From assembly GCA_964348385.1 (NCBI GenBank), contig CAYGCN010000001.1, positions 537 to 64,536 on the forward strand: a DNA stretch of 64,000 nt. Direction: 5' to 3'. The stretch comes from an uncultured Gemmatimonadaceae bacterium. Its GTDB lineage: Bacteria > Gemmatimonadota > Gemmatimonadetes > Gemmatimonadales > GWC2-71-9. Positions 1 through 64,000 of the stretch are shown here, piece after piece. The position numbers were made by a program, and so were the translations under genes. The notes below the pieces were generated by a model. The model saw nothing but the letters and a program-made list of their open reading frames with translations. It did no database searches and had not been told where the DNA came from. Positions within the stretch are counted from its first letter, which is position 1. Each line of letters starts with the position of its first letter.

Positions 1-2307
1 CGGGGCGGAGATCTGTATCGGCAGCGACGCCTGCCCGCCGTACGGCACGTTCAGCGTGCTCGGCATGCTCAGCACCTGCACCGATACGAGCACCGACAGC
101 GTACCCTCGCTGAAGCCGCTCGTGTTGGCGCGGATGAGGGTGGTGCCGGCACCGACACCGAACAGCTTGACCTGTCCCACAGTCTCGCCGAACGGGATGA
201 GGACCCCGCCGCCACCAACGGTATCAACGGCGACGACAGCAGAGTTGTCGGAGCTGACGCTCACGAAGGCGCCACCCGTGGGCGCCGGTGCGGTGAGCGT
301 AACCCGCACGAAGGCCGAGTCACTGAGGCGGATGCGGTTCGCGCCGATCAACTCGAGCAGGATCGTGGGATTCGGGAAGACCGCGGTTGCCGTGAACACC
401 GCGGGCGTGAGACCGTCCACGGCGGCTGTGGCCGTCTGCTCCACGCTGTTTGTGCCGAGCGTCCAGACGGACTGCGCCTGCCCCTCGGAGTCCGTGGTGC
501 TGGCCGACGGCGCGAGTGATCCCGTGAGCGTCGACCACGTTACGTCCGCACCGGGCACGCCGTTCCCCGCGGAATCCCGGACCTGGACCACCAGCGGTTC
601 AGGCAGCGCGGTGCCGGCCTCGGCGGACTGCCCCGATCCGGACACGACGAGCACCGTGTCGGGCTGGCCCACCGTTCCCGTCGCGGTGAACACCACCGGC
701 GGCAGCCCGGTGAGCGTCGCCGTGAGCGAGTTCCCGCCGAGGCCGATGGTCCAAGAGCCGACCCGCGCGATGCCGCTCGCGTCGGTCACCGCGGCGGCAC
801 CGGTGACACTGCCCCCACCGGCAGTGACGGCGAAGTTCACCGTGACACCTGCCACAGGGCTGCTCGCCGCATCACGAACCACGACGGCGGGAGCGACCGG
901 GACGGTCGTACCGGCGAGCGCCGTCTGGCCATCGCCATCACTGATCGCCATGGTCATGGCTCCACCCGGTCCCGTCGCGGTGGCGGTGAACATGACGGGC
1001 GTCAGCGTGTCGGCAGTCGCGGTGAGGGTGTTGAGGCCAATCGTGGGTCCGAGGACCCATGTGCCCACGGCGGCGAGACCTTCCGTGTCGGTCACCACCG
1101 AGTCCCCGGTCACGCTGCCGCCGCCGGATGCCACGGCAAACACGACGTCGACGCCGGGGATCGGGTTCCCCAGCGCGTCGGTGATCCGCACGGCGGGTGC
1201 CGTGGCGACGGCCGTGCCCACCACGGCGCTCTGTCCGTCGCCGGCCACGATCGTGATGCCGCCGACACCTGTCGCCTGCGCGGTAGCGGTGAAGCTCGCA
1301 GTGACACCGGTCAAGCGTGGTGTCGATGCCTGCACCGTCTGCGATCCCACCACGTTGCCGAGTGTCCACGAGACCGATGCTCGGCCGCCCGCATCCGTCA
1401 GCACGGAATCCGCCGAGAGCGATCCACCGCCGCTGGCCACCGTGAACCGCATCCACTGGTCAGCCACGCCGATGCCATCACTTGCCACCGCCCGCGCGAC
1501 CAGGGGATCCAGCAGTGCCGTGCCTGCCGGCGCCGATTGCCCGGATCCTGATTCCGCCACGAGCGTCGCCGGCGGCAAGAGCACCCCCACCGACGTGGTG
1601 TCCGACTGCCCGGTGAGCAGGCGCGCCATGACCCGGGCGCTGCCACGCTGCGGCTTGCCGATGACCCGCCCCGAGTCGGGCCGCGCGACATAGGCGTGTG
1701 CCGTATCCAGACAGACCCATTCGATCGGCGTGCCCGGAATCGGTGCGCCGGCGCTGTCGAGTGCCTGGGCCACGAGCAATGTCGATTCGCCGGCCATGAC
1801 GGTGGTGCCCTCAGTGAGGATCGCGACCGCGGCGGCGTTCGCTCCGATGCCGCAATACCGAAACGTCACGGGGACGAGTGGCGGCGGCCCCGAGGTGGCA
1901 GGCTGCACCGGCACGGGCCCCGCACAAAAGGCGGTGTCACCCGCCGGGGTCACCAGGGCGATCAACAGCTCGAGGGTCTCGTTCGGGTCGAGCATCGGAA
2001 CGGTGAACGTGAAGTCCACCGAATCGGTGCCCGCGGCAAAGGTCAAGACCGTGTCGCGGACGGTCTCGCCGCCGGGAACACGGCGAATCGTGACGCGGCC
2101 CGCGGAGAGCGGCACAATGCCGGCAGCGGCGCTCGCGAAGGAAGGCGCGACGGCCAGTGTGCCGGTGATGGGGAACTGGGGACCCGTCCGATCCGTGCAG
2201 TTGAGCACGATCGCACCCGCGACGGCGGCCCAGAAGAGCGTGCGCTTCAGAGCCGACCGGGGCTCGCGCCTTCCGGAATCGCGATCTGTCTGCGCTACGG
2301 ACTCCAT
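1..2307 (-). CDS. Large exported protein with tandem bacterial Ig-like repeats (first 769 codons; 3' end lies beyond window start)
   Basis: Absent from the ORF track because the frame runs off the window edge. The reverse frame ending at 2307 is open for all 769 codons; I hand-checked it at 1-60, 1228-1242, 1441-1500 and 2161-2307. ATG at 2305-2307 is followed by a basic region and a hydrophobic segment (KRTLFWAAVAGAIVL). Four ~100-aa modules each start G[DS]GQ[ST]A and contain VTD..G.A.V.WTLG....LTAT, which looks Big_1/invasin-like. No other listed minus-strand ORF lies in this frame. Confidence 0.8.
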   Translation of the reverse strand, partial: MESVAQTDRDSGRREPRSALKRTLFWAAVAGAIVLNCTDRTGPQFPITGTLAVAPSFASAAAGIVPLSAGRVTIRRVPGGETVRDTVLTFAAGTDSVDFTFTVPMLDPNETLELLIALVTPAGDTAFCAGPVPVQPATSGPPPLVPVTFRYCGIGANAAAVAILTEGTTVMAGESTLLVAQALDSAGAPIPGTPIEWVCLDTAHAYVARPDSGRVIGKPQRGSARVMARLLTGQSDTTSVGVLLPPATLVAESGSGQSAPAGTALLDPLVARAVASDGIGVADQWMRFTVASGGGSLSADSVLTDAGGRASVSWTLGNVVGSQTVQASTPRLTGVTASFTATAQATGVGGITIVAGDGQSAVVGTAVATAPAVRITDALGNPIPGVDVVFAVASGGGSVTGDSVVTDTEGLAAVGTWVLGPTIGLNTLTATADTLTPVMFTATATGPGGAMTMAISDGDGQTALAGTTVPVAPAVVVRDAASSPVAGVTVNFAVTAGGGSVTGAAAVTDASGIARVGSWTIGLGGNSLTATLTGLPPVVFTATGTVGQPDTVLVVSGSGQSAEAGTALPEPLVVQVRDSAGNGVPGADVTWSTLTGSLAPSASTTDSEGQAQSVWTLGTNSVEQTATAAVDGLTPAVFTATAVFPNPTILLELIGANRIRLSDSAFVRVTLTAPAPTGGAFVSVSSDNSAVVAVDTVGGGGVLIPFGETVGQVKLFGVGAGTTLIRANTSGFSEGTLSVLVSVQVLSMPSTLNVPYGGQASLPIQISAP
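379..1566 (-). repeat. Four tandem ~300-nt (about 100-aa) Ig-like coding repeats inside the 1..2307 gene
   Basis: Module starts GSGQS (aa 254), GDGQS (aa 356), GDGQT (aa 458) and GSGQS (aa 557) are spaced 102, 102 and 99 aa apart. Each ends ...FTATA. The repeats are diverged at the protein level and are not identical DNA copies. Confidence 0.7.
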
Positions 2308-3419
2308 TCGAGAAACAGCGTTCCCCTTGGCCCCCGGAAGTGAATGCGCTCAGTCCCCTGCACGAGGAACCCCGTGATCCCGCTTCCCTGCAGCACGGCC
2401 GCGAGCCCCGTCATGAGCTGGAAGCGGACGTCGCCGCCGTAGCGGAGCGCTTCACCGTTGATGTTGAACCCGGCCTCTCCCCCGGTATCCTCCGACGACC
2501 AGCGATACTCCGCCCGCGGGGTCACGAAGAGGCGTGCCGTCACGCGGAAGTCGTAGTGAAGCCCCGCGGCAAAGAGGTTCCCCCGCGGCAGGACCGCCGT
2601 TCCGATGGACGTCTGTTCCAGCTGCGCGCTCCCCCGATACACGTCGAAGGCATACAAGGTGAGCGAGCCATTCCCGATGCCCTGATTCAATGAGAAGTAG
2701 CCAATCACGCGATTGCCGATGCCGTTCGTCGAGTCACCGAACGCGTCGTTGCTTTGGTGGGCGAAGATACCTGCCACCCGGAGGTACGTGCGTCGAGCAA
2801 GCGGTCCTTCGGCACCGGCGCGGACGCGAACGTCCAGCCCCGGCTTGAGCTTGCGCTCATCGCCCACGATGGGGACGTAGTTGAACGGCTTGCGCACCGT
2901 TCCGCCCACGCCGATCGACCAGCCGGCACCGACGGGCAGGGCACCGCCGAACCCACCGCCCGCACTGCCGCCACTTCCCAGACTCGGCGCCTGGAAACCG
3001 ATGATGTCACTGGAGAGCACACCGAGAATGGCCAGCTCTTGCTCTTCGACCGTCTTGACACCCGTGGGGATTGTCGTCGTCGCGAACGCGATGAGCCGAC
3101 CGGGGATCACGTTCCACGACAGGCGCGCCTGCGTATCCAGCACACCCGAGATCTTGAGCGGCCCGTTTTGGCTCCCACCCCGGCTCCACAACTGGACGTG
3201 CCCGTACCCGGTCGAGAGTGCGAGCTCACCCACCCTCCCCAGTGGCACCGATATACCGACGGGAAACGCGAACTCCTCGACCTTGGAGAACGGCACGCCT
3301 TCGTCGAACCAGTATCCCTCCCCCGACGCCGAAACCGATATCCGAATGGGGAACTGCGCCCCAGCCCGCGACGCGCCTAGTGCCAGGACGATTCCGAGTA
3401 CGAAGGCCGCGCGTCTCAT
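2295..3419 (-). CDS. Outer-membrane beta-barrel protein, family unassigned
   Basis: Only the last 374 codons of track ORF 2295..4799 look real. ATG at 3417-3419 gives the signal peptide MRRAAFVLGIVLALGASRAGAQ. The protein has amphipathic strand-like segments, Gly-rich loops and an aromatic C-terminus (LFLEWSP). Its start overlaps the upstream stop as ATGA (3416-3419). Confidence 0.7.
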   Translation of the reverse strand: MRRAAFVLGIVLALGASRAGAQFPIRISVSASGEGYWFDEGVPFSKVEEFAFPVGISVPLGRVGELALSTGYGHVQLWSRGGSQNGPLKISGVLDTQARLSWNVIPGRLIAFATTTIPTGVKTVEEQELAILGVLSSDIIGFQAPSLGSGGSAGGGFGGALPVGAGWSIGVGGTVRKPFNYVPIVGDERKLKPGLDVRVRAGAEGPLARRTYLRVAGIFAHQSNDAFGDSTNGIGNRVIGYFSLNQGIGNGSLTLYAFDVYRGSAQLEQTSIGTAVLPRGNLFAAGLHYDFRVTARLFVTPRAEYRWSSEDTGGEAGFNINGEALRYGGDVRFQLMTGLAAVLQGSGITGFLVQGTERIHFRGPRGTLFLEWSP

Positions 3420-4774
3420 GGCAGTCGGAAGAAGATCCGAATCACACCCGAAGCCGTCGGTGGTGTCCCCAGGACGCGCACCGTGGTCGGGGGATTGGAC
3501 GAAGTGGTATTGGATCCCGTGCTGGTAGGAGTAATCGTCGGCGCCGTGACTTCGGCTTGCGTTCCCGCAATGTCGATGATCGTGGTGGTCAGGGCGGTCC
3601 CCTGTGGGGCGACGACCATCGGCGCGGGCGCGGGCGCGCTCACGGTCGCGAGCTGCGTAACCGCCGCCGGCGGGGCATCGACCACCTGCTGACCCGCGAC
3701 CGCCGCCTGGTGCGCCTCGCGGGCGGCGCGGAAATTCGGATCCGCCTGAACGGCCTGGGCGAAGTACATCGCTGCCGACCGGTAATCGCCGCGATCCTCG
3801 GCCTCCAGACCGTGGGAATAGGCCAGGAATGCGGCGAGGTCTTGGGTGCCGTTCTCGAGAATGAGACGGAACTCCGCCTGAGAGAGCTGATACCCAAGGA
3901 GGCGCGCAACGTCCACCACCAGTTGCTTCTCCATCCTGAGCAGGTCGCGCAGGTCGCCAGCCTGTCGCGTGGGCGGGCTTACCTCTCCCGTGCCCGCCAC
4001 CACACTCGCCTCCATGCGCGTGGCGCCTCGTGGGGGTATCGTCACCAGTCCCTGCACCAGTCGTCCCGCTCGAACCAGGTGCCCGACGCGAGCAGCTGTG
4101 GCCGGGTCGATTCGGCCCGTCTCGGCGAGCCTGAGCTCCTCGATCAGCACGCCGACCTGCAATCGCTCCACCATGGTGAAGCGGCGCAGCAGCGCGAGAT
4201 CGGTGGAAAGGATCTGCGCCAGTCCCCGTCGCAGCGGGCGGTACATGGAATCTCCCACGATGTCGATCGGCAGCACCGCGACCGTCGCGGGATCGCCCGG
4301 CGTTCGCCCCAGCTCGGCCTCGCGCGCCAGGGCCAGGCGAGCGTTGGTCATCGCGCGGTCGCGCCGGGCAATGCTCTGCCGCGCCCTCACCGACGGGGAT
4401 CCGGCCCGATCGGGGTGATCCTCCAGGTACCGCGCGTAGACGGCGAGGGCCTCGTCGTATTCTTGGACGCGCTCCAGGCAGCCACCCACGACGAGTGGGC
4501 CCAGCGCACGGTCCGGCCGCCGCTCCATGCCCGACCGCGCCACGACTGTCGCAGTGTCGCACCGATCCGCGGCGTACAGCGCGGCCGCATAGCGAAGCAG
4601 CGCGTCGCCATCGTTCGGGTGCGCGGCTAGCCGAGCTTCGAGGTCGGGGATCTCCTCCGGTGAAACCTGCTGCGCCACCCGCGGTGCACAGCCCGACACA
4701 CCGGTCACGAGGCTCACTACTAGCAGGGGGACGAAGGAACGGCGCCAGACGGAAGCGGTACGGATCTCGAACAT
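3416..4774 (-). CDS. Lipoprotein with TPR-like repeats and a CsgG/LpoB-like alpha/beta domain
   Basis: I chose the internal ATG at 4772-4774 (GGAG sits 6 nt upstream). It gives MFEIRTASVWRRSFVPLLVVSLVTGVSGC with the lipobox VSGC. TPR-like helices are present (ALLRYAAALY..., EYDEALAVYARYLEDHPD, YRSAAMYFAQAVQADPN). The segment VAVLPIDIVGDS...FTMVERLQVGVLIEELRL...GRLVQG resembles the CsgG/LpoB fold. The tail is Thr/Pro/Ser-rich. Confidence 0.65.
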   Translation of the reverse strand: MFEIRTASVWRRSFVPLLVVSLVTGVSGCAPRVAQQVSPEEIPDLEARLAAHPNDGDALLRYAAALYAADRCDTATVVARSGMERRPDRALGPLVVGGCLERVQEYDEALAVYARYLEDHPDRAGSPSVRARQSIARRDRAMTNARLALAREAELGRTPGDPATVAVLPIDIVGDSMYRPLRRGLAQILSTDLALLRRFTMVERLQVGVLIEELRLAETGRIDPATAARVGHLVRAGRLVQGLVTIPPRGATRMEASVVAGTGEVSPPTRQAGDLRDLLRMEKQLVVDVARLLGYQLSQAEFRLILENGTQDLAAFLAYSHGLEAEDRGDYRSAAMYFAQAVQADPNFRAAREAHQAAVAGQQVVDAPPAAVTQLATVSAPAPAPMVVAPQGTALTTTIIDIAGTQAEVTAPTITPTSTGSNTTSSNPPTTVRVLGTPPTASGVIRIFFRLP

Positions 4775-4989
4775 ACGACGCTCCGGCGCTCCCACCCACG
4801 ACGACAACAGGGGAAGCGACATCGGGACTGGAGGAGCGAACTTGCGCCGCGGGTCACGACCCGTCAAGACGCGGCGCCCAACCCGGGATCGACCGATTCA
4901 CGGTGCAAGTCCCGCGCCGCGCGCCTGCGTTTCGGTGAGACTACTCGATTACGTGCTGTTGGAGTCGGAGATCAGACGAACGACGAGGG

Positions 4990-5277
4990 CTACTCGCTGA
5001 GGGATCGGTAGAGATCTCGGAGGTGGTGCTCACGAAGATCGTGGACGCACTCCCACAGATCTGCCTCGCTCACGGCGCAGAAGATCTCTGCCGTCGAGGA
5101 CGTGAGGCCTGCCTCCGGCGAACCGAAGTGGAGCCGCCCCCGCCACACACCGTCTTCGGTGCGGCGCATTTCGAGTTGCAACGCCACGAGTCCGCCTTCG
5201 TATCGGAGAGGCGGAAGATCGTGCACGACTGGATCTGAGGGGTTCGGCGCACCGTAGCGGACCGGATTCCCCGCCAT
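4990..5277 (-). CDS. Hypothetical 95-aa protein (orphan)
   Basis: Track ORF 4990..5361 trimmed to the ATG at 5275-5277 (MAGNPVRYG...), because a sigma70-like promoter lies inside the longer ORF. I recognise no motifs. The sequence looks globular (…LRYEGGLVALQLEMRRTEDGVWRGRLHFG…). Confidence 0.5.
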   Translation of the reverse strand: MAGNPVRYGAPNPSDPVVHDLPPLRYEGGLVALQLEMRRTEDGVWRGRLHFGSPEAGLTSSTAEIFCAVSEADLWECVHDLREHHLRDLYRSLSE

Positions 5278-5303
5278 GAGCAACTCGTCGGTCGGTTTGC
5301 GCA

Positions 5304-5331
5304 AATATAAAGGGATTCGGCACTTACGCAA
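5304..5331 (-). promoter_or_regulatory. Sigma70-like promoter for the 95-aa ORF
   Basis: Minus strand reads TTGCGT (5331-5326), a 16-nt spacer, then TATATT (5309-5304). This is an AT-rich island in GC-rich DNA, about 26 nt upstream of the ATG at 5277. Confidence 0.5.
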
Positions 5332-5431
5332 TACAGCGAGGCCGTTGTCCGGCCCGGTCACGGCGGGTGTGAGCGGCTCACGACGTGTTGTGCAGACGCC
5401 TCGTTTGGGCTCGTCCGGCGCTGGCGGGCGT

Positions 5432-6586
5432 TCACCAGATCGGGTAGATGGGAACCGGGCTGAAGGTTGCGATGAACAGCACCATGGTGGCCACGCCCAG
5501 AAGCTTGCGGCCCGCCGGCAGCGGACGGTGAGGCTCGAGCACGCTGGGGTGCACCACTCTGCCCCTGCCGACCATCAGAATCAGGCCGGCCCACAGCCAC
5601 CAGAACCACGCGATCCACGGCGAGACTTCCCGACCCACCACATATCCTAGAACCAGCAGCCCCACGAGCGCCACGGTGCTCACCACCCCCTGGCGCCGTC
5701 CCAGCAGCGCGTAGAGCACGTGGCCACCATCGAGCTGTCCCAGCGGGAGGAGGTTGAGCGTGGTCACGAACAGGCCGAGCCACCCCGCGAAGGCCAGCGG
5801 ATGGAGCAGCACGGTTCCTTCACCTACCAGACGCTCGCGGAGCGCGGCGAAGATCGGGGAGTCACCGAGGTAGACCTGGAGCTCGGCGAGCATCACGAAC
5901 TGGGATGACGGACCGATCTCGGCAACGAGTTGTGAGCGGAGCAGCCCGGCTATCAAGGCGATTACCGCCACGACAAACCCGGCCCAGGGGCCCGCGGCGC
6001 CGACATCCATGAGTTGGCGCCGATCCACCACCTGGCTGCGGAGCCGGATGAACGCGCCGAACGTGCCAATGAAGTTGACGACCGGCGGTGCGGGCAGAAA
6101 GTACGGCGGCGACGCATTGAGGCCGTAGCGCCGGGCCCAGATGTAGTGCCCCGATTCGTGTGCGAGGAGAATAGCCATCAAGGCCATCGCAAACCCGAGC
6201 CCGGCAGGCATGCGGGTGAGCTCGCTCCACATTTCGCCGAGTATCTCCGGTGCGCGAGCGTAGTCGAGGTGAAACGGAAACGCCAACGGCAGCGACGAGC
6301 CGGTGAGCAACGCGCCGCTCATCCATACCGTGAGAAACGTGGCAAGGAACAGCACGCCGTGGAGCCACCAGCGCTCGCGCTGCGGTGCCACGAGCGGCGT
6401 GATGAGCACGAGACGATCGATGCCGTCGATGCGACTCCAGTAGTGCAGCCCGCCCCACGCGCGGAGGGCCGAGCGCAGCTCGGCCGACGGGCCATGGTGC
6501 GCCGGATCTACCAGGGCCTCGACGATCTCCCGATCGCGGGTCCTGATCGTGCGCCACCATGAAAGAAAAGGGATCAGGGCGTTCAC
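5432..6586 (-). CDS. Site-2 protease family (peptidase M50) membrane metalloprotease
   Basis: HExxH motif ([11 protein letters not shown]), multiple TM segments, and [14 protein letters not shown], the second M50 signature. Confidence 0.85.
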
Positions 6587-6594
6587 GGCGCCCC

Positions 6595-6623
6595 TTGACG
6601 CCCCTCGGGGCGACCCGTATCCT
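6595..6623 (+). promoter_or_regulatory. Sigma70-like promoter upstream of rho
   Basis: TTGACG (6595-6600), a 17-nt spacer, then TATCCT (6618-6623). This would give a leader of about 125 nt before the GTG at 6754. Confidence 0.5.
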
Positions 6624-6753
6624 TACGCAACCCACTCATCCAGTAGCTATCCCCAAGAGACGCTCAGCCTCACGACGCGATCCGAATGCGCCCGGCGCAC
6701 GGGCCGCGGCACTCTCACCCGACTCGGGTCACCCGACGGAGACATCCAGCACC

Positions 6754-8007
6754 GTGGATATCGCAGAACTCAAACGGAAATCGGTCGCCGAGCTCCACGC
6801 ACTCGCCGAAGAGTTGAACATCACCAACTACTCAGGCCTCCGCAAGCAGGATCTCATCTTCCGCATCGAACAATCGCTCCTGGATTCGGACACGGTACTC
6901 CGCGGGGAAGGCGTGCTCGAAATCCTTCCGGAAGGCTACGGATTCCTGCGCAGTGCCGACTGGAACTACTTGTACGGTCCCGACGACATCTACGTGAGCC
7001 CAAGCCAGATCAAGCGGTTCGATCTGCGCACCGGCGACACCGTACTCGGCCAGGTCCGTCCCCCCAAGGAAGGCGAGCGCTATCTGGCGCTGCTCAAGGT
7101 CGAGCAGGTCAACGCCGAGGATCCCGAGAAGGCCAAGCATCGCATCGCCTTCGACAACCTCAAGCCGCGCTACGCCGATCGCCGGATCTGGTTGGAGCAG
7201 ACCTCGGGCGACCTGTCCATGCGCGTCATGGACCTGCTGACTCCGGTCGGCTTCGGTCAGCGCGGGCTGATCGTGTCTCCGCCGAAAGCGGGGAAGACCA
7301 TTCTCCTGCAGAAGATGGCGAACTCGATCGCGCAGAATCACCCCGAGGCAGTGCTCATCGTGCTCCTCATCGACGAGCGACCCGAAGAGGTCACGGACAT
7401 GGAGGAGAACGTCGAGGGCGCCGAGGTGATCGCGTCGACCTTCGACGAACCCGCCGATCGTCACGTGCAGGTCGCGGATATGGTGATCGAGAAGGCCCGC
7501 CGGATGGTGGAGCACGGACGCGACGTGGTGATCCTGCTCGACTCGATTACCCGGCTCGCCCGCGCGCACAACGTGGTCATCCCGCACTCGGGGAAGATCC
7601 TCTCGGGTGGCGTCGACGCTAATGCCCTGCAGAAGCCGAAGCGGTTCTTCGGCGCGGCACGGAACATCGACAGCGGCGGCTCGCTCACCATCATCGCGAC
7701 GGCGCTCATCGAGACCGGCAGCCGTATGGACGAGGTGATCTTCGAGGAGTTCAAGGGGACGGGTAACATGGAGTTGGTGCTCGATCGACGCATCGCCGAC
7801 CGACGGATCTATCCCGCCATCGACGTGCAGCGCAGCTCGACGCGGAAAGAGGAACTGCTGCTCGAGCCCAACGCCCTGAACAAGATCTACCTGCTCCGCA
7901 ACTTCCTGGCGGACATGCCGACCGTGGAGGCCACCGAGTTCCTGCTCGAGCGCATGAAGCGCACCAAGACGAACAAGGAATTCTTCGCCACCATGCAGGA
8001 GGGATGA
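6754..8007 (+). CDS. rho: Transcription termination factor Rho
   Basis: Track ORF 6559..8007 trimmed to the in-frame GTG at 6754 ([23 protein letters not shown], a typical Rho N-terminus; 417 aa). The longer form would overlap the divergent M50 gene and the predicted promoter. Walker A is PPKAGKT, and the Rho C-terminus is present ([19 protein letters not shown]). Confidence 0.9.
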
Positions 8008-8489
8008 GCGTCGGGGAATCAACCGCTGGGTCCCACGGGCGATCCAATCACCCGCCCGACGACCTCCCCACCGCTGGTCGCCTGCTCGCGATCGATATCG
8101 GCGACAAGCGGATCGGGCTCGCCCTCACCGACCCGTTGCAGACCGTCGCCCAACCTCTCGCGACCCTGACCCGCCGCATGGGGCGTCGCTTTCCGTTCAA
8201 GCGCCTCAAGGATCACCTGGAGGCCCACCGACCCGTGGGGATCGTCGTGGGGTTGCCGTTGCGTCCGGATGGGACGGAGGGCGGGCGAGCGCGCGAGGCC
8301 CGCGGCATTGCCACCCGCGTCGCCGAGCTCACGGGTCTGCCCGTCGTGTTGCGGGACGAGCGGATGACGACCGCGCGCGCGCTCGACGCGATCCGAGACT
8401 TGGGCGGTGGCCTCAAGGGCCGCAAACAGGAGATCGACCAGCTGGCGGCGACCATCCTGCTGCAGAGCTTCCTCGAGTCGCGCCGATGA
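8004..8489 (+). CDS. ruvX: Holliday-junction-resolvase-like pre-16S rRNA nuclease RuvX/YqgF
   Basis: [17 protein letters not shown] and the DERMTT motif. ATGA overlap with the rho stop. Confidence 0.85.
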
Positions 8490-9478
8490 GCCCGAGACTC
8501 GGGATGGGCCTGCTCGTGGTGGCGATCGCCTGCACCGATGCGCCGCCACCGACGGGGACCGTGGAATTCTCCGTGCCCCGCGGGGCCACCCTCAGCGCGG
8601 TGGCAGAATCGCTCGCCGCCCGGGACCTCGTGCAATCCGCAGCGCTGTTCCGCTTCTATGCGACGCTCAAGGGGCAGGGTCGCGCGGTGCAGGCAGGGAC
8701 GTACGACGTGCCGCGCGGCGGCTCGATGGATGCGGTCCTCCGCATCCTCGTCGCCGGCCGGCCGGCCGAACGCCGGCTGAGCATCGCCGAGGGACTCATG
8801 CTCACCGAGATCGCCGCCGCCATCGAGGCACAACTCGGTATCCCCGCCGAAAGCGTCCTGGTCGCGGCCCGCGACGACTCCCTGCGAGACGCACTGCGCG
8901 TCCCCGGTGCGACCCTGGAAGGGTATCTGTTTCCCAGTTCCTACCTCGTACCGATCGGCGCGCGCGCCCGTGACGTGGTGCGCCAAATGGCAACCGAGTT
9001 CTGGCGACGCTGGACGCCGACGTGGGACGCCCGTCTCGACACGCTGGGGCTGTCGCGTGGCGAGTTGGTGACCCTGGCGAGCATCATCGAGGGGGAAGTG
9101 CGCTACGGGCCCGACCGACGGTACGTGGCATCGGTGTACCACAATCGCCTGGCGCTCGGCATGCGACTCCAGGCGGACCCCACCGTGATCTACGCGCTGG
9201 GGCGCCGCCGGCGCCTGTTCGAGCGGGACTACCAGACGCGGTCGCCGTACAATACGTATGTGATCGACGGGTTGCCGCCCGGCCCGATCGGGTCACCCTC
9301 GACGGCGAGTCTCCAGGCGGCGTTGTATCCCGCCCGCTCCCAGTTCCTCTACTTCGTGGCGCGACCCGATGGCAAGCACATCTTCTCACGCACCTATGCC
9401 GAACACCTCCGCGCCATCCGTGAGGTCCGGGGCTCCACGCCGGCCCGCCGCGAGTCTACCGGAGGGACGCGTCGATGA
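8486..9478 (+). CDS. mltG: Endolytic murein transglycosylase MltG (YceG-like)
   Basis: YceG signatures are present: ASIIEGE, YNTYVIDGLPPGPIGSPS, LYFVARPDGKHIFSRTYAEH. There is an N-terminal hydrophobic anchor. ATGA overlap with ruvX. Confidence 0.85.
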   Translation: MSPRLGMGLLVVAIACTDAPPPTGTVEFSVPRGATLSAVAESLAARDLVQSAALFRFYATLKGQGRAVQAGTYDVPRGGSMDAVLRILVAGRPAERRLSIAEGLMLTEIAAAIEAQLGIPAESVLVAARDDSLRDALRVPGATLEGYLFPSSYLVPIGARARDVVRQMATEFWRRWTPTWDARLDTLGLSRGELVTLASIIEGEVRYGPDRRYVASVYHNRLALGMRLQADPTVIYALGRRRRLFERDYQTRSPYNTYVIDGLPPGPIGSPSTASLQAALYPARSQFLYFVARPDGKHIFSRTYAEHLRAIREVRGSTPARRESTGGTRR

Positions 9479-10085
9479 TCTCGCGAAGCCGACGCGCCGC
9501 AGCGCGCACGTTCGGCGCACCGAACACCGCGCTGCTGACCGCCACCCCGCACGCGCCGGCCGCCAAGACGTCGGCCACGTTTGCCGCGGAGATGCCGCCG
9601 ATCGCGATGACCGGCATCCCGGCCGGTGCCAGGGCGGCGATCGATCGGAAGCCCTCCGGCCCGATCGGCGCGCCGGCATCCGGCTTCGTGCCCGTGCGAT
9701 AGATCGAGCCCACACTCCAGTAGTCGACCGGGGAGGCGAGCGCGAGCTCGGCCTCGGAACGATCGCCGACTGAGATGCCCACCCTGAGCGCATCACCCGC
9801 GAATTCGCGCACGGCGGCGGGAGACAGGTCGTCGGCTCCCACGTGCACACCGCGCGCTCCCGCCAGGAGCGCTACGTCGGCGCGATCGTTGATCCAGACC
9901 GGGATCGGCACCGCCGCACACAGGAGCCGTGCGCTCGCGGTGAGCTCGCCTGCCGGGACGTCCTTGGCCCTGAGCTGCACCGCCGTGGCTCCACCGGCAG
10001 CCGCAGCGCGGCACGCATCGACGACATCCGCCAGGTCCACCACCGGTGGTCCGACGATGACGAGCAACCGCAACTCCGATTGCAC
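9456..10085 (-). CDS. thiE: Thiamine-phosphate synthase
   Basis: Track ORF 9456..10469 trimmed to the GTG at 10083-10085, which is preceded by AAGGAGG 5 nt upstream. Motifs: AVQLRAKD, INDRADVAL, GVHVG, IAIGGI. The 3' end overlaps the convergent mltG by 23 nt. Confidence 0.8.
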   Translation of the reverse strand: MQSELRLLVIVGPPVVDLADVVDACRAAAAGGATAVQLRAKDVPAGELTASARLLCAAVPIPVWINDRADVALLAGARGVHVGADDLSPAAVREFAGDALRVGISVGDRSEAELALASPVDYWSVGSIYRTGTKPDAGAPIGPEGFRSIAALAPAGMPVIAIGGISAANVADVLAAGACGVAVSSAVFGAPNVRAAARRLREIIDASLR

Positions 10086-10169
10086 ACCGGCCTCCTTGTT
10101 TCCCGCCCTCGACTGCCCACAAGATACCCGCGTTCGAACCGCCGGGCTGCCTAGGGAGGCGACGTTCCG

Positions 10170-11327
10170 ATGATTCCATCCGTCGTTGTGTCGCATCGCG
10201 GTGCCCGCCGGCTCCGCGGTGGCCATCCGTGGGTGTACCGGTCGGACACCGATGATCGCGACATCCCGGCGGGGCCGGTGCGGGTCGTGGACGCCAGGGG
10301 GCGCCGGCTGGGCCGTGCCCTGTGGAGTCCGCAGTCGGAAATTCGCCTCCGGCTGCTCACGACCGACGATGTCGCGATCGACGAGGCGTGGTGGGCGGAG
10401 CACGTCGCCCAGGCTGTCGCCCGGAGAGCGCACCTCGCGGCAGACGCCACGGCATACCGGCTGGTGCATGCAGAGGGCGACGGTCTACCCGCCCTGGTTG
10501 TCGATCGCTACGGCGACTACGTCGTCGCACAATTGCTCACCGCCGGGATCGAGGCCGTGCGATCCGACGTGCTTGGTGCCATCAGGACCACCCTCCGGCC
10601 GGCGGGCATCCTGCTGCGCAACGACGCGTCGATACGGCGCCATGAGGGACTGCCACTCGCGATCGAAACCGTCGATGGATCGGTTCCCGAGAGGATCGAA
10701 GTACGAGTCGGCCCGGTGCGATACTGGGCGTTGCCCCGGGAGGGGCAGAAGACGGGGGCGTTCCTGGATCAGCGTGCGAACCACCAACTGATGGGTCGCG
10801 TGGCTCGAGGTCGCGCCCTGGACGTGTTCACGTATCAGGGCCTGTTCGCCGTCCACATGGCGCAGCGCGCCGACTCGGTGCTCGCGATCGATTCGAGCGG
10901 GCCCGCGCTGGACGTGGCTCGGACCAACGCCGCTCTCAACACCGGCGGTCCGATCGAGTGGATGGAAGCCAATGCATTCGACGCCCTGCGATCGCTCGAG
11001 GCCGACGGGGCGCGGTTCGACACGATCGTGCTGGATCCGCCCGCGTTCGCCAAGACCCGCCAGGCGGTGCCGGCGGCGCTACGCGGCTACAAGGAGATCA
11101 ACCTTCGAGCCCTTCGAATGCTCGCACCGGGTGGCCGGCTGCTCACGTGCTCGTGCTCGTTCCACGTGAGTCGAGCCCGTTTCCTCCAGATGCTCGCGGC
11201 GGCGGCCGCCGATTGCGGGCGACGCATCGTGCTGGAGCAGCTGGTGGGACAGAGCGACGACCATCCGGAGGTGCTGACGGTCCCCGAGAGCAGTTACCTC
11301 AAAGGTGCATTGGTGCGGGTCGACTGA
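10170..11327 (+). CDS. rlmI: 23S rRNA m5C methyltransferase RlmI-like (PUA + class I SAM MTase)
   Basis: N-terminal RLRGGHPWVYRSD (PUA-like), QKTGAFLDQR, and the DPPAFAK catalytic motif. Confidence 0.8.
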   Translation: MIPSVVVSHRGARRLRGGHPWVYRSDTDDRDIPAGPVRVVDARGRRLGRALWSPQSEIRLRLLTTDDVAIDEAWWAEHVAQAVARRAHLAADATAYRLVHAEGDGLPALVVDRYGDYVVAQLLTAGIEAVRSDVLGAIRTTLRPAGILLRNDASIRRHEGLPLAIETVDGSVPERIEVRVGPVRYWALPREGQKTGAFLDQRANHQLMGRVARGRALDVFTYQGLFAVHMAQRADSVLAIDSSGPALDVARTNAALNTGGPIEWMEANAFDALRSLEADGARFDTIVLDPPAFAKTRQAVPAALRGYKEINLRALRMLAPGGRLLTCSCSFHVSRARFLQMLAAAAADCGRRIVLEQLVGQSDDHPEVLTVPESSYLKGALVRVD

Positions 11328-11414
11328 CCATCCGGGTCGTGACGCGCGGCCGGGGCGGGCGGCCAAGCCGCCGGCCGTTGACAATCGAAGTTGCGCCGAG
11401 CGAGGTTGCACCTC

Positions 11415-12293
11415 ATGCCGCCGCCGCACTTGGCGCGATCCAGCCGAACCGCACAAGTCCGCCGCGTTCTCATCGGCCTCCTCATCGCAAACCTGGGCGT
11501 CGTGGGGGCCAAGTTCGTCATCGGGCTCCGCACGGGCTCCCTCGGCGTGCTCGGCGATGCCGTGCATTCCTCCGTCGATGCGTTCAACAACGTGCTGGCC
11601 CTCGCCGTCATCCGGGTCGCCGCGCGCGAGCCTGACGAAGACCACCCGTACGGACACGAGAAGTTCGAGACCCTGGGCGCCCTGGCGATCGTGGTGTTTC
11701 TGTCGATCACGGGATTCGAGTTGGTGCAACAGGCGTTCACCCGGTTGCTAGCCGGCGGCATGACCATCGACATCACGGCCGGGGAACTCGGCCTGCTGGT
11801 CAGCACGCTCGTCGTGAACACGGTCGTGACGGTCTACGAAACCCGACGTGGACGTGAACTCAAGAGCGATATCCTGCTGGCCGACGCTGCCCATACCCGT
11901 GCCGACGTGTTCATCACGATCGGTGTGCTGGTCGGCGTGCTTGCCGGTCGCTACGGGTACGCCTACGTCGATCCGATCATGGCGTTGATCATCGCCGCGG
12001 TCATCGTCGTGCTGGCGTACCGAATCGTCGCCCGTTCGGTCCCGGTGCTGGTCGATCAGCTCGTCACGGAGCCGCACGAGATCCAGGATGCTGCCGAGCA
12101 CGTGGGTGGCGTCGTCCGCGCCTACGACATCCGGTCACGGGGGGTGCGGGAGCGTCGCTTCGTCGAGTTGACGATCGCCGTCGATGGCACGGCAACCGTC
12201 GAGGCGGCACACAAGCTGGCCGACTATGTCGAGCGTCGACTTCGGGACGACCTCGGATTCCACGAGGTCATCGTCCACGTCGAGCCGTGCTGA
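11415..12293 (+). CDS. Cation diffusion facilitator (CDF) family metal efflux transporter
   Basis: GDAVHSSVDAFNN, DHPYGHEKFE, and the C-terminal cytoplasmic domain. The track start is a TTG at 11391. I prefer the ATG at 11415, because a perfect TTGACA (11378-11383) sits immediately upstream of 11391. Confidence 0.8.
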   Translation: MPPPHLARSSRTAQVRRVLIGLLIANLGVVGAKFVIGLRTGSLGVLGDAVHSSVDAFNNVLALAVIRVAAREPDEDHPYGHEKFETLGALAIVVFLSITGFELVQQAFTRLLAGGMTIDITAGELGLLVSTLVVNTVVTVYETRRGRELKSDILLADAAHTRADVFITIGVLVGVLAGRYGYAYVDPIMALIIAAVIVVLAYRIVARSVPVLVDQLVTEPHEIQDAAEHVGGVVRAYDIRSRGVRERRFVELTIAVDGTATVEAAHKLADYVERRLRDDLGFHEVIVHVEPC

Positions 12294-13093
12294 CCTCACC
12301 GCAACCTCAGCCTCGACGCGACCGTCGGCCGCGGTCGCTCCGACAGGAGTACAGCGAGTTCATCCTCGAACGGATCGAGGAGTTCAAGCAGCAACTCACT
12401 CGTCGGGAGCTGATGAGCATCGCCGACGACGCGGTGCGCGAGCTCGATGCCGGGACCGAAGACCAGTTGGTGATGACCGAGGTGCTGGTCCTGGAGCACG
12501 TGGATCGCCTGATCATGCGGCGGCTCAACCTGCCGAGCTACCGCCGATGGCGGTCCCGGCATCTCAGGTTGCGGCGCGCGCAGCAGGAACCCACTCACTG
12601 GGGCATCGATCCACACTCCCCCCTCGTGGCGCTCGCTTCGAACCTCGAGCCGGGCGGAGAGGCCCTTGCCGTCGGGACCGGCGCGCAATCGGCGTGCCTC
12701 TACCTCGCCGCCCACCAGTGGTCGGTCGTGTTCATCGGGCCGCAGGTCGCGCAGGTCGAAGCTTTCGAAACCCGGGCGGCCGCGGAGGCGTTGGGAACGA
12801 GGATTCAGGCGTATGTGGTGAGTCTGGGAATGTGGTTTCCGGAAGTGGCACCGTCACTGGTGGTGCTCGACCCGGGGACGCTCGCCGGGCTGGGCGCCGC
12901 CGAGCGGGAGCAGTTCTTTCAGGCGCTGATGGACCGGACTCGGCCGGGCGGCGTGCACCACCTGCTGACGTCGGACAACACGCAGGGCGTCATCACGTTC
13001 GCGCCCGAGATCGTCAAGTCACACTATGCCGGCTGGCGCTTCGACCGCATCCACGACCACGCATCACGCGGCTTCGTCGCGATCAAGCCCTGA
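12287..13093 (+). CDS. Hypothetical protein; helical N-terminal half plus a TehB-like methyltransferase-fold C-terminal half with a degenerate SAM motif
   Basis: GTG start overlaps the CDF gene end by 7 nt. The C-terminal half reads ALAVGTGAQSACLYLAAHQWSVVF ... VVLDPGTL ... RTRPGGVHHLL ... KSHYAGWRF. This follows the order of class I MTase motifs, but GxGxG is reduced to GTG. Confidence 0.5.
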   Translation: MLTSPQPQPRRDRRPRSLRQEYSEFILERIEEFKQQLTRRELMSIADDAVRELDAGTEDQLVMTEVLVLEHVDRLIMRRLNLPSYRRWRSRHLRLRRAQQEPTHWGIDPHSPLVALASNLEPGGEALAVGTGAQSACLYLAAHQWSVVFIGPQVAQVEAFETRAAAEALGTRIQAYVVSLGMWFPEVAPSLVVLDPGTLAGLGAAEREQFFQALMDRTRPGGVHHLLTSDNTQGVITFAPEIVKSHYAGWRFDRIHDHASRGFVAIKP

Positions 13094-13105
13094 GGGCCGC
13101 ACCCG

Positions 13106-14467
13106 CTAGATCGCGTCCGACACCGACGTAAAGCGGAAGCCGTCGACCACGAGCGGGGGGACTGCAATCGAAACACCGGGATCGCCCGCTCCCGAGGGCA
13201 GGGTCCGTCCGGTGACCCCGAGGGCCGTGACCCGATCCAGCATCCCGAGCACACTCTCATTGAACCGCAGATTGGGCACCGCCCCGGTGATTCGCCCACC
13301 CTCGATCAGGAACGTCCCGTCGCGCGTGAGTCCGGTGTAGTGCAGCGTGCGGGCATCGACCGAGCGCACGTACCAGAAGCGTGTGATGAGGAGACCGCGC
13401 GCCACCCCCGCAATCAGCTGATCCAGCGATGCCTCACCTCCGACCATCTTCAGTCCGCCACCCATCGGTGTGGACGGGCGTGCCTGCCGGTTCGCCCAAT
13501 ACCGGGTGGTTGCGAGACTTCGGAGCACGCCACGCTCGATCCACGTCGTGCGCGGAATGGCGGATCCATCCTCCGTGAACGGGGTGGCCAGGAGGTCAGG
13601 GTCGGTCGCATCGGAGAAAATGGTCACGAGCGGGTTCACGACGCGCTCGCCGACCTTGGTACCGCCACCGGGCTTCGCAAACGGCGAGCGCCCCTCGTCG
13701 GCAGCCCGCGCATCCAACCCTTGTGGCAGCAGGCGGACGAGGTCGGCAACCGCGGTCGGCTCGAGGACCACCGTGTACGTGCCGGGCTCGATAGCCCCTG
13801 AAGTGGCGCTGGCACGCGCCTTGTCGGCCGCGACCCGCGCGAGCCGCTGCGCCGGGCCCACTCGCGCCCAATCGTTGTGCGTCGCTCCGGCCCATCCGGA
13901 TCCGCGGCCGTCGGGTGTCCGCACCGTAGTCGAGACGGCGGCGGCAGTCGATCGGTGGTAGGCAAAGAGCCCCGAGGAGTTCGCGATGGCCCGAGCGCTC
14001 GACTCCTGGGACAGATAGCTCGATCCGACGAGATCCGCCTGCTTGGCCTCATTCACCATCGCCACCGTCGCATCGGCACGCATCCCCGCATCGAGCTCCG
14101 CCGTCAACGGGAAAAACGCCTCCACGGCAGCGTAAGACTGGCCGTCGGGCGGCGCCAGGTACTCGGGATCCTCGGGGGCCACCCCCGCAAGGGCCACGAC
14201 CTGCTCGGCGGCGGTGGTAAGCCCCTGATCGTCGGTTCGGTTGGTGACGACCGAGGCCCCACGCGTACCCAGCCACGCCGACAGCGTCACGGACACATCG
14301 GAGGCATCCCCGCCGGTCGTGATCCGGTTCAGCGCCGCCCGGGTATGGCCGGTCATCGTCGCCGATACCCGGACCTCGGAGGCGTCGGCGGCGATGCGCT
14401 GCAGCGCCCGCTCGCAGAGCCGGCGCGCCTGTGCCTCGGTCAGGAGTTCCACCATCGGAGCCGTCAT
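13106..14467 (-). CDS. TldD/PmbA-family metallopeptidase subunit (PmbA/TldE-like), no signal peptide
   Basis: Typical family length and C-terminal region (GLLITRFWY...TGLTRDGTFLIEGG). The N-terminus MTAPMVELLTEAQARR is not signal-like. ATGA overlap with the upstream gene. Confidence 0.8.
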   Translation of the reverse strand: MTAPMVELLTEAQARRLCERALQRIAADASEVRVSATMTGHTRAALNRITTGGDASDVSVTLSAWLGTRGASVVTNRTDDQGLTTAAEQVVALAGVAPEDPEYLAPPDGQSYAAVEAFFPLTAELDAGMRADATVAMVNEAKQADLVGSSYLSQESSARAIANSSGLFAYHRSTAAAVSTTVRTPDGRGSGWAGATHNDWARVGPAQRLARVAADKARASATSGAIEPGTYTVVLEPTAVADLVRLLPQGLDARAADEGRSPFAKPGGGTKVGERVVNPLVTIFSDATDPDLLATPFTEDGSAIPRTTWIERGVLRSLATTRYWANRQARPSTPMGGGLKMVGGEASLDQLIAGVARGLLITRFWYVRSVDARTLHYTGLTRDGTFLIEGGRITGAVPNLRFNESVLGMLDRVTALGVTGRTLPSGAGDPGVSIAVPPLVVDGFRFTSVSDAI

Positions 14468-16065
14468 GCGGCCGCCGTGTTGATCACGCGCACACCGCGG
14501 AACCTGGCGACCGGACAGCCATGGCTCACCGCATTGGACTGCGGCGGCTGCCCCTTGCCGTCACCCAGCGTGCCACCCAACTCGTACGTCCGTGGCCCAC
14601 CCAACATGTCCAGTGAGTTCCAGAAATCGGGCGTACGGCTCTGATACGCCACATCCTTGACCATGCCCACGAGCTTGCCGCCCCGGATCTCGTGGAACAC
14701 CTGTCCACCGAACTGGAAGTTGTACCGCTGCTGGTCGATGCTGTACGAGCCGCGTCCCTTGATCAGGATGCCGCGGTCCGTTGCGGCGATGAGGTCGTCG
14801 AGCCCGTGCCCTTCCTCCCCGGGGAGTAGCGAGATGTTCGGCATTCGCTGGAACGGTGCGTACCGCCATGACTCGGCATGGGCGCAACCGTGTGACCGGT
14901 CGTTGCCGGTGAACTCGGCAATCCACCCGGCCTGCTCACGGGTGGTCTGGTAGTCCACGAACACACCGTCCCTGACGATCGGCCAGCTGTCGGCCGCGAC
15001 GCCTTCGTCGTCCCAGCCCACCGTGGCCAGACCGCCGCGCTGCGTGCGATCACCCTGGACGTTCATGAACTCCGGACCAAACTGAAACGTGCCGAGCACG
15101 GCTCGCGGTGGCGCCAGGAAGGTGGTGCCGGCGAAGCCCGCCTCATACCCCATGGCCCGATCCAGTTCGGTGGCGTGCCCGATGCTCTCGTGAATCGTGA
15201 GGAACAAGTGGCTGGGATGGAGCACCAGATCGTACTCACCGGGCTCGATCGACGGTGCCGTGAGCTTGGCCGCCGCCTCTTCGGCCCACGCGCCCGCACG
15301 CCCTTTGAGATCGGCATGCTCGACGTATTCGTAGCCGAGTCCCATCGGGGCTACCTCCCCGGAGGAGCGGCTCTCGAATCCCGAACGGTCCGGGGCCACC
15401 GCCGTGACCGTCATCGTGGGATAGGTCCGGTAGACGGTCTGCTGGAGCAGGCTTCCGGCGGTTGAGCCGAACGTGGTCTGGACCCGCTCGACCCGAATGG
15501 CGGAGTTCACGAACCGCACCCGGTCGACGCGAAGCGCCTCGGCATTCGCCTCGAGGAGCAGGGCGATCTTGTCATCGACCGGCACCTCGAACGGATCGAT
15601 CTCGATCGGGCTCCGCCACTCGCCATCCGGGTACGCCTCGACCGGTGCCAGCTCGACGCCAGACCCGCCGAGCCTCGCATTCACGCGTGCTTGCGCGACG
15701 GCGGCGCGCGCCACGACCATCGCTTCTGAGCGGGCCAACCGGTGGCTCGCGGAGAAGCCCCAGGCGCCGTCGACCAGCACCCGCACGCCGATCCCGAGGC
15801 TCTCAGATTCCTCGACCCCGCTGACACGCTCCTCGCGGGTGCGAACCGTCTGGCGGCGGAGGCCGACCACGCGCACATCCGCGTACGAGGCACCGGCCGA
15901 TCGCGCCGCATCGAGGGCCAGCATGCAGAGCTGGCGAGGCGGGACATCACCACCCTGCTGAGACGGCACCACGTCCCGGGCAAGCGCACCGGACCCCGTC
16001 GGCGTGGCAAGGGCTGCCACCGCCAGCGACGAGGCCTTGACGAACTCACGTCGGCTCACAGTCAT
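14464..16065 (-). CDS. TldD-family metallopeptidase with twin-arginine (Tat) signal peptide
   Basis: The N-terminus MTVSRREFVKASSLAVAALATP matches S-R-R-x-F-V-K. A TldD-like HExxxH region is present (HESIGHATELD). Confidence 0.8.
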   Translation of the reverse strand: MTVSRREFVKASSLAVAALATPTGSGALARDVVPSQQGGDVPPRQLCMLALDAARSAGASYADVRVVGLRRQTVRTREERVSGVEESESLGIGVRVLVDGAWGFSASHRLARSEAMVVARAAVAQARVNARLGGSGVELAPVEAYPDGEWRSPIEIDPFEVPVDDKIALLLEANAEALRVDRVRFVNSAIRVERVQTTFGSTAGSLLQQTVYRTYPTMTVTAVAPDRSGFESRSSGEVAPMGLGYEYVEHADLKGRAGAWAEEAAAKLTAPSIEPGEYDLVLHPSHLFLTIHESIGHATELDRAMGYEAGFAGTTFLAPPRAVLGTFQFGPEFMNVQGDRTQRGGLATVGWDDEGVAADSWPIVRDGVFVDYQTTREQAGWIAEFTGNDRSHGCAHAESWRYAPFQRMPNISLLPGEEGHGLDDLIAATDRGILIKGRGSYSIDQQRYNFQFGGQVFHEIRGGKLVGMVKDVAYQSRTPDFWNSLDMLGGPRTYELGGTLGDGKGQPPQSNAVSHGCPVARFRGVRVINTAAA

Positions 16066-16243
16066 GCGCTAGGTCTACCCCGAAGCGTCCAAGTGTTCCA
16101 AAGGTGGCCGCGGGGTGCGCGGAAACGCAACGGCTCGGACACCGGGCCTTGCTGCAACACGGTGCCGTTCGCACATTCCCCGCCACGCTCCGACGGACGA
16201 ACTCGTCTCGAACACCACTGTCCCCCGCACACACGAGGGGAAC

Positions 16244-17035
16244 ATGAATCTGAACCTCGACGGCCGAGTGGCGCTGGTCTGTGGATCGTCATCCGGACTC
16301 GGCCTCGCGATCGCCCGGGGCCTGGTGAGCGAGGGATGCGCCGTGGCGATGAACGGCCGTGATCGATCGCGACTGGATCGTGCCGTAGACGCCGTGGCGA
16401 AGGACGGCGCCGGACCGGTCCACGGATTTCAGGCCGACGTGAGCGATGCCCGGCAGGTCACGAACCTGGCGGCCTCGGTGGCCGCCTCGCTCGGCCCCAT
16501 CGACATTCTGCTGTGCAACGCCGGCGGGCCACCCGCCACGGCGTTCGCGGCCGCACCCGCCGGGAGCTGGCAGGCCGCGCTGGAATTGAACCTCTTGTCG
16601 ACGGTCAATCTGTGCCGAGCCGTCGTGCCGGCGATGCGACAGCGTCGGTGGGGCCGGGTCATCTGCCTCACGAGCGTCGCGGCCAAACAGCCCCTGGGTG
16701 ACCTCATCCTGTCCACCACCGCGCGCGCCGGGGTGTTGGGGTTCGCCAAGGCACTCGCCGACGAGGTGGCAGCGGACGGGGTGACCGTCAACGCGGTGTG
16801 CCCGGGCTACATGCGCACCGAGCGCTCGGTGGAGCTGTTTCGCCGCCGGGCCGAGGCGCAAGGGACGTCCGTGGAGCGGGTCACCGAGGGCCTCGTGGCG
16901 ACCATCCCCATGCGGCGGATCGGCGAACCGACCGAGCTGGCCGCCACCGTGGCCTTCCTTGCGTCGGAGGCGGCGGGATACATCACGGGTGTCGCCCTCG
17001 CCGTCGACGGTGGCTTCGTCCGGAGCATCGTGTGA
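16244..17035 (+). CDS. Short-chain dehydrogenase/reductase family protein (FabG-like, atypical active site)
   Basis: Track ORF trimmed to the ATG at 16244 (GAGGGG upstream). GSSSGLG Rossmann motif and NAGG are present. The usual YxxxK position reads S-T-T-A-R by eye, so it may belong to an atypical SDR subgroup. Confidence 0.8.
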   Translation: MNLNLDGRVALVCGSSSGLGLAIARGLVSEGCAVAMNGRDRSRLDRAVDAVAKDGAGPVHGFQADVSDARQVTNLAASVAASLGPIDILLCNAGGPPATAFAAAPAGSWQAALELNLLSTVNLCRAVVPAMRQRRWGRVICLTSVAAKQPLGDLILSTTARAGVLGFAKALADEVAADGVTVNAVCPGYMRTERSVELFRRRAEAQGTSVERVTEGLVATIPMRRIGEPTELAATVAFLASEAAGYITGVALAVDGGFVRSIV

Positions 17036-17064
17036 GGTTTCAGCACACCAACGGGGAGACCGAC

Positions 17065-19650
17065 ATGCCGTACCGTTTGCGATCGATGCGCTGCATCCGA
17101 TGCCTCATCGGTGGCGCGGGACTCACGCTATTCGCACTCGCCACCCCGGCCGGCTCGCTGGTCGCGCAGGACGTCGCCGTCCCCGATCCCCGAACGGTGC
17201 TGGGCCTCGAGATCGGTGCCGACTCGGTGCTGGCGGACTGGTCGCAAATCGGCGCCTATTTCACCGCACTCGCACGCCGATCGGAGGCTGTGCGGCTCGA
17301 CACGATCGGACGTACCACGCTCGGCAAGCCGTTGCTCATGGCGACCATCACGGCACCTAGGCATCAGGGCAACCTCGAGGTCATTCGTCAGCAACGAGCG
17401 CTGCTTGCCGATCCGCGACGCCTGCGCTCGGCACTCGAGGATTCGCTGGTTCGCTCGATGCCTTCCGTCGTGTTCATCAACAACAACATCCACTCCACGG
17501 AGGTCGCTTCCAGCCAGTTCTCGATGCAGCTCGCGCACCGCCTCGTAACCGACCCGCGATATCGACAGGTGCTCGAGAACGTCATCGTCCTGATGACTCC
17601 GTCGGCCAATCCCGATGGGTTGGACACGGTCGTGGCGTGGTATCGCCAGCACAAAGGCAGCCGATTCGAGGCAGGACCGCTTCCCTGGCTGTACCATCCG
17701 TATGTCGGGCACGACAACAATCGTGACTGGTTCATGCTGACGCAGGTCGAGAGCCAGGCCATCGCCCGAGTCCTGTATCGAGAGTGGTTCCCGGAGGTGG
17801 TGTGGGACGTGCATCAGATGGGGAACAGCGGCCCCAGGCTCTTCCTGCCACCATTCAGTGATCCGGTCAATCCGAACCTCGACCCGATCGTCGTCGAAGC
17901 GATCAACCTCGTGGGGACGGCCATGGCCGCGTCCGTGTACGACGCTGGCAAGACCGGTGTGGCGCATCAGACGCGGTTCGATCTGTGGTGGCACGGCGGG
18001 TTCCGTACGATCCCGGCCCGGCACAACATGATCGGCATCCTGTCGGAAGCCGCGAGCGCTCGCCTGGCCTCACCCATCTTTCAATCCCCGGAGGCCCTGC
18101 GGCGCAGCGAACCGGGCGTGAACTACCCGGGGCCGTGGGAGGGTGGCTGGTGGCGCCTCGGGGACATCATCGAGTACGAGTTGCTCGCCGCCGACGGCCT
18201 GCTGCAACTCGTGGCCGCACAGCGTGAGCGTTTCGTCCGGCGGTTCGTTACCCTCGGCCGGCGGGCCATCGCCGCCGGCGAGGCCGGGAACCCCTACGCG
18301 TTCCTTCTGCCGCCGGACCAGCGCGACCGGGGCGCCGAAGCCGCCCTGCTTCAGGCCCTCCTCGGTGCGGGGATCGAGATTCGGCGGGCGACGGAGCCGT
18401 TCACCGCGGACGGCGATCGCCATCCCGCGGGCACGCTCGTCATTCCCATGGCCCAGCCGTTCCGCGCCCACGTCAAGGATCTGCTGGAGCTGCAATCCTA
18501 CCCGGACCGCCGCCAATACCCGGGCGGTCCGCCGGAGACCCCCTACGATGTCGCCGGCTGGACGCTGCCCATGCAACTGGGCCTCGATGTGCGCACCGTC
18601 GCGCAGCCGTTCGAGGTTCGCAGCGAGCTGGTCCGCACGGTGGAGCCGCGACCCGGCTCGGTGATCGGCTCCGGACCACAGTGGGTGCTCACCAACCGGG
18701 CGGCGGCGGAGAGCCGTACCATCGTCGAGGCCTTGCGCTTGGGAGCGCGGGTGTGGGTGTCGGCGACACCCATCGAGGTGAACGGCACGACGGTGCCGGC
18801 GGGGTCGGTCGTGCTCGCGCCGGCGGGACGCCAGGAGCGTCTCGCGGAGCTCGTGAGAGAGCACACCGCGGCCTACGGGTTCGACGCGTGGGGGACACGG
18901 GGCCTGCGCGCTGCGGAGGGTACGATCGCGCGTCTGCCGCGAATCGGCCTCTATAAGCCGTGGGTCGCGAGTATGGACGAAGGGTGGACACGATGGGTGC
19001 TCGAGCAGCACGGTATTCCATACGTGACGGTCACCGACTCCATGGTCCGCGCCGGCCGACTCGACAGGCGGCTCGACGTGCTGCTGCTCCCCGACGTGAG
19101 TGCGAATGCCATCGTCCGCGGCTATCCGGAGTCGATCGTTCCCGCGCCCTACGCCGGGGGAATCGGTGAATCGGGCGTAGCCGCCATGGTCGAGTTCGTG
19201 CGCGGCGGAGGCACATTGGTCACGCTCGACGGATCGAGCGACTTCGCCATCGAGCACCTCGGCTTGCCCGTACGGAACGGATTGGGCCAGCGACGCGGCA
19301 TGCCCGATGCCGAGGACTTCTACGCTCCGGGCTCGGTATTCGCCGTCGAGGTTCGGCCCGGCACACCGCTCACGTCTGGCATGGATTCGACTGCCTTCGT
19401 GTATTTCGCCAATGGTGCTGCGTTCGAGGCGTCGGCGCCCGCCGAGGTGCTGGCGCGGTTTGCCGATGCGCCGCTCCGCTCGGGGTATGCGTTGAACCAG
19501 GAGCAGCTCGCCCACAAGGCGGCGCTCGTGGACGTAAAGGTAGGGGATGGTCGGGCGATCCTGTTCGGCTTCCGCCCGCAGCACCGGGGGCAGACCCACG
19601 GCACGTTCAAACTGCTGTTCAATGCGCTGCTGCTGAGCGGTCCCTCCTAG
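17065..19650 (+). CDS. Secreted peptidase M14 (zinc carboxypeptidase) family protein, 861 aa
   Basis: Track ORF 16798..19650 trimmed to the ATG at 17065, which gives a signal peptide (…LTLFALATPAGSLVAQD). An M14-like HSTE zinc motif is present (NNNIHSTEVAS), and also NPDG and HDNNRDW. Confidence 0.8.
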   Translation: MPYRLRSMRCIRCLIGGAGLTLFALATPAGSLVAQDVAVPDPRTVLGLEIGADSVLADWSQIGAYFTALARRSEAVRLDTIGRTTLGKPLLMATITAPRHQGNLEVIRQQRALLADPRRLRSALEDSLVRSMPSVVFINNNIHSTEVASSQFSMQLAHRLVTDPRYRQVLENVIVLMTPSANPDGLDTVVAWYRQHKGSRFEAGPLPWLYHPYVGHDNNRDWFMLTQVESQAIARVLYREWFPEVVWDVHQMGNSGPRLFLPPFSDPVNPNLDPIVVEAINLVGTAMAASVYDAGKTGVAHQTRFDLWWHGGFRTIPARHNMIGILSEAASARLASPIFQSPEALRRSEPGVNYPGPWEGGWWRLGDIIEYELLAADGLLQLVAAQRERFVRRFVTLGRRAIAAGEAGNPYAFLLPPDQRDRGAEAALLQALLGAGIEIRRATEPFTADGDRHPAGTLVIPMAQPFRAHVKDLLELQSYPDRRQYPGGPPETPYDVAGWTLPMQLGLDVRTVAQPFEVRSELVRTVEPRPGSVIGSGPQWVLTNRAAAESRTIVEALRLGARVWVSATPIEVNGTTVPAGSVVLAPAGRQERLAELVREHTAAYGFDAWGTRGLRAAEGTIARLPRIGLYKPWVASMDEGWTRWVLEQHGIPYVTVTDSMVRAGRLDRRLDVLLLPDVSANAIVRGYPESIVPAPYAGGIGESGVAAMVEFVRGGGTLVTLDGSSDFAIEHLGLPVRNGLGQRRGMPDAEDFYAPGSVFAVEVRPGTPLTSGMDSTAFVYFANGAAFEASAPAEVLARFADAPLRSGYALNQEQLAHKAALVDVKVGDGRAILFGFRPQHRGQTHGTFKLLFNALLLSGPS

Positions 19651-20269
19651 CCGACCCACCCTCGAGGGCAGGGAGTGTCGGCCTCGAGAGCCAACGCCGC
19701 TCCGGCAAACAGAACCGCAGCGGCCAGTCCTTGGCCTGCGAGATGCCGACGCGGGGCCCCGTAAGGATGCGGTGCCGCACGCGCGATCGGCGGGGCAGGA
19801 CGCGCAGCGGGCCATCCACCAACGAGACGCCGTCGTGCGCTCCGGTGATACCCAGGGCCTGACACAGGCGTCCCGGGCCCGAACACAGGAGCCGGGCATC
19901 CGTCATGCCGCGCCGCTCCATCATGATGTCGATCCCCTCGACCGGTTCCAGCGCGCGCAGCAGCACGGCGGTCGGGACACCCGCGCGCTCGGTCACGGCG
20001 TTCGCGCACCAGTGCACACCGTAGCTGCGGAACACGTAGATCGTTCCGGGCACGCCGAACAACGATCGATTGCGGCGGGTCCGCCGATTGCGGTATCCGT
20101 GATCGGCGGGGTCATGGCTTCCGACATAGGCCTCCACTTCCACGATACGCCCCGCGACGACCCGTCCGTCGATAGCGCTCTCGAGGACGCACCCTAACAA
20201 ATCGCGCGCGACACGGGCCGTGTCGCGCGCGAAGAACGACGGACCGAGGGGTGACCCCCTCGCAGTCAC
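19619..20269 (-). CDS. mpg: DNA-3-methyladenine glycosylase (AAG/Mpg family)
   Basis: FFARDTARVARDLLG, GRIVEVEAYVG..D.A.H, YVFRSYGVHWCANAV. GTGA overlap with the upstream gene. The 3' end overlaps the convergent M14 gene by 32 nt. Confidence 0.85.
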   Translation of the reverse strand: MTARGSPLGPSFFARDTARVARDLLGCVLESAIDGRVVAGRIVEVEAYVGSHDPADHGYRNRRTRRNRSLFGVPGTIYVFRSYGVHWCANAVTERAGVPTAVLLRALEPVEGIDIMMERRGMTDARLLCSGPGRLCQALGITGAHDGVSLVDGPLRVLPRRSRVRHRILTGPRVGISQAKDWPLRFCLPERRWLSRPTLPALEGGSARRDRSAAAH

Positions 20270-22098
20270 TCGGCGTCCGGCCCTTTCATCACCCGCTGCA
20301 GCGCCGCCGACATGCGACGCAACAGGCTGTCCTCGTCGGCCACACCGCCCTTGGGAGCGGGAGCTGGTGTCGGTTCCGGCTGGGGCGCCGGTGCGCTGGT
20401 CTCCGGTTGCTCAGCGGCCGAGGACCGAGACCCAGCATCGTCGCCTTTCGCTGCGCCGGAGTCCGGCGAGCTCCCGGAGGACGCGGGCTGCGATCCGGGC
20501 ATCCCCCGCTGACTGCCGACGCGAGGACCGATGGACGGCGCGCCGGGAGTGGCGCGTCGTGCTTCCGGTAACGGGGCCGAGGTCCGGTTCGTGGGCCGAG
20601 CCCGCTCAGTATCGCCGGCGGGCGCTGCCCGCTGAGGGCCCGAGCCACCACCACGTGAACCACGACGAAACCGCGGATTCCGCTTCCTCGGCGCGGGCGC
20701 CGACGCCGCGGTGTCCTTTTCGGGTGCAGCGGCTTTCGGCTCGACTGCCGCCTTGTCACTCTGGGACGTCGGCGTAGCATCACCCTTGGCCCGACGGCCT
20801 CTCCCACGTGTGGACTTGCGGGTGCTGGCGCGGCGCGAGCGCGCAGCCTTCTCGGCCGGCTGGTCATCGGGCGCATCCTCGGGCGACACGTCCGCCGACG
20901 ATCCGTCCTGCGCCTCAGCACCTGCGACCGCTTCAGGAGTGAGCCGAAGGTCGTAGCCATCGCCTTCGGTCTTTGCCAGCTCGATCACGTTCGCGTCGTG
21001 TGCCTGCCGCAACATCCGATGGTACCGAGGTCGCTCGAACAGCGGGTCGCCGTCCTCACCCAACAGCTCGACCATCTTGTCCCGGGCTTCGTCGGCGCCG
21101 ACCGACGTGTCGCCGACGGCCCCGAGCACGAGGAGCGCCTGCTTGAGCAACTCGAACGCTTCGGCGAGGCTCAGGTGACGGCCACGCGCCTCCTGGCGCT
21201 CTGCGGGCTCGGTGTCCCGTCGTCGCGGGGACCGCTTGCGTCGGGACTTGGCGGCCGGTGCGCGATCGCGCGCCACGGGCTCGCGCTTCTTGAACTCCGC
21301 CTCGTCCTCGGGCGAGACGTTCGCGTTCTCGCCGACGTCGATCGCGTACTGGCCGTTCTCCATCTTCTCGATGGTCAACAGGCCACGCTGGGCAGCCTCC
21401 ACCACGAACTTGCTGAACCGACTGAAGCCGGCATCCTTCTCGGTGAAGCTCGCGTCGATGCTCTGCATGACCTGCTTGAGGCGGTCCGAGCGCATGACGT
21501 CGTCCTCGTGCTTCATGTGGGTCACGGCTTCGACCACCAGTTCCCACGGGTCACGACGCATGAGCTCCACGTCGGCCTCCTTGGTGAGGCCCGTCAGCTC
21601 CGTGTAGCTGAAGTACTCGTCGCAGTTCTGGATCAGGAGATCGCTGGACGACTCCCGGATCCCCACGCCGATCACGTATTTCCCGTACTCCTTCAGCTTG
21701 AGCACGAGGCTCGAGAAGTCGGAGTCACCCGAGAGCAGGATGAAGGTCCCGATCTCCGGACGCGTGAAGACCAGCTCCAGTGCATCGATGGCCAGTCGGA
21801 TATCGGTGGCGTTCTTCTTATTCGAGCCGAACGCCGGGGCAAAGATGAGATCGATGGACGACTCGGACAGCGGGACAATGTACTGCGGGTAGCGACGCCA
21901 GTCGGCGTACGCGCGCTGAACGGCGACCTTGCCCTTGATCATCTCCGAATCGAGGAGTCGCCGCAGTTGACTCTGGAGATCCGACCGGATCCCCAAAGTC
22001 ACGTTGTCGAAATCGATGAGCAGAGCCGCATTGGGCGCATGCACCAGCGGCTCACGGGGGGCGGACCGACCGGGTCGCCCTGGACTGAATTCCCTCAC
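20266..22098 (-). CDS. NYN-domain (LabA-like) protein with two OST-HTH/LOTUS-like domains and a long basic, disordered C-terminal tail
   Basis: NYN core: ALLIDFDN...[12 protein letters not shown]...[33 protein letters not shown]-like segments follow ([13 protein letters not shown]...[18 protein letters not shown], and a second around [13 protein letters not shown]). The last ~230 aa are rich in Arg, Pro, Ser and Ala. Confidence 0.8.
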
Positions 22099-23666
22099 GT
22101 CGTACTCAATTCCAGTCCCACGATCTGCGCCAGCTCCTGTCGCATCACCTTGCCGCTCCCGGTCATCGGAAAGGCGTCGAAGAAACGGACGCAGTCTGGG
22201 ACCTTGTAGTCAGCCACTTGCTCGCGGCAGTAGTCCTTGAGTTCGTCCCCCGAAACGATGGCCCCTTCCACTGGAATCACGCACGCGCAGATCATCTCGC
22301 CGAGGACTTCGTTGGGGACCCCGACAACACATGCGGACTCCACGGCCGGGTGCATCCGGAGGACATCTTCCAGTTCCCGCGGAAACACGTTGTAGCCGCC
22401 GCGAATGATCATCTCCTTGCGGCGACCGACGATGCTCACGTAGCCCTGATCGTCGATCATCGCCAGATCACCCGTCAGCAGGAAGCCGTCCGCGGTGAGC
22501 GACTTCTGGGTTGCCGCCGGCATCCGGAGGTACCCCGCCATGACGTTCGGGCCCCGGACCGCCAACTCGCCTACCGCCTCCGACTCATGCAGCGTGCCAG
22601 ATGTCACGTCCACCACCCGTGCCTCCACGTCCGTGATCGGCCGACCGACGGTCCCCTCGCGCCGCTCCGGGGGATCGTCGAAGCGGGTGATGGACACCGT
22701 CGGACCGGTTTCGGTCAGGCCGTAGGCGATCTGTACGTCGTTCCACCGTCGGATCCGGCGCACCAGGTCAACGGATACCGGGCTTCCGGCCACGATGCCG
22801 GTCCGCACGGAGGACAGGTTCCGGCTCCCGAACGAGGCGTCCGCCATCAGGAGCTGGAACATCGTGGGCACACCGCTGAACACGGTGATGTGCTCGCGCT
22901 CGACGACACCCAGGGCGCGTTCGGGATCGAACTCCCCGTCGACGACCAGCGTGCTGCCGGCGAGCAGCGCCGTGATCGCGATCTGCATCCCGAAGACCGT
23001 GAAGAACGGCACGGTCGCCAGGACGCGATCGGTCTCACGCTGCTCGAGCGCCTCGATCACTGCCAGCGCGGTGTGCACCAGGTTCCGATGGGTCAAAACC
23101 GATCCTTTCGGCTTCCCCATCGTCCCGGACGTGTAGATGATGGCCAGCGGGGCCCGCGTGGGATCGAGATCGGCGATCGCGCTGGGCCCGCGTCGCCCGC
23201 GCGTCACGAGATCGCCGAACTGGAACACGCGGTCGTCGTACCAGAAGTCCTCCCGGCCCACCGAGACCAGATACTGGAGATCGGGGAGGTCCCCGATCAG
23301 GTCCTCGAACAGCTCGAGATAGTCCACGTCCCCCAGCGACTCGGAGGCGACCGCCAGCACCGCCTCGGTGTTCCGCAGCTGGTAGCGGACCTCGTGAAAC
23401 CCGAGTGCCGGATGGAGCGGCACGAAGACGGCCCCGAGCCGCGCGGTGGCGAGCAGCGTGACGACCCACTCCGGCAAGTTGGGCAGATCGACGGCGACGC
23501 GATCCCCTCCCTCGATGCCCAAGGCAGCCAGGCCCGACGCAAGTGCGGCCGATTCGGCGCTCACCTGGGCGTAGGTGAGCCGCCGGTTGCCCATGACGAC
23601 ACATTCGTGGTCGGGATGGCGACGGACCTGCTGGTCGAAGCGCTCCGCCAGATGGTACGAACTCAA
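22095..23666 (-). CDS. AMP-dependent synthetase/ligase (acyl-CoA synthetase family)
   Basis: AMP-binding motif [12 protein letters not shown], also YGLTE and [22 protein letters not shown]. Confidence 0.85.
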
Positions 23667-23722
23667 ACCCCCTCCTACACGCCCGAACCCACTAACTTAA
23701 CGGTGGCGGAAACCCTCTACAA

Positions 23723-24142
23723 CTACTCGCCCATCACCTTCACGATTACGCGCTTGCGGCGCTTCCCGTCCCACTCGCCATAGAACACCCGCTGCCACGG
23801 CCCGAGATCCAGGGCGCCATCCGTGATCGGCACGATCACCTCGTGGCCGATCGTCAGACTCCGAAGGTGCGCGGCCCCATTGTCCTCGCCCGTCTCATTG
23901 TGGCGATAGCGATCAGGATCCCAGGGTGCCACGGTCTCCTCGAGCCACTGCAGGATGTCGTGCCACAAGCCCGACTCGTGATCGTTGACGAACACCGACG
24001 CCGTGATGTGCATGGCGGACACGAGCACCATTCCTTCCTGAATGCCGCTCGCCTCCACCTCCTCCGCCACCCGGTCGGTGATGTCGATGATGTCCTGGCG
24101 CTTCTTGGTGTTGAACCAGAGATACTCGGTGTGGGTCTTCAT
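23723..24142 (-). CDS. yjbQ: YjbQ/UPF0047 family protein (secondary thiamine-phosphate synthase family)
   Basis: Highly characteristic sequence: ITDRV...[22 protein letters not shown]...WLE...P......H...[13 protein letters not shown]. Confidence 0.85.
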
Positions 24143-24227
24143 GACGTACGTGTCTCGGGTTGACGCCGCAGGCGGCTCCGGCGTCGCTCACCGCGCAGGC
24201 ATACCTCGTATCAACTGCGCGCGCGTC

Positions 24228-24779
24228 TCAGACCGCCTTCAGCTGCGTGACCGTCTCGCTGCCGTAGAACAGCCGGATGTACTTCTCTTGAATCGGCGTG
24301 AGTCGCCGCACCGCCCACGTGAGGTAGACGAAGTGCGGCACGGCGGGAATCGTCCGGAGATGGAGCCCGCACTCCTCGGGCAACCGGTTGCCCTTGCGGG
24401 TATTGCAGGTGGAGCAGGCCGTCACGACGTTGGTCCAGTCGTTGGTCCCACCTCGTGACAGCGGGACGATGTGATCACGGGTGAGACACTCTCGGAAGCC
24501 CAGACCGGGCTCCGACCGTCCACAAAACTGGCAGGCATATCCGTCGCGGGCGAACAGGAAGGTGTTGGTGACCTGCCGGCGGAACTTCCGGGGCACGTGA
24601 ACGAACCGCACCAATCGGATCACGGCCGGATGCGGAATGCTGAGCCGCTCGCTGCGCACGACGCGGTGTCCATCGGCCTCGACGATCTCCGCCTTACCGT
24701 CGATCACGAGCCGAAGCGCGCGACGGACGGGAACCATCGTAATGGGTTCGAACGAGGCGTTGAGAGTCAGACAGCGCAC
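24228..24779 (-). CDS. HNH endonuclease (stand-alone, 183 aa)
   Basis: Track ORF trimmed to the GTG at 24777-24779 (GGAGG 4 nt upstream), giving VRCLTLNASFEPI... HNH core: RDGYACQFCG...LTRDHIVPLSRGG...WTNVVTACSTCNTRKGNR. Confidence 0.8.
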   Translation of the reverse strand: MRCLTLNASFEPITMVPVRRALRLVIDGKAEIVEADGHRVVRSERLSIPHPAVIRLVRFVHVPRKFRRQVTNTFLFARDGYACQFCGRSEPGLGFRECLTRDHIVPLSRGGTNDWTNVVTACSTCNTRKGNRLPEECGLHLRTIPAVPHFVYLTWAVRRLTPIQEKYIRLFYGSETVTQLKAV

Positions 24780-24804
24780 AGGGCCTCCATTCCTGCTACA
24801 ACAA

Positions 24805-24837
24805 CCCCGCCGCGTCCGGTTCCGGGACGGGCGGGGG
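24805..24837 (-). promoter_or_regulatory. GC-rich hairpin in the predicted 5' leader of the HNH gene, followed by UUGUUGU
   Basis: Minus strand reads CCCCGCC-C-GUCC [CGGAACC] GGAC-GC-GGCGGGG, followed by UUGUUGUAG and then the SD GGAGG. It lies between the predicted TSS (~24846) and the GTG at 24779. Confidence 0.4.
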
Positions 24838-24852
24838 AGGCAGGTTGCCCTA

Positions 24853-24881
24853 ATTGTACGCCGCCTCCTAAAACATTGCAA
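24853..24881 (-). promoter_or_regulatory. Strong sigma70-like promoter reading toward the HNH gene
   Basis: Minus strand reads TTGCAA (24881-24876), a 17-nt spacer (TGTTTTAGGAGGCGGCG), then TACAAT (24858-24853). It is the most AT-rich patch of this intergenic region. Confidence 0.6.
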
Positions 24882-25137
24882 TGGGTGGTGTTACGCACGG
24901 GTGATCGGGGGTCCCGGTCGCCGAGGCCGGCGCACACCCCTGAGCACGGCGACCATTGGGCGATCCCAGGCATCGTTACTGCCGGGCAGCGGCCGCACGA
25001 ACTGAAACCGCTCGGTCGTGTGCCTCGTAGAGAACAGCAGCACGCGGCGTGTCGGCGGCCTTGCTGCCTGGCAAGGCACTCGCGTCGAGGGGACGAGCGG
25101 GACCACGCACAGCCCGGCCCGATGCGCCGAATACCGA

Positions 25138-25164
25138 GGGGGAGGGATACCACGTCCCTCCCCC
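25138..25164 (-). terminator. Hairpin 21 nt downstream of the argH stop (candidate intrinsic terminator, weak U-tract)
   Basis: Minus strand reads GGGGGAGGGA [CGUGGUA] UCCCUCCCCC, a perfect 10-bp stem. The tail UCGGUAUUCGG is only moderately U-rich. Confidence 0.45.
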
Positions 25165-25184
25165 TCCACGTTCCGGACGGGTCG

Positions 25185-26570
25185 TCAGGTATCGAGCAGG
25201 GCGGCTTTCAGCGCTGCGATCTGGCGAGTGACGGAAGCCCGGCTGGATCCCCCCGCGGTGGCCCGCCGCTCCACCGAGTCCTCCCACGACCCGAGCGACG
25301 CCACCAGACCCGGCAACGCCGGATGAACCGCCTCGACGTCGCGAGCCGGCAGCCCGGAGAACGGGACGCCGCGTTCCTCGGCCAGGCGTACCACACGCCC
25401 CACCAGCTCGTGGGCTTGGCGGAACGGGACGCCGCCGGCCACGAGCCCGTCGGCCAGGTCGGTTGCCATCAGGCTTCCATCCAGCGCGGCCGCCATGCGT
25501 TCGGCACACGGCGTCAGCGTCTCGATCGCCCCGCGCACGGCGGGCAGCGTGGCGAGAACGGCGTCCACGGCCCCGAACAGATACGCCTTGTCCTCCTGCA
25601 GGTCCTTGCTGTACCCGGCGGGGAGGCCCCGCAACAGATGCAGCAGGCCCGCGAGGCCGCTCGTCACGCCGGCGCTCTTGGCGCGAGCAAGCTCGAACAC
25701 GTCCGGATTCCGTTTCTGCGGGAGGAGGCTCGACCCGGTGCTGAAGCCGTCGGCCAGGCGCACGAAGCCGTACTCACTCGAGGCGTAGCCGACCAACTCG
25801 CCGCCGAGCCGCGAGACGTGGAGGGCCACCATGACGAGGGCGAACAGCAGGTCGGCGACGAAGTCCCGGTCGCCGGTCACATCGAGGCTGTTGCCTGCCG
25901 TGCGCGCGAATCCCAGAATTTTCCGCAGTTCGTCACGATCCACGGCGATACCGGAGCCGGCAAGGGCGCCGGCACCGAGGGGGAGATCGGACATACGGTC
26001 GGCCACCGATTGCAGGCGCTGCCGATCACGGGCCAGTGGCCACGCGTGCGCCAGGAGCACATACGCCCATCGGACCGGCTGCGCCCGCTGTCCATGCGTG
26101 TAGCCGGGAAGCAGCAGGTCGATGCCCTGCTCCGCCTGCTCGAGGAGGGCGGCCCCGAGCGCCGCGACCTCGCGATCGACCGCGGCCACCGCATCCAGGC
26201 ACCACAGGCGGAGATCCGTCGCCACTTGGTCGTTGCGGGAGCGGCCCGTGTTGAGCTTTCCGGCGAGCTCACCGATCTCCTCGAACAGAAGCCGCTCCAC
26301 CAGCGTATGCACGTCCTCGTCCGGCGCCTCCGCCGCGATCCCGGCTTCCAGCCGTTGGGCCACACGATCGAGCCCGTCAATCGTGGTGCGTGCTTCCGAT
26401 GCCGTCAGGACGCCCGCGTGCCGCAGGGCAGTGGCCCAAGCCTTCGCCGCCCGCACATCCTGCGGCCAGAGGCGCTGATCGATGGGGAGACTCCGGTTCA
26501 GCCGGTCCGCGGCCTCGTCCAGCGAGCCCGCAAACCGCCCACCCCAGAGATGGTGTCGCGGTCCAGGCAT
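25185..26570 (-). CDS. argH: Argininosuccinate lyase
   Basis: Track ORF trimmed to the ATG at 26568-26570 (MPGPRHHLWGGRFAG...). The fumarate-lyase signature GSSLLPQKRNPD is present. The start overlaps the PBP1A stop as TAATG. Confidence 0.9.
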   Translation of the reverse strand: MPGPRHHLWGGRFAGSLDEAADRLNRSLPIDQRLWPQDVRAAKAWATALRHAGVLTASEARTTIDGLDRVAQRLEAGIAAEAPDEDVHTLVERLLFEEIGELAGKLNTGRSRNDQVATDLRLWCLDAVAAVDREVAALGAALLEQAEQGIDLLLPGYTHGQRAQPVRWAYVLLAHAWPLARDRQRLQSVADRMSDLPLGAGALAGSGIAVDRDELRKILGFARTAGNSLDVTGDRDFVADLLFALVMVALHVSRLGGELVGYASSEYGFVRLADGFSTGSSLLPQKRNPDVFELARAKSAGVTSGLAGLLHLLRGLPAGYSKDLQEDKAYLFGAVDAVLATLPAVRGAIETLTPCAERMAAALDGSLMATDLADGLVAGGVPFRQAHELVGRVVRLAEERGVPFSGLPARDVEAVHPALPGLVASLGSWEDSVERRATAGGSSRASVTRQIAALKAALLDT

Positions 26571-28837
26571 TACCGCTGATCGCCGATGCGGCCGTCGTGG
26601 TGCGTGGGACGATGTCCGAGGATGCGACCCAACGGATTGTGGTATGGGCAGAACTCGGTCGGCTGGGTCCCGGGGATGAACCACTCGAAGTAGACGCTTT
26701 GGCGCGGGCAGAAGTCCGTGGCGCGATAGCCCGTGGTGGCGTCGATGCTGAGGAGCACGAGCCCGTTGGGCCGGGGCCAATCTTTCGGGGCCGGCCGACG
26801 CTCATACACTTCGTTCATGAAGGTCGCCCACGCGGGGGCCGCGAGCAGACCGCCCTGCGCATTGGCCTTGATCTTGGCGGGCTGGTCGAACCCGATCCAC
26901 ACGGCCGTGACGAGCTCGGACGTGAACCCGATGAACCACACGTCGGTGCCGTCGTTGGTGGTGCCCGTCTTCCCACCGGCAGGGTGCCTAAAACCGCCAC
27001 GGGCCCGCACTGCGGGTGCCGCCGTACCGCCGTCCACTACGCCTTGCAGCATGTTGGTGACGAGCCACATGTGCTCCGGATCCATGACCGTGGTCCGACG
27101 CACCTGGGGCTCCCACACGATGTTGCCGTCCGCGTCTTCGACCCGGAGAATGCCGAGCGGTGCCACCTGCACGCCGAGCGTGGCAAAGGCGGTGTACGCC
27201 GACGCCATCTCCAACGGGATCACCGACGCCGACCCGATGAAGAGCGACGGGTACCGCGGCAGCGGTGTCGAGAGCCCGTAGCGTGCCGCTTCGCCGATCA
27301 CCGCCTGGACTCCCAGTTCCAGCCCGAGCTTCACGGCCACCAGGTTCCGGGACAGCATCAGGCCGCGTCGCATGGTCATCGGCCCGTAGAACCGCTCGTC
27401 GAAGTTCTGCGGCTCCCACGGCATGGTGTCGTTCTGCATCAGGCTCACCGGGCCGTCTTCGATCATGTGGCTCGATGGCTTGTCGGCCCGAATCGCCGCG
27501 GAGAACACGAACGGCTTGAACGTCGATCCCGCTTGCCGCTGCGCCTGGGCGGCGCGGTTCCACTCGGAATCGGCGAAATCGCGCCCTCCGACCATAGCCC
27601 GCACGTAGCCCGTCCCGGCTTCGAGCGTCACCATGCTCCCCTGGAGGTAGGGCGTGAGGGTGTGCTTCTCTCCCACCCTCTGTTCGGTATCCACATACTG
27701 CTGGTAGGACAGATGTCGAAACGGCCCGTACTCGCCACCCTCGATGCGCTCGAGCTGCTCCGCCATGGCCCGCTCGGCCGCGAGCTGCATGTCGAGGTCC
27801 AGCGTGGTGTACACGCGGTAGCCCCGGTCGTAAATGGCGGTACCAAACCGCGCGTACAGCTGCTGACGCACCCACTCGACGAAATACGGCGCCACATCGC
27901 CGTAGTCCTCGCGAGAGCTGACGCGCAGCGGATAGGCCTTCCAGCGCTCCGCTTCCGCCGCGGTGACATAGCCCTGCGAGCGCATCAGGTTCAGCACGAC
28001 GTTCCGGCGACGAACTGCGCGATCGGGATAGCGCCGGGGATCGTAGGCGTTGGGGCCGGGGAGAATCCCGGCCAGCAGGGCCGCCTCCGCCGGATTCAGA
28101 TCGCGGGCGGACTTGCCGAAGTACCGCCGCGCGCCGGCCTCGACACCATACGCACTGCCGCCAAGGAACACCTGGTTCAGATACAGCTCGAAGAGCCGAT
28201 CCTTGGAGTACGTCCGCTCCAACTCCAGTGCGACCCGCATCTCCCGGATTTTGCGGCGCAGCGACTTCTGGCTCGGCAGCGCCTCGCTCCAGACGTTGCG
28301 GGCGAGCTGCATGGTGATGGTGGAGAAACCCTCGTCGTATTCCATCGCGACGACATTCGCCCGGACGGCACCCAGAATACGGCGAAGGTCGATGCCGCCG
28401 TGATCGTAGAACCGCTTGTCTTCGGCCGCCAGAAAGGCTGCCCGCACGGCTGGCGAGATCTCCTCGGCGCTGAGCACCGTCCGATGCTCCACCCCGAGTT
28501 CCTGGATGAGCCGGCCGTCCGCGGCAAAGACTTTGAGCGCCTGGTCGGGGCGATACGAGTCCAACACGGCGATCGAGGGACACGCGCCGCCCGCGCACGC
28601 GCGGTTCCACGACCCAATCGCGATGCCGGCGCCCAATCCCGTCAGAATGACGAGGATGGCCGCGGTCCACCGCGTGACGGGACTGGCCCACACCTGTCTG
28701 AGACGCTCGCGGGCGTGCCGCAGGTGATCCTGCGGACGAGCCGTCACGGCGCGGGATTCGGTCGAGCGTGGCCGTCCCGGCTGCGTGAACAAGGGTCGGC
28801 GCTCGGGCCGGTCGGCGGAGGGGTGTTCGTTCATCAA
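26570..28837 (-). CDS. mrcA: Bifunctional penicillin-binding protein 1A (glycosyltransferase GT51 + transpeptidase)
   Basis: Trimmed to the ATG at 28835-28837 (MNEHPSADR...). TM anchor WTAAILVILTGLGAGIAIG. GT51 motifs EDKRFYDHGG and RKIREM. Transpeptidase motifs STFKP, SRN and KTGTTND. Confidence 0.9.
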   Translation of the reverse strand: MMNEHPSADRPERRPLFTQPGRPRSTESRAVTARPQDHLRHARERLRQVWASPVTRWTAAILVILTGLGAGIAIGSWNRACAGGACPSIAVLDSYRPDQALKVFAADGRLIQELGVEHRTVLSAEEISPAVRAAFLAAEDKRFYDHGGIDLRRILGAVRANVVAMEYDEGFSTITMQLARNVWSEALPSQKSLRRKIREMRVALELERTYSKDRLFELYLNQVFLGGSAYGVEAGARRYFGKSARDLNPAEAALLAGILPGPNAYDPRRYPDRAVRRRNVVLNLMRSQGYVTAAEAERWKAYPLRVSSREDYGDVAPYFVEWVRQQLYARFGTAIYDRGYRVYTTLDLDMQLAAERAMAEQLERIEGGEYGPFRHLSYQQYVDTEQRVGEKHTLTPYLQGSMVTLEAGTGYVRAMVGGRDFADSEWNRAAQAQRQAGSTFKPFVFSAAIRADKPSSHMIEDGPVSLMQNDTMPWEPQNFDERFYGPMTMRRGLMLSRNLVAVKLGLELGVQAVIGEAARYGLSTPLPRYPSLFIGSASVIPLEMASAYTAFATLGVQVAPLGILRVEDADGNIVWEPQVRRTTVMDPEHMWLVTNMLQGVVDGGTAAPAVRARGGFRHPAGGKTGTTNDGTDVWFIGFTSELVTAVWIGFDQPAKIKANAQGGLLAAPAWATFMNEVYERRPAPKDWPRPNGLVLLSIDATTGYRATDFCPRQSVYFEWFIPGTQPTEFCPYHNPLGRILGHRPTHHDGRIGDQR

Positions 28838-28866
28838 CACTGAAACGTAGTCGGGCCGGGTTTCGC

Positions 28867-28895
28867 TTGCCAGCCGTATCGGGCGCACATAACCT
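28867..28895 (+). promoter_or_regulatory. Candidate promoter ending about 7 nt before the tyrS GTG (possible leaderless transcript)
   Basis: TTGCCA (28867-28872), a 17-nt spacer, then TAACCT (28890-28895). An alternative -10 is CATAAC (28888-28893). There is no Shine-Dalgarno sequence between this and the GTG at 28902. Confidence 0.3.
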
Positions 28896-28901
28896 TCGCG
28901 G

Positions 28902-30164
28902 GTGACGACACTGCTCGACGAACTGACGTGGCGTGGCCTGGTGGAGGACCTTACTCCCGGCCTGGTTGAGCGGCTCGCCGGCGGGCCGATCACCGGCTAT
29001 GTCGGGTTCGATCCCACTGCCCGCAGCCTCCAGATCGGCAACCTGGTGCCGCTCATGCTGCTCGCCCACCTCCAACGGGCGGGTGGCAAGCCACTCGTCG
29101 TGTTGGGTGGCGGGACCGGCCTGATCGGCGACCCCAGTGGAAAGCGCACCGAACGACCGCTGCTCGACGCCGCCATCATCGACGAGCATGTCGCACGTCA
29201 GCGGGTGCAATTCGCGCGGTTCCTGGAATTCGGCGCCGGCCCCTCGGACGCCGAACTCATCGATAACGCCGAATGGCTGACACCACTGCGCCTCGTGGAT
29301 TTCCTGCGCAGCGTCGGGAAGCATTTCACGCTGTCGTACATGCTTCAGAAGGAATCCGTGAAGAGCCGGCTCGAGGAAGGCATTTCGTACACCGAGTTCA
29401 GCTACATGCTGCTCCAGGCATACGACTTCCTCGAGCTGTACCGATCGCACCGCTGCGAGCTGCAGCTCGGGGGGTCCGACCAGTGGGGGAACATCACCGC
29501 AGGTCGCGAGCTGGTACGACGCGTGGAGGGCGTGGAAGTGCACGGCCTCTGCGCTCCGCTGCTCACGACCTCCGGCGGGGGCAAGTTCGGCAAGAGCGAA
29601 GAAGGCGCCGTGTGGCTGGATCCCGAGATGACGTCGCCGTACAAGTTCCACCAGTTCTGGATGAACGTGGACGATCGCGATGTGGAGTCGCAGCTCCGGG
29701 TGTTCACGTTTCGCTCCAAGGACGACATCGCCGCTCTCATGGCGGCGCACGACCGTGAGGCGAGCCGGCGGATCCCCCATCGGGCCCTCGCCCACGACAT
29801 GACGGCCCGGGTGCACGGCGCCGAGACGGCAGACCGCGTGGACCGTGCGTCGAAGATCTTGTTTGGCGAACTCGAGCCTCGGGCAGCGGACGCCGGGACC
29901 TGGAAGCTGCTCGCCGCCGAGCTGCCCTCGGTGGAGGTCGATCTCTCGACACCCCGATCGACCATCGATCTCGCGCTGCTCGCGGGCCTCTGCACGTCCA
30001 AGAGCGATGCCCGGCGATTGATCGCCCAGCGAGGGCTGTACCTCAATGCCGAGCCCGTCACCGAAGACGTATCGGTCGGCGCGGACCGTCTGCTGGATGG
30101 GGGGGTGCTCTGGTTGCGTCGGGGCAAGAAGACCGACGCGATCCTCGTCACATCCGCGTCCTGA
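28902..30164 (+). CDS. tyrS: Tyrosine--tRNA ligase
   Basis: TTLLDELTWRGLV, GFDPTARSL-QIGN-LVPL (the HIGH position), KFGKS (KMSKS-type), and a C-terminal S4-like domain. GTG start. Confidence 0.9.
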   Translation: MTTLLDELTWRGLVEDLTPGLVERLAGGPITGYVGFDPTARSLQIGNLVPLMLLAHLQRAGGKPLVVLGGGTGLIGDPSGKRTERPLLDAAIIDEHVARQRVQFARFLEFGAGPSDAELIDNAEWLTPLRLVDFLRSVGKHFTLSYMLQKESVKSRLEEGISYTEFSYMLLQAYDFLELYRSHRCELQLGGSDQWGNITAGRELVRRVEGVEVHGLCAPLLTTSGGGKFGKSEEGAVWLDPEMTSPYKFHQFWMNVDDRDVESQLRVFTFRSKDDIAALMAAHDREASRRIPHRALAHDMTARVHGAETADRVDRASKILFGELEPRAADAGTWKLLAAELPSVEVDLSTPRSTIDLALLAGLCTSKSDARRLIAQRGLYLNAEPVTEDVSVGADRLLDGGVLWLRRGKKTDAILVTSAS

Positions 30165-30570
30165 GTCTCACCGCCATCGCCTCGAGCTCCTGGCGTGACG
30201 CCTCCTCCGGGTAGGACTCCGGAAAGCGCAGGCCGAAGGTGTCGTCCTCGAAGCGGGGAAGCACGTGGAGGTGGAGGTGAAAGATCTCCTGCCCCGCCGC
30301 GGCACCATTGGCCGTCCACACGTTGAAGCCCGCCGCCCCGACCTCCGCGACGATGTGCGGCGCCACGCGCGCACACACGGCGAACAGATGAGACGCGACG
30401 GCCTCCGGACAGGAACCGAGATCGACGACATGCTGGCGCGGTACCACCAGGGTATGGCCGGCATGCACCGGAAACAGGTCGAGAAACGCGACGGCCCGGT
30501 CGTCTTCGTATACGATGCTCGCCGGCGCCAGGCCGGCAGCGATGTCGCAGAAGATGCAGGACCGGCTCAT
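30148..30570 (-). CDS. HIT-family (histidine triad) nucleotide hydrolase/transferase
   Basis: The last 140 codons of track ORF 30148..31365. The start MSRSCIFCDI fits the HIT N-terminus, and the HLHLHVLP histidine triad is present. ATGA overlap with the upstream gene. The 3' end overlaps the convergent tyrS by 17 nt. Confidence 0.85.
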   Translation of the reverse strand: MSRSCIFCDIAAGLAPASIVYEDDRAVAFLDLFPVHAGHTLVVPRQHVVDLGSCPEAVASHLFAVCARVAPHIVAEVGAAGFNVWTANGAAAGQEIFHLHLHVLPRFEDDTFGLRFPESYPEEASRQELEAMAVRLRTRM

Positions 30571-31751
30571 GCTGTGCGCAGGATCTCCACCACCCGCTCG
30601 ATTTCTTCGATCGTGTTGTAGCAGTGGGGCGACAGCCTGATCGATCCTTCGCGCAGCACACACACGATGCCCGCGTGCTTGAGGGCGCGATAGGTCTCGA
30701 CCACGTGCGGTGTGCGAACGCAGATGATGGAGCAACTGTGAGCCGGGTCGGCCGGAGAGACGAGTTCGAACGCCCCCGCCCGCGCGGCCTCCAGCAGGGG
30801 GCGCCGGATCTCGCACAGGTAGGTGCGAATCCGTTCGATGCCCAAATCGAGTAGCAGGCGCACGCTCTCGGTCATGCCCACCATCGCCTGAAACGGCAGC
30901 GTGCCCACTTCGAACCGCCGGGCGTCGGCCCAGTGGGTTCGACCGTAATCCGTGAGACAGGTGAAGTCGTCCATGCCCTCGAACGCCATCCATCCCGCAA
31001 ACGGCGGCTCCAGCCGCGATATCAAATCCTTCCGCACGTAGAGAAACCCCGATCCCCAGGGAGACAACAGCCACTTCTGTGCACCGCTGGCGAGCACGTC
31101 GATCCCAAGCTCGTGCACGTCCAGCGGGTACTGCCCCAGACCCTGGATGGCATCGACCACGAGGTACGTCCCGTTTGCCCGGCAGGCATCGCGCAGCGCG
31201 GCGAGATCGGCCCGGTAGCCGTTGGAGAACTGCACGAAGGAAATCGCGAGGATACCGACCCGCGCATCCGTCAGCCGCTCGAGCAATCGTGCCTCGTCCG
31301 GCCACCCGTTCGCGGTGGTCGGCACCAACTCGACCTCGACCCCTCGCCGCTGGAGCGCAAGCCATGGGTAGACATTGGCCGGGAACTCGCGATCGGACAG
31401 CAGCACGATCTGGCCGGTCTCGACCGGGAGTGACGCAGCCGCCACGTTCAGTCCGTAGCTCGTGTTGGTGGCGAGCGCCACTTCCTCGACATGGGCGCCG
31501 AGCAAGCGCGCCACGGTGGCCCGGGCCTCCACGAGGATGTCCTGCAGCGTGCGATCCGGCAGCAGGTGCGGTGCCGTTCGCTTTGCCGAGAAGTCGTCGA
31601 TGACCCGTCGAGCCCGCTCGGGTAGTGGCCCGCTGCTCGCGTTGTTGAGATACGTGGTCTCCGCGGTCCAGGGGAACTCCGCGCTGCGGAGGCGGCGCAC
31701 GGTGTCCCGCAGTTCGCCGGAGACGGGAGCCGGGGCCGCTGCGTCGGTCAT
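30567..31751 (-). CDS. Class V aminotransferase (cysteine desulfurase / isopenicillin-N-epimerase-like, PLP-dependent)
   Basis: Trimmed to the ATG at 31749-31751 (MTDAAAP...). YLNNASSGPL, and the PLP-lysine context ASGAQKWLLSPWGSGFLYV. Confidence 0.8.
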   Translation of the reverse strand: MTDAAAPAPVSGELRDTVRRLRSAEFPWTAETTYLNNASSGPLPERARRVIDDFSAKRTAPHLLPDRTLQDILVEARATVARLLGAHVEEVALATNTSYGLNVAAASLPVETGQIVLLSDREFPANVYPWLALQRRGVEVELVPTTANGWPDEARLLERLTDARVGILAISFVQFSNGYRADLAALRDACRANGTYLVVDAIQGLGQYPLDVHELGIDVLASGAQKWLLSPWGSGFLYVRKDLISRLEPPFAGWMAFEGMDDFTCLTDYGRTHWADARRFEVGTLPFQAMVGMTESVRLLLDLGIERIRTYLCEIRRPLLEAARAGAFELVSPADPAHSCSIICVRTPHVVETYRALKHAGIVCVLREGSIRLSPHCYNTIEEIERVVEILRTA

Positions 31752-31755
31752 ACGT

Positions 31756-33585
31756 TCACGAGACGGCGGGCGTGCGAGTCGCCGGTGGCGCGTCCACCGC
31801 CTGGAGCCGGCGATACGGACCTCCGGCCGAGAGCAACTCGTCGTGGCGACCGATCTCCACGATTCGGCCGCCGTCCAGCACGGCGATCCGATCGGCGCGC
31901 TCCAGGGTGGAGGACCGGTGGGCGATGAGCAACACGGTCCGATCACGCAGGAGGCGATCCATGGCGTCCTGCACGAGGCGCTCCGAGTCCGGATCCAGGT
32001 GAGACGTGGCTTCGTCCAGAATGAGAATCGGCGGGTCGCGCAGGAGTGCCCGCGCAATCGCGATCCGCTGGCGCTCGCCTCCCGACAGCCGCATCCCGCG
32101 CTCGCCCAGGATGGTATCGTACCCGCCCGGCAGCCGCTCCACGAAGGCGTGCGCGTTGGCGGCGCGTGCGGCCGCGTGCACCTCCGCGTCCGTCGCACCC
32201 AACTGGTCGCCGTAGGCGATGTTGTTACGCACCGTATCGTTGAAGATCACCGTATGCTGACTCACGATTCCAAGGCTGCGTCGCAGTGACCGACGGGCGT
32301 ACCGCGTGAGCGGCACACCGTCCACGAGCACCCTGCCTCGGGTCGGTTCGACAAATCGCGGCAACAGGTCGGCCAGCGTGGATTTCCCCGCCCCGGATGC
32401 ACCGACCAGCGCCAGGATCTCCCCGCGGCGCAGCTCGAGATCGACGCCCCGAAGAACCCAGTCGTCACCCTCGTAGACCACCCAGACGTCCTCGAGCACG
32501 ATGCGCTCCTGCAGCCCGGGAAACGGGATGGTCGCGTCGGTGTCGACGTCGTCGGGCCGCTCATCGAGCACCTCGAAGATACGCTGTGCCGCTCCAAGCG
32601 CCTGTTCGGCTTGCGCGGGGAACTGCGACAGGCGCTTGACCGGCGGCAGGAGGCGGAGCGAGAGCGTCAGGAACGCGACCAGGATCTCGGGACGCAGGGT
32701 CGCACCCCCGCCGGCCACAGCCCCAATCAGGAGCAGCACCACGAGGACCGTCGCCCCCAGCGTCTCGCTCATGGGACCGGCCAGCAGCGCGGCACGCTGG
32801 ACGCGCAGGACGCCGCGACGGTACCGCTGGACAACCTCCGCGAAGCGTCGCCGCTCGTAGGCCTCGGCCCCGTACGCCTTCACCACCCGCGCCCCCTCGA
32901 GCGTCTCGCTCATGATGGCCGTCATCTCTCCCCGATCGTCGAGCACGGTCACCACCCGCGAGCGGATTCGTCTCAGGATCGGTCGCAGCACGAGCGCCAC
33001 CGTCGGTGCGACGACGAGGGTGACGAGGGCCAGTCGCCAGGACAGCGCGAACAGGATCGCGAGGTAGACGGCGATGAGGATCACGTTCTGCAGCACCGCA
33101 ACCAGCGCCTCGCTGACGGCCCATTTGGCCTGATCGGCGTCGGCGACCATGCGACTCAGGATCTGCCCGCCCTTGGTTCGCCGGAAGAAGCCGAGCCCGA
33201 AGTGCTGGAGACGCCCGTGGAGGTCGATACGGAGATCGCGGGCGACCGACTCCTGCAGATAGTGACTCAGGAGGCCTGCGACGTAGGCCGCGGCATTCTT
33301 GAGAGCGACCGTGACCAGGATGACGAGGACCACGACCCGGAGCGCTCCACGGGGATCGGTCGGGAGCAGTCCACCGACCGTCCAGTCGAGCACCCGCTCC
33401 ACCAGGGTAGGCGACTCGGCCACGGCAGCGCCGGCGCCGAACAGGAGACGGAACAGGGGAATGAGGAGCGTGAGCAGGAACCCGTCGAGCACCGACGCGA
33501 CGACGGCGGCCGCAAACGCGGCGAGGAAGGCGAGTCGGAACGGTCGGGCATACCCGACGAGCCGCCGGAAGCGGCCTGCGGTCAC
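31756..33585 (-). CDS. ABC transporter, fused permease/ATPase, MsbA-like exporter
   Basis: Six-TM exporter domain. Walker A GASGAGKST, signature LSGGERQRIAIARA, Walker B ILILDEATS. GTGA overlap with the upstream gene. Confidence 0.85.
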   Translation of the reverse strand: MTAGRFRRLVGYARPFRLAFLAAFAAAVVASVLDGFLLTLLIPLFRLLFGAGAAVAESPTLVERVLDWTVGGLLPTDPRGALRVVVLVILVTVALKNAAAYVAGLLSHYLQESVARDLRIDLHGRLQHFGLGFFRRTKGGQILSRMVADADQAKWAVSEALVAVLQNVILIAVYLAILFALSWRLALVTLVVAPTVALVLRPILRRIRSRVVTVLDDRGEMTAIMSETLEGARVVKAYGAEAYERRRFAEVVQRYRRGVLRVQRAALLAGPMSETLGATVLVVLLLIGAVAGGGATLRPEILVAFLTLSLRLLPPVKRLSQFPAQAEQALGAAQRIFEVLDERPDDVDTDATIPFPGLQERIVLEDVWVVYEGDDWVLRGVDLELRRGEILALVGASGAGKSTLADLLPRFVEPTRGRVLVDGVPLTRYARRSLRRSLGIVSQHTVIFNDTVRNNIAYGDQLGATDAEVHAAARAANAHAFVERLPGGYDTILGERGMRLSGGERQRIAIARALLRDPPILILDEATSHLDPDSERLVQDAMDRLLRDRTVLLIAHRSSTLERADRIAVLDGGRIVEIGRHDELLSAGGPYRRLQAVDAPPATRTPAVS

Positions 33586-35150
33586 GGGGCTCCCCTTGGC
33601 GTGAGCAGCGCCACGGGCAGAATCACCTCCTCCGGCGTCACCCCACCATGCAGGAAGGAGCCACGATACCGCGCCTGATATTCCCGGAGCTTCGTCGGGT
33701 AGACGAAGAAGTGATCACCGGTGGCGAGCAGCATGCGCACGCCGAGCCGACCCTTTGGGAGACCCCAGGCGGTGAGATCGTCCACAAGGATCGCCGTTGC
33801 CGGCTTCTCGGCCCGCAGATCTTCCCCGAACTTGTACCGGAGATTGGCCGTCGCATCGCGTTTGGCGAACACCGTGGCCGGGGTGTGGCAGTGGATCGAC
33901 CCGTGGTCGGTGGTGAGCAGCACCGGGACACTGCGGCGCTCCGCCTCGCGCAGCGCTCGAAACAAGGCGGAGTCCTCGAACCACGTGCGGGTCACGCTGC
34001 GCAGCGCTCCCGAATCTCTGGCGACCTCATAGAGGATGGCATTCTCGGCGCGCCCATGCGTGAGCTGGTCCACGAAGTTGAACACGAGCGCCGTCACCCC
34101 ATCCTGCGACAGGTATCCCGGGACCCGCTTCAGCAGTTGCTCACCCTCTTGGGACGTCGCGACCTTCTCATACCTGACCGGGACCGATCGACCGGTCAGT
34201 TCGCGAAGCTGCTCTGCCAACAGGGCATCCTCGTGGGCGTTCAGACTCTCGTCGTCGCGCTCCCCCCACCAGTCCGGATGCCGACCCTTTATCTCCATCG
34301 GAAACAGCCCGCTGAAGATGGCATTGCGGGCGAACGGCGTGGCGGTGGGGAAGATGCTGTAGTAGTACGACTCCTCGAGATCGAACAGCGGCGTCACGTG
34401 CGGCTTGAGCAGTTCCCACTGGTCCAGACGCAGGCAGTCCACCACCACGAACATGACCCGACCGTGCGCCTCCAACAGCGGCATGAGAAACTCGCCACAC
34501 ACGTCCACCGACAGCGGGGGTCGGTCCTGGTCGGGATGGGCCAACCACGTCGGGTACTGCGAGCGAATGAACGTCGCGAAATCGTCGTGCAGGCTCAACT
34601 GGAAGCCCCGGAGGGCGTCCTGCAGACCGCGTTCCTCACTCTGCCCGAGCCGGGCCTCCCACTGAAACACCTCGACGACGAGTTCCATCCACTCCCGCCA
34701 CCCCGGTCGGCTCCCCCGTCGCTGCTCGAGATCCCGAAAGCGCGTCACGAAGTCACGAGCCAATCGCTGCTGCCGAATCCGATCCCCCTCGAGCAGCCGC
34801 GTGACCACCGTCAGCACCTGGCGGGGGTTGACCGGCTTCACCAGGTAATCGTCCAGCTCGATGCCGATCGCCTCGTGCATCGTCGTGGACTCTTCGCTCT
34901 TGGTGACCATGACGACGGGGGCAGCGGGATCGATCGCCCGGATCTCCGCGACGAGGTCCAACCCTCGGCGCCCGGGGAGCTGCTCATCGAGCAGCACGAG
35001 CCCGTACGGCCGGCGCTGCAGCAGCGCGACCGCGTCGTCGCCGTGCGCCGCCTGCTCCACCTCATAGCCATGCTCTTTCAGGAACAGGACATGCGCGCCG
35101 AGCGATTCGATCTCGTCGTCCACCCAGAGGATCGTTTTGGGACGGGGCAT
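33582..35150 (-). CDS. Response regulator with PglZ (alkaline-phosphatase superfamily) output domain, PorX-like architecture
   Basis: Trimmed to the ATG at 35148-35150 (MPRPKTILWVDDE; AGGAAAGAAG upstream). The REC residues are intact (DD, LVLLDEQLPG, VTKS, YLVKP). PglZ-like motifs: VVVDCLRLDQW, FPTATPFARNAIFSG, LLTTDHGSIH. Confidence 0.8.
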   Translation of the reverse strand: MPRPKTILWVDDEIESLGAHVLFLKEHGYEVEQAAHGDDAVALLQRRPYGLVLLDEQLPGRRGLDLVAEIRAIDPAAPVVMVTKSEESTTMHEAIGIELDDYLVKPVNPRQVLTVVTRLLEGDRIRQQRLARDFVTRFRDLEQRRGSRPGWREWMELVVEVFQWEARLGQSEERGLQDALRGFQLSLHDDFATFIRSQYPTWLAHPDQDRPPLSVDVCGEFLMPLLEAHGRVMFVVVDCLRLDQWELLKPHVTPLFDLEESYYYSIFPTATPFARNAIFSGLFPMEIKGRHPDWWGERDDESLNAHEDALLAEQLRELTGRSVPVRYEKVATSQEGEQLLKRVPGYLSQDGVTALVFNFVDQLTHGRAENAILYEVARDSGALRSVTRTWFEDSALFRALREAERRSVPVLLTTDHGSIHCHTPATVFAKRDATANLRYKFGEDLRAEKPATAILVDDLTAWGLPKGRLGVRMLLATGDHFFVYPTKLREYQARYRGSFLHGGVTPEEVILPVALLTPRGAP

Positions 35151-35353
35151 GGGGTCGCTTCTTTCCTGAGTGCGGGTTCCGCCGACTTGGACCGTTCGAC
35201 CCGCCCGCTGCCGAGCGGTACCGGACCACACCCGCAAGTTAGGCCCCTCGGGTGACGGCTTCAACGCGTGCTGGCCGTCCACCCCATGCGACCCTACATT
35301 GCGACACGACGCCGACCACCCGGACCCGCTGCCACCTGCTCGCGTGGAGCATC

Positions 35354-35758
35354 ATGGCCGATCACCTCAGCGCGATGGAAGATCACCTGCTTGCCGACCT
35401 GGCCGAGGCGGCGCGTGGGCCCAAGCGCAACGGCTTATTCGCCCTGTGGCTGGTCGTGCGACACTGCGACGGGGCGTTACCCCCTGAGCCGCTCAGCGCA
35501 CACGCTGGCGGTACGCGGCTTGGCGGCCTGGAGCACCGTTTGAGTAGCCTGTCCCTCCCGGCGCCGTTGCGTCGAGCGCTCCCGGCCTGTCTCCGCGAGC
35601 TTCGAGTTGGACAGGTCTCACGGATCCCGATCGCGCTCCAACAGCTCGCGGCACCCGCCCGCGAGGGCGTAGATGGGGGCGCGGCCGATGCGCTCGCTGC
35701 CGCCGCCCGGACGGCCCGACGACTGGTCCGTGAGCACCGCTCGGAGGCGGAGGCATGA
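35354..35758 (+). CDS. Hypothetical 134-aa Ala/Leu/Arg-rich helical protein
   Basis: Track ORF 35252..35758 trimmed to the ATG at 35354 (GTGGAG 4 nt upstream). Codon third positions are GC-rich like neighbouring genes. ATGA overlap with the downstream DnaB-like gene. I recognise no motifs. Confidence 0.45.
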   Translation: MADHLSAMEDHLLADLAEAARGPKRNGLFALWLVVRHCDGALPPEPLSAHAGGTRLGGLEHRLSSLSLPAPLRRALPACLRELRVGQVSRIPIALQQLAAPAREGVDGGAADALAAAARTARRLVREHRSEAEA

Positions 35759-36618
35759 GCGAGGTTCAGCGCCTGCACCGCGATTCGCTGACCGCGCTGG
35801 TCAATCAGGTGGACTCCCTCGCGCCGGGCACGATCCCCACCGATACGATCCCAACCGGCTTCGCTTCCCTGGACCAGGCCCTGGGTGGCGGCGTGCGACG
35901 CCGCGACCTGATCGGGCTGGGTGGCGACGTCGGCTCGGGGAAATCGTCGCTGGCCCTCGCCATCGCCCTTCGGTCGGCTTCGGCGGGATACCGTGTGAGC
36001 TTCTTCTCCGGTGAGATGGACGAGGATCGGCTGATGGAGCGGGCGGTGGCGCTGGAAGCCCGCGTCACCATTGACGAGATGCGCAGCGCCAAGCTGTCGG
36101 AGACCAAGCGCGCTGCCATCGGTGCGGCCGCGCTCAAGTACCGTGACTTGGGCCTCCGCATCCATCCCATCGTGGGCCTCACGTTCGAGGAGGCGCTCGC
36201 GCCGGCGTGGGACGACGAGCCGGTGCTGTTGGTGATCGACTATCTTCAGCTGCTGCCACCCCACACGCCGCGGGCCACTCAGGACGAGGACCTCGCCGCG
36301 ACGGTGCGGGCGTTGAAGACGCTGGCCCTGGAGCGGCGCATCGCCTGTTTCGTGGTGGCCCAACTCCCGCAACACGTCCACGCACGGCCCGATCCCCGGC
36401 CGACGCTCGACGACTTCGGTGCGCTGGGCTCGGTCAAGCAGCACGCCGACGTCGTACTGGCGCTCTACCGAGAGGAGATGTACAAGCCGGGAGGTGGCGT
36501 GGAAGGAGCGACGGAGCTTCGGATCGCCAAGAATCGGAACGGCCCCACCAGCTTCATCGATCTCTACTTCTACCAACAGTGGCTGCGGTTTGAGGACATG
36601 CTCGATCCGGAGCGATGA
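35755..36618 (+). CDS. DnaB-like helicase C-terminal (RecA-fold) domain protein lacking the DnaB N-terminal domain
   Basis: 287 aa. IPTGFASLDQALGGG, Walker A GGDVGSGKSSLAL, Walker B VLLVIDYLQLL, then RALKTLALERRIACFVVAQL, LDDFGALGSVKQHADVVLALYREEMY and ELRIAKNRNGPT. All of these are collinear with DnaB motifs H1 to H4. Confidence 0.75.
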   Translation: MSEVQRLHRDSLTALVNQVDSLAPGTIPTDTIPTGFASLDQALGGGVRRRDLIGLGGDVGSGKSSLALAIALRSASAGYRVSFFSGEMDEDRLMERAVALEARVTIDEMRSAKLSETKRAAIGAAALKYRDLGLRIHPIVGLTFEEALAPAWDDEPVLLVIDYLQLLPPHTPRATQDEDLAATVRALKTLALERRIACFVVAQLPQHVHARPDPRPTLDDFGALGSVKQHADVVLALYREEMYKPGGGVEGATELRIAKNRNGPTSFIDLYFYQQWLRFEDMLDPER

Positions 36619-36630
36619 TCTCAGCCGAGC

Positions 36631-37563
36631 CTATCTCCGCTCCATCGCCGCAGCCGCCAGTCGGGTGCGTTCCGTTTCCCACCGCACCCACACCACTGCG
36701 CCGAGAATCACCCCCATCGCCGCGAAGGTCCGGATCGAGACGTGCTCGTCCAGCACGGCCCACCCGAGGAGTACCGCGACGACGGTGTTCACGTATACCG
36801 ACGTCCCGACGAACGTCGGGGAGGCGTGCCGCAACAAGTACACGTAGCTTGTGAACGCGATGACGGAGCCGAAGACGATCAGATAGAGCACCGCACCGAC
36901 CCCCGCTGCCGACAGCGCCAGGGAGCCTGCCTCCCCCCGCAGGAGGCCCAGCAGTGCCAACACGGCGCCGCCCGCCAGCATCTGGAGCGCCGCGTGCACA
37001 TACGGCGGGGTATCGACCGGATGGCGCTTGGAGTAGATGGACCCCAGGGCCCAGGACGCCGACGCGACGAGGAGCGCGACGGCACCCCACAGGGCGGCGA
37101 CCCCGAACGTCCCGAGCGTATCACCCACGAGGAGAACCGTCCCGGCGAAGCCGACCAGCAGGCCAGTCACCTGTCGCGCCGTCGGGCGAGTCTCGCTCCC
37201 CGGAATCAGCGCATCGAACAGCGCCATCCACAGCGCGCCCGTCACGATCAGGATGGCGGCGAAGCCCGACTCCACCGTCTGCTCCGCCCAGATGACGAGT
37301 CCGTTGCCGATCGTGAGCAGCAGGATCCCGACCACGGCGGCGGTCCGCCAATCGCGGGCGCGCGTCGGGAGGCGGCGTCGGCGCAGTCGTGCAATGGCGA
37401 GGAGAATGGTCCCGGCAGCCACGAACCGGATCCCCCCAAACAGGGCGGGCGGGAGATGCTGCACCCCGATCCGGATCGCCAGGTACGTCGATCCCCAGAT
37501 CAGACTGATGGTGATGTAGGCCGCCAGAACACGGCCGGAGAGCGTGCGCATATTGGCTGGCAT
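36631..37563 (-). CDS. EamA/DMT-family transporter
   Basis: The last 310 codons of track ORF 36631..38442 (MPANMRTLSG...). Ten hydrophobic segments and two EamA-like halves. Confidence 0.8.
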   Translation of the reverse strand: MPANMRTLSGRVLAAYITISLIWGSTYLAIRIGVQHLPPALFGGIRFVAAGTILLAIARLRRRRLPTRARDWRTAAVVGILLLTIGNGLVIWAEQTVESGFAAILIVTGALWMALFDALIPGSETRPTARQVTGLLVGFAGTVLLVGDTLGTFGVAALWGAVALLVASASWALGSIYSKRHPVDTPPYVHAALQMLAGGAVLALLGLLRGEAGSLALSAAGVGAVLYLIVFGSVIAFTSYVYLLRHASPTFVGTSVYVNTVVAVLLGWAVLDEHVSIRTFAAMGVILGAVVWVRWETERTRLAAAAMERR

Positions 37564-37761
37564 CCGGTGCAGCGGTCGTGCGCGGGTGGAGATTCGTGAC
37601 GCGCCAAGCGTAGTGACACCCACTCGGGCCGGCAAGGCGCAGCGCTTCCGCGTCGCTGGCCGCGTATATTTCGGCGGCATCACGTCGTGGCGACGCCGCG
37701 CGGCGGTGCGAGCGGACTTCCGACCGGGCGGCGGCTCGGTGAGCACCACTGGAGGACTGGC

Positions 37762-38511
37762 ATGGCCGGCCACAGCAAGTGGAAGCAGATCAAGCACAAG
37801 AAGGCCGCGGCCGACGCCAAGCGCGGCGCGAAATTCACCAAACTCATCAAGGAGATCACCGTCGCCGCGCGCCAGGGAGGCGGGGACCCCGCCGGTAACG
37901 CGCGGCTGCGGACCGCGATCGCCAACGCTAAGACCGAGAACATGCCGGCCGACAACATCGATCGGGCGATCAAGAAGGGCACCGGCGAGCTGGAGGGCGT
38001 GACCTACGAGGAGGCCAGCTACGAGGGCTACGGACCGGGCGGGGTCGCCGTGTTCGTGCAGGTGACCAGTGACAATCTCAATCGGACCGTGGCGGCCGTC
38101 CGGCACATCTTCTCCAAGAATGGCGGGAGCCTCGGCGAGCCCAACTCGGTGGCCTGGCTGTTCGACAAGCGGGGCCTGATCTACGTCGACGCCGCCCGCT
38201 ATCCCGAAGACGTCGCCATGGAAGCGGCACTCGAGGCCGGCGCCGAGGATCTCACCACCGAAGACGGCCAGCATGTCATCACCACACGGCCGACCACACT
38301 CCACGCCGTGCGGGACGCCCTTGCCGAGCGCGGCATCGAGCCGGACGAGGCCGAGATCGGCATGAGCCCGACCTCGACGGTGCACATCGAGGGGAAGGAG
38401 GCCGAGCAGATGTTGCGGCTGCTGGACGCCTTGGAGGAGCACGACGACGTGTCCAAGGTGTTCAGCAACTTCGATATCGACGCGGAAACCCTCGCGGCGG
38501 TCGAGGGGTGA
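37762..38511 (+). CDS. yebC: YebC/PmpR-family transcriptional regulator
   Basis: Trimmed to the ATG at 37762 (GGAGGA upstream). The hallmark [23 protein letters not shown]-type N-terminus is present. Confidence 0.9.
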
Positions 38512-38996
38512 CCGTTCGGGTCCTCGGCATCGATCCCGGCACGACGGTCACGGGATACGGTGTCGTCGAGCCGGCGGACGGTCGGCTCGGTCACCTCATC
38601 GAGTGCGGCGTGATTCGAACGGCAGCCCGCGAGCCCCTGTGGACGCGGCTCGAGACCCTCCACCAAGGAATCACCGAGCTGATCGCAACCCATCGACCCG
38701 GTGTCCTGGCGCTGGAGAGCGTGTTCTACGCGAAGAACGTGCGAACGACGCTCACGCTGGGGCACGCGCGTGGTGTCATCCTCCTGGCGGCGGCACAGGG
38801 CGGCCTCGAGGTGGCGGAGTTCCCGCCGGCGACGGTCAAGAAGACCATCGTGGGTTCCGGAGGGGCCGCAAAGGCCCAGGTGGGGTTCATGGTGCAGCGG
38901 CTGCTCCAGCTCGCCGCGCCACCCGCCCCGGACGATGCCGCGGACGGCGTGGCGCTGGCCCTCACGTACCTCCTGACCCTGGCGCGCCGCCGATGA
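38508..38996 (+). CDS. ruvC: Crossover junction endodeoxyribonuclease RuvC
   Basis: [40 protein letters not shown] overlap with yebC. Confidence 0.9.
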
Positions 38997-39586
38997 TCGC
39001 GGGGGTGCGCGGCGTGCTTCACGCCAAGACGGGAGACCGCGTGCTGGTCGTGACGGATGGCGGGGTCACGTATGAGATCGCCGTGCCGCTCGGCGTGCTG
39101 GAGACCATGCCGGCGGTCGGCAACCGGGTGGAGCTCAAGACTGTGCTCGTGGTGCGCGATGACGGCTGGCTGCTGTTCGGCTTCGATGAAGATCACGAGC
39201 GGGCGTTGTTCCAACGGCTCCTCGGTGCCACGGGGGTGGGACCCAGGCTGGCGCTGGCCCTCGTCTCCACGTTGGGCGGTGCCCGGGTGGTGCGGTCGAT
39301 CAAGGAAGGCGATCTCGCGGCGCTGTGTACCGTGCCCGGCGTTGGCAAGAAGACGGCCGAGCGCATCGTCGTCGAGTTGAAGGACCGGCTCCGGGACATC
39401 GCGGCGCCGGGCGCGCCGGAAACCGCCGGCGCACCGACCGAGCAGGCCGTCCAGGCGCTCGTGAACCTCGGGTACCCGTCGGTCGAGGCGGAACGGGCCG
39501 TCCGCGCGGTCCTGGCCGAGGGGGAGCAGGCGCAGGCGGTTGACCTGATTCGCGGCGCGCTACATCTGTTAACAAAACGAAAGTGA
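38993..39586 (+). CDS. ruvA: Holliday junction branch migration complex subunit RuvA
   Basis: Within track ORF 38603..39586. ATG at 38993 (MIAGVRGVL...). Helix-hairpin-helix motif PGVGKKTAERIV. ATGA overlap with ruvC. Confidence 0.9.
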   Translation: MIAGVRGVLHAKTGDRVLVVTDGGVTYEIAVPLGVLETMPAVGNRVELKTVLVVRDDGWLLFGFDEDHERALFQRLLGATGVGPRLALALVSTLGGARVVRSIKEGDLAALCTVPGVGKKTAERIVVELKDRLRDIAAPGAPETAGAPTEQAVQALVNLGYPSVEAERAVRAVLAEGEQAQAVDLIRGALHLLTKRK

Positions 39587-39759
39587 TCGAGGCGATGCAG
39601 ACCGCAGAGTGGAATTGCACGAAGTGCGGCGTGACCAACCGGAAGCTGGTAGACGCCGATCAACACGAGGCGACTGATCGGTGTGTGACGTGTCATGCCC
39701 GGCACCGGCTCACCCGAGACGCCAGGCCGGTGCGCTGGAACGCCGTGGCGAAGTCGTGA
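39583..39759 (+). CDS. Unlisted 58-aa zinc-ribbon-like ORF between ruvA and ruvB
   Basis: Below the track's size cut-off. GTG at 39583 overlaps the ruvA stop as GTGA; an alternative ATG lies at 39595. Its TGA (39757-39759) overlaps the ruvB GTG as GTGA. Translation: (MIEA)[54 protein letters not shown], with CxxC...CxxC. About 80 percent of codon third positions are G or C by hand count. Confidence 0.5.
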
Positions 39760-40791
39760 GTCGCGCGCAGATCACCACCCCGGAGATCCTCCCCGAAGAG
39801 GCGTCGGCCGAGCAGTCGTTGCGGCCGTCGCAACTGAGCGAGTTCGTGGGGCAGGCAACCGTCAAGGAAAGCCTGCAGATCGCCATCGACGCGGCGAAGC
39901 AGCGGGGCGAGCCGCTGGACCACATCCTGTTCTTCGGCCCCCCCGGTCTCGGCAAGACCACGCTGGCCATTCTCCTCGCGCGCGAGATGGGGGTGAACAT
40001 CCGCACGACCAGCGGGCCCGTGTTGGAGAAAGCCGGTGATCTCGTGGGCCTGCTCACCACGCTGCGCCGAGGCGACGTCCTGTTTATCGACGAGATTCAC
40101 CGCCTCCGGCCTGCCCTCGAGGAATTCCTCTATCCGGCCATGGAGGACTTCCGGGTCGACGTCCGCATCGCCGAGGGCCCCAACGCGCAGACCATCCCCA
40201 TGAGCATCGAGCCCTTTACCCTGGTGGGCGCCTCGACGCGATACGGGATGCTGACACCGCCGATGCGGGCACGCTTCGGGATGGTCGAGCGGCTCGGGTA
40301 CTACCCAGCCGAGGATCTGGAGACGATCGTCGTGCGCTCGGCTGCCATTCTGGACGTGGGTGTCGATGCGGATGGGGCGCGCGAGATCGCCAAGCGGAGC
40401 CGCGGCACGCCCCGCGTCGCCAACCGGCTCCTCCGCCGCGTACGCGACTACGCACAAGTGCGCGCCGACGGGGCCATCACCCAGGCGGTGGCCGTGGCGG
40501 CGCTCAGCCGACTGAATGTCGACGAGTACGGGCTCGATGACATGGACGCCCGCATCCTGCAGATCATCATCGAGAAGTTCGACGGGGGTCCGGTGGGCCT
40601 GAACACCATCGCCGTGGCGGTCGGCGAAGACCCGGGAACGGTGGAGGAGGTGTACGAGCCGTTTCTCATCCAACAAGGCTTCCTGCACCGCACGCCGCGG
40701 GGCCGGACGGCGAGTCCGGGCGCGTACCGGCACTTCGGCTACACCCCGCCGTCCTCCGCGGGCGGCCAAGCGTCGATGTTCGACGGGGCCG

Positions 40792-40799
<8 letters not shown>
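39756..40799 (+). CDS. ruvB: Holliday junction branch migration DNA helicase RuvB
   Basis: Trimmed to the GTG at 39756. [12 protein letters not shown], Walker [21 protein letters not shown]. Confidence 0.9.
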
Positions 40800-43274
<2,475 letters not shown>

Positions 43275-43278
<4 letters not shown>

Positions 43279-43820
43279 CCCTGCTTCCGATTCACCTCCT
43301 GGGTTCACCAATCCTGCGTCAGCGCGCAACTGAGGTCGAGGACGTGGATGATGAGGTCAGAGAACTGGTGCAGAACCTGTTCGACACCATGCATGCCGAC
43401 AGCGGGATCGGCCTGGCGGCCAATCAAGTCGGCATCGCCCGGCGGGTCGCGGTGGTCCAGACGGAGGAAGACGACCCCGTCGTGCTGATCGATCCGGTCA
43501 TTCTCGAGCGGGAGGGGAAAGTCCGTGGGGAGGAGGGCTGCCTGTCGATCCCCGATATCTTCGCCGATGTCGATCGGTCGCAGCGGGTCGTCGTCGAGAC
43601 GGCCTCCCTCGACGGTGAGCGGGTGCAGGTCGAGGCCACGGACCTCCTCGCCCGCGTGATCCAACACGAGATCGACCATCTGGACGGCGTCCTGTTCCTG
43701 GACCACCTGAGTCCGTTGAAGCGTCGCATGCTGCTGCAGAAGTGGCGCCGCCTGCGAAAGGGCCAGGAGGGGTACCTGAAGCACGTGTCGACCCCGAGCG
43801 AGTCCCCGTCGAGGATCTGA
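43275..43820 (+). CDS. def: Peptide deformylase
   Basis: GIGLAANQVG, EGCLSIP, HEIDHLDG. ATGA overlap with yajC. Confidence 0.9.
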
Positions 43821-43822
43821 TC

Positions 43823-44752
43823 GTGCGGATCGTCTTCTTCGGCACTCCGGAGTTCGCCGTTCCATCGCTGCGGGCCCTGCTCGGCGAGGGGTTCGACGTC
43901 GCCGGGGTCATCACCCAACCGGACCGCCCAAAGGGACGCTCCCGTTCGCGCACCGTGCCCTCGGCCGTGCATGTGGCGGCCAAGGAAGCGGACATCCCGG
44001 TCTTTCAGCCCGACACCCCAAATACGCCCGAGACCGTCGACCTGCTCCGGCGCCTCGAGCCCCACGTCGGCGTCGTGGTGGCCTACGGGCACATCCTGAA
44101 GCAGGACCTGCTGGACGTGCCGACGACGGGGATGCTCAACGTCCATGCCTCACTCTTGCCGGCGCTGCGCGGCGCCGCCCCGATCGAGCATGCGATTCTC
44201 ACCGGTCTCGACACAACGGGGATCTCGGTGATGCGCATGGTCGCGCGCATGGATGCCGGCCCGGTCGCCATCCAGGTGCCTACCCCCATCGCGCCCGACG
44301 AAACGGGCGGTGAGCTCACCGTTCGGTTGGCAGAGCTCGGAGCGCTCGCCTTGGTCGAGGCCCTGGCCCTCATCGACACCGACGCCGCCGTCTGGCACGA
44401 GCAGGATCACGAGCATGCCACGTTCGCACCGAAGATCACGCGAGAGATGGCGTCCATTCGGTGGGAAGAGCCGGCCACGCGCATTGCGCGGCAGGCTCGC
44501 GCGTTCGACCCGCGACCGGGCGCCTGGACCACGCTCGGCGATCGCGAAGTGAAGCTCTTCGGACCCGTCCTGGGCGTCGAGCCGACTCACGGCGCGCCCG
44601 GGGAGATCGTCGAGACGGACCCGGCACTCATCGTGGCCACGGGCGAGGGCGCCGTCCAGTTTCTGGACGTCCAGCCCGCGGGCAGGCCGCGGATGGCCGC
44701 CGCCGACTGGATCCGCGGACGGGGCGCGGCGAAGGGAGATAGGTTCGCCTGA
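43823..44752 (+). CDS. fmt: Methionyl-tRNA formyltransferase
   Basis: Trimmed to the GTG at 43823 (VRIVFFGTPEFAVPSL). NVHASLLPALRGAAPI. Confidence 0.9.
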   Translation: MRIVFFGTPEFAVPSLRALLGEGFDVAGVITQPDRPKGRSRSRTVPSAVHVAAKEADIPVFQPDTPNTPETVDLLRRLEPHVGVVVAYGHILKQDLLDVPTTGMLNVHASLLPALRGAAPIEHAILTGLDTTGISVMRMVARMDAGPVAIQVPTPIAPDETGGELTVRLAELGALALVEALALIDTDAAVWHEQDHEHATFAPKITREMASIRWEEPATRIARQARAFDPRPGAWTTLGDREVKLFGPVLGVEPTHGAPGEIVETDPALIVATGEGAVQFLDVQPAGRPRMAAADWIRGRGAAKGDRFA

Positions 44753-45369
44753 CTCGGGAGCCCCCACGCCTGCACGCGGTCACCAACGATCAGATCCTGG
44801 CTCTCCCCGATCTTCTCGATCGCGCAGCACACATCAGGGCTGCGGGACCGGTGGCGCTTCAGCTTCGATCACGCGCCACCGCCGCCGGGCCGCTGGTGCG
44901 ATTGGCGCGAGCGCTACGCTGGCCTGCCACATTGCTCTTCGTGAACGACCGCGCCGATCTCGCTCGCGCCCTTGGCGCTGCCGGCGTGCATCTCCCAAGT
45001 CGCGGCTTGTCTGTCGCCGACGCTCGCCGACTGCTCGGGTCCGACGCCGTCATCGGTCGTTCCACCCACTCCGCCGCGGAGGCGCGGACCGCGTGGAACG
45101 AAGGCGCAGACTACGTGTTCCTGGGCCCGATCTGGGAAACGAGCTCGCACCCGGGGCGACCCGCGCTCGGCCCCGCCGTCATCGAGCGCGCGGCACCGGC
45201 GCGCGTCATTGCCATCGGCGGCGTGACCCCTGCACGCGTGGAGCAGTGCCTGAACGCGGGGGCGTGGGGTGTGGCAGCCATTTCGGCGCTGTGGATGGCA
45301 GCCGATCCCGCTGCGATGGCCGAGCACATGTTGCTATGTTTATCGAGAGGGACGAACGACCCAGACTGA
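44749..45369 (+). CDS. Thiamine-phosphate synthase family protein (ThiE/TenI-like), probable CTG start
   Basis: The track starts at GTG 44851. The 34 in-frame codons upstream (stop at 44740-44742) encode (L)TREPPRLHAVTNDQILALPDLLDRAAHIRAAGP, which looks like a typical ThiE/TenI N-terminus. They contain no ATG, GTG or TTG. CTG at 44749 overlaps the fmt TGA as CTGA. VNDRADLA and IAIGGV motifs are present. Confidence 0.7.
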   Translation: MTREPPRLHAVTNDQILALPDLLDRAAHIRAAGPVALQLRSRATAAGPLVRLARALRWPATLLFVNDRADLARALGAAGVHLPSRGLSVADARRLLGSDAVIGRSTHSAAEARTAWNEGADYVFLGPIWETSSHPGRPALGPAVIERAAPARVIAIGGVTPARVEQCLNAGAWGVAAISALWMAADPAAMAEHMLLCLSRGTNDPD

Positions 45370-45421
45370 CACGAGAACCGACACGGCAGCTACCCGATCC
45401 GGCAGCACAGACCCCTTCGAC

Positions 45422-45634
45422 ATGACGGACGCCATCACCCTCACGGTCAACGGCAAGGAGCAGAGCATCGGCGCGAATGCGTCGCTCGGAGATCTCTTGG
45501 AGCAGCTCGACCTCGACCCGCGGGCCGTGGTGGTGGAACTGAATCGCGCGATCGTGCGACGGCCGGACCTCGACACCACGCGTCTCGAGAACGGCGACCG
45601 GGTGGAGGTGGTGCATTTCGTCGGCGGCGGCTGA
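45422..45634 (+). CDS. thiS: Sulfur-carrier protein ThiS
   Basis: ATG at 45422 within track ORF 45269..45634. 70 aa ending ...VEVVHFVGGG (C-terminal Gly-Gly). Confidence 0.85.
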   Translation: MTDAITLTVNGKEQSIGANASLGDLLEQLDLDPRAVVVELNRAIVRRPDLDTTRLENGDRVEVVHFVGGG

Positions 45635-45668
45635 GTCTTACGCCACCGTCGGCGCGGAAGGAACTTCG

Positions 45669-46466
45669 ATGAGCAAGCACGTCCTGGCGGCGAAAGACGA
45701 GCAACTCCGTATCGGCGATCGGACCTTTCGATCCCGGCTCATGGTCGGCACCGGGAAGTACCGTGACAATGCTACCATGGTGCGCGCCATCGAGGCGTCC
45801 GGAGCCGAAGTGGTCACGGTGGCCGTGCGGCGCGTCGACCTCGATCGAACGAAGGAAGAGGGAGTCCTCCACCACCTGGACCCGAGCCACTATTTCCTGC
45901 TCGCCAACACGGCCGGCTGCTACACCGCGGAGGACGCGATCCGGTACGCGCGTCTCGCCCGCGAGGCCGGGTTCAACGAGTTCATCAAGCTCGAAGTGAT
46001 CGGCGACGAGGAAACACTCCTGCCCGACGTCGCTGGCCTGCTGCAGGCCGCCGAGATTCTCACGCGCGAGGGGTTCAAGGTGATGGCCTACACCAATGAA
46101 GACCTTGTGACCGCGTTGCGTCTCGAGGACGTGGGTTGCGCCGCGATCATGCCGCTCGCCTCGCCCATCGGAAGCGGCCTCGGCCTCATCAACCCCTACA
46201 CCATCCGAACGATCAAGCGGCGGGTGACCGCTCCGGTGATCGTGGATGCGGGCGTCGGCACCGCATCCGACGCGTGCATCACCATGGAGCAGGGTGTGGA
46301 TGGCATTCTCATGAACACCGCGCTCGCCGCGGCACAGCACCCGGTGACGATGGCCACGGCGATGCGCCATGCCGTGGAGGCCGGACGCCTGGCGTTCCTC
46401 GCGGGGCGAATGCCGACCCGCGACATCGCGGTACCTTCGAGCCCCGCGTCCGGCATGCTGGATTGA
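45669..46466 (+). CDS. thiG: Thiazole synthase ThiG
   Basis: SRLMVGTGKY, KLEVIGD, MPLASPIGSGLG, VIVDAGVGTASDA. Confidence 0.9.
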   Translation: MSKHVLAAKDEQLRIGDRTFRSRLMVGTGKYRDNATMVRAIEASGAEVVTVAVRRVDLDRTKEEGVLHHLDPSHYFLLANTAGCYTAEDAIRYARLAREAGFNEFIKLEVIGDEETLLPDVAGLLQAAEILTREGFKVMAYTNEDLVTALRLEDVGCAAIMPLASPIGSGLGLINPYTIRTIKRRVTAPVIVDAGVGTASDACITMEQGVDGILMNTALAAAQHPVTMATAMRHAVEAGRLAFLAGRMPTRDIAVPSSPASGMLD

Positions 46467-46469
46467 GTC

Positions 46470-47729
46470 GTGCCGTCGGGAGAGGCGGCACGGATCGCGG
46501 CGCTGTCGGTGCTGCGGCACGTCCGTGAGGGCCGCCGCTTCGACGACGCGCTGGACGAGGCCGTCACCGGATTGTCGGCGGCAGATCGGCGTCTGGCACA
46601 CGAAGTGGCGGCCGGCGTCCTGCGGCATCGGCACGAACTCGATCACCGCCTCCGCCCGCTCACCAGCTCGGCTTGGAAACGCGTGAACCCCGATGTGAAG
46701 GATCTGCTTCGCATCGGTGCGTACCAGCTGACCCACTTGGATCGGATCCCCGCCTACGCCGCGCTGTCCGCGACAGTGGAGGCGGCAAAGACCGCCGTCG
46801 GCCGCCGGCCGGCCGGCATGGTGAACGCGGTACTGCGCCGTCTGACCGCCAGCCATGAGCAGCCGGTCGCCCACGAGAGCACTCCCGATCTGGCCGAGCA
46901 GTACTCCCATCCTCGGTGGTTGGTCGCCCGCTGGCTCAGGCGCTACGGCACCGAGCGCACCGAGGCGCTGCTGCGTCACAACAATGTCCGGCCCGAGCTC
47001 ACTATCCGGCCGCTTCGCTGGGAGCGGGATCGCTTGCGTGCCGCGCTGGTCGCCGCCGCCGTGGACTTCGACGATGCGCCCTTCAATGCGGGGTTCGTGG
47101 TGCGCGCGTCCCCCGTGCGGTCGATTCCGGGGTTCGCCGATGGGGCATTCGTGGTGCAGGATCCGGCGCAGGCCGAACTCCTCCGGTTCGCGCGGCTCTC
47201 GGGCTCCGTCGACGTCTGGGACGCCTGTGCAGCACCGGGTGGCAAGGCGGCGGTGCTCGCGGCTGCGGGGTGCCGAGTCATCGCCTCGGACCGGGGACGG
47301 GCGCGTCTCACGCTCCTGCGCGAAACGCTGGGGCGCGGGGCGGAGCGCGTGCCGGTGCTGGCGGCGGACGCGTGCCGCCCCCCGTTCGCCCCCCTGAGTC
47401 TCGAGGCCGTGCTCATCGACGCGCCGTGCAGTGCCACGGGGACCCTGCGGCGCCACCCTGACGCCCGATGGCGACTCAGCGAGCGCCGCATCCACGAGTC
47501 GGCCCGGCGCCAGCGAGCCATCCTGGATGCCGCTGCCGAGGTGGTGGCCGACGGCGGACGTCTGGTGTACCTCACGTGTTCACTGGAACCGGAGGAGAAC
47601 GAGGCACAGGTGGACGGCTTTCTGCGGCGTCACGCGGGGTTCTATCGTGAAGGCGACGACCTGTCGATATTTCCTCCCGACTCCGGGACCGACGGTGGCT
47701 ACGGTGCACGTATGAGGCGACGCAAGTGA
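46470..47729 (+). CDS. rsmB: 16S rRNA (cytosine967-C5)-methyltransferase RsmB/Sun
   Basis: NusB-like N-terminal half, then DACAAPGGK, DAPCSATGTLRRHPD and YLTCSLEPEENE. Confidence 0.85.
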   Translation: MPSGEAARIAALSVLRHVREGRRFDDALDEAVTGLSAADRRLAHEVAAGVLRHRHELDHRLRPLTSSAWKRVNPDVKDLLRIGAYQLTHLDRIPAYAALSATVEAAKTAVGRRPAGMVNAVLRRLTASHEQPVAHESTPDLAEQYSHPRWLVARWLRRYGTERTEALLRHNNVRPELTIRPLRWERDRLRAALVAAAVDFDDAPFNAGFVVRASPVRSIPGFADGAFVVQDPAQAELLRFARLSGSVDVWDACAAPGGKAAVLAAAGCRVIASDRGRARLTLLRETLGRGAERVPVLAADACRPPFAPLSLEAVLIDAPCSATGTLRRHPDARWRLSERRIHESARRQRAILDAAAEVVADGGRLVYLTCSLEPEENEAQVDGFLRRHAGFYREGDDLSIFPPDSGTDGGYGARMRRRK

Positions 47730-48559
47730 AGTTCCGACGACACAGCGGAGGAGGCGGGCGACCCACCATCTCGCAGTGGGTGGAAGGTGGCAGGGCCTGG
47801 GTAGCCACGTGGCTCCCGGTGCTCGTGCGCCGAACGCCCGGAGGGAGCCGAACCTGGTTCCTCGTTGGTGGAACGCTCGGCGCGGTCGCGGTGGGATACG
47901 TGATCGCGGCGCTCGTCTTCTTCCCCGCGCCGATCTTCGCCACGACCATCTCGGTTCCTCGGGTCCTCGGCTTGTCGCAAGACGGGGCCGCAACGAGCCT
48001 CGCCGATGCCGGATTGCGCCTCGGACAGGTCGGCATGGAGAGCCACCCGACGGCCCAGCAGGGCCACGTCGTGTGGCAGGATCCTCCATCCGGCACATCC
48101 GTGACACGGGGGCAGACCGTGACCTTGGTGGTCAGCAGTGGGCCGCAGCGGATTCCGGTTCCCGACCTGAACGGCTACGATGCCGCCCTCGCAGAGCAGA
48201 TTCTCTCTGCCGCCGGCCTCGCGGTGGGACGGACGGAGGCGACCCAGGCACCGGCGCCGAAAGACGTCGTGATCAACTCTCGACCCCCGGCTGGTACGAG
48301 TCTTTTGCCCGGCGCGTCCGTGACCCTGGTCGTGAGCGTGGGTGCACCCACGATTCCTGTGCCCGACCTCACCGGACTGACCCCGCTCGAAGCCGACTCC
48401 GCGTTGGGCCGAGTGGGCCTCCAGCTCGGAACATCGGTGCGGCGTACCATGCCCACGGCCCCGGAGGGCACCATCATCGATCAGGATCCCGCACCCGGCA
48501 CCCTGAGCGCGCCCGGAACGCCCATCAATGTGACGCTGGCCCGGGGGAGCACACCATGA
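47726..48559 (+). CDS. Membrane-anchored protein with three PASTA domains and no kinase or PBP domain
   Basis: GTGA overlap with rsmB. It has a ~45-aa basic N-terminal tail, a TM segment (WFLVGGTLGAVAVGYVIAALVFF), then three ~65-aa repeats starting (I)(S/P)VP(R/D)(V/L).G and ending G..V.LVVS.G / VTLARG. Confidence 0.8.
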   Translation: MKFRRHSGGGGRPTISQWVEGGRAWVATWLPVLVRRTPGGSRTWFLVGGTLGAVAVGYVIAALVFFPAPIFATTISVPRVLGLSQDGAATSLADAGLRLGQVGMESHPTAQQGHVVWQDPPSGTSVTRGQTVTLVVSSGPQRIPVPDLNGYDAALAEQILSAAGLAVGRTEATQAPAPKDVVINSRPPAGTSLLPGASVTLVVSVGAPTIPVPDLTGLTPLEADSALGRVGLQLGTSVRRTMPTAPEGTIIDQDPAPGTLSAPGTPINVTLARGSTP

Positions 48560-49224
48560 GCGGCATCCGGATCGCACCGAGTGTCCTCAGTGCCGACCTG
48601 CTGCGGCTCGAAGAGCAGATCCGGCTCGTCGAGGATGCGGGCGCCGACTGGATCCACGTGGACGTCATGGACGGGCATTTCGTACCGAATCTGACCTTCG
48701 GCGCGGGCATGATTGCCGCCGTCCGCCGGGTGACGACGCTCCCCGTGGATGTCCATCTCATGGTCGAGCGACCGGAAAGCTTCATCGAGGCGTTTGCCGA
48801 TGCCGGCGCATCCGTGTTTACCTTTCATCCGGAAGCGACGCGCCACGTGCAACGGCAGCTCGAAGCGGTGCGTCAACGAGGCATGCTCGCGGGACTGGCG
48901 CTGAATCCTGGGACGCCCCTCGGCTTGGCAGCGGAAGTCCTCGATGACGTGGACCTGCTGCTCCTGATGACGGTGAATCCGGGATACGCCGCCCAGGACT
49001 TCATCCCCGCGTCGCTCGCCAAGATCGGGCGGGTGCGCAGTCTATTGGACGAGCGGGCAAGTAGGGCCTACCTCGAAGTGGATGGTGGGATCTCGAGCGA
49101 CACGATCTTCGCAGCCCGGTCGGCGGGCGCCGATACCTTTGTGGCGGGGTCGGCGATCTTCGCCGCGAAGGATCCCGCCCGGGAGGTCCGGGAACTGCGC
49201 AAACGGTGCATGACGGTGACGTGA
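48556..49224 (+). CDS. rpe: Ribulose-phosphate 3-epimerase
   Basis: ATG at 48556 (ATGA overlap with the PASTA gene). IAPSVLSAD, HVDVMDGHFVPN, MTVNPGYAAQ, EVDGGI. Confidence 0.9.
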   Translation: MSGIRIAPSVLSADLLRLEEQIRLVEDAGADWIHVDVMDGHFVPNLTFGAGMIAAVRRVTTLPVDVHLMVERPESFIEAFADAGASVFTFHPEATRHVQRQLEAVRQRGMLAGLALNPGTPLGLAAEVLDDVDLLLLMTVNPGYAAQDFIPASLAKIGRVRSLLDERASRAYLEVDGGISSDTIFAARSAGADTFVAGSAIFAAKDPAREVRELRKRCMTVT

Positions 49225-49225
49225 T

Positions 49226-49786
49226 ATGACGCAACGCGGTCAGTGGATCTTCGTCCTTGCGATCATCGGCATCCTGGGTGCCGGCTTGGTCGGCGGGCTC
49301 ATGCTCACTCCGTCGTTGCAGCCGGTGGGCGTGGAGAGCGAGGCACCCGACTTCTCGGCGGTGGACATCGCGACCGGCGACACCGTCATGTTCGGCAGTT
49401 ACCGCGGCGACGTCGTGTTGCTCAACGTGTGGGCGACCTGGTGCCTGCCGTGCGTGACGGAGATGCCGTCCATGCAGCGTCTCTACGACGAGCTGCGCGA
49501 CGCCGGATTGCGCGTCGTGGCCGTCAGCGTGGACGCGGCGGGAACCGACGACGTGCGCGAGTGGGTCACGGCGCGACAACTGACGTTCGACGTCCTGCAC
49601 GACCGCTCCGGCCGCATCGAGCGAATCTATCAGACGACGGGGGTGCCGGAGAGTTTCGTGATCGACCGTGACGGCGTGATCGTGAAAAAGGTCATCGGCC
49701 CTGCTGAGTGGGATCACCCCACCCAAATCCAACTCATGAGCCGGCTACTCGGCGCGCCCAATGCAGTGGCAAACCGCGCTCAGTAA
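49226..49786 (+). CDS. TlpA/ResA-like thiol-disulfide oxidoreductase (thioredoxin fold, membrane-anchored)
   Basis: N-terminal TM segment and the WATWCLPC active site (CxxC). Confidence 0.8.
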   Translation: MTQRGQWIFVLAIIGILGAGLVGGLMLTPSLQPVGVESEAPDFSAVDIATGDTVMFGSYRGDVVLLNVWATWCLPCVTEMPSMQRLYDELRDAGLRVVAVSVDAAGTDDVREWVTARQLTFDVLHDRSGRIERIYQTTGVPESFVIDRDGVIVKKVIGPAEWDHPTQIQLMSRLLGAPNAVANRAQ

Positions 49787-50705
49787 GCTCCGCACCAGCC
49801 TCCTCGACAACTGGCCGATCAAGGTCACGGCGCTGGTCTTGGCAGCGATTCTCTGGGCGGCCGTCGCGGCCGAAGAGCCGTCCACCCAGCTGGTCCCGGT
49901 GCGGTTGGAGCTCGAGCCGCCGGCCGGCCGGTCGATCGTGAGCAGTGAACATCCCCCCGTGCAGGCCCTCTACACCGGAACGGCGCGTGAGCTGATCAAG
50001 CTCTACGGGCAACCGCCGGTGATCCGGAAGGCACTACCCGACAGCATCACGGGGTCCGAGTATCAGGTCCAGCTCAGCATAGCGGACCTCGGCACCATCG
50101 AAGGGGCAGCCGTCAAGGCACAGCAGATCGAACCGCGCATGGTGACGGTGCTGCTCGACGACGTGGCCCAGAAGACGGTGCCCGTCGTCGCGCGGGTCGC
50201 GCTCGAGCCGGATTCCGGGTACCAACTGTTCGGGACCATCCTCGTGACCCCCAACGACGTCGTGATTCGCGGCCCGCAACCTCGTGTGGCCGACGTCGAT
50301 TCCGTGGTGACCGAGCCGCTGGAATTGCGCGGGGTCACGAGCCCCGTGAGCCAGCGCCTGGCCATCGACACGACGGGGCTCGGCGGCCTCCGGGTGTCAC
50401 ACCTGGATGTACTCGTCGAGGCGGATGTCGGCGGGTTCGCCGAAAAGGTCCTGATGGGGATTCCGGTGGTGATCGAGGCGACGCCGCCCGGCGGGTGGGT
50501 GAGCGATCCGCGCCTGGTGAGCGTCACCATTCGCGGGAGGCGGATCCGATTGCCGGCACTCACACGCGACAGCGTGCGGGTCCGGGCGCGGCTCCAGGGC
50601 ACGGCCCGGGAGACGATCGTCGGGCTCGAAGTGACGGCGCCGTCCGGCATCACCGCCTGGGTCACCCCCGATTCGGTCGTCGTCCGCCGGGCCATCCGTG
50701 ATTGA
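49761..50705 (+). CDS. YbbR-domain-containing protein
   Basis: The N-terminus DNWPIKVTALVLAAILWAAV is typical of YbbR/CdaR proteins. It is followed by repeated beta-rich ~80-aa modules. The start overlaps the tlpA-like gene by 26 nt, so the start is uncertain. Confidence 0.7.
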   Translation: MQWQTALSKLRTSLLDNWPIKVTALVLAAILWAAVAAEEPSTQLVPVRLELEPPAGRSIVSSEHPPVQALYTGTARELIKLYGQPPVIRKALPDSITGSEYQVQLSIADLGTIEGAAVKAQQIEPRMVTVLLDDVAQKTVPVVARVALEPDSGYQLFGTILVTPNDVVIRGPQPRVADVDSVVTEPLELRGVTSPVSQRLAIDTTGLGGLRVSHLDVLVEADVGGFAEKVLMGIPVVIEATPPGGWVSDPRLVSVTIRGRRIRLPALTRDSVRVRARLQGTARETIVGLEVTAPSGITAWVTPDSVVVRRAIRD

Positions 50706-51744
50706 CGTCGTCCTCGGCATCGAAACCTCGTGCGACGAGACGTCCGCCGCGGTACTGGTTCGGGACGGCCAGCACATCGAGCTTGCGAGCCTCGTCATCT
50801 TGTCGCAGGACATCCATGCCGTGTTCGGCGGGGTGGTGCCGGAGTTGGCCTCGCGGGCGCACGTGCGCACGATCGGTCCCGTGGTGCGACAGGCGCTCAA
50901 TGTGGCCGGCGTGAGCCTCGACGCGATCGACGCCATTGCCGTCACTGCCGGACCTGGTCTGGTCGGATCCCTCCTGGTCGGCGTGTGTTACGCCAAGGCA
51001 TTGGCCGCGACCGCACACCGGGCCCTCATCGGCGTCCACCACCTCGAGGGTCACGTGTTTGCCCCGACCCTTCAGTATCCGGATTGCGCTCCCCCCTTCG
51101 TCGCCCTCGTGGTCTCGGGTGGGCATACGCTGCTCCTCGACGTGCCCGAGTGGGGTCGCTACCGCGTGTTGGGCGAGACGCGGGATGACGCGGCGGGCGA
51201 GGCGTTCGACAAAGTGGCCGGCCTCCTGGAACTCGGCTATCCCGGCGGGCCCGATATCGAGCGCGAGGCGCGCCGGGGCAGAGATCGCTTCGCGTTGCCG
51301 CGACCGATGCTGGGAGACGGCTTCGACTTCTCGTTCAGCGGACTCAAGACCGCGGTACTGCACACCGTACGTCAATCGATCGACCTCGCGGGTGATCGGG
51401 CCGATCTCGCTGCATCGTTTCAGGCGGCGGTGTTCGACGTGCTCGCCGACAAGGTCGGCCGAGCCGTCGATCGGACGGGGTACCACACGGTCGTGCTGGG
51501 CGGCGGCGTGGCGTGCAGCCGTACACTCACTACGGTGATGACGGATCAGTTGCGCGGACGGGCCCGCGTGGTGGTCGCCGAGCCACGGCTCAACGCGGAC
51601 AACGCCGCCATGATCGCTCGCGCCGGGTGGTTTCGCCTCGAACGCGGCGAGCGCAGCGATGCCTATCTGGACGCCGACCCACGACTGCCGTGGCCGGGTC
51701 TCGAGCGGGGGCCGGTCCCCGTCCCTGCCGGAGGACCGTCATGA
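50698..51744 (+). CDS. tsaD: tRNA N6-adenosine threonylcarbamoyltransferase TsaD
   Basis: VLGIETSCDETSAAV, GVHHLEGH, GETRDDAAGEAFDKVA. Confidence 0.9.
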   Translation: MIDVVLGIETSCDETSAAVLVRDGQHIELASLVILSQDIHAVFGGVVPELASRAHVRTIGPVVRQALNVAGVSLDAIDAIAVTAGPGLVGSLLVGVCYAKALAATAHRALIGVHHLEGHVFAPTLQYPDCAPPFVALVVSGGHTLLLDVPEWGRYRVLGETRDDAAGEAFDKVAGLLELGYPGGPDIEREARRGRDRFALPRPMLGDGFDFSFSGLKTAVLHTVRQSIDLAGDRADLAASFQAAVFDVLADKVGRAVDRTGYHTVVLGGGVACSRTLTTVMTDQLRGRARVVVAEPRLNADNAAMIARAGWFRLERGERSDAYLDADPRLPWPGLERGPVPVPAGGPS

Positions 51745-52586
51745 CCGTCTACCCGTTCGTCATCCGGCTCGGCCCCCTGGAGATCACCGGGTTCGGCATC
51801 ATGGTCATGATGGGCTTCTTCATGGCCGGATGGGTCATGCAGCAGCGCCTGCGAGAACTTCACCGGAGCGACCACTACGCGTGGGACATCGTCGTGGCCG
51901 CCGTGATCGGCGGTCTGGTCGGGGCGAAACTCTGGTATGCGGGCCTGTACGGTCCGCGTACCCTGTTTGAACGGGCGGGACTGGTCTGGTACGGCGGCCT
52001 CCTCGGAGGCGCGGCTGCGGTGCTGCTCAGTGGCTGGTGGCGCCGCGTGCCCACACGCTTCACCCTCGATCTGGCAGCGCCGGCCTTGGCCGTCGGTCAG
52101 GCGCTCGGCCGCGTGGGCTGCTTCCTGGTGCAGGACGACTACGGCGTACCTACGTCATTGCCGTGGGGCATGAAGTTTCCGGAAGGACTCCCGCCGTCCA
52201 CCGCGCAGAACCTCGCTGCCTGGGGTGTGCAGGCTCCACCTGACGTGAGCCCGTTCGAGGTGCTCGCGGTGCACCCCACACAGCTCTACGAGGCCGCGGC
52301 CCTGCTGTTGGCCTTCTGGCTGTTGTGGCGTCTCCGTACCCATCCGCGGGGAACGGGATGGCTGTTCGGGCTGTACCTCATGCTCGCCGGGACGGAGCGC
52401 TTTCTGGTCGAGTTCATCCGGGCCAAGGACGACCGGTTCTTCGGCACCTTCTCCCTGGCTCAGCTCACGAGCCTCGCCGCCGTCGCGGTGGGCTCGGTTC
52501 TGGCGGCCCACTTCCAGAACAAACCGGCCGTCGAGCTGGACCGCGTGGACGCCTTGAAGCCGCCGTCCGGATCGTCAGGCCGCTAG
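51741..52586 (+). CDS. lgt: Phosphatidylglycerol--prolipoprotein diacylglyceryl transferase
   Basis: ATG at 51741 (ATGA overlap with tsaD). GFGIMVMMGF, WYGGLLGG, GRVGCFL, HPTQLYEA. Confidence 0.85.
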   Translation: MTVYPFVIRLGPLEITGFGIMVMMGFFMAGWVMQQRLRELHRSDHYAWDIVVAAVIGGLVGAKLWYAGLYGPRTLFERAGLVWYGGLLGGAAAVLLSGWWRRVPTRFTLDLAAPALAVGQALGRVGCFLVQDDYGVPTSLPWGMKFPEGLPPSTAQNLAAWGVQAPPDVSPFEVLAVHPTQLYEAAALLLAFWLLWRLRTHPRGTGWLFGLYLMLAGTERFLVEFIRAKDDRFFGTFSLAQLTSLAAVAVGSVLAAHFQNKPAVELDRVDALKPPSGSSGR

Positions 52587-52619
52587 CGACCCGCTTCGAA
52601 CAGGGGCATCCTCAGCGGC

Positions 52620-53468
52620 TCATCGGTCGGACGCCGGCGATTCGGCAAGCGCCACGCGCATCTCGTTGGCTGACTGCCATCGGTCGGCCGGCGCGCTCTT
52701 GAGGGCCTTCTCGATGACCAGCGCGAGCGGCTCGGGCGTATCACGCCGGAACCCGCGAATGTCCGGTGCCGGAGTCTCGAGATGCATCCGCAACACCACC
52801 TCCTCCCGCTGTGCCGTGTGCGGCGGTCGCCCGGCGAGACATTCGAACAGGACGCAGCCGAGCGAGTAGATGTCGCTGCGCTCGTCGATATCGACCTGCC
52901 CCTGCACCTGCTCGGGGCTCATGTAGCACGACGTGCCGATCGCGAACCCGGACCGCGTAATGCGATCGGTGCCGGCCTGCAGGATGGCACGCGCGATCCC
53001 GAAATCGAGGAGGACGGCGCCCCGCGGGGTCAGCATGATGTTCTCCGGTTTGACGTCCCGATGCACGATCCCCTTGGCGTGCGCGTACTCGAGCGCATCG
53101 AGCATGTCGACCGCAATGCGCTGGGTATCCGAGATGGAGACCTGGCGGACATGCGTCAGATGCTGCTTCAAGTTGGGGCCGTCGATGAACGGCATGACGT
53201 AGTAGATCAGCCAGTCATTCTCACCGCAGTCGATCAGCCTACCGATGTGCGGATGCTCGATATCGGAGAGGATGGAGATTTCCCGCAGAAAACGGTCCGC
53301 CACAACCGAAACGGCCAGTTGCGGATGGAGAACCTTGAGGGCGACCGGTCGCTGGTCCTTGTCGTGCGCGAGAAACACTCTTGCGGCACCGCCGCGCGCA
53401 ATCTCGCGATCGACGACGTAGCGACCCTCGAGTGCGCGGCGGACGATGGGAAGGAAGTCGCGGCGAAT
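52620..53468 (-). CDS. Minimal Ser/Thr protein kinase (catalytic domain only), probable non-canonical ATT start
   Basis: HRDVKPENIM, DFGIA, YMSPEQ. The track starts at GTG 53378. The 32 in-frame codons upstream (stop at 53475-53477) encode GTIRRDFLPIVRRALEGRYVVDREIARGGAAR, which includes the Gly-rich ATP loop, and contain no ATG, GTG or TTG. ATT at 53466-53468 has GAGGGA just upstream. The 5' boundary is uncertain. Confidence 0.7.
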   Translation of the reverse strand: MRRDFLPIVRRALEGRYVVDREIARGGAARVFLAHDKDQRPVALKVLHPQLAVSVVADRFLREISILSDIEHPHIGRLIDCGENDWLIYYVMPFIDGPNLKQHLTHVRQVSISDTQRIAVDMLDALEYAHAKGIVHRDVKPENIMLTPRGAVLLDFGIARAILQAGTDRITRSGFAIGTSCYMSPEQVQGQVDIDERSDIYSLGCVLFECLAGRPPHTAQREEVVLRMHLETPAPDIRGFRRDTPEPLALVIEKALKSAPADRWQSANEMRVALAESPASDR

Positions 53469-53583
53469 GGTCCCTCACTCGTTGGGCTGTTCTATAGTGC
53501 GCGACCCACACAACCGGTGCAAGGCGATTGCAATGGGCATCACATGGCGGCGATGTGCCGGTGGCGCTCGCTCCGGAACGGCG

Positions 53584-53967
53584 TCACCCGAGCAGGATGA
53601 CGACGGCTGCGGCGTGCCCGTGTTCGTGGGTGAGCGACACCATGGAGGAGCGGACGCCGAGTCGCTCGGCGTGCAGGCGCGCTCTGCCGTGCAGGTGCAG
53701 GATGGGCCGGCCGTCGGTCTCCCGTCGTACTTCGAGCTCCGTCCACCAGATGCGGCGCGCATCGGCCTCGCCGGCCAGCGCCTTGAACGCGGCTTCCTTG
53801 GCCGCCAGACGGGCGGCGATGTGAATGGCAGGAACGGCGCGGGTCGTGCAGTACTCACGCTCGTCCGGTGTCAGCAGTCGGTCCAGCGCTCGGTCCCCAT
53901 AGCGCTCGAGCAATCGGCGCACACGGGACACGTCGACCAGATCGATGCCGAGACCGAGCACCGTCAT
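53584..53967 (-). CDS. acpS: Holo-[acyl-carrier-protein] synthase
   Basis: GLGIDLVDVSRV, AARLAAKEAAFKA, SLTHE. Confidence 0.85.
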   Translation of the reverse strand: MTVLGLGIDLVDVSRVRRLLERYGDRALDRLLTPDEREYCTTRAVPAIHIAARLAAKEAAFKALAGEADARRIWWTELEVRRETDGRPILHLHGRARLHAERLGVRSSMVSLTHEHGHAAAVVILLG

Positions 53968-53968
53968 G

Positions 53969-54706
53969 TCAGAAGACCCGTTGCCATAGGGATGTGAGCC
54001 ACTCGGGCGATGCCACGTACCCGCCGAGAACGAGCCCGAACCACGTCGCCCCGGTGAGAGCCAGCACGCCGACGAGCACGACCGGCCAGAGCGAACGACG
54101 CCACTGAGCCACGTCGGACGCGACGAGTTCCCACCGCACAGATTCGCGCTCGATCGTCTCCTCCAGGGCGAGCCAGGCGGCCTCGAGCCGTCGACCGGTC
54201 GTGGTGAGGGCTTCTTGCCATGCCGTCAAAGCCATCGGCTCGGTTCCCGTGGCCAACACGAGCGCAGCGGCGCTCCGCTCCACGGCGTCGAGGGCCGCGA
54301 CGAGCCCTGCCCCGGCGGAGCCCAGCCGCGCAGTGACCGCCCGTCGGTCCACCGTCCCCGGGCCAAGCCGGCGACGACGTCGGCGCGGCATGCGAACCGC
54401 CTGCGCCTCGGCCTGAATGCGCCGGGAAGCTCGGCCAACGAGCAGGTCTGCCGCGCCCCGAACCGCTTCCTCCCACGCTTCCAGCCAGGCTGCTCGGCCG
54501 AGCGCGCCGACGGCCTCCTGGCGTTGCTCCCTTGCGGCAAGCCGTCTCGATTCGCCGGCACGCTCGAACAGGCGCGTGACCAAGCGAATGCGCACGGCAT
54601 CGAGCCGCAGCCCTCCGGGCGTGCGTCCGGTTCCGGTCACGAGCTTGCCCAGGTGTGGGCCCAGCTCCGGAACCCTGAGGGGTTGGAGCGCTCTCGAGAT
54701 GGTCAC
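53969..54706 (-). CDS. Hypothetical helical protein with a C-terminal transmembrane anchor
   Basis: Track ORF 53969..54844 trimmed to the GTG at 54704-54706 (GTGA overlap with the HAD gene stop). It is Ala/Arg/Glu-rich with helical character. C-terminal TM segment LWPVVLVGVLALTGATWFGLVLGG. The stop lies 1 nt before the acpS ATG. Confidence 0.5.
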   Translation of the reverse strand: MTISRALQPLRVPELGPHLGKLVTGTGRTPGGLRLDAVRIRLVTRLFERAGESRRLAAREQRQEAVGALGRAAWLEAWEEAVRGAADLLVGRASRRIQAEAQAVRMPRRRRRRLGPGTVDRRAVTARLGSAGAGLVAALDAVERSAAALVLATGTEPMALTAWQEALTTTGRRLEAAWLALEETIERESVRWELVASDVAQWRRSLWPVVLVGVLALTGATWFGLVLGGYVASPEWLTSLWQRVF

Positions 54707-55410
54707 GCGTAGATGGCGTTGATGACCGCGTCCGTGTGGCTGAGATCCTCGAAGGCGACGTCCGCGCCTGCCGCGAGCAGATCCACCACCGAATGGCGTC
54801 CGGTCGCAACGCCAAGGGCGCGGGCGCCGACGCCCTGGCCGCACGTCATGTCCGCCGGCGTATCCCCGATGATGACGATCTCACGACCCTGCGGCACGCG
54901 CCCCATGAGCGGGGCGGCCCGGGCCGCCGCGATGGCCGGTAGCTCCGCCCGCATGGCCGAGTCGGATCCGAAGGCCCCCACCCGGAAGCGTGCGGGATCC
55001 ACACCGGCCGCGACGAGCTTTAGCTCGGCTCCCATCGCGAGGTTCCCGGTCAAGAGACCCAATAGCGCATCGTGGCGCTGTTCCACGGCAGCAAGCAGGT
55101 CGGCGATTCCGGGATAGAGACGGATGCCAGTCTTGCGGCTGCTCAGCTCGACCCTCAACAACTCCAAATAGCGGCGACACACGGCCGAAATGCGCGACTC
55201 GCTCTCGGCATCCGGGTGGCCGGCTGCGGACATCAGTTCGACCACGATTTGAGGATCGGTCTTGCCGTCGAACCGGTACCCCTCGATCGGGCCGGTGGCA
55301 CCGATCTCGTCCATCAGGGCTCGCCCGATAGCGGACCGGCCCGCGCCGGCCGACCACAGCAGCGTACCGTCGATGTCGAACAGTACGAGTCTGCTGTATG
55401 CGCTACCCAT
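54703..55410 (-). CDS. HAD-superfamily hydrolase (phosphoglycolate-phosphatase-like)
   Basis: Motif I LVLFDIDGTLL, motif II LLTGN, motif IV IIGDTPADM. Confidence 0.8.
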   Translation of the reverse strand: MGSAYSRLVLFDIDGTLLWSAGAGRSAIGRALMDEIGATGPIEGYRFDGKTDPQIVVELMSAAGHPDAESESRISAVCRRYLELLRVELSSRKTGIRLYPGIADLLAAVEQRHDALLGLLTGNLAMGAELKLVAAGVDPARFRVGAFGSDSAMRAELPAIAAARAAPLMGRVPQGREIVIIGDTPADMTCGQGVGARALGVATGRHSVVDLLAAGADVAFEDLSHTDAVINAIYA

Positions 55411-55585
55411 CGTGCTGTGCCGTGCCCCCTTGCGCGGTCGCTTGGCAGGTCTTGCACAGCATCACACCGCGCATGTTGCAAATGACGCAGATGAACGCGC
55501 CACACTCGGCGCACGGATAGCCTTCGGACGCACGCTCCTCGTTGCCGCAGGCGCGGCAGATCATGATATCGGTTTCTTGACCCAT
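55403..55585 (-). CDS. 60-aa cysteine-rich protein with four CxxC pairs (double zinc-ribbon-like)
   Basis: The C-terminal 60 codons of the otherwise spurious 331-aa track ORF 55403..56398. ATG at 55583-55585 with GGGAG 5 nt upstream. Translation: MGQETDIMICRACGNEERASEGYPCAECGAFICVICNMRGVMLCKTCQATAQGGTAQHDG. It exactly fills the gap between the lipid-kinase stop (55597) and the HAD start (55410). Confidence 0.5.
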   Translation of the reverse strand: MGQETDIMICRACGNEERASEGYPCAECGAFICVICNMRGVMLCKTCQATAQGGTAQHDG

Positions 55586-55596
55586 GACGACTCCCA

Positions 55597-56490
55597 CTAG
55601 GTCCGCGGCACCATCACGCTGATCGCGTGCGGCACGATGCGGGCGGTGAACGGGGTCCACCCGGCCGCCTCGCCGTCGTACTGCACCGGCAACGGCTCCT
55701 CCGGTTCGACAACGACCTCGCGACCCCGGGCGAACTTGATACGGAAATTGTCCTCGGCCAGACCGCTGGCCAAGCGCCACAACGCGTGCGCACCTTCCGT
55801 CACGCTCTTGGCATTGACAATGAAGACGTCGAACACCCCGTCGTCGGGGACCACGCCCTTCCGCAGGCGCAGAAACGGCGGGACGATTTCCCCACAGTTC
55901 GCGACGAGCACCATCGCGGCATCCGCATGGATCGGCGTCCCGTCGACCGTGAGCCGATGCGGGACGGCCTTGAGTCGTGCGATCGCCCCGAGACCGGTGG
56001 CGACGTACGCCGCCATGCGCCATCGTCGCTTGGCCGCCCCGGTCGTCTCCGTCATGAGCACGGCGTCGAACCCGGCCCCGGCGCCCACGGCGAAGTAGTG
56101 GGGTCCGTCGTCCCTCGGGAGTATCCCGAGGTCGATCGGGCGAGGCCGACCGCGAATCGCCACCCGCGCGGCGGCCGCGGGCCGCCGTGGCAGCCGCAGG
56201 TTCCCGGCAAGGAGATTCCCCGTCCCGCCAGGGATGAGGGCCACCGGCACTTCGTAGTGGACCATGCCGGCCACCGCCTGCATGGTCGTGCCGTCGCCGC
56301 CGTACACGGCCACGAGATCGACACCGCCGTCGACCCCCGCGCGCGCCAGGTCCTTGGCATGGCCGATGCGCGACGTCCCCTCGACCTCCACATTCCATCC
56401 GTCGCGCTTGAACACCTTTACCACGGTGTCCACCACCTTGAGGTTCGCTCGGGCGGCGACGGGATTGAAGATCAAGAGCGCTCGCGCCAC
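55597..56490 (-). CDS. Diacylglycerol/lipid kinase catalytic-domain protein (YegS/BmrU/LCB5 family)
   Basis: Trimmed to the GTG at 56488-56490 (TAGTG overlap with the tamB stop). LLIFNPVAAR, VAVYGGDGT, LIPGGTGN. Confidence 0.8.
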   Translation of the reverse strand: MARALLIFNPVAARANLKVVDTVVKVFKRDGWNVEVEGTSRIGHAKDLARAGVDGGVDLVAVYGGDGTTMQAVAGMVHYEVPVALIPGGTGNLLAGNLRLPRRPAAAARVAIRGRPRPIDLGILPRDDGPHYFAVGAGAGFDAVLMTETTGAAKRRWRMAAYVATGLGAIARLKAVPHRLTVDGTPIHADAAMVLVANCGEIVPPFLRLRKGVVPDDGVFDVFIVNAKSVTEGAHALWRLASGLAEDNFRIKFARGREVVVEPEEPLPVQYDGEAAGWTPFTARIVPHAISVMVPRT

Positions 56491-59400
56491 TAGTAGTGCT
56501 TCTCCCAGAACAAGTCGGCCCCGAATTGGTAGTTCGCCGCGGACTGCGCGGACGGGTTCTCGCAGCTGGTCAGCGGATCCACGCTCGCCGCGACCAGCCA
56601 CTGCCGGCTCAAGCGAAACTCGAGGCTCGCCCCGACACCAAACGACGTAGCCTGCCGCCGGCACCACCGTGGGCTGGCAGTGAGAAACGCCGTGGTGCCC
56701 AACACCTGAAACTGCTTGCCCACGGCGACCTCCGCACCACTCAGCCCGCTCACCGTGGTGGTCGGCCGAATCTGAAGGTAGTCGAGCGGGATGCCCAAGT
56801 CCGAGATCAACGCGTACTCGATCTGTCCCGAGAACGCCGTGGTGAGCCACTGGGTGAACAGCCGCGACTCCAGGCCACCGCCGGGGCCTTCTCTGAGCGT
56901 CGGGGCACCGAACACCAGGTAGTTGATGATCTCGGGCTCCGACAGCGGGGGCTGGAAGTCACTGGACAGGGTGAGCCGAGGATCGTATAGGGTTCCGCCG
57001 ATGTGCACATCCACGTTCACGTCTTCGCCGGTCGTCCCGCGTACGACGTGACGGGCGTCGATATCCAGGTCCGCGTTCAGATCGGAGGTGCCGAGATACC
57101 GGATCTGTCCCCGCGTGACGGTGAAGTCGCGGTTGGTCCCCAGGCCCAGCTGCAATCGATAGACGCCGCGCGGCGCCTCGAGCACCCCGTCGAGCCGATA
57201 CTGCCGCCGTCGCTTGCTGACGAACACGTTCCCGGCCAGCTGAACGTTCGCCTCCGTCGAGCGCAGCCAGAAATCCCGCCCCATGTCTACGCGGAGACTG
57301 TCGATGCGCAGGCTGTCCAGAAAGCGACTCTGGAACTCGGCGCCGAGCCCTTGCTGGCGCACGAGCGCCGTGTCCACGAACTGCGCGTACAGGGAATCCT
57401 CGAGGTTGATGATCTCCTTGGTCACGAGGTCGGCGAAGTACAGGACACCGCGGGTGGTGGTGGCGTTGCCGCTCAGGCGGGCCTGGTACAGCGGACCGTC
57501 GAGCTGCACCCGCGCCGTCGTGGAGAGCGTGAGGTACCCCCGCACGTCGATGGTACGGAAGTTCGCCGACGTGATACTCAGCGCCAGAATGGGCTTGCTC
57601 AGCTCCTCGAAACGAACGTAGCCTCCCACCGTTGCGGTCCCCGATCCGCTTTGGAGTGAAAGGGCGTCCACCCAGACGGTGTCGCCCGAGAGAGAGAGCC
57701 GTCCGTCCACGGCCTCATGCCGGACCCCGAGGGCCGGGAACGTCGCGCCGCCGTTCCTGATTGCGAGTTGTCCCGTGAGGCGTGGACGTTCCCACGTGCC
57801 CTCGATGCCGAAGTCGGCATCGAAGCTTCCACTGGTCTCTCGAACCTGTGGCAGGGTGGTTTCGAGCAGGGCGAGATCCACATCCTCCGCCCTCGCGCGC
57901 ACGAGGACCGGGCCCGGCAGCCGCCGTTGCTCCACACCGGTCAGCGCGAGATCGAGCGGAAGCTCGACCGCAACGGTCAGAATGGGGACAGCGAGCCTCC
58001 GCAACTCGAAATCGCCGCGTAGCCGCTGGTCGCGATAGTCGAACACGCCCTGCGTGTAGGGAGCGCTGAAGTTCCGGTAGCGGACGTCCCGCAGGTTGGC
58101 GGCGAGCGTCAACACCGGCGAGCGAGCCGTGCCACCGAGCGTGAACGTGCCGCTCAGCTCACCGGTCGCATCTTCCGGATCGCGAAATGCCAGCACCATG
58201 ACGTCGGCGAACTGCAACGCGTCAATCGATCCTTCCAACACCCCTTCGCCCCGGAACGGCCAGCGGCCACGGACGGACACCACGCCCGGGCCGAGGGTAT
58301 TCCGCAGCACGACCTCGGTGAAGGTGAGTCCGCTGTCGTCCATCGCGATCGCGGCGCCGGGATCCAGGAACCAGGGTCCCGAGGCCAGACTCAATCCGAG
58401 CGAATCGAATACCAACTGGGTAGCCGTCGAATCGCGGAGCCAACGCCCACCGCCGATCCACGCACCGTGTCCCAGTCGCGATTGTGCCTGCCATCCCAGT
58501 GCCTCGAGCTGCCCGTGCAGGGCCACCCGCAGGTCGCCGAGGGCGACGGCCCCAACCGCCACCGAATCGATCGACGCATCCAGTCGGAGGCTGCGGGTCG
58601 CGGATACCCAGCTGAAGACGCCGCCCGCGCGGGAGACGTACGCGTCAGCTCGGCGCAGCTGTGCAAAGCCGAGGTCCGCCACCACCTGGAAGCCACCGAC
58701 GGATCCTACCATCCGGCCGGCGGCCTGTGCGGTCCCCGAGGGCCGCGCTACCGTCTCCTCCGCAGTCTCCAGCGAGCCGAGCAGCCGTTCGAGCACGGGC
58801 TCGAAGATCCCGATCGAATCCGTGACGGCCGTGAACCGCAGGGTGTCCCGCACTGCGGTGTCGAGGCCCACCCCGCCAGCGGCGTGGATGCGGAGGGCGT
58901 AGGCCTCGATGCTCAACGTGTCGAAGTTCACCCGCGAGGGAGCGAGCACCGCCACGGCCGTCGCGGTGTCGAGGTCGATACGCTGCACGGATGACCGGCC
59001 GAGCGAGACGGCCGCACGAAACGGGTACGCCTCACCCGCCGCGAACCCCCCCGATCCGACCATCGCCCCGCTCAGCACCGTGTTGGGAAATGCCGGCGAC
59101 AGCCGCTCGAGGTCGAGACGCTCCGTGCGGACATCCAATTGGTGCGCCCCCGAGGCATCCTCGAGGAAGAACAACGCGCCTTCGGCCTCGAGCACCCCGG
59201 CATCGCCCTCGACCCTCCCCCTGAGCGCCAGAGAGTCAACGAACCCCGCGAGGGCGACCGTCCCGTGCCACGCCCCTCTGAGGTCGAGCCCCTCGAAGCT
59301 CGAGTGCAATCCCTCGAGACGCAGGGAATCGAAAGCAAGTTCGGTCCACACGCCCAGCCTGTCGCCACGTGCGTCGAGGGTGAGCCGACCCGTCGCCGCG

Positions 59401-60824
59401 CTCTCCGGCAGCGGGGCATCGCGGTGTGTGAGCCGTCCTTCATACGTCGCATTCAGCCACGGCCCGTTCAGCACTCCTGATCCGGCCAGTCGCCCGCGGA
59501 GCAGCATGGCAGGGACCAGACGCTGCACGGTCGCCAGGCTGATGTCCGCCTCCCGAATCGTGAAGCCGCGAAACACGAAATCCTCCTCGCTCACCGTGAC
59601 GATGCCGGTGCCACGGGCCCGCGAGACAGGTTCTCCCTCCACCAGGAGGTCGCGAAAGGCGGCGTCCAACTCGAGGGTGACTCGTTCCGCCGGTCCGTCG
59701 GCCGACACACGGCCCGTCACGCGTCCCACGAACGGCAGCGTGTCCAGGTAGCCGCGCACGTACTCGAGATCGAAGTCGTCCAGATCGAGGGCGGTTTCCC
59801 GGAATGCCCAGCGCGCGCCCGGTCCGACCACCATGCCGAGGCGTCCCCGCAACCGGCCGCCGTCACGGCCCCGAACATCGAGGTCGTATCCGGCGAAGGC
59901 CACTGCGTCGTTTCCCTGCGTCCGGGTCTGGAATCGCGCCTGACCTCGAAGGCCAGCCGGCAGCGCTGGCACCAGCCCCAGAACGTCGTCGGTCTCGGCC
60001 GGCGACACCCGACCCTCGAGATCGATACCGAGCGCGCCCGCGATCCACGTCACCGTGCCCTCGAGATCTCCCTCGGTGTGCGGCAGCTCGATCCGGTCCA
60101 ACGCGAGCCCCAACGAATCGCGCCACACCCGCGCCGTCCCACGCAGATCCCACACGCTCAGCACGGGATCCGACACGTCGGTGCGCAGCCGAGCCACCTC
60201 GACCAGGATGGGGTCGTCCCGCCTGGGCGACGAGACCCGGAGATAGTCCAACCGGGCGTCCAGACGCTCGAAGCGACGCACCTGAAGCGGGCCGTCGGGG
60301 CCGGGCTCCCGCTCGCGTACCGCCACGGTCGTGTCGGGCGCAGGTGTCTTCACGACGATCCTACCGTCGGAAATCGTGACGTCGCCGAAGGCGATGAGCC
60401 TCCCCGGCGTGGGTTCGGCGCCGGAGTCGCTCGGAAGCAGCGTCTCGAAGTTGAACGGGGTGCCCGACCGTGTCTGCACGACCGTGATCTCGGGTCGGAA
60501 CAGGCGCAGCTCACCGAACACGATCCGCCCGCGCAGGAACTCCCGAACGCCGTAGCCGATCCCGACCAGCTCCGCGCGCAGCACGGGAGATCCGTCTTCC
60601 GTGCTGACCGTGACGTCACGAAGCTCGAGCCCCCGCAGGAACGAGCCGCCGACGTCGCCCACCTCGACCGATCCCATGACGGCGCGATTCGCCGCCTCGA
60701 GCGCCCACGCCACCACCGCGAGTCGGCCGCCCTGCGTCCGCAGCGCCGCACCGGCGAAGCCGAGCGTCACGCCGGCGACCCACGCCGCCATCACCGCAAG
60801 CGCGACGGCCAAACGACGGCCCAT
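56490..60824 (-). CDS. tamB: Translocation and assembly module subunit TamB-like protein (AsmA-like/DUF490), 1444 aa
   Basis: N-terminal TM anchor MGRRLAVALAVMAAWVAGVTLGF, a very long beta-rich repetitive body, and a conserved DUF490-like C-terminus (...GKQFQVLGTTAFLTASPRW...FGADLFWEKHY). It sits immediately downstream of an Omp85 gene. Confidence 0.8.
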   Translation of the reverse strand: MGRRLAVALAVMAAWVAGVTLGFAGAALRTQGGRLAVVAWALEAANRAVMGSVEVGDVGGSFLRGLELRDVTVSTEDGSPVLRAELVGIGYGVREFLRGRIVFGELRLFRPEITVVQTRSGTPFNFETLLPSDSGAEPTPGRLIAFGDVTISDGRIVVKTPAPDTTVAVREREPGPDGPLQVRRFERLDARLDYLRVSSPRRDDPILVEVARLRTDVSDPVLSVWDLRGTARVWRDSLGLALDRIELPHTEGDLEGTVTWIAGALGIDLEGRVSPAETDDVLGLVPALPAGLRGQARFQTRTQGNDAVAFAGYDLDVRGRDGGRLRGRLGMVVGPGARWAFRETALDLDDFDLEYVRGYLDTLPFVGRVTGRVSADGPAERVTLELDAAFRDLLVEGEPVSRARGTGIVTVSEEDFVFRGFTIREADISLATVQRLVPAMLLRGRLAGSGVLNGPWLNATYEGRLTHRDAPLPESAATGRLTLDARGDRLGVWTELAFDSLRLEGLHSSFEGLDLRGAWHGTVALAGFVDSLALRGRVEGDAGVLEAEGALFFLEDASGAHQLDVRTERLDLERLSPAFPNTVLSGAMVGSGGFAAGEAYPFRAAVSLGRSSVQRIDLDTATAVAVLAPSRVNFDTLSIEAYALRIHAAGGVGLDTAVRDTLRFTAVTDSIGIFEPVLERLLGSLETAEETVARPSGTAQAAGRMVGSVGGFQVVADLGFAQLRRADAYVSRAGGVFSWVSATRSLRLDASIDSVAVGAVALGDLRVALHGQLEALGWQAQSRLGHGAWIGGGRWLRDSTATQLVFDSLGLSLASGPWFLDPGAAIAMDDSGLTFTEVVLRNTLGPGVVSVRGRWPFRGEGVLEGSIDALQFADVMVLAFRDPEDATGELSGTFTLGGTARSPVLTLAANLRDVRYRNFSAPYTQGVFDYRDQRLRGDFELRRLAVPILTVAVELPLDLALTGVEQRRLPGPVLVRARAEDVDLALLETTLPQVRETSGSFDADFGIEGTWERPRLTGQLAIRNGGATFPALGVRHEAVDGRLSLSGDTVWVDALSLQSGSGTATVGGYVRFEELSKPILALSITSANFRTIDVRGYLTLSTTARVQLDGPLYQARLSGNATTTRGVLYFADLVTKEIINLEDSLYAQFVDTALVRQQGLGAEFQSRFLDSLRIDSLRVDMGRDFWLRSTEANVQLAGNVFVSKRRRQYRLDGVLEAPRGVYRLQLGLGTNRDFTVTRGQIRYLGTSDLNADLDIDARHVVRGTTGEDVNVDVHIGGTLYDPRLTLSSDFQPPLSEPEIINYLVFGAPTLREGPGGGLESRLFTQWLTTAFSGQIEYALISDLGIPLDYLQIRPTTTVSGLSGAEVAVGKQFQVLGTTAFLTASPRWCRRQATSFGVGASLEFRLSRQWLVAASVDPLTSCENPSAQSAANYQFGADLFWEKHY

Positions 60825-62914
60825 CAGAACGGCTGCCCCACCGAGAAGTGCAACCGCCAGCGACCCAGAAACGAGCGGGTCGGCCGATAGGTCTGCGTCA
60901 CCAGCACCAGATCGGGACCTTCCTTTTTATAGAGTGGCGTCTCGTCCGTGGGATACGGATTGAACGCGACGTCCAGGCGGATCGGCCCGAGTGGGGAGGC
61001 GAGCCGCAGTCCGACCCCGGGTGTGATTCGCAGCGCACTTCCTCGAGCCACGTCGCTGGTCCGATCCACCACTCGGCCCGCGTCCACGAAGACGGCGGCC
61101 GCGAGCCGGTTGGCAAACGCCGCGAGCGGGACCCGGTATTCCGCATTCAGGATGATCAACTCGTTCCCGCCGATCGGCGAGGTGCGAATGACGCTGTCCG
61201 TATCCAACACGCGGACCTTGGGCCCCAACTCGTTCTGGCCGTAGCCGCGGACCGTGCTGGCCCCGCCCGCGTAGAACCGCTCGTCCGGCGGCACCAGCCG
61301 CAGATCCTGTGCGCCTGACCCCAGAGTAGCCGGGAAGATGCGGCCGACTTTGGCGCGGACGCTCAGCACACTGTGGCGGCCGGTGCGCCGGTACACCGAG
61401 TACTCCAGTGTGCCCTTGGCGAAGCGGATCAGCGAATCGGAGCCGATGACCGGCGACGCCCACCGAATCTCCGATCCCAGCCAACTCCCGCCGGTGGGGT
61501 TGAGCACCGAGTTCCGCACATCGCGTACCGCCGACAGCGACAGCGTGGCACGCAGACGATCCTCCGTGAACACCCTGGTGTCCTCGGCGCGGCAGACGTT
61601 CAGAAAGGTGCACAGGGCCGCCGGGTCGGCTCTCGTGCTCCCGTACGAGAGCCCGTACGACAAGGTCACCGGAATCCGTGGCTCGGGACGGTGGGTGATG
61701 CTGACCTCACCGCCGACGGCCTCGCGGAGATAGGCCCGGTACTCAGTGTGGCGTTCTCCATACACGGAGACGTTCGCATTCGTCCGGCGCGAGAACACGT
61801 AAGGCTCGTGCCACGTGAGGGTGAGGTTGTAGTTCAGTTTCAAGCGACTCGTGTCCTCATCGGCCAGCGCGCCGCAAACGGAGTTCTGGAACCCGGCGTC
61901 GAGCGGTGTGCCGGCGCCGATCTGCGATGCCTGTCCGCGAAGCTGCAGCGATCGGCCATTGCCGAGGAAGTCGAGGAGGGTCCAACTCCCCAGTGACCGA
62001 AAGCAGTCGATGGTCCCGTAGCCACCCCCAAGGCGAAGACGCTGTCGTGGTCCCTCGGCGAGGCGGATCCGGACGGTCACGGTGGAGTCCACCGGACTCA
62101 CGGCACGCGCCGAATCGACGAGCCCCACGCTCACATAGTTGAACAGGTCGGTGCGGTACAGGTCGAGCTGGCTCTGATACAGGTCACGCAGCCGGAACGT
62201 GCTCCCGGGCTCCACGGAGATCACGCGTCGCACCACCTGCTCATCCACCTCGCGGAGCCCCATGATCTCCACTCGCCCCACCGTGGTCTGCGGACCCGGA
62301 TCCACCTCGAAGTCCACGGTCCCGGTGCGGCTCTCGAGATCGATGTCGAAGTTCCGGAACACCTCGGCGAACGGGTAGCCGCGGTTCGCGAGCCGAACAC
62401 GCACGGTGTCGGCGGACGCCAACATCAGCACGCGGTTGAACGGATCGCCGACGCGGAGCGGAAACGTGCTCATGAGCTCCCGCGTCGCGATGATGTCATC
62501 CTGACCACGCACCGTGAACCGCGCGAGCCGGATGGGTTCCCCCTCCGTGATGACGAACCGCAGCCTGACCGCGTCGTCGGATCGGTGCACCACCGTGTCG
62601 ACCGTGGCATCCGCGTACCCACTCTGTCGATACAGGGCCAGGATCCGCAAAACATCTCGCTGGAATTCCACCTCGTCGAAGTAGCGCCGCTCGCCGAACC
62701 CCATCCAGCGCACCAGGGACGAGCGCGCGAAGAAGCTCGAGACCGAGGTGGCGATGGAGATGGCGAGCGTGTTGTCGTCGATGGCCCTGTTGCCCTGGAA
62801 CGCGAGCCCTCGGACCACCGGTCCGCGAACGTCACGAGTCTGCCCGGTCACGCCGCCGGGCAGCGAGATCATCACGAACCCCCAAAGAAGGCAGGCGGCA
62901 CGAATTGACCTCAT
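60824..62914 (-). CDS. tamA: Omp85-family outer-membrane protein assembly factor (TamA/BamA-like; POTRA repeats + D15 barrel)
   Basis: Signal peptide MRSIRAACLLWGFVMISLPGGVTGQ. POTRA-like modules (VRGLAFQGNRAIDDNTL, FVITEGEPIRLARFTVRG). Barrel motifs RFYAGGASTVRGY and FVDAG. C-terminus LHFSVGQPF. Confidence 0.8.
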   Translation of the reverse strand: MRSIRAACLLWGFVMISLPGGVTGQTRDVRGPVVRGLAFQGNRAIDDNTLAISIATSVSSFFARSSLVRWMGFGERRYFDEVEFQRDVLRILALYRQSGYADATVDTVVHRSDDAVRLRFVITEGEPIRLARFTVRGQDDIIATRELMSTFPLRVGDPFNRVLMLASADTVRVRLANRGYPFAEVFRNFDIDLESRTGTVDFEVDPGPQTTVGRVEIMGLREVDEQVVRRVISVEPGSTFRLRDLYQSQLDLYRTDLFNYVSVGLVDSARAVSPVDSTVTVRIRLAEGPRQRLRLGGGYGTIDCFRSLGSWTLLDFLGNGRSLQLRGQASQIGAGTPLDAGFQNSVCGALADEDTSRLKLNYNLTLTWHEPYVFSRRTNANVSVYGERHTEYRAYLREAVGGEVSITHRPEPRIPVTLSYGLSYGSTRADPAALCTFLNVCRAEDTRVFTEDRLRATLSLSAVRDVRNSVLNPTGGSWLGSEIRWASPVIGSDSLIRFAKGTLEYSVYRRTGRHSVLSVRAKVGRIFPATLGSGAQDLRLVPPDERFYAGGASTVRGYGQNELGPKVRVLDTDSVIRTSPIGGNELIILNAEYRVPLAAFANRLAAAVFVDAGRVVDRTSDVARGSALRITPGVGLRLASPLGPIRLDVAFNPYPTDETPLYKKEGPDLVLVTQTYRPTRSFLGRWRLHFSVGQPF

Positions 62915-62968
62915 GTGCGGGCCTCAATAGCTTGCCGCATCCCTCGACCGTCGATCCCCGAGTTTCCC

Positions 62969-64000
62969 ATGCACAACTGTAACCTACGCCGCAACCTGTG
63001 GTTCCTGGGAGCGTGCGCCGTCCTGGCCGGCGCCGCCGTTCCGCCGGCCCATGCCCAGTCCGCTGTGGCGCGACGCATCGAGCGCCGACTGACGACGCCG
63101 CCGCTGAACCGTGCGCATTGGGGCATCCTCGTGATCGACGACCGTGGTCGCACGGTGTTCGAGCACAACGCCGACCGGCTCTTCGTGCCGGCATCGACCG
63201 CGAAGCTCGTCGTTGCCGCGGCCGCCAGCGCGTTGCTACCAGCCGACTTTCGCGTCGTCACGAACGTGTATGCATCCGGTCCGATCGTGGAAGGCGTGCT
63301 CCAGGGCGACCTCGTCATCTACGGTCGGGGCGATCCAACGTTCTCGACGCGATGCTACGGTGCCGACACCCTTGCCGCCGGTGCATGCGACTCCTCGTGG
63401 GCTCGGATCGACACACTGGCCACCCGGCTCGCCGACCGTGGCTTTCGGCGGGTAGCAGGGGCCATCGTGGGAGACGGGAGTCATTTCGACTCCGAGCTGA
63501 CCCACCCCGGGTGGGAAAGTTACGACTTGAACTGGTGGTACGCCGCACCGGTGTCGGGTCTGGGGTTCAACGACAACAGCCTCGACATCACCTACGCCCC
63601 CGGTCCGAGCGTCGGCGCCCCCGTCGAGGTGCGATTCTGGCCGGACCTCGGTCTGTTCGTGTTCGAGAACCGGACGCGCACGCTGGCCGCCGGGGAACGT
63701 CGCACCATCGATTTCTTCCGAGCGCCCGGCACGAACCGAATCTGGGCGGAAGGTGGTGTTCCTTCGGGTGCGCGTCCCCGCACGGAGTATTTTGCGATTC
63801 CCGATCCGCCGTTGTTTTTCGCCGCCGCGCTCCGCGAGGCGCTGGCCCGACGTGGCGTGAGTGTCGAAGGGCCAACCCGATCGACGGTCGACTCGACCCT
63901 CTATGCATCCCTGCGCGAGACCGCCCCGATCGCCGAGGCGGCATCCCGCCCGCTGACCGACCTGCTCTATCCGGTGCTGAACTCCAGCCAGAACTGGTTT
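62969..64000 (+). CDS. dacB: D-alanyl-D-alanine carboxypeptidase/endopeptidase, PBP4 family (peptidase S13); 5' part, continues past the window end
   Basis: Absent from the ORF track (no stop in the window). ATG at 62969, and the frame is open for 344 codons to nt 64000. Signal peptide ...GACAVLAGAAVPPAHAQ. Active-site SxxK in FVPASTAKL. YGRGDPTF, and SQNWF at the very end. Confidence 0.85.
   Translation, partial: MHNCNLRRNLWFLGACAVLAGAAVPPAHAQSAVARRIERRLTTPPLNRAHWGILVIDDRGRTVFEHNADRLFVPASTAKLVVAAAASALLPADFRVVTNVYASGPIVEGVLQGDLVIYGRGDPTFSTRCYGADTLAAGACDSSWARIDTLATRLADRGFRRVAGAIVGDGSHFDSELTHPGWESYDLNWWYAAPVSGLGFNDNSLDITYAPGPSVGAPVEVRFWPDLGLFVFENRTRTLAAGERRTIDFFRAPGTNRIWAEGGVPSGARPRTEYFAIPDPPLFFAAALREALARRGVSVEGPTRSTVDSTLYASLRETAPIAEAASRPLTDLLYPVLNSSQNWF

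Follow-up and report, generated by a model that had tools for sequence, protein, structure and literature searches.

A kinase-less PASTA membrane protein between rsmB and rpe in Gemmatimonadota, with counterparts in other Gram-negative phyla

Introduction

What does a membrane-anchored PASTA protein do when it occupies the genomic position of a PASTA kinase, in a diderm bacterium, and carries no kinase domain? In the literature, PASTA repeats figure as the sensing part of wall-stress kinases in Gram-positive bacteria, or as something appended to enzymes of the PBP2x type. The kinases that carry them have recently been described as a family found in Firmicutes and Actinobacteria, and in Firmicutes the fused gene lies in the fmt-rsmB...rpe array (PMC8359813). 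The question arises from 64,000 nucleotides of a Gemmatimonadaceae genome (the whole stretch of DNA analyzed here: the window), in which a gene that we call X lies between rsmB and rpe.

Results

Organization of X and its neighbors

X (47726..48559, forward strand, as are all of its parts) encodes a bitopic membrane protein of 277 amino acids. The initial annotation had read from it a basic tail, one transmembrane (TM) segment and three PASTA repeats: the open reading frame, Pfam and hydropathy bear this out. Pfam places PASTA (PF03793) on three stretches (E=1.1e-39; 134.7 bits against a cut-off of 23.2) and assigns the protein no other domain. The cytoplasmic tail opens with the motif MKFRRH (47726..47743; Gemmatimonadota consensus M-[KR]-[FIV]-R-R-[HR]) and continues over residues 7-43 (47744..47854), a segment variable in length and sequence among orthologues; residues 1-43 together contain eight K/R and one D/E. 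There follows the only strongly hydrophobic stretch of the protein (approximately residues 44-66; 47855..47923; Kyte-Doolittle mean 2.2), in which G57-Y58..A61 is invariant, and a juxtamembrane motif on the periplasmic side, FPAPIFA (residues 66-72; 47921..47941), identical in 19/19 aligned orthologues. The PASTA repeats occupy residues 75-140 (47948..48145), 143-207 (48152..48346) and 210-275 (48353..48550), and each is recovered by Pfam, by a local HMM and in an AF2 model. Since the tail is basic, the TM segment single and the ectodomain net acidic, the predicted topology is N-in/C-out.

The AF2 model (mean pLDDT 87.7) places the TM helix at residues 41-65 and folds each repeat as one helix plus strands, giving a linear array of small units with an alpha and three-stranded beta fold. 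The best Foldseek matches are the ectodomains of Stk1 and PknB (3m9g, 3py9, 5e12; E=6e-14 to 9e-14 over approximately 204 columns). Class B penicillin-binding proteins such as S. pneumoniae PBP2x and S. aureus PBP1 share the PASTA domain fold, but match more weakly (E~1e-5, approximately 130 columns); unlike X they have their PASTA domains at the C-terminus, as a compact pair, together with transpeptidase and PBP-dimerisation domains, neither of which Pfam detects in X.

Overlapping codons had been proposed to join X to both neighbors, and they do: the GTG start lies within a GTGA that includes the TGA stop of rsmB (46470..47729, forward; 16S rRNA m5C methyltransferase; Pfam NusB, RsmF-B_ferredox and Methyltr_RsmB-F), while the TGA stop lies within an ATGA that includes the ATG of rpe (48556..49224, forward; ribulose-phosphate 3-epimerase; Pfam Ribul_P_3_epim, E=7e-76), a same-strand overlap of 4 nt. 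The GTG start is backed by the conserved N-terminus of the orthologues, and the public gene call also begins at MKFRRH. Pfam likewise agrees with the proposed order def-fmt-(thiE-thiS-thiG)-rsmB-X-rpe, which forms part of a longer co-directional array defined from open reading frames and Pfam, yajC-def-fmt-thiE-thiS-thiG-rsmB-X-rpe-tlpA-ybbR-tsaD-lgt (42955..52586, forward). The array is tightly packed, most junctions being overlapping or 1-3 nt apart, and the same order is found in loci L001, L004 and all of L005-L051. A scan found no promoter-like sites, and terminator-like sites did not exceed the shuffled expectation. The company of rsmB, rpe and tsaD in the operon gives no hint of a role in the cell wall, which counts against the function proposed below.

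Conservation and selection within Gemmatimonadota

The order rsmB-PASTA-rpe is present in 44/44 Gemmatimonadota species loci for which both flanks are available. More than 800 homologues of X were found: the best 120 (183-347 amino acids) are PASTA-only without exception, none of them fused to a kinase. MKFRRH opens most Gemmatimonadota orthologues, whether or not a kinase is encoded nearby, and orthologue tails range from 30 to approximately 140 residues. The patterns used to scan GTDB (FPAPIFA and SxGAPTI.VP) are family-specific and retrieved Gemmatimonadota only.

X could in principle be a decaying, functionless remnant, or a mis-called open reading frame. In one public assembly the copy is indeed frameshifted (P0003, divergent beyond residue 162), and at one locus (L007) the C-terminus is altered. 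Set against this, nearly every one of the 47 species loci has an intact gene, an alignment of 19 orthologues (49-86% identity) retains 54 invariant columns, and the AF2 model is a confident one. Moreover, dN/dS is 0.10-0.16 overall, 0.05-0.14 in the PASTA part and 0.2-0.4 in the tail: X is under strong purifying selection. We thus give the remnant and mis-call readings almost no credence; the conservation data effectively refute them.

The PASTA-kinase slot of Firmicutes

Comparison across phyla was based on metagenome loci anchored on Rpe, 65 of them usable, in a sample that is biased to Rpe resembling that of the window and leaves out Actinobacteria and other Terrabacteria. The likeness of the X locus to the PrkC slot of Firmicutes, noted from gene order at the outset, is not a coincidence: the loci share one backbone, whose rsmB-rpe interval exists in four states. 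It may be empty, contain a PASTA-only gene, contain rlmN-PP2C-kinase/PASTA-rsgA, or contain a kinase-TM gene without PASTA (as at locus L070, where such a gene lies directly before rpe). The Firmicutes order fmt-rsmB-rlmN-PP2C-kinase/PASTA-rsgA-rpe was found in four rpe-anchored loci, with PP2C directly upstream of the kinase.

The protein itself fits this correspondence. As had been proposed, X resembles the TM plus three-PASTA module of PASTA kinases: on NF033483, the Stk1/PknB model of 563 positions, its alignment spans 332-562 and scores 136.9 bits, below the curated cut-off of 450 (a fused kinase used as positive control, from locus L068, scores 584 bits). PASTA kinases (PrkC, PknB, StkP, Stk1; NF033483) share with X a single TM segment followed by a linear extracytoplasmic PASTA array, provide its best matches in both sequence and structure and, in Firmicutes, lie in the same genomic slot from fmt-rsmB to rpe. 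X differs from them in that neither it nor any orthologue has a kinase domain in the polypeptide, in that no PP2C, rlmN or rsgA adjoins it, in its tail with a motif of its own (MKFRRH), and in its diderm host, which makes the repeats periplasmic. Across the 64-kb window no PP2C (tblastn with two PP2C queries), rlmN, rsgA or cdaA was found. An 'FP' juxtamembrane motif, found in the Gemmatimonadota and Bacteroidota-type families, was considered as a further link between X and PASTA kinases and was rejected, being absent from the four fused kinases sampled.

A kinase-only gene downstream of the array

The initial annotation pointed to a kinase-only gene at 52620-53468, and this gene is real: Pfam detects a Hanks-type catalytic domain and nothing else (52620..53468, reverse strand; Pkinase E=1.8e-44). 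The start at 53468 did not stand as an ordinary one: it is an ATT codon, the probable start, and no ATG, GTG or TTG lies upstream of the Gly-rich loop. The HRD, DFG, VAxK and SPE motifs are intact, the Gly-rich loop reads ARGGAA, and there is no membrane anchor. Hanks kinases that consist of the kinase domain alone are known elsewhere, for example B. subtilis PrkD/YbdM; the gene at 52620-53468 resembles these in consisting of the catalytic domain alone and differs in its ARGGAA loop and probable ATT start.

According to one hypothesis, X is the sensor subunit of a split PASTA kinase: binding of wall fragments by the repeats would switch on a soluble kinase docked on the tail of X or on the membrane, and the two polypeptides, products of gene fission, would together be the equivalent of PrkC/PknB. 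Several observations are in keeping with this. The kinase-only gene follows lgt, some 4 kb downstream of X, in 24/36 Gemmatimonadota loci, and its orthologues (61-88% identical) are all kinase-only. Its best matches among solved structures are led by PASTA kinases (StkP 165 bits, PknB 160, Stk1 146), followed by PknA (126) and PknE (124). On NF033483 it covers positions 3-268 (264 bits), so that kinase and X together tile the model. The kinase-TM gene before rpe at L070 lacks PASTA, and a Bacteroidota-labelled MAG locus (L133) has, 4.5-6 kb downstream of PASTA-rpe, a PP2C and a 327-amino-acid tail-anchored kinase.

Nonetheless we consider the split-kinase hypothesis unlikely. The two genes do not adjoin and run in opposite directions. 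Of 36 Gemmatimonadota loci that keep X, 12 lack the kinase at this position, and it is likewise missing there in the Gemmatimonadota-like loci L052, L055, L056 and L059, where acpS follows lgt. X still carries MKFRRH at loci without the kinase. No PP2C was found in the window, the kinase encoded there has no membrane anchor, and that kinase and the one at L133 are only 31% identical. The tiling of NF033483, tried as evidence of fission, was discarded, since the match is non-specific: as a negative control, an unrelated 834-amino-acid TPR kinase (L016) scores 299 bits on the model, above the window kinase. Opposite strand, patchy presence and non-specific match leave the suggestion of fission from a kinase 4 kb away a weak one.

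This need not sever X from kinases altogether. The occurrence of a kinase-only gene near PASTA-rpe in two phyla (in the clade of the window and, with PP2C, at L133, the sole other sampled PASTA-only locus with a kinase near) could reflect a real functional link, and genomes without a nearby kinase may encode one elsewhere. The PASTA module may signal via a separately encoded kinase in some lineages. The product of 52620-53468 is a possible partner of X, in a family that does not require a kinase.

PASTA-only genes before rpe in other phyla

The PASTA-only slot is not a peculiarity of Gemmatimonadota: a PASTA-only gene lies directly before rpe in 25/65 usable metagenome loci, on contigs of GC 0.32 to 0.72, and rpe is the most widely conserved neighbor of such genes. 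The lineages include Vicinamibacterales (Acidobacteriota; locus L132, with the order def-fmt-rsmB-PASTA-rpe) as well as Bacteroidota-labelled MAGs (L133). In all, kinase-less PASTA genes of several distinct families stand directly before rpe in at least three Gram-negative phyla. The best 120 homologues of the other PASTA-only families include no fused kinase, and at most PASTA-only loci no kinase is encoded within 7 kb.

X conforms to this stand-alone class: PASTA as the only domain plus one TM segment, a length of approximately 240-350 amino acids, and rpe directly downstream on the same strand, no more than a few tens of nt away. The Acidobacteriota and Bacteroidota proteins have the same plan of short tail, one TM segment and three PASTA repeats in 240-265 amino acids, and their genes too lie directly before rpe, often with overlapping codons. 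They are only 23-31% identical to X, however; their tails are much shorter and without MKFRRH, and where X has FPAPIFA their juxtamembrane motifs are MR[FLV]A[IVL][RK] or [FL]PW[YF]V. A related [FL]P[AW]x juxtamembrane motif is found in the Bacteroidota-type family.

A different set of proteins emerged from an exhaustive search of representatives with X, which was swamped by giant multi-PASTA proteins and so did not reach the orthologues in other phyla. These metagenome surface proteins (P0121-P0267, 442-5204 amino acids) have repeats 35-45% identical to those of X, above the 23-30% of Gram-positive kinase repeats. Each has from 5 to more than 18 repeats, alongside Laminin_G, fn3, cohesin, dockerin or BACON domains; the TM plus three-PASTA architecture of X is absent, and in the 20 scanned there is no kinase.

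Loss of a kinase or later fusion

Two histories could connect the PASTA-only and fused forms. In the first, the ancestor of X at this locus was a kinase-TM-PASTA gene that lost its kinase domain, through a single early deletion in Gracilicutes-type lineages or in several independent ones. In its favor, Firmicutes-type loci have their fused gene in the same slot (PMC8359813), X aligns to the portion of the PASTA-kinase model that covers TM and PASTA, and some orthologues (P0057, P0067) have long Pro- and Glu-rich tails that resemble a juxtamembrane linker. Fused intermediates, which the initial annotation had suggested looking for in relatives, were found neither in any diderm-labelled lineage sampled nor among the 47 Gemmatimonadota GTDB species loci, and the fused form was seen only in Firmicutes-type contexts. 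Pfam detects no kinase remnant in X, which begins right after rsmB, and PASTA-only loci are commoner in the sample than fused ones (25 vs. 4). Repeat by repeat, X could be matched positionally to close relatives only, and not to the fused proteins or across the other PASTA-only families. On this evidence kinase loss is a history that we entertain while leaning against it.

In the second, the PASTA-only gene beside rpe is ancestral, and the kinase was added in the Firmicutes line together with rlmN, PP2C and rsgA. This accords with the spread of PASTA-only genes over diderm phyla and families, and with the very many kinase-free architectures in which PASTA occurs (23,968 representative clusters; the top 20, which were scanned, are all kinase-free). 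Against it must be set the bias of the sample and its omission of Actinobacteria and other Terrabacteria; we regard later addition of the kinase as a serious contender that falls somewhat short of an even chance. A broader proposal, that the kinase-less bitopic PASTA proteins before rpe are ancient, widespread peptidoglycan or lipid II binders of diderms from which the Gram-positive PASTA kinases arose by gain of a kinase at this locus, is more speculative and, on the comparisons made here, rather doubtful.

Whichever history is correct, Gemmatimonadota, Acidobacteriota and Bacteroidota all have PASTA-only families in the slot before rpe that the kinase takes in Firmicutes, and this indicates that the PASTA-TM module is ancient, as is its association with rpe. 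The kinase would then be an optional addition to this module, or an optional loss from it.

Discussion

A TM-PASTA module that is conserved, under purifying selection and syntenic in at least three Gram-negative phyla without a kinase implies a kinase-independent role: the PASTA-only module probably has an old job of its own. What that job might be is suggested by analogy. The likeliest reading, which we judge to be about an even call, is that X is a kinase-independent inner-membrane PASTA protein that binds peptidoglycan or lipid II in the periplasm. The three repeats would form an extended periplasmic rod. The analogy is with the ectodomains of PknB, PrkC and StkP: like these, the rod might bind lipid II or uncross-linked peptidoglycan stem peptides, and in doing so mark sites of active wall synthesis. 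We know of no transferable sequence signature for binding of muropeptides or lipid II.

Lacking a catalytic domain, X could have an output only through contacts with other proteins, of which those of wall synthesis or division are the likely partners. The invariant stretch that runs from the TM segment into the juxtamembrane region (GY..A....FPAPIFA) may make these contacts, along with the MKFRRH motif. X is presumably made from one long housekeeping transcript, and its overlapping codons point to translational coupling to rsmB and rpe.

These genes are of interest in two respects. They make it possible to study the action of PASTA repeats by themselves, in a defined set of proteins, and to ask how a diderm could sense its wall from the periplasm. 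In addition, a single slot that is variously empty, PASTA-only, kinase-TM-only or fused amounts to a natural experiment on the assembly, or the dismantling, of a receptor kinase. The PASTA-only family is annotated yet experimentally uncharacterized as far as the searchable literature shows: searches, some of them with over-broad queries, returned nothing relevant on stand-alone PASTA proteins, on PASTA in Gemmatimonadetes or on PASTA with rpe. The public names of such proteins are 'PASTA domain-containing protein' and, at JGI, 'beta-lactam-binding protein with PASTA domain'.

X encodes an intact membrane protein with three PASTA repeats and no kinase domain

The gene X (47726–48559, + strand) is an open reading frame of 277 amino acids that is translationally coupled to both of its neighbors: the rsmB stop (TGA) and the GTG start of X share the sequence GTGA, and the TGA stop of X and the rpe start (ATG) share ATGA. 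Pfam confirmed the PASTA domains that the initial annotation had recognized (PF03793, three repeats, E=1.1e-39; score 134.7 bits, threshold 23.2) and returned no other domain. Residues 1–43 contain eight K/R and one D/E, the sole strongly hydrophobic stretch spans approximately residues 44–66, and the 211 residues beyond it are net acidic: X is thus bitopic, its N-terminus lying on the cytoplasmic side and its PASTA repeats on the periplasmic side. An AlphaFold2 model based on an alignment of 19 orthologues (mean pLDDT 87.7) has a transmembrane (TM) helix followed by three alpha/beta units. The solved structures closest to it are S. aureus Stk1 (three-PASTA ectodomain; 3m9g, 3py9) and M. tuberculosis PknB (PASTA 2–4; 5e12), with E=6e-14 to 9e-14 across ~204 columns. 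The two-PASTA tails of PBP2x and PBP1 match far more weakly (E ~1e-5), and a PDB sequence search gave the same ranking.

Database matches to X exceed 800 proteins; the top 120, each 183–347 aa long, carry PF03793 only, those with names being 'PASTA domain-containing protein' of Gemmatimonadales. Across 19 aligned orthologues (49–86% identity) 54 columns are invariant, including G57-Y58..A61 in the membrane helix and FPAPIFA just outside it. The N-terminus M-[KR]-[FIV]-R-R-[HR] is repeated in most Gemmatimonadota loci, which fixes the start codon at 47726. Measured against three close relatives, dN/dS is 0.10–0.16 overall, 0.05–0.14 for the PASTA repeats and 0.2–0.4 for the tail. X is therefore a conserved and selected family member; conservation and dN/dS together exclude a functionless relic. 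Two copies diverge toward the C-terminus: a public copy from another assembly (P0003, NCBI) is identical to residue 162, then frameshifted (183 aa), and an orthologue in a second Gemmatimonadota locus (L007:5618–6452) has an altered C-terminus that continues in a 533-codon open frame. Assembly error is the probable cause in each case.

X falls outside the PASTA-kinase family – it has no fused kinase domain, no adjacent PP2C, and lies under the cut-off of NF033483, the NCBIfam model of PASTA Ser/Thr kinases – and belongs to the stand-alone PASTA proteins, which are annotated but uncharacterised. In its working it may nevertheless be likened to the ectodomain of those kinases. We give even odds to X being a kinase-independent binder or scaffold: its repeats would bind peptidoglycan stem peptides or lipid II, as do those of PknB, PrkC and StkP, and output would reach other envelope proteins via the invariant TM/juxtamembrane segment and the N-terminal motif.

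The slot between rsmB and rpe across phyla

The neighbors of X are as initially annotated. It is preceded by def, fmt, thiE, thiS, thiG and rsmB, and followed by rpe and by genes for a TlpA-like redoxin and a YbbR-domain protein, then tsaD and lgt. When one genome was scanned for each GTDB species, 47 loci were recovered, every one of them from Gemmatimonadota. The order rsmB-X-rpe holds in all 44 with both flanks, and ruvB-queA-tgt-yajC-def-fmt-thiE-thiS-thiG-rsmB-X-rpe-tlpA-ybbR-tsaD-lgt is kept nearly throughout; none of the 47 has a kinase domain, or space for one, between rsmB and X.

Because patterns derived from X are family-specific, a metagenome scan was anchored on Rpe instead (alignment A3). 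The best 80 loci were annotated with local PASTA and kinase HMMs and tblastn, and 65 had usable upstream DNA. Directly upstream of rpe was a PASTA-only gene in 25, a fused kinase-PASTA gene in four, a kinase-TM gene without PASTA in one, rsmB in nine, and another arrangement in 26. Eleven of the PASTA-only loci are Gemmatimonadota-like (one type among them Gemmatimonadaceae). The other 14, on contigs of GC 0.32–0.69 and with Rpe only 46–52% identical to that of the window, encode at least three further families of 238–265 aa, each built from a short tail, a single TM helix and three PASTA repeats. One family bears the NCBI name Vicinamibacterales (Acidobacteriota); at its locus, L132, the order is aroC-def-fmt-rsmB-PASTA-rpe, PASTA and rpe overlap by 4 nt, and BamD is encoded downstream. 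A second has the context ribD-ribE-PASTA-rpe-glnB, and for its locus, L133, the clusters of Dxs and P-II include proteins NCBI-labelled 'Bacteroidota bacterium'. The four fused loci have the order fmt-rsmB-rlmN-PP2C-kinase/PASTA-rsgA-rpe, which is that published for B. subtilis (PMC8359813), and one fused protein scores 584 bits on NF033483 (cut-off 450).

This cross-phylum survey and the order of the fused loci show that the proposed equivalence of X with the position of PrkC is real. The PASTA-only state is not special to this genome or phylum, since it recurs in Vicinamibacterales and in Bacteroidota-labelled loci: the conserved core is the PASTA-rpe pair. Either an ancestral fused gene may have lost its kinase, or the kinase may be a later addition in the Firmicutes line; no fused form was found in diderm-labelled lineages among the loci surveyed, and orthology at the level of repeats is not resolvable between the PASTA proteins compared. 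PASTA kinases are described in the literature as a Firmicutes and Actinobacteria family. A search of incomplete coverage found no report of kinase-less PASTA proteins in diderms or of PASTA-rpe linkage, so novelty is not proven. X alone is ordinary for its phylum; the cross-phylum pattern would be useful to researchers on PASTA signalling.

The thiE-thiS-thiG genes (44851–46466, + strand) separate fmt from rsmB in every Gemmatimonadota locus examined and are absent from L132 and from Firmicutes-type loci, where rsmB directly follows fmt. The YbbR-domain (CdaR-like) membrane protein (49761–50705, + strand) stands two genes past rpe in all Gemmatimonadota loci, and two low-GC PASTA-only loci (L116, 8805–9623; L124, 5213–6034) have the order PASTA-rpe-folP-cdaA (diadenylate cyclase). 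These positions hint that PASTA-rpe and c-di-AMP components are recurrently linked as neighbors; no cdaA is present in the 64-kb window itself. Between acpS and a HAD hydrolase lies a 291-aa Arg/Ala-rich ORF without Pfam match (53969–54844, − strand), at whose position Gemmatimonadota locus L001 has a 218-aa gene, also without Pfam match.

A kinase-only gene downstream of X

If X were half of a split kinase, it would pair in trans with a separately encoded kinase. The initial annotation, which raised domain fission or loss, pointed to a gene 4 kb away (52620–53468, − strand), and a kinase-only gene does exist there: it encodes a catalytic domain alone, with catalytic motifs intact, and its orthologous group consists of well-conserved kinase-only proteins (61–88% identity). 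Four findings count against reading it as the detached half of a PASTA kinase. The linkage is patchy: of 36 informative Gemmatimonadota loci, 24 have the kinase after lgt on the opposite strand, and 12 retain X but lack the kinase at that position; it is also missing from the other Gemmatimonadota-like metagenome loci. Nor does the resemblance discriminate: the PASTA-kinase model leads the NCBIfam matches (264 bits; next family, 168) and the top PDB matches are StkP, PknB and Stk1, but an unrelated 834-aa TPR kinase in locus L016, used as negative control, scores 299 bits on the same model. The expected companions PP2C, rlmN and rsgA are missing from the window.

The fetched flanks of every other PASTA-only locus lack a kinase, with L133 the sole exception: 4.5–6 kb downstream of its PASTA-only/rpe pair are genes for a PP2C and for a 327-aa kinase that carries a TM anchor at its C-terminus. 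That kinase is only 31% identical to the one in the window. Trans pairing is kept alive by L133 and by the kinase-TM gene without PASTA before rpe in locus L070; even so, we regard it as improbable for X, and it is not the best-supported reading.

The L133 case (L133:12279–14492, on a Bacteroidota-labelled contig of 690 kb) is a second, independent instance of a separately encoded kinase near a PASTA-only/rpe pair. The L070 gene (L070:1–540, contig Ga0153916_10223633, GC 0.61) comprises a Hanks kinase C-lobe, linker, C-terminal TM helix and stop, immediately 5' of rpe (at 602); the contig is cut, leaving the N-terminus and upstream genes outside it. As a kinase-TM protein without sensor, it mirrors the architecture of X at an equivalent position. 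The L016 TPR Hanks kinase (L016:11757–14261, − strand), from one Gemmatimonadales genome, adjoins a kinase-only orthologue, and the two kinase domains are 45% identical.

Start codon of the kinase-only gene

From the upstream in-frame stop (TGA, 53476–53474) to the Gly-rich loop the kinase-only gene contains no ATG, GTG or TTG (53378–53476, − strand). Its start was compared across the window and loci L007, L013, L005, L001, L009, L010, L023 and L016. The first codon of the conserved N-terminus I-R-R-D-F-L-P is ATT in the window and in L007; in L013 it is ATC, immediately 3' of a TAG stop. The N-terminus is preceded at 2–6 nt by a purine-rich run, and L016 has TTG at the corresponding position. 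These sequences suggest that a non-canonical AUU/AUC start is conserved. The public gene call of 252 aa, which starts at GTG 53378 (P0268), would remove strand beta-1 and the Gly loop.

PASTA repeats in giant proteins

Representative clusters with PASTA repeats number 23,968. Within the representative library, X is matched best (P0121–P0267) by giant proteins of up to 5204 aa with 5 to >18 repeats, combined with Laminin_G, fn3, cohesin, dockerin or BACON domains; none of 20 scanned contains a kinase. Their PASTA repeats are 35–45% identical to those of X, closer than the ectodomains of Gram-positive kinases.
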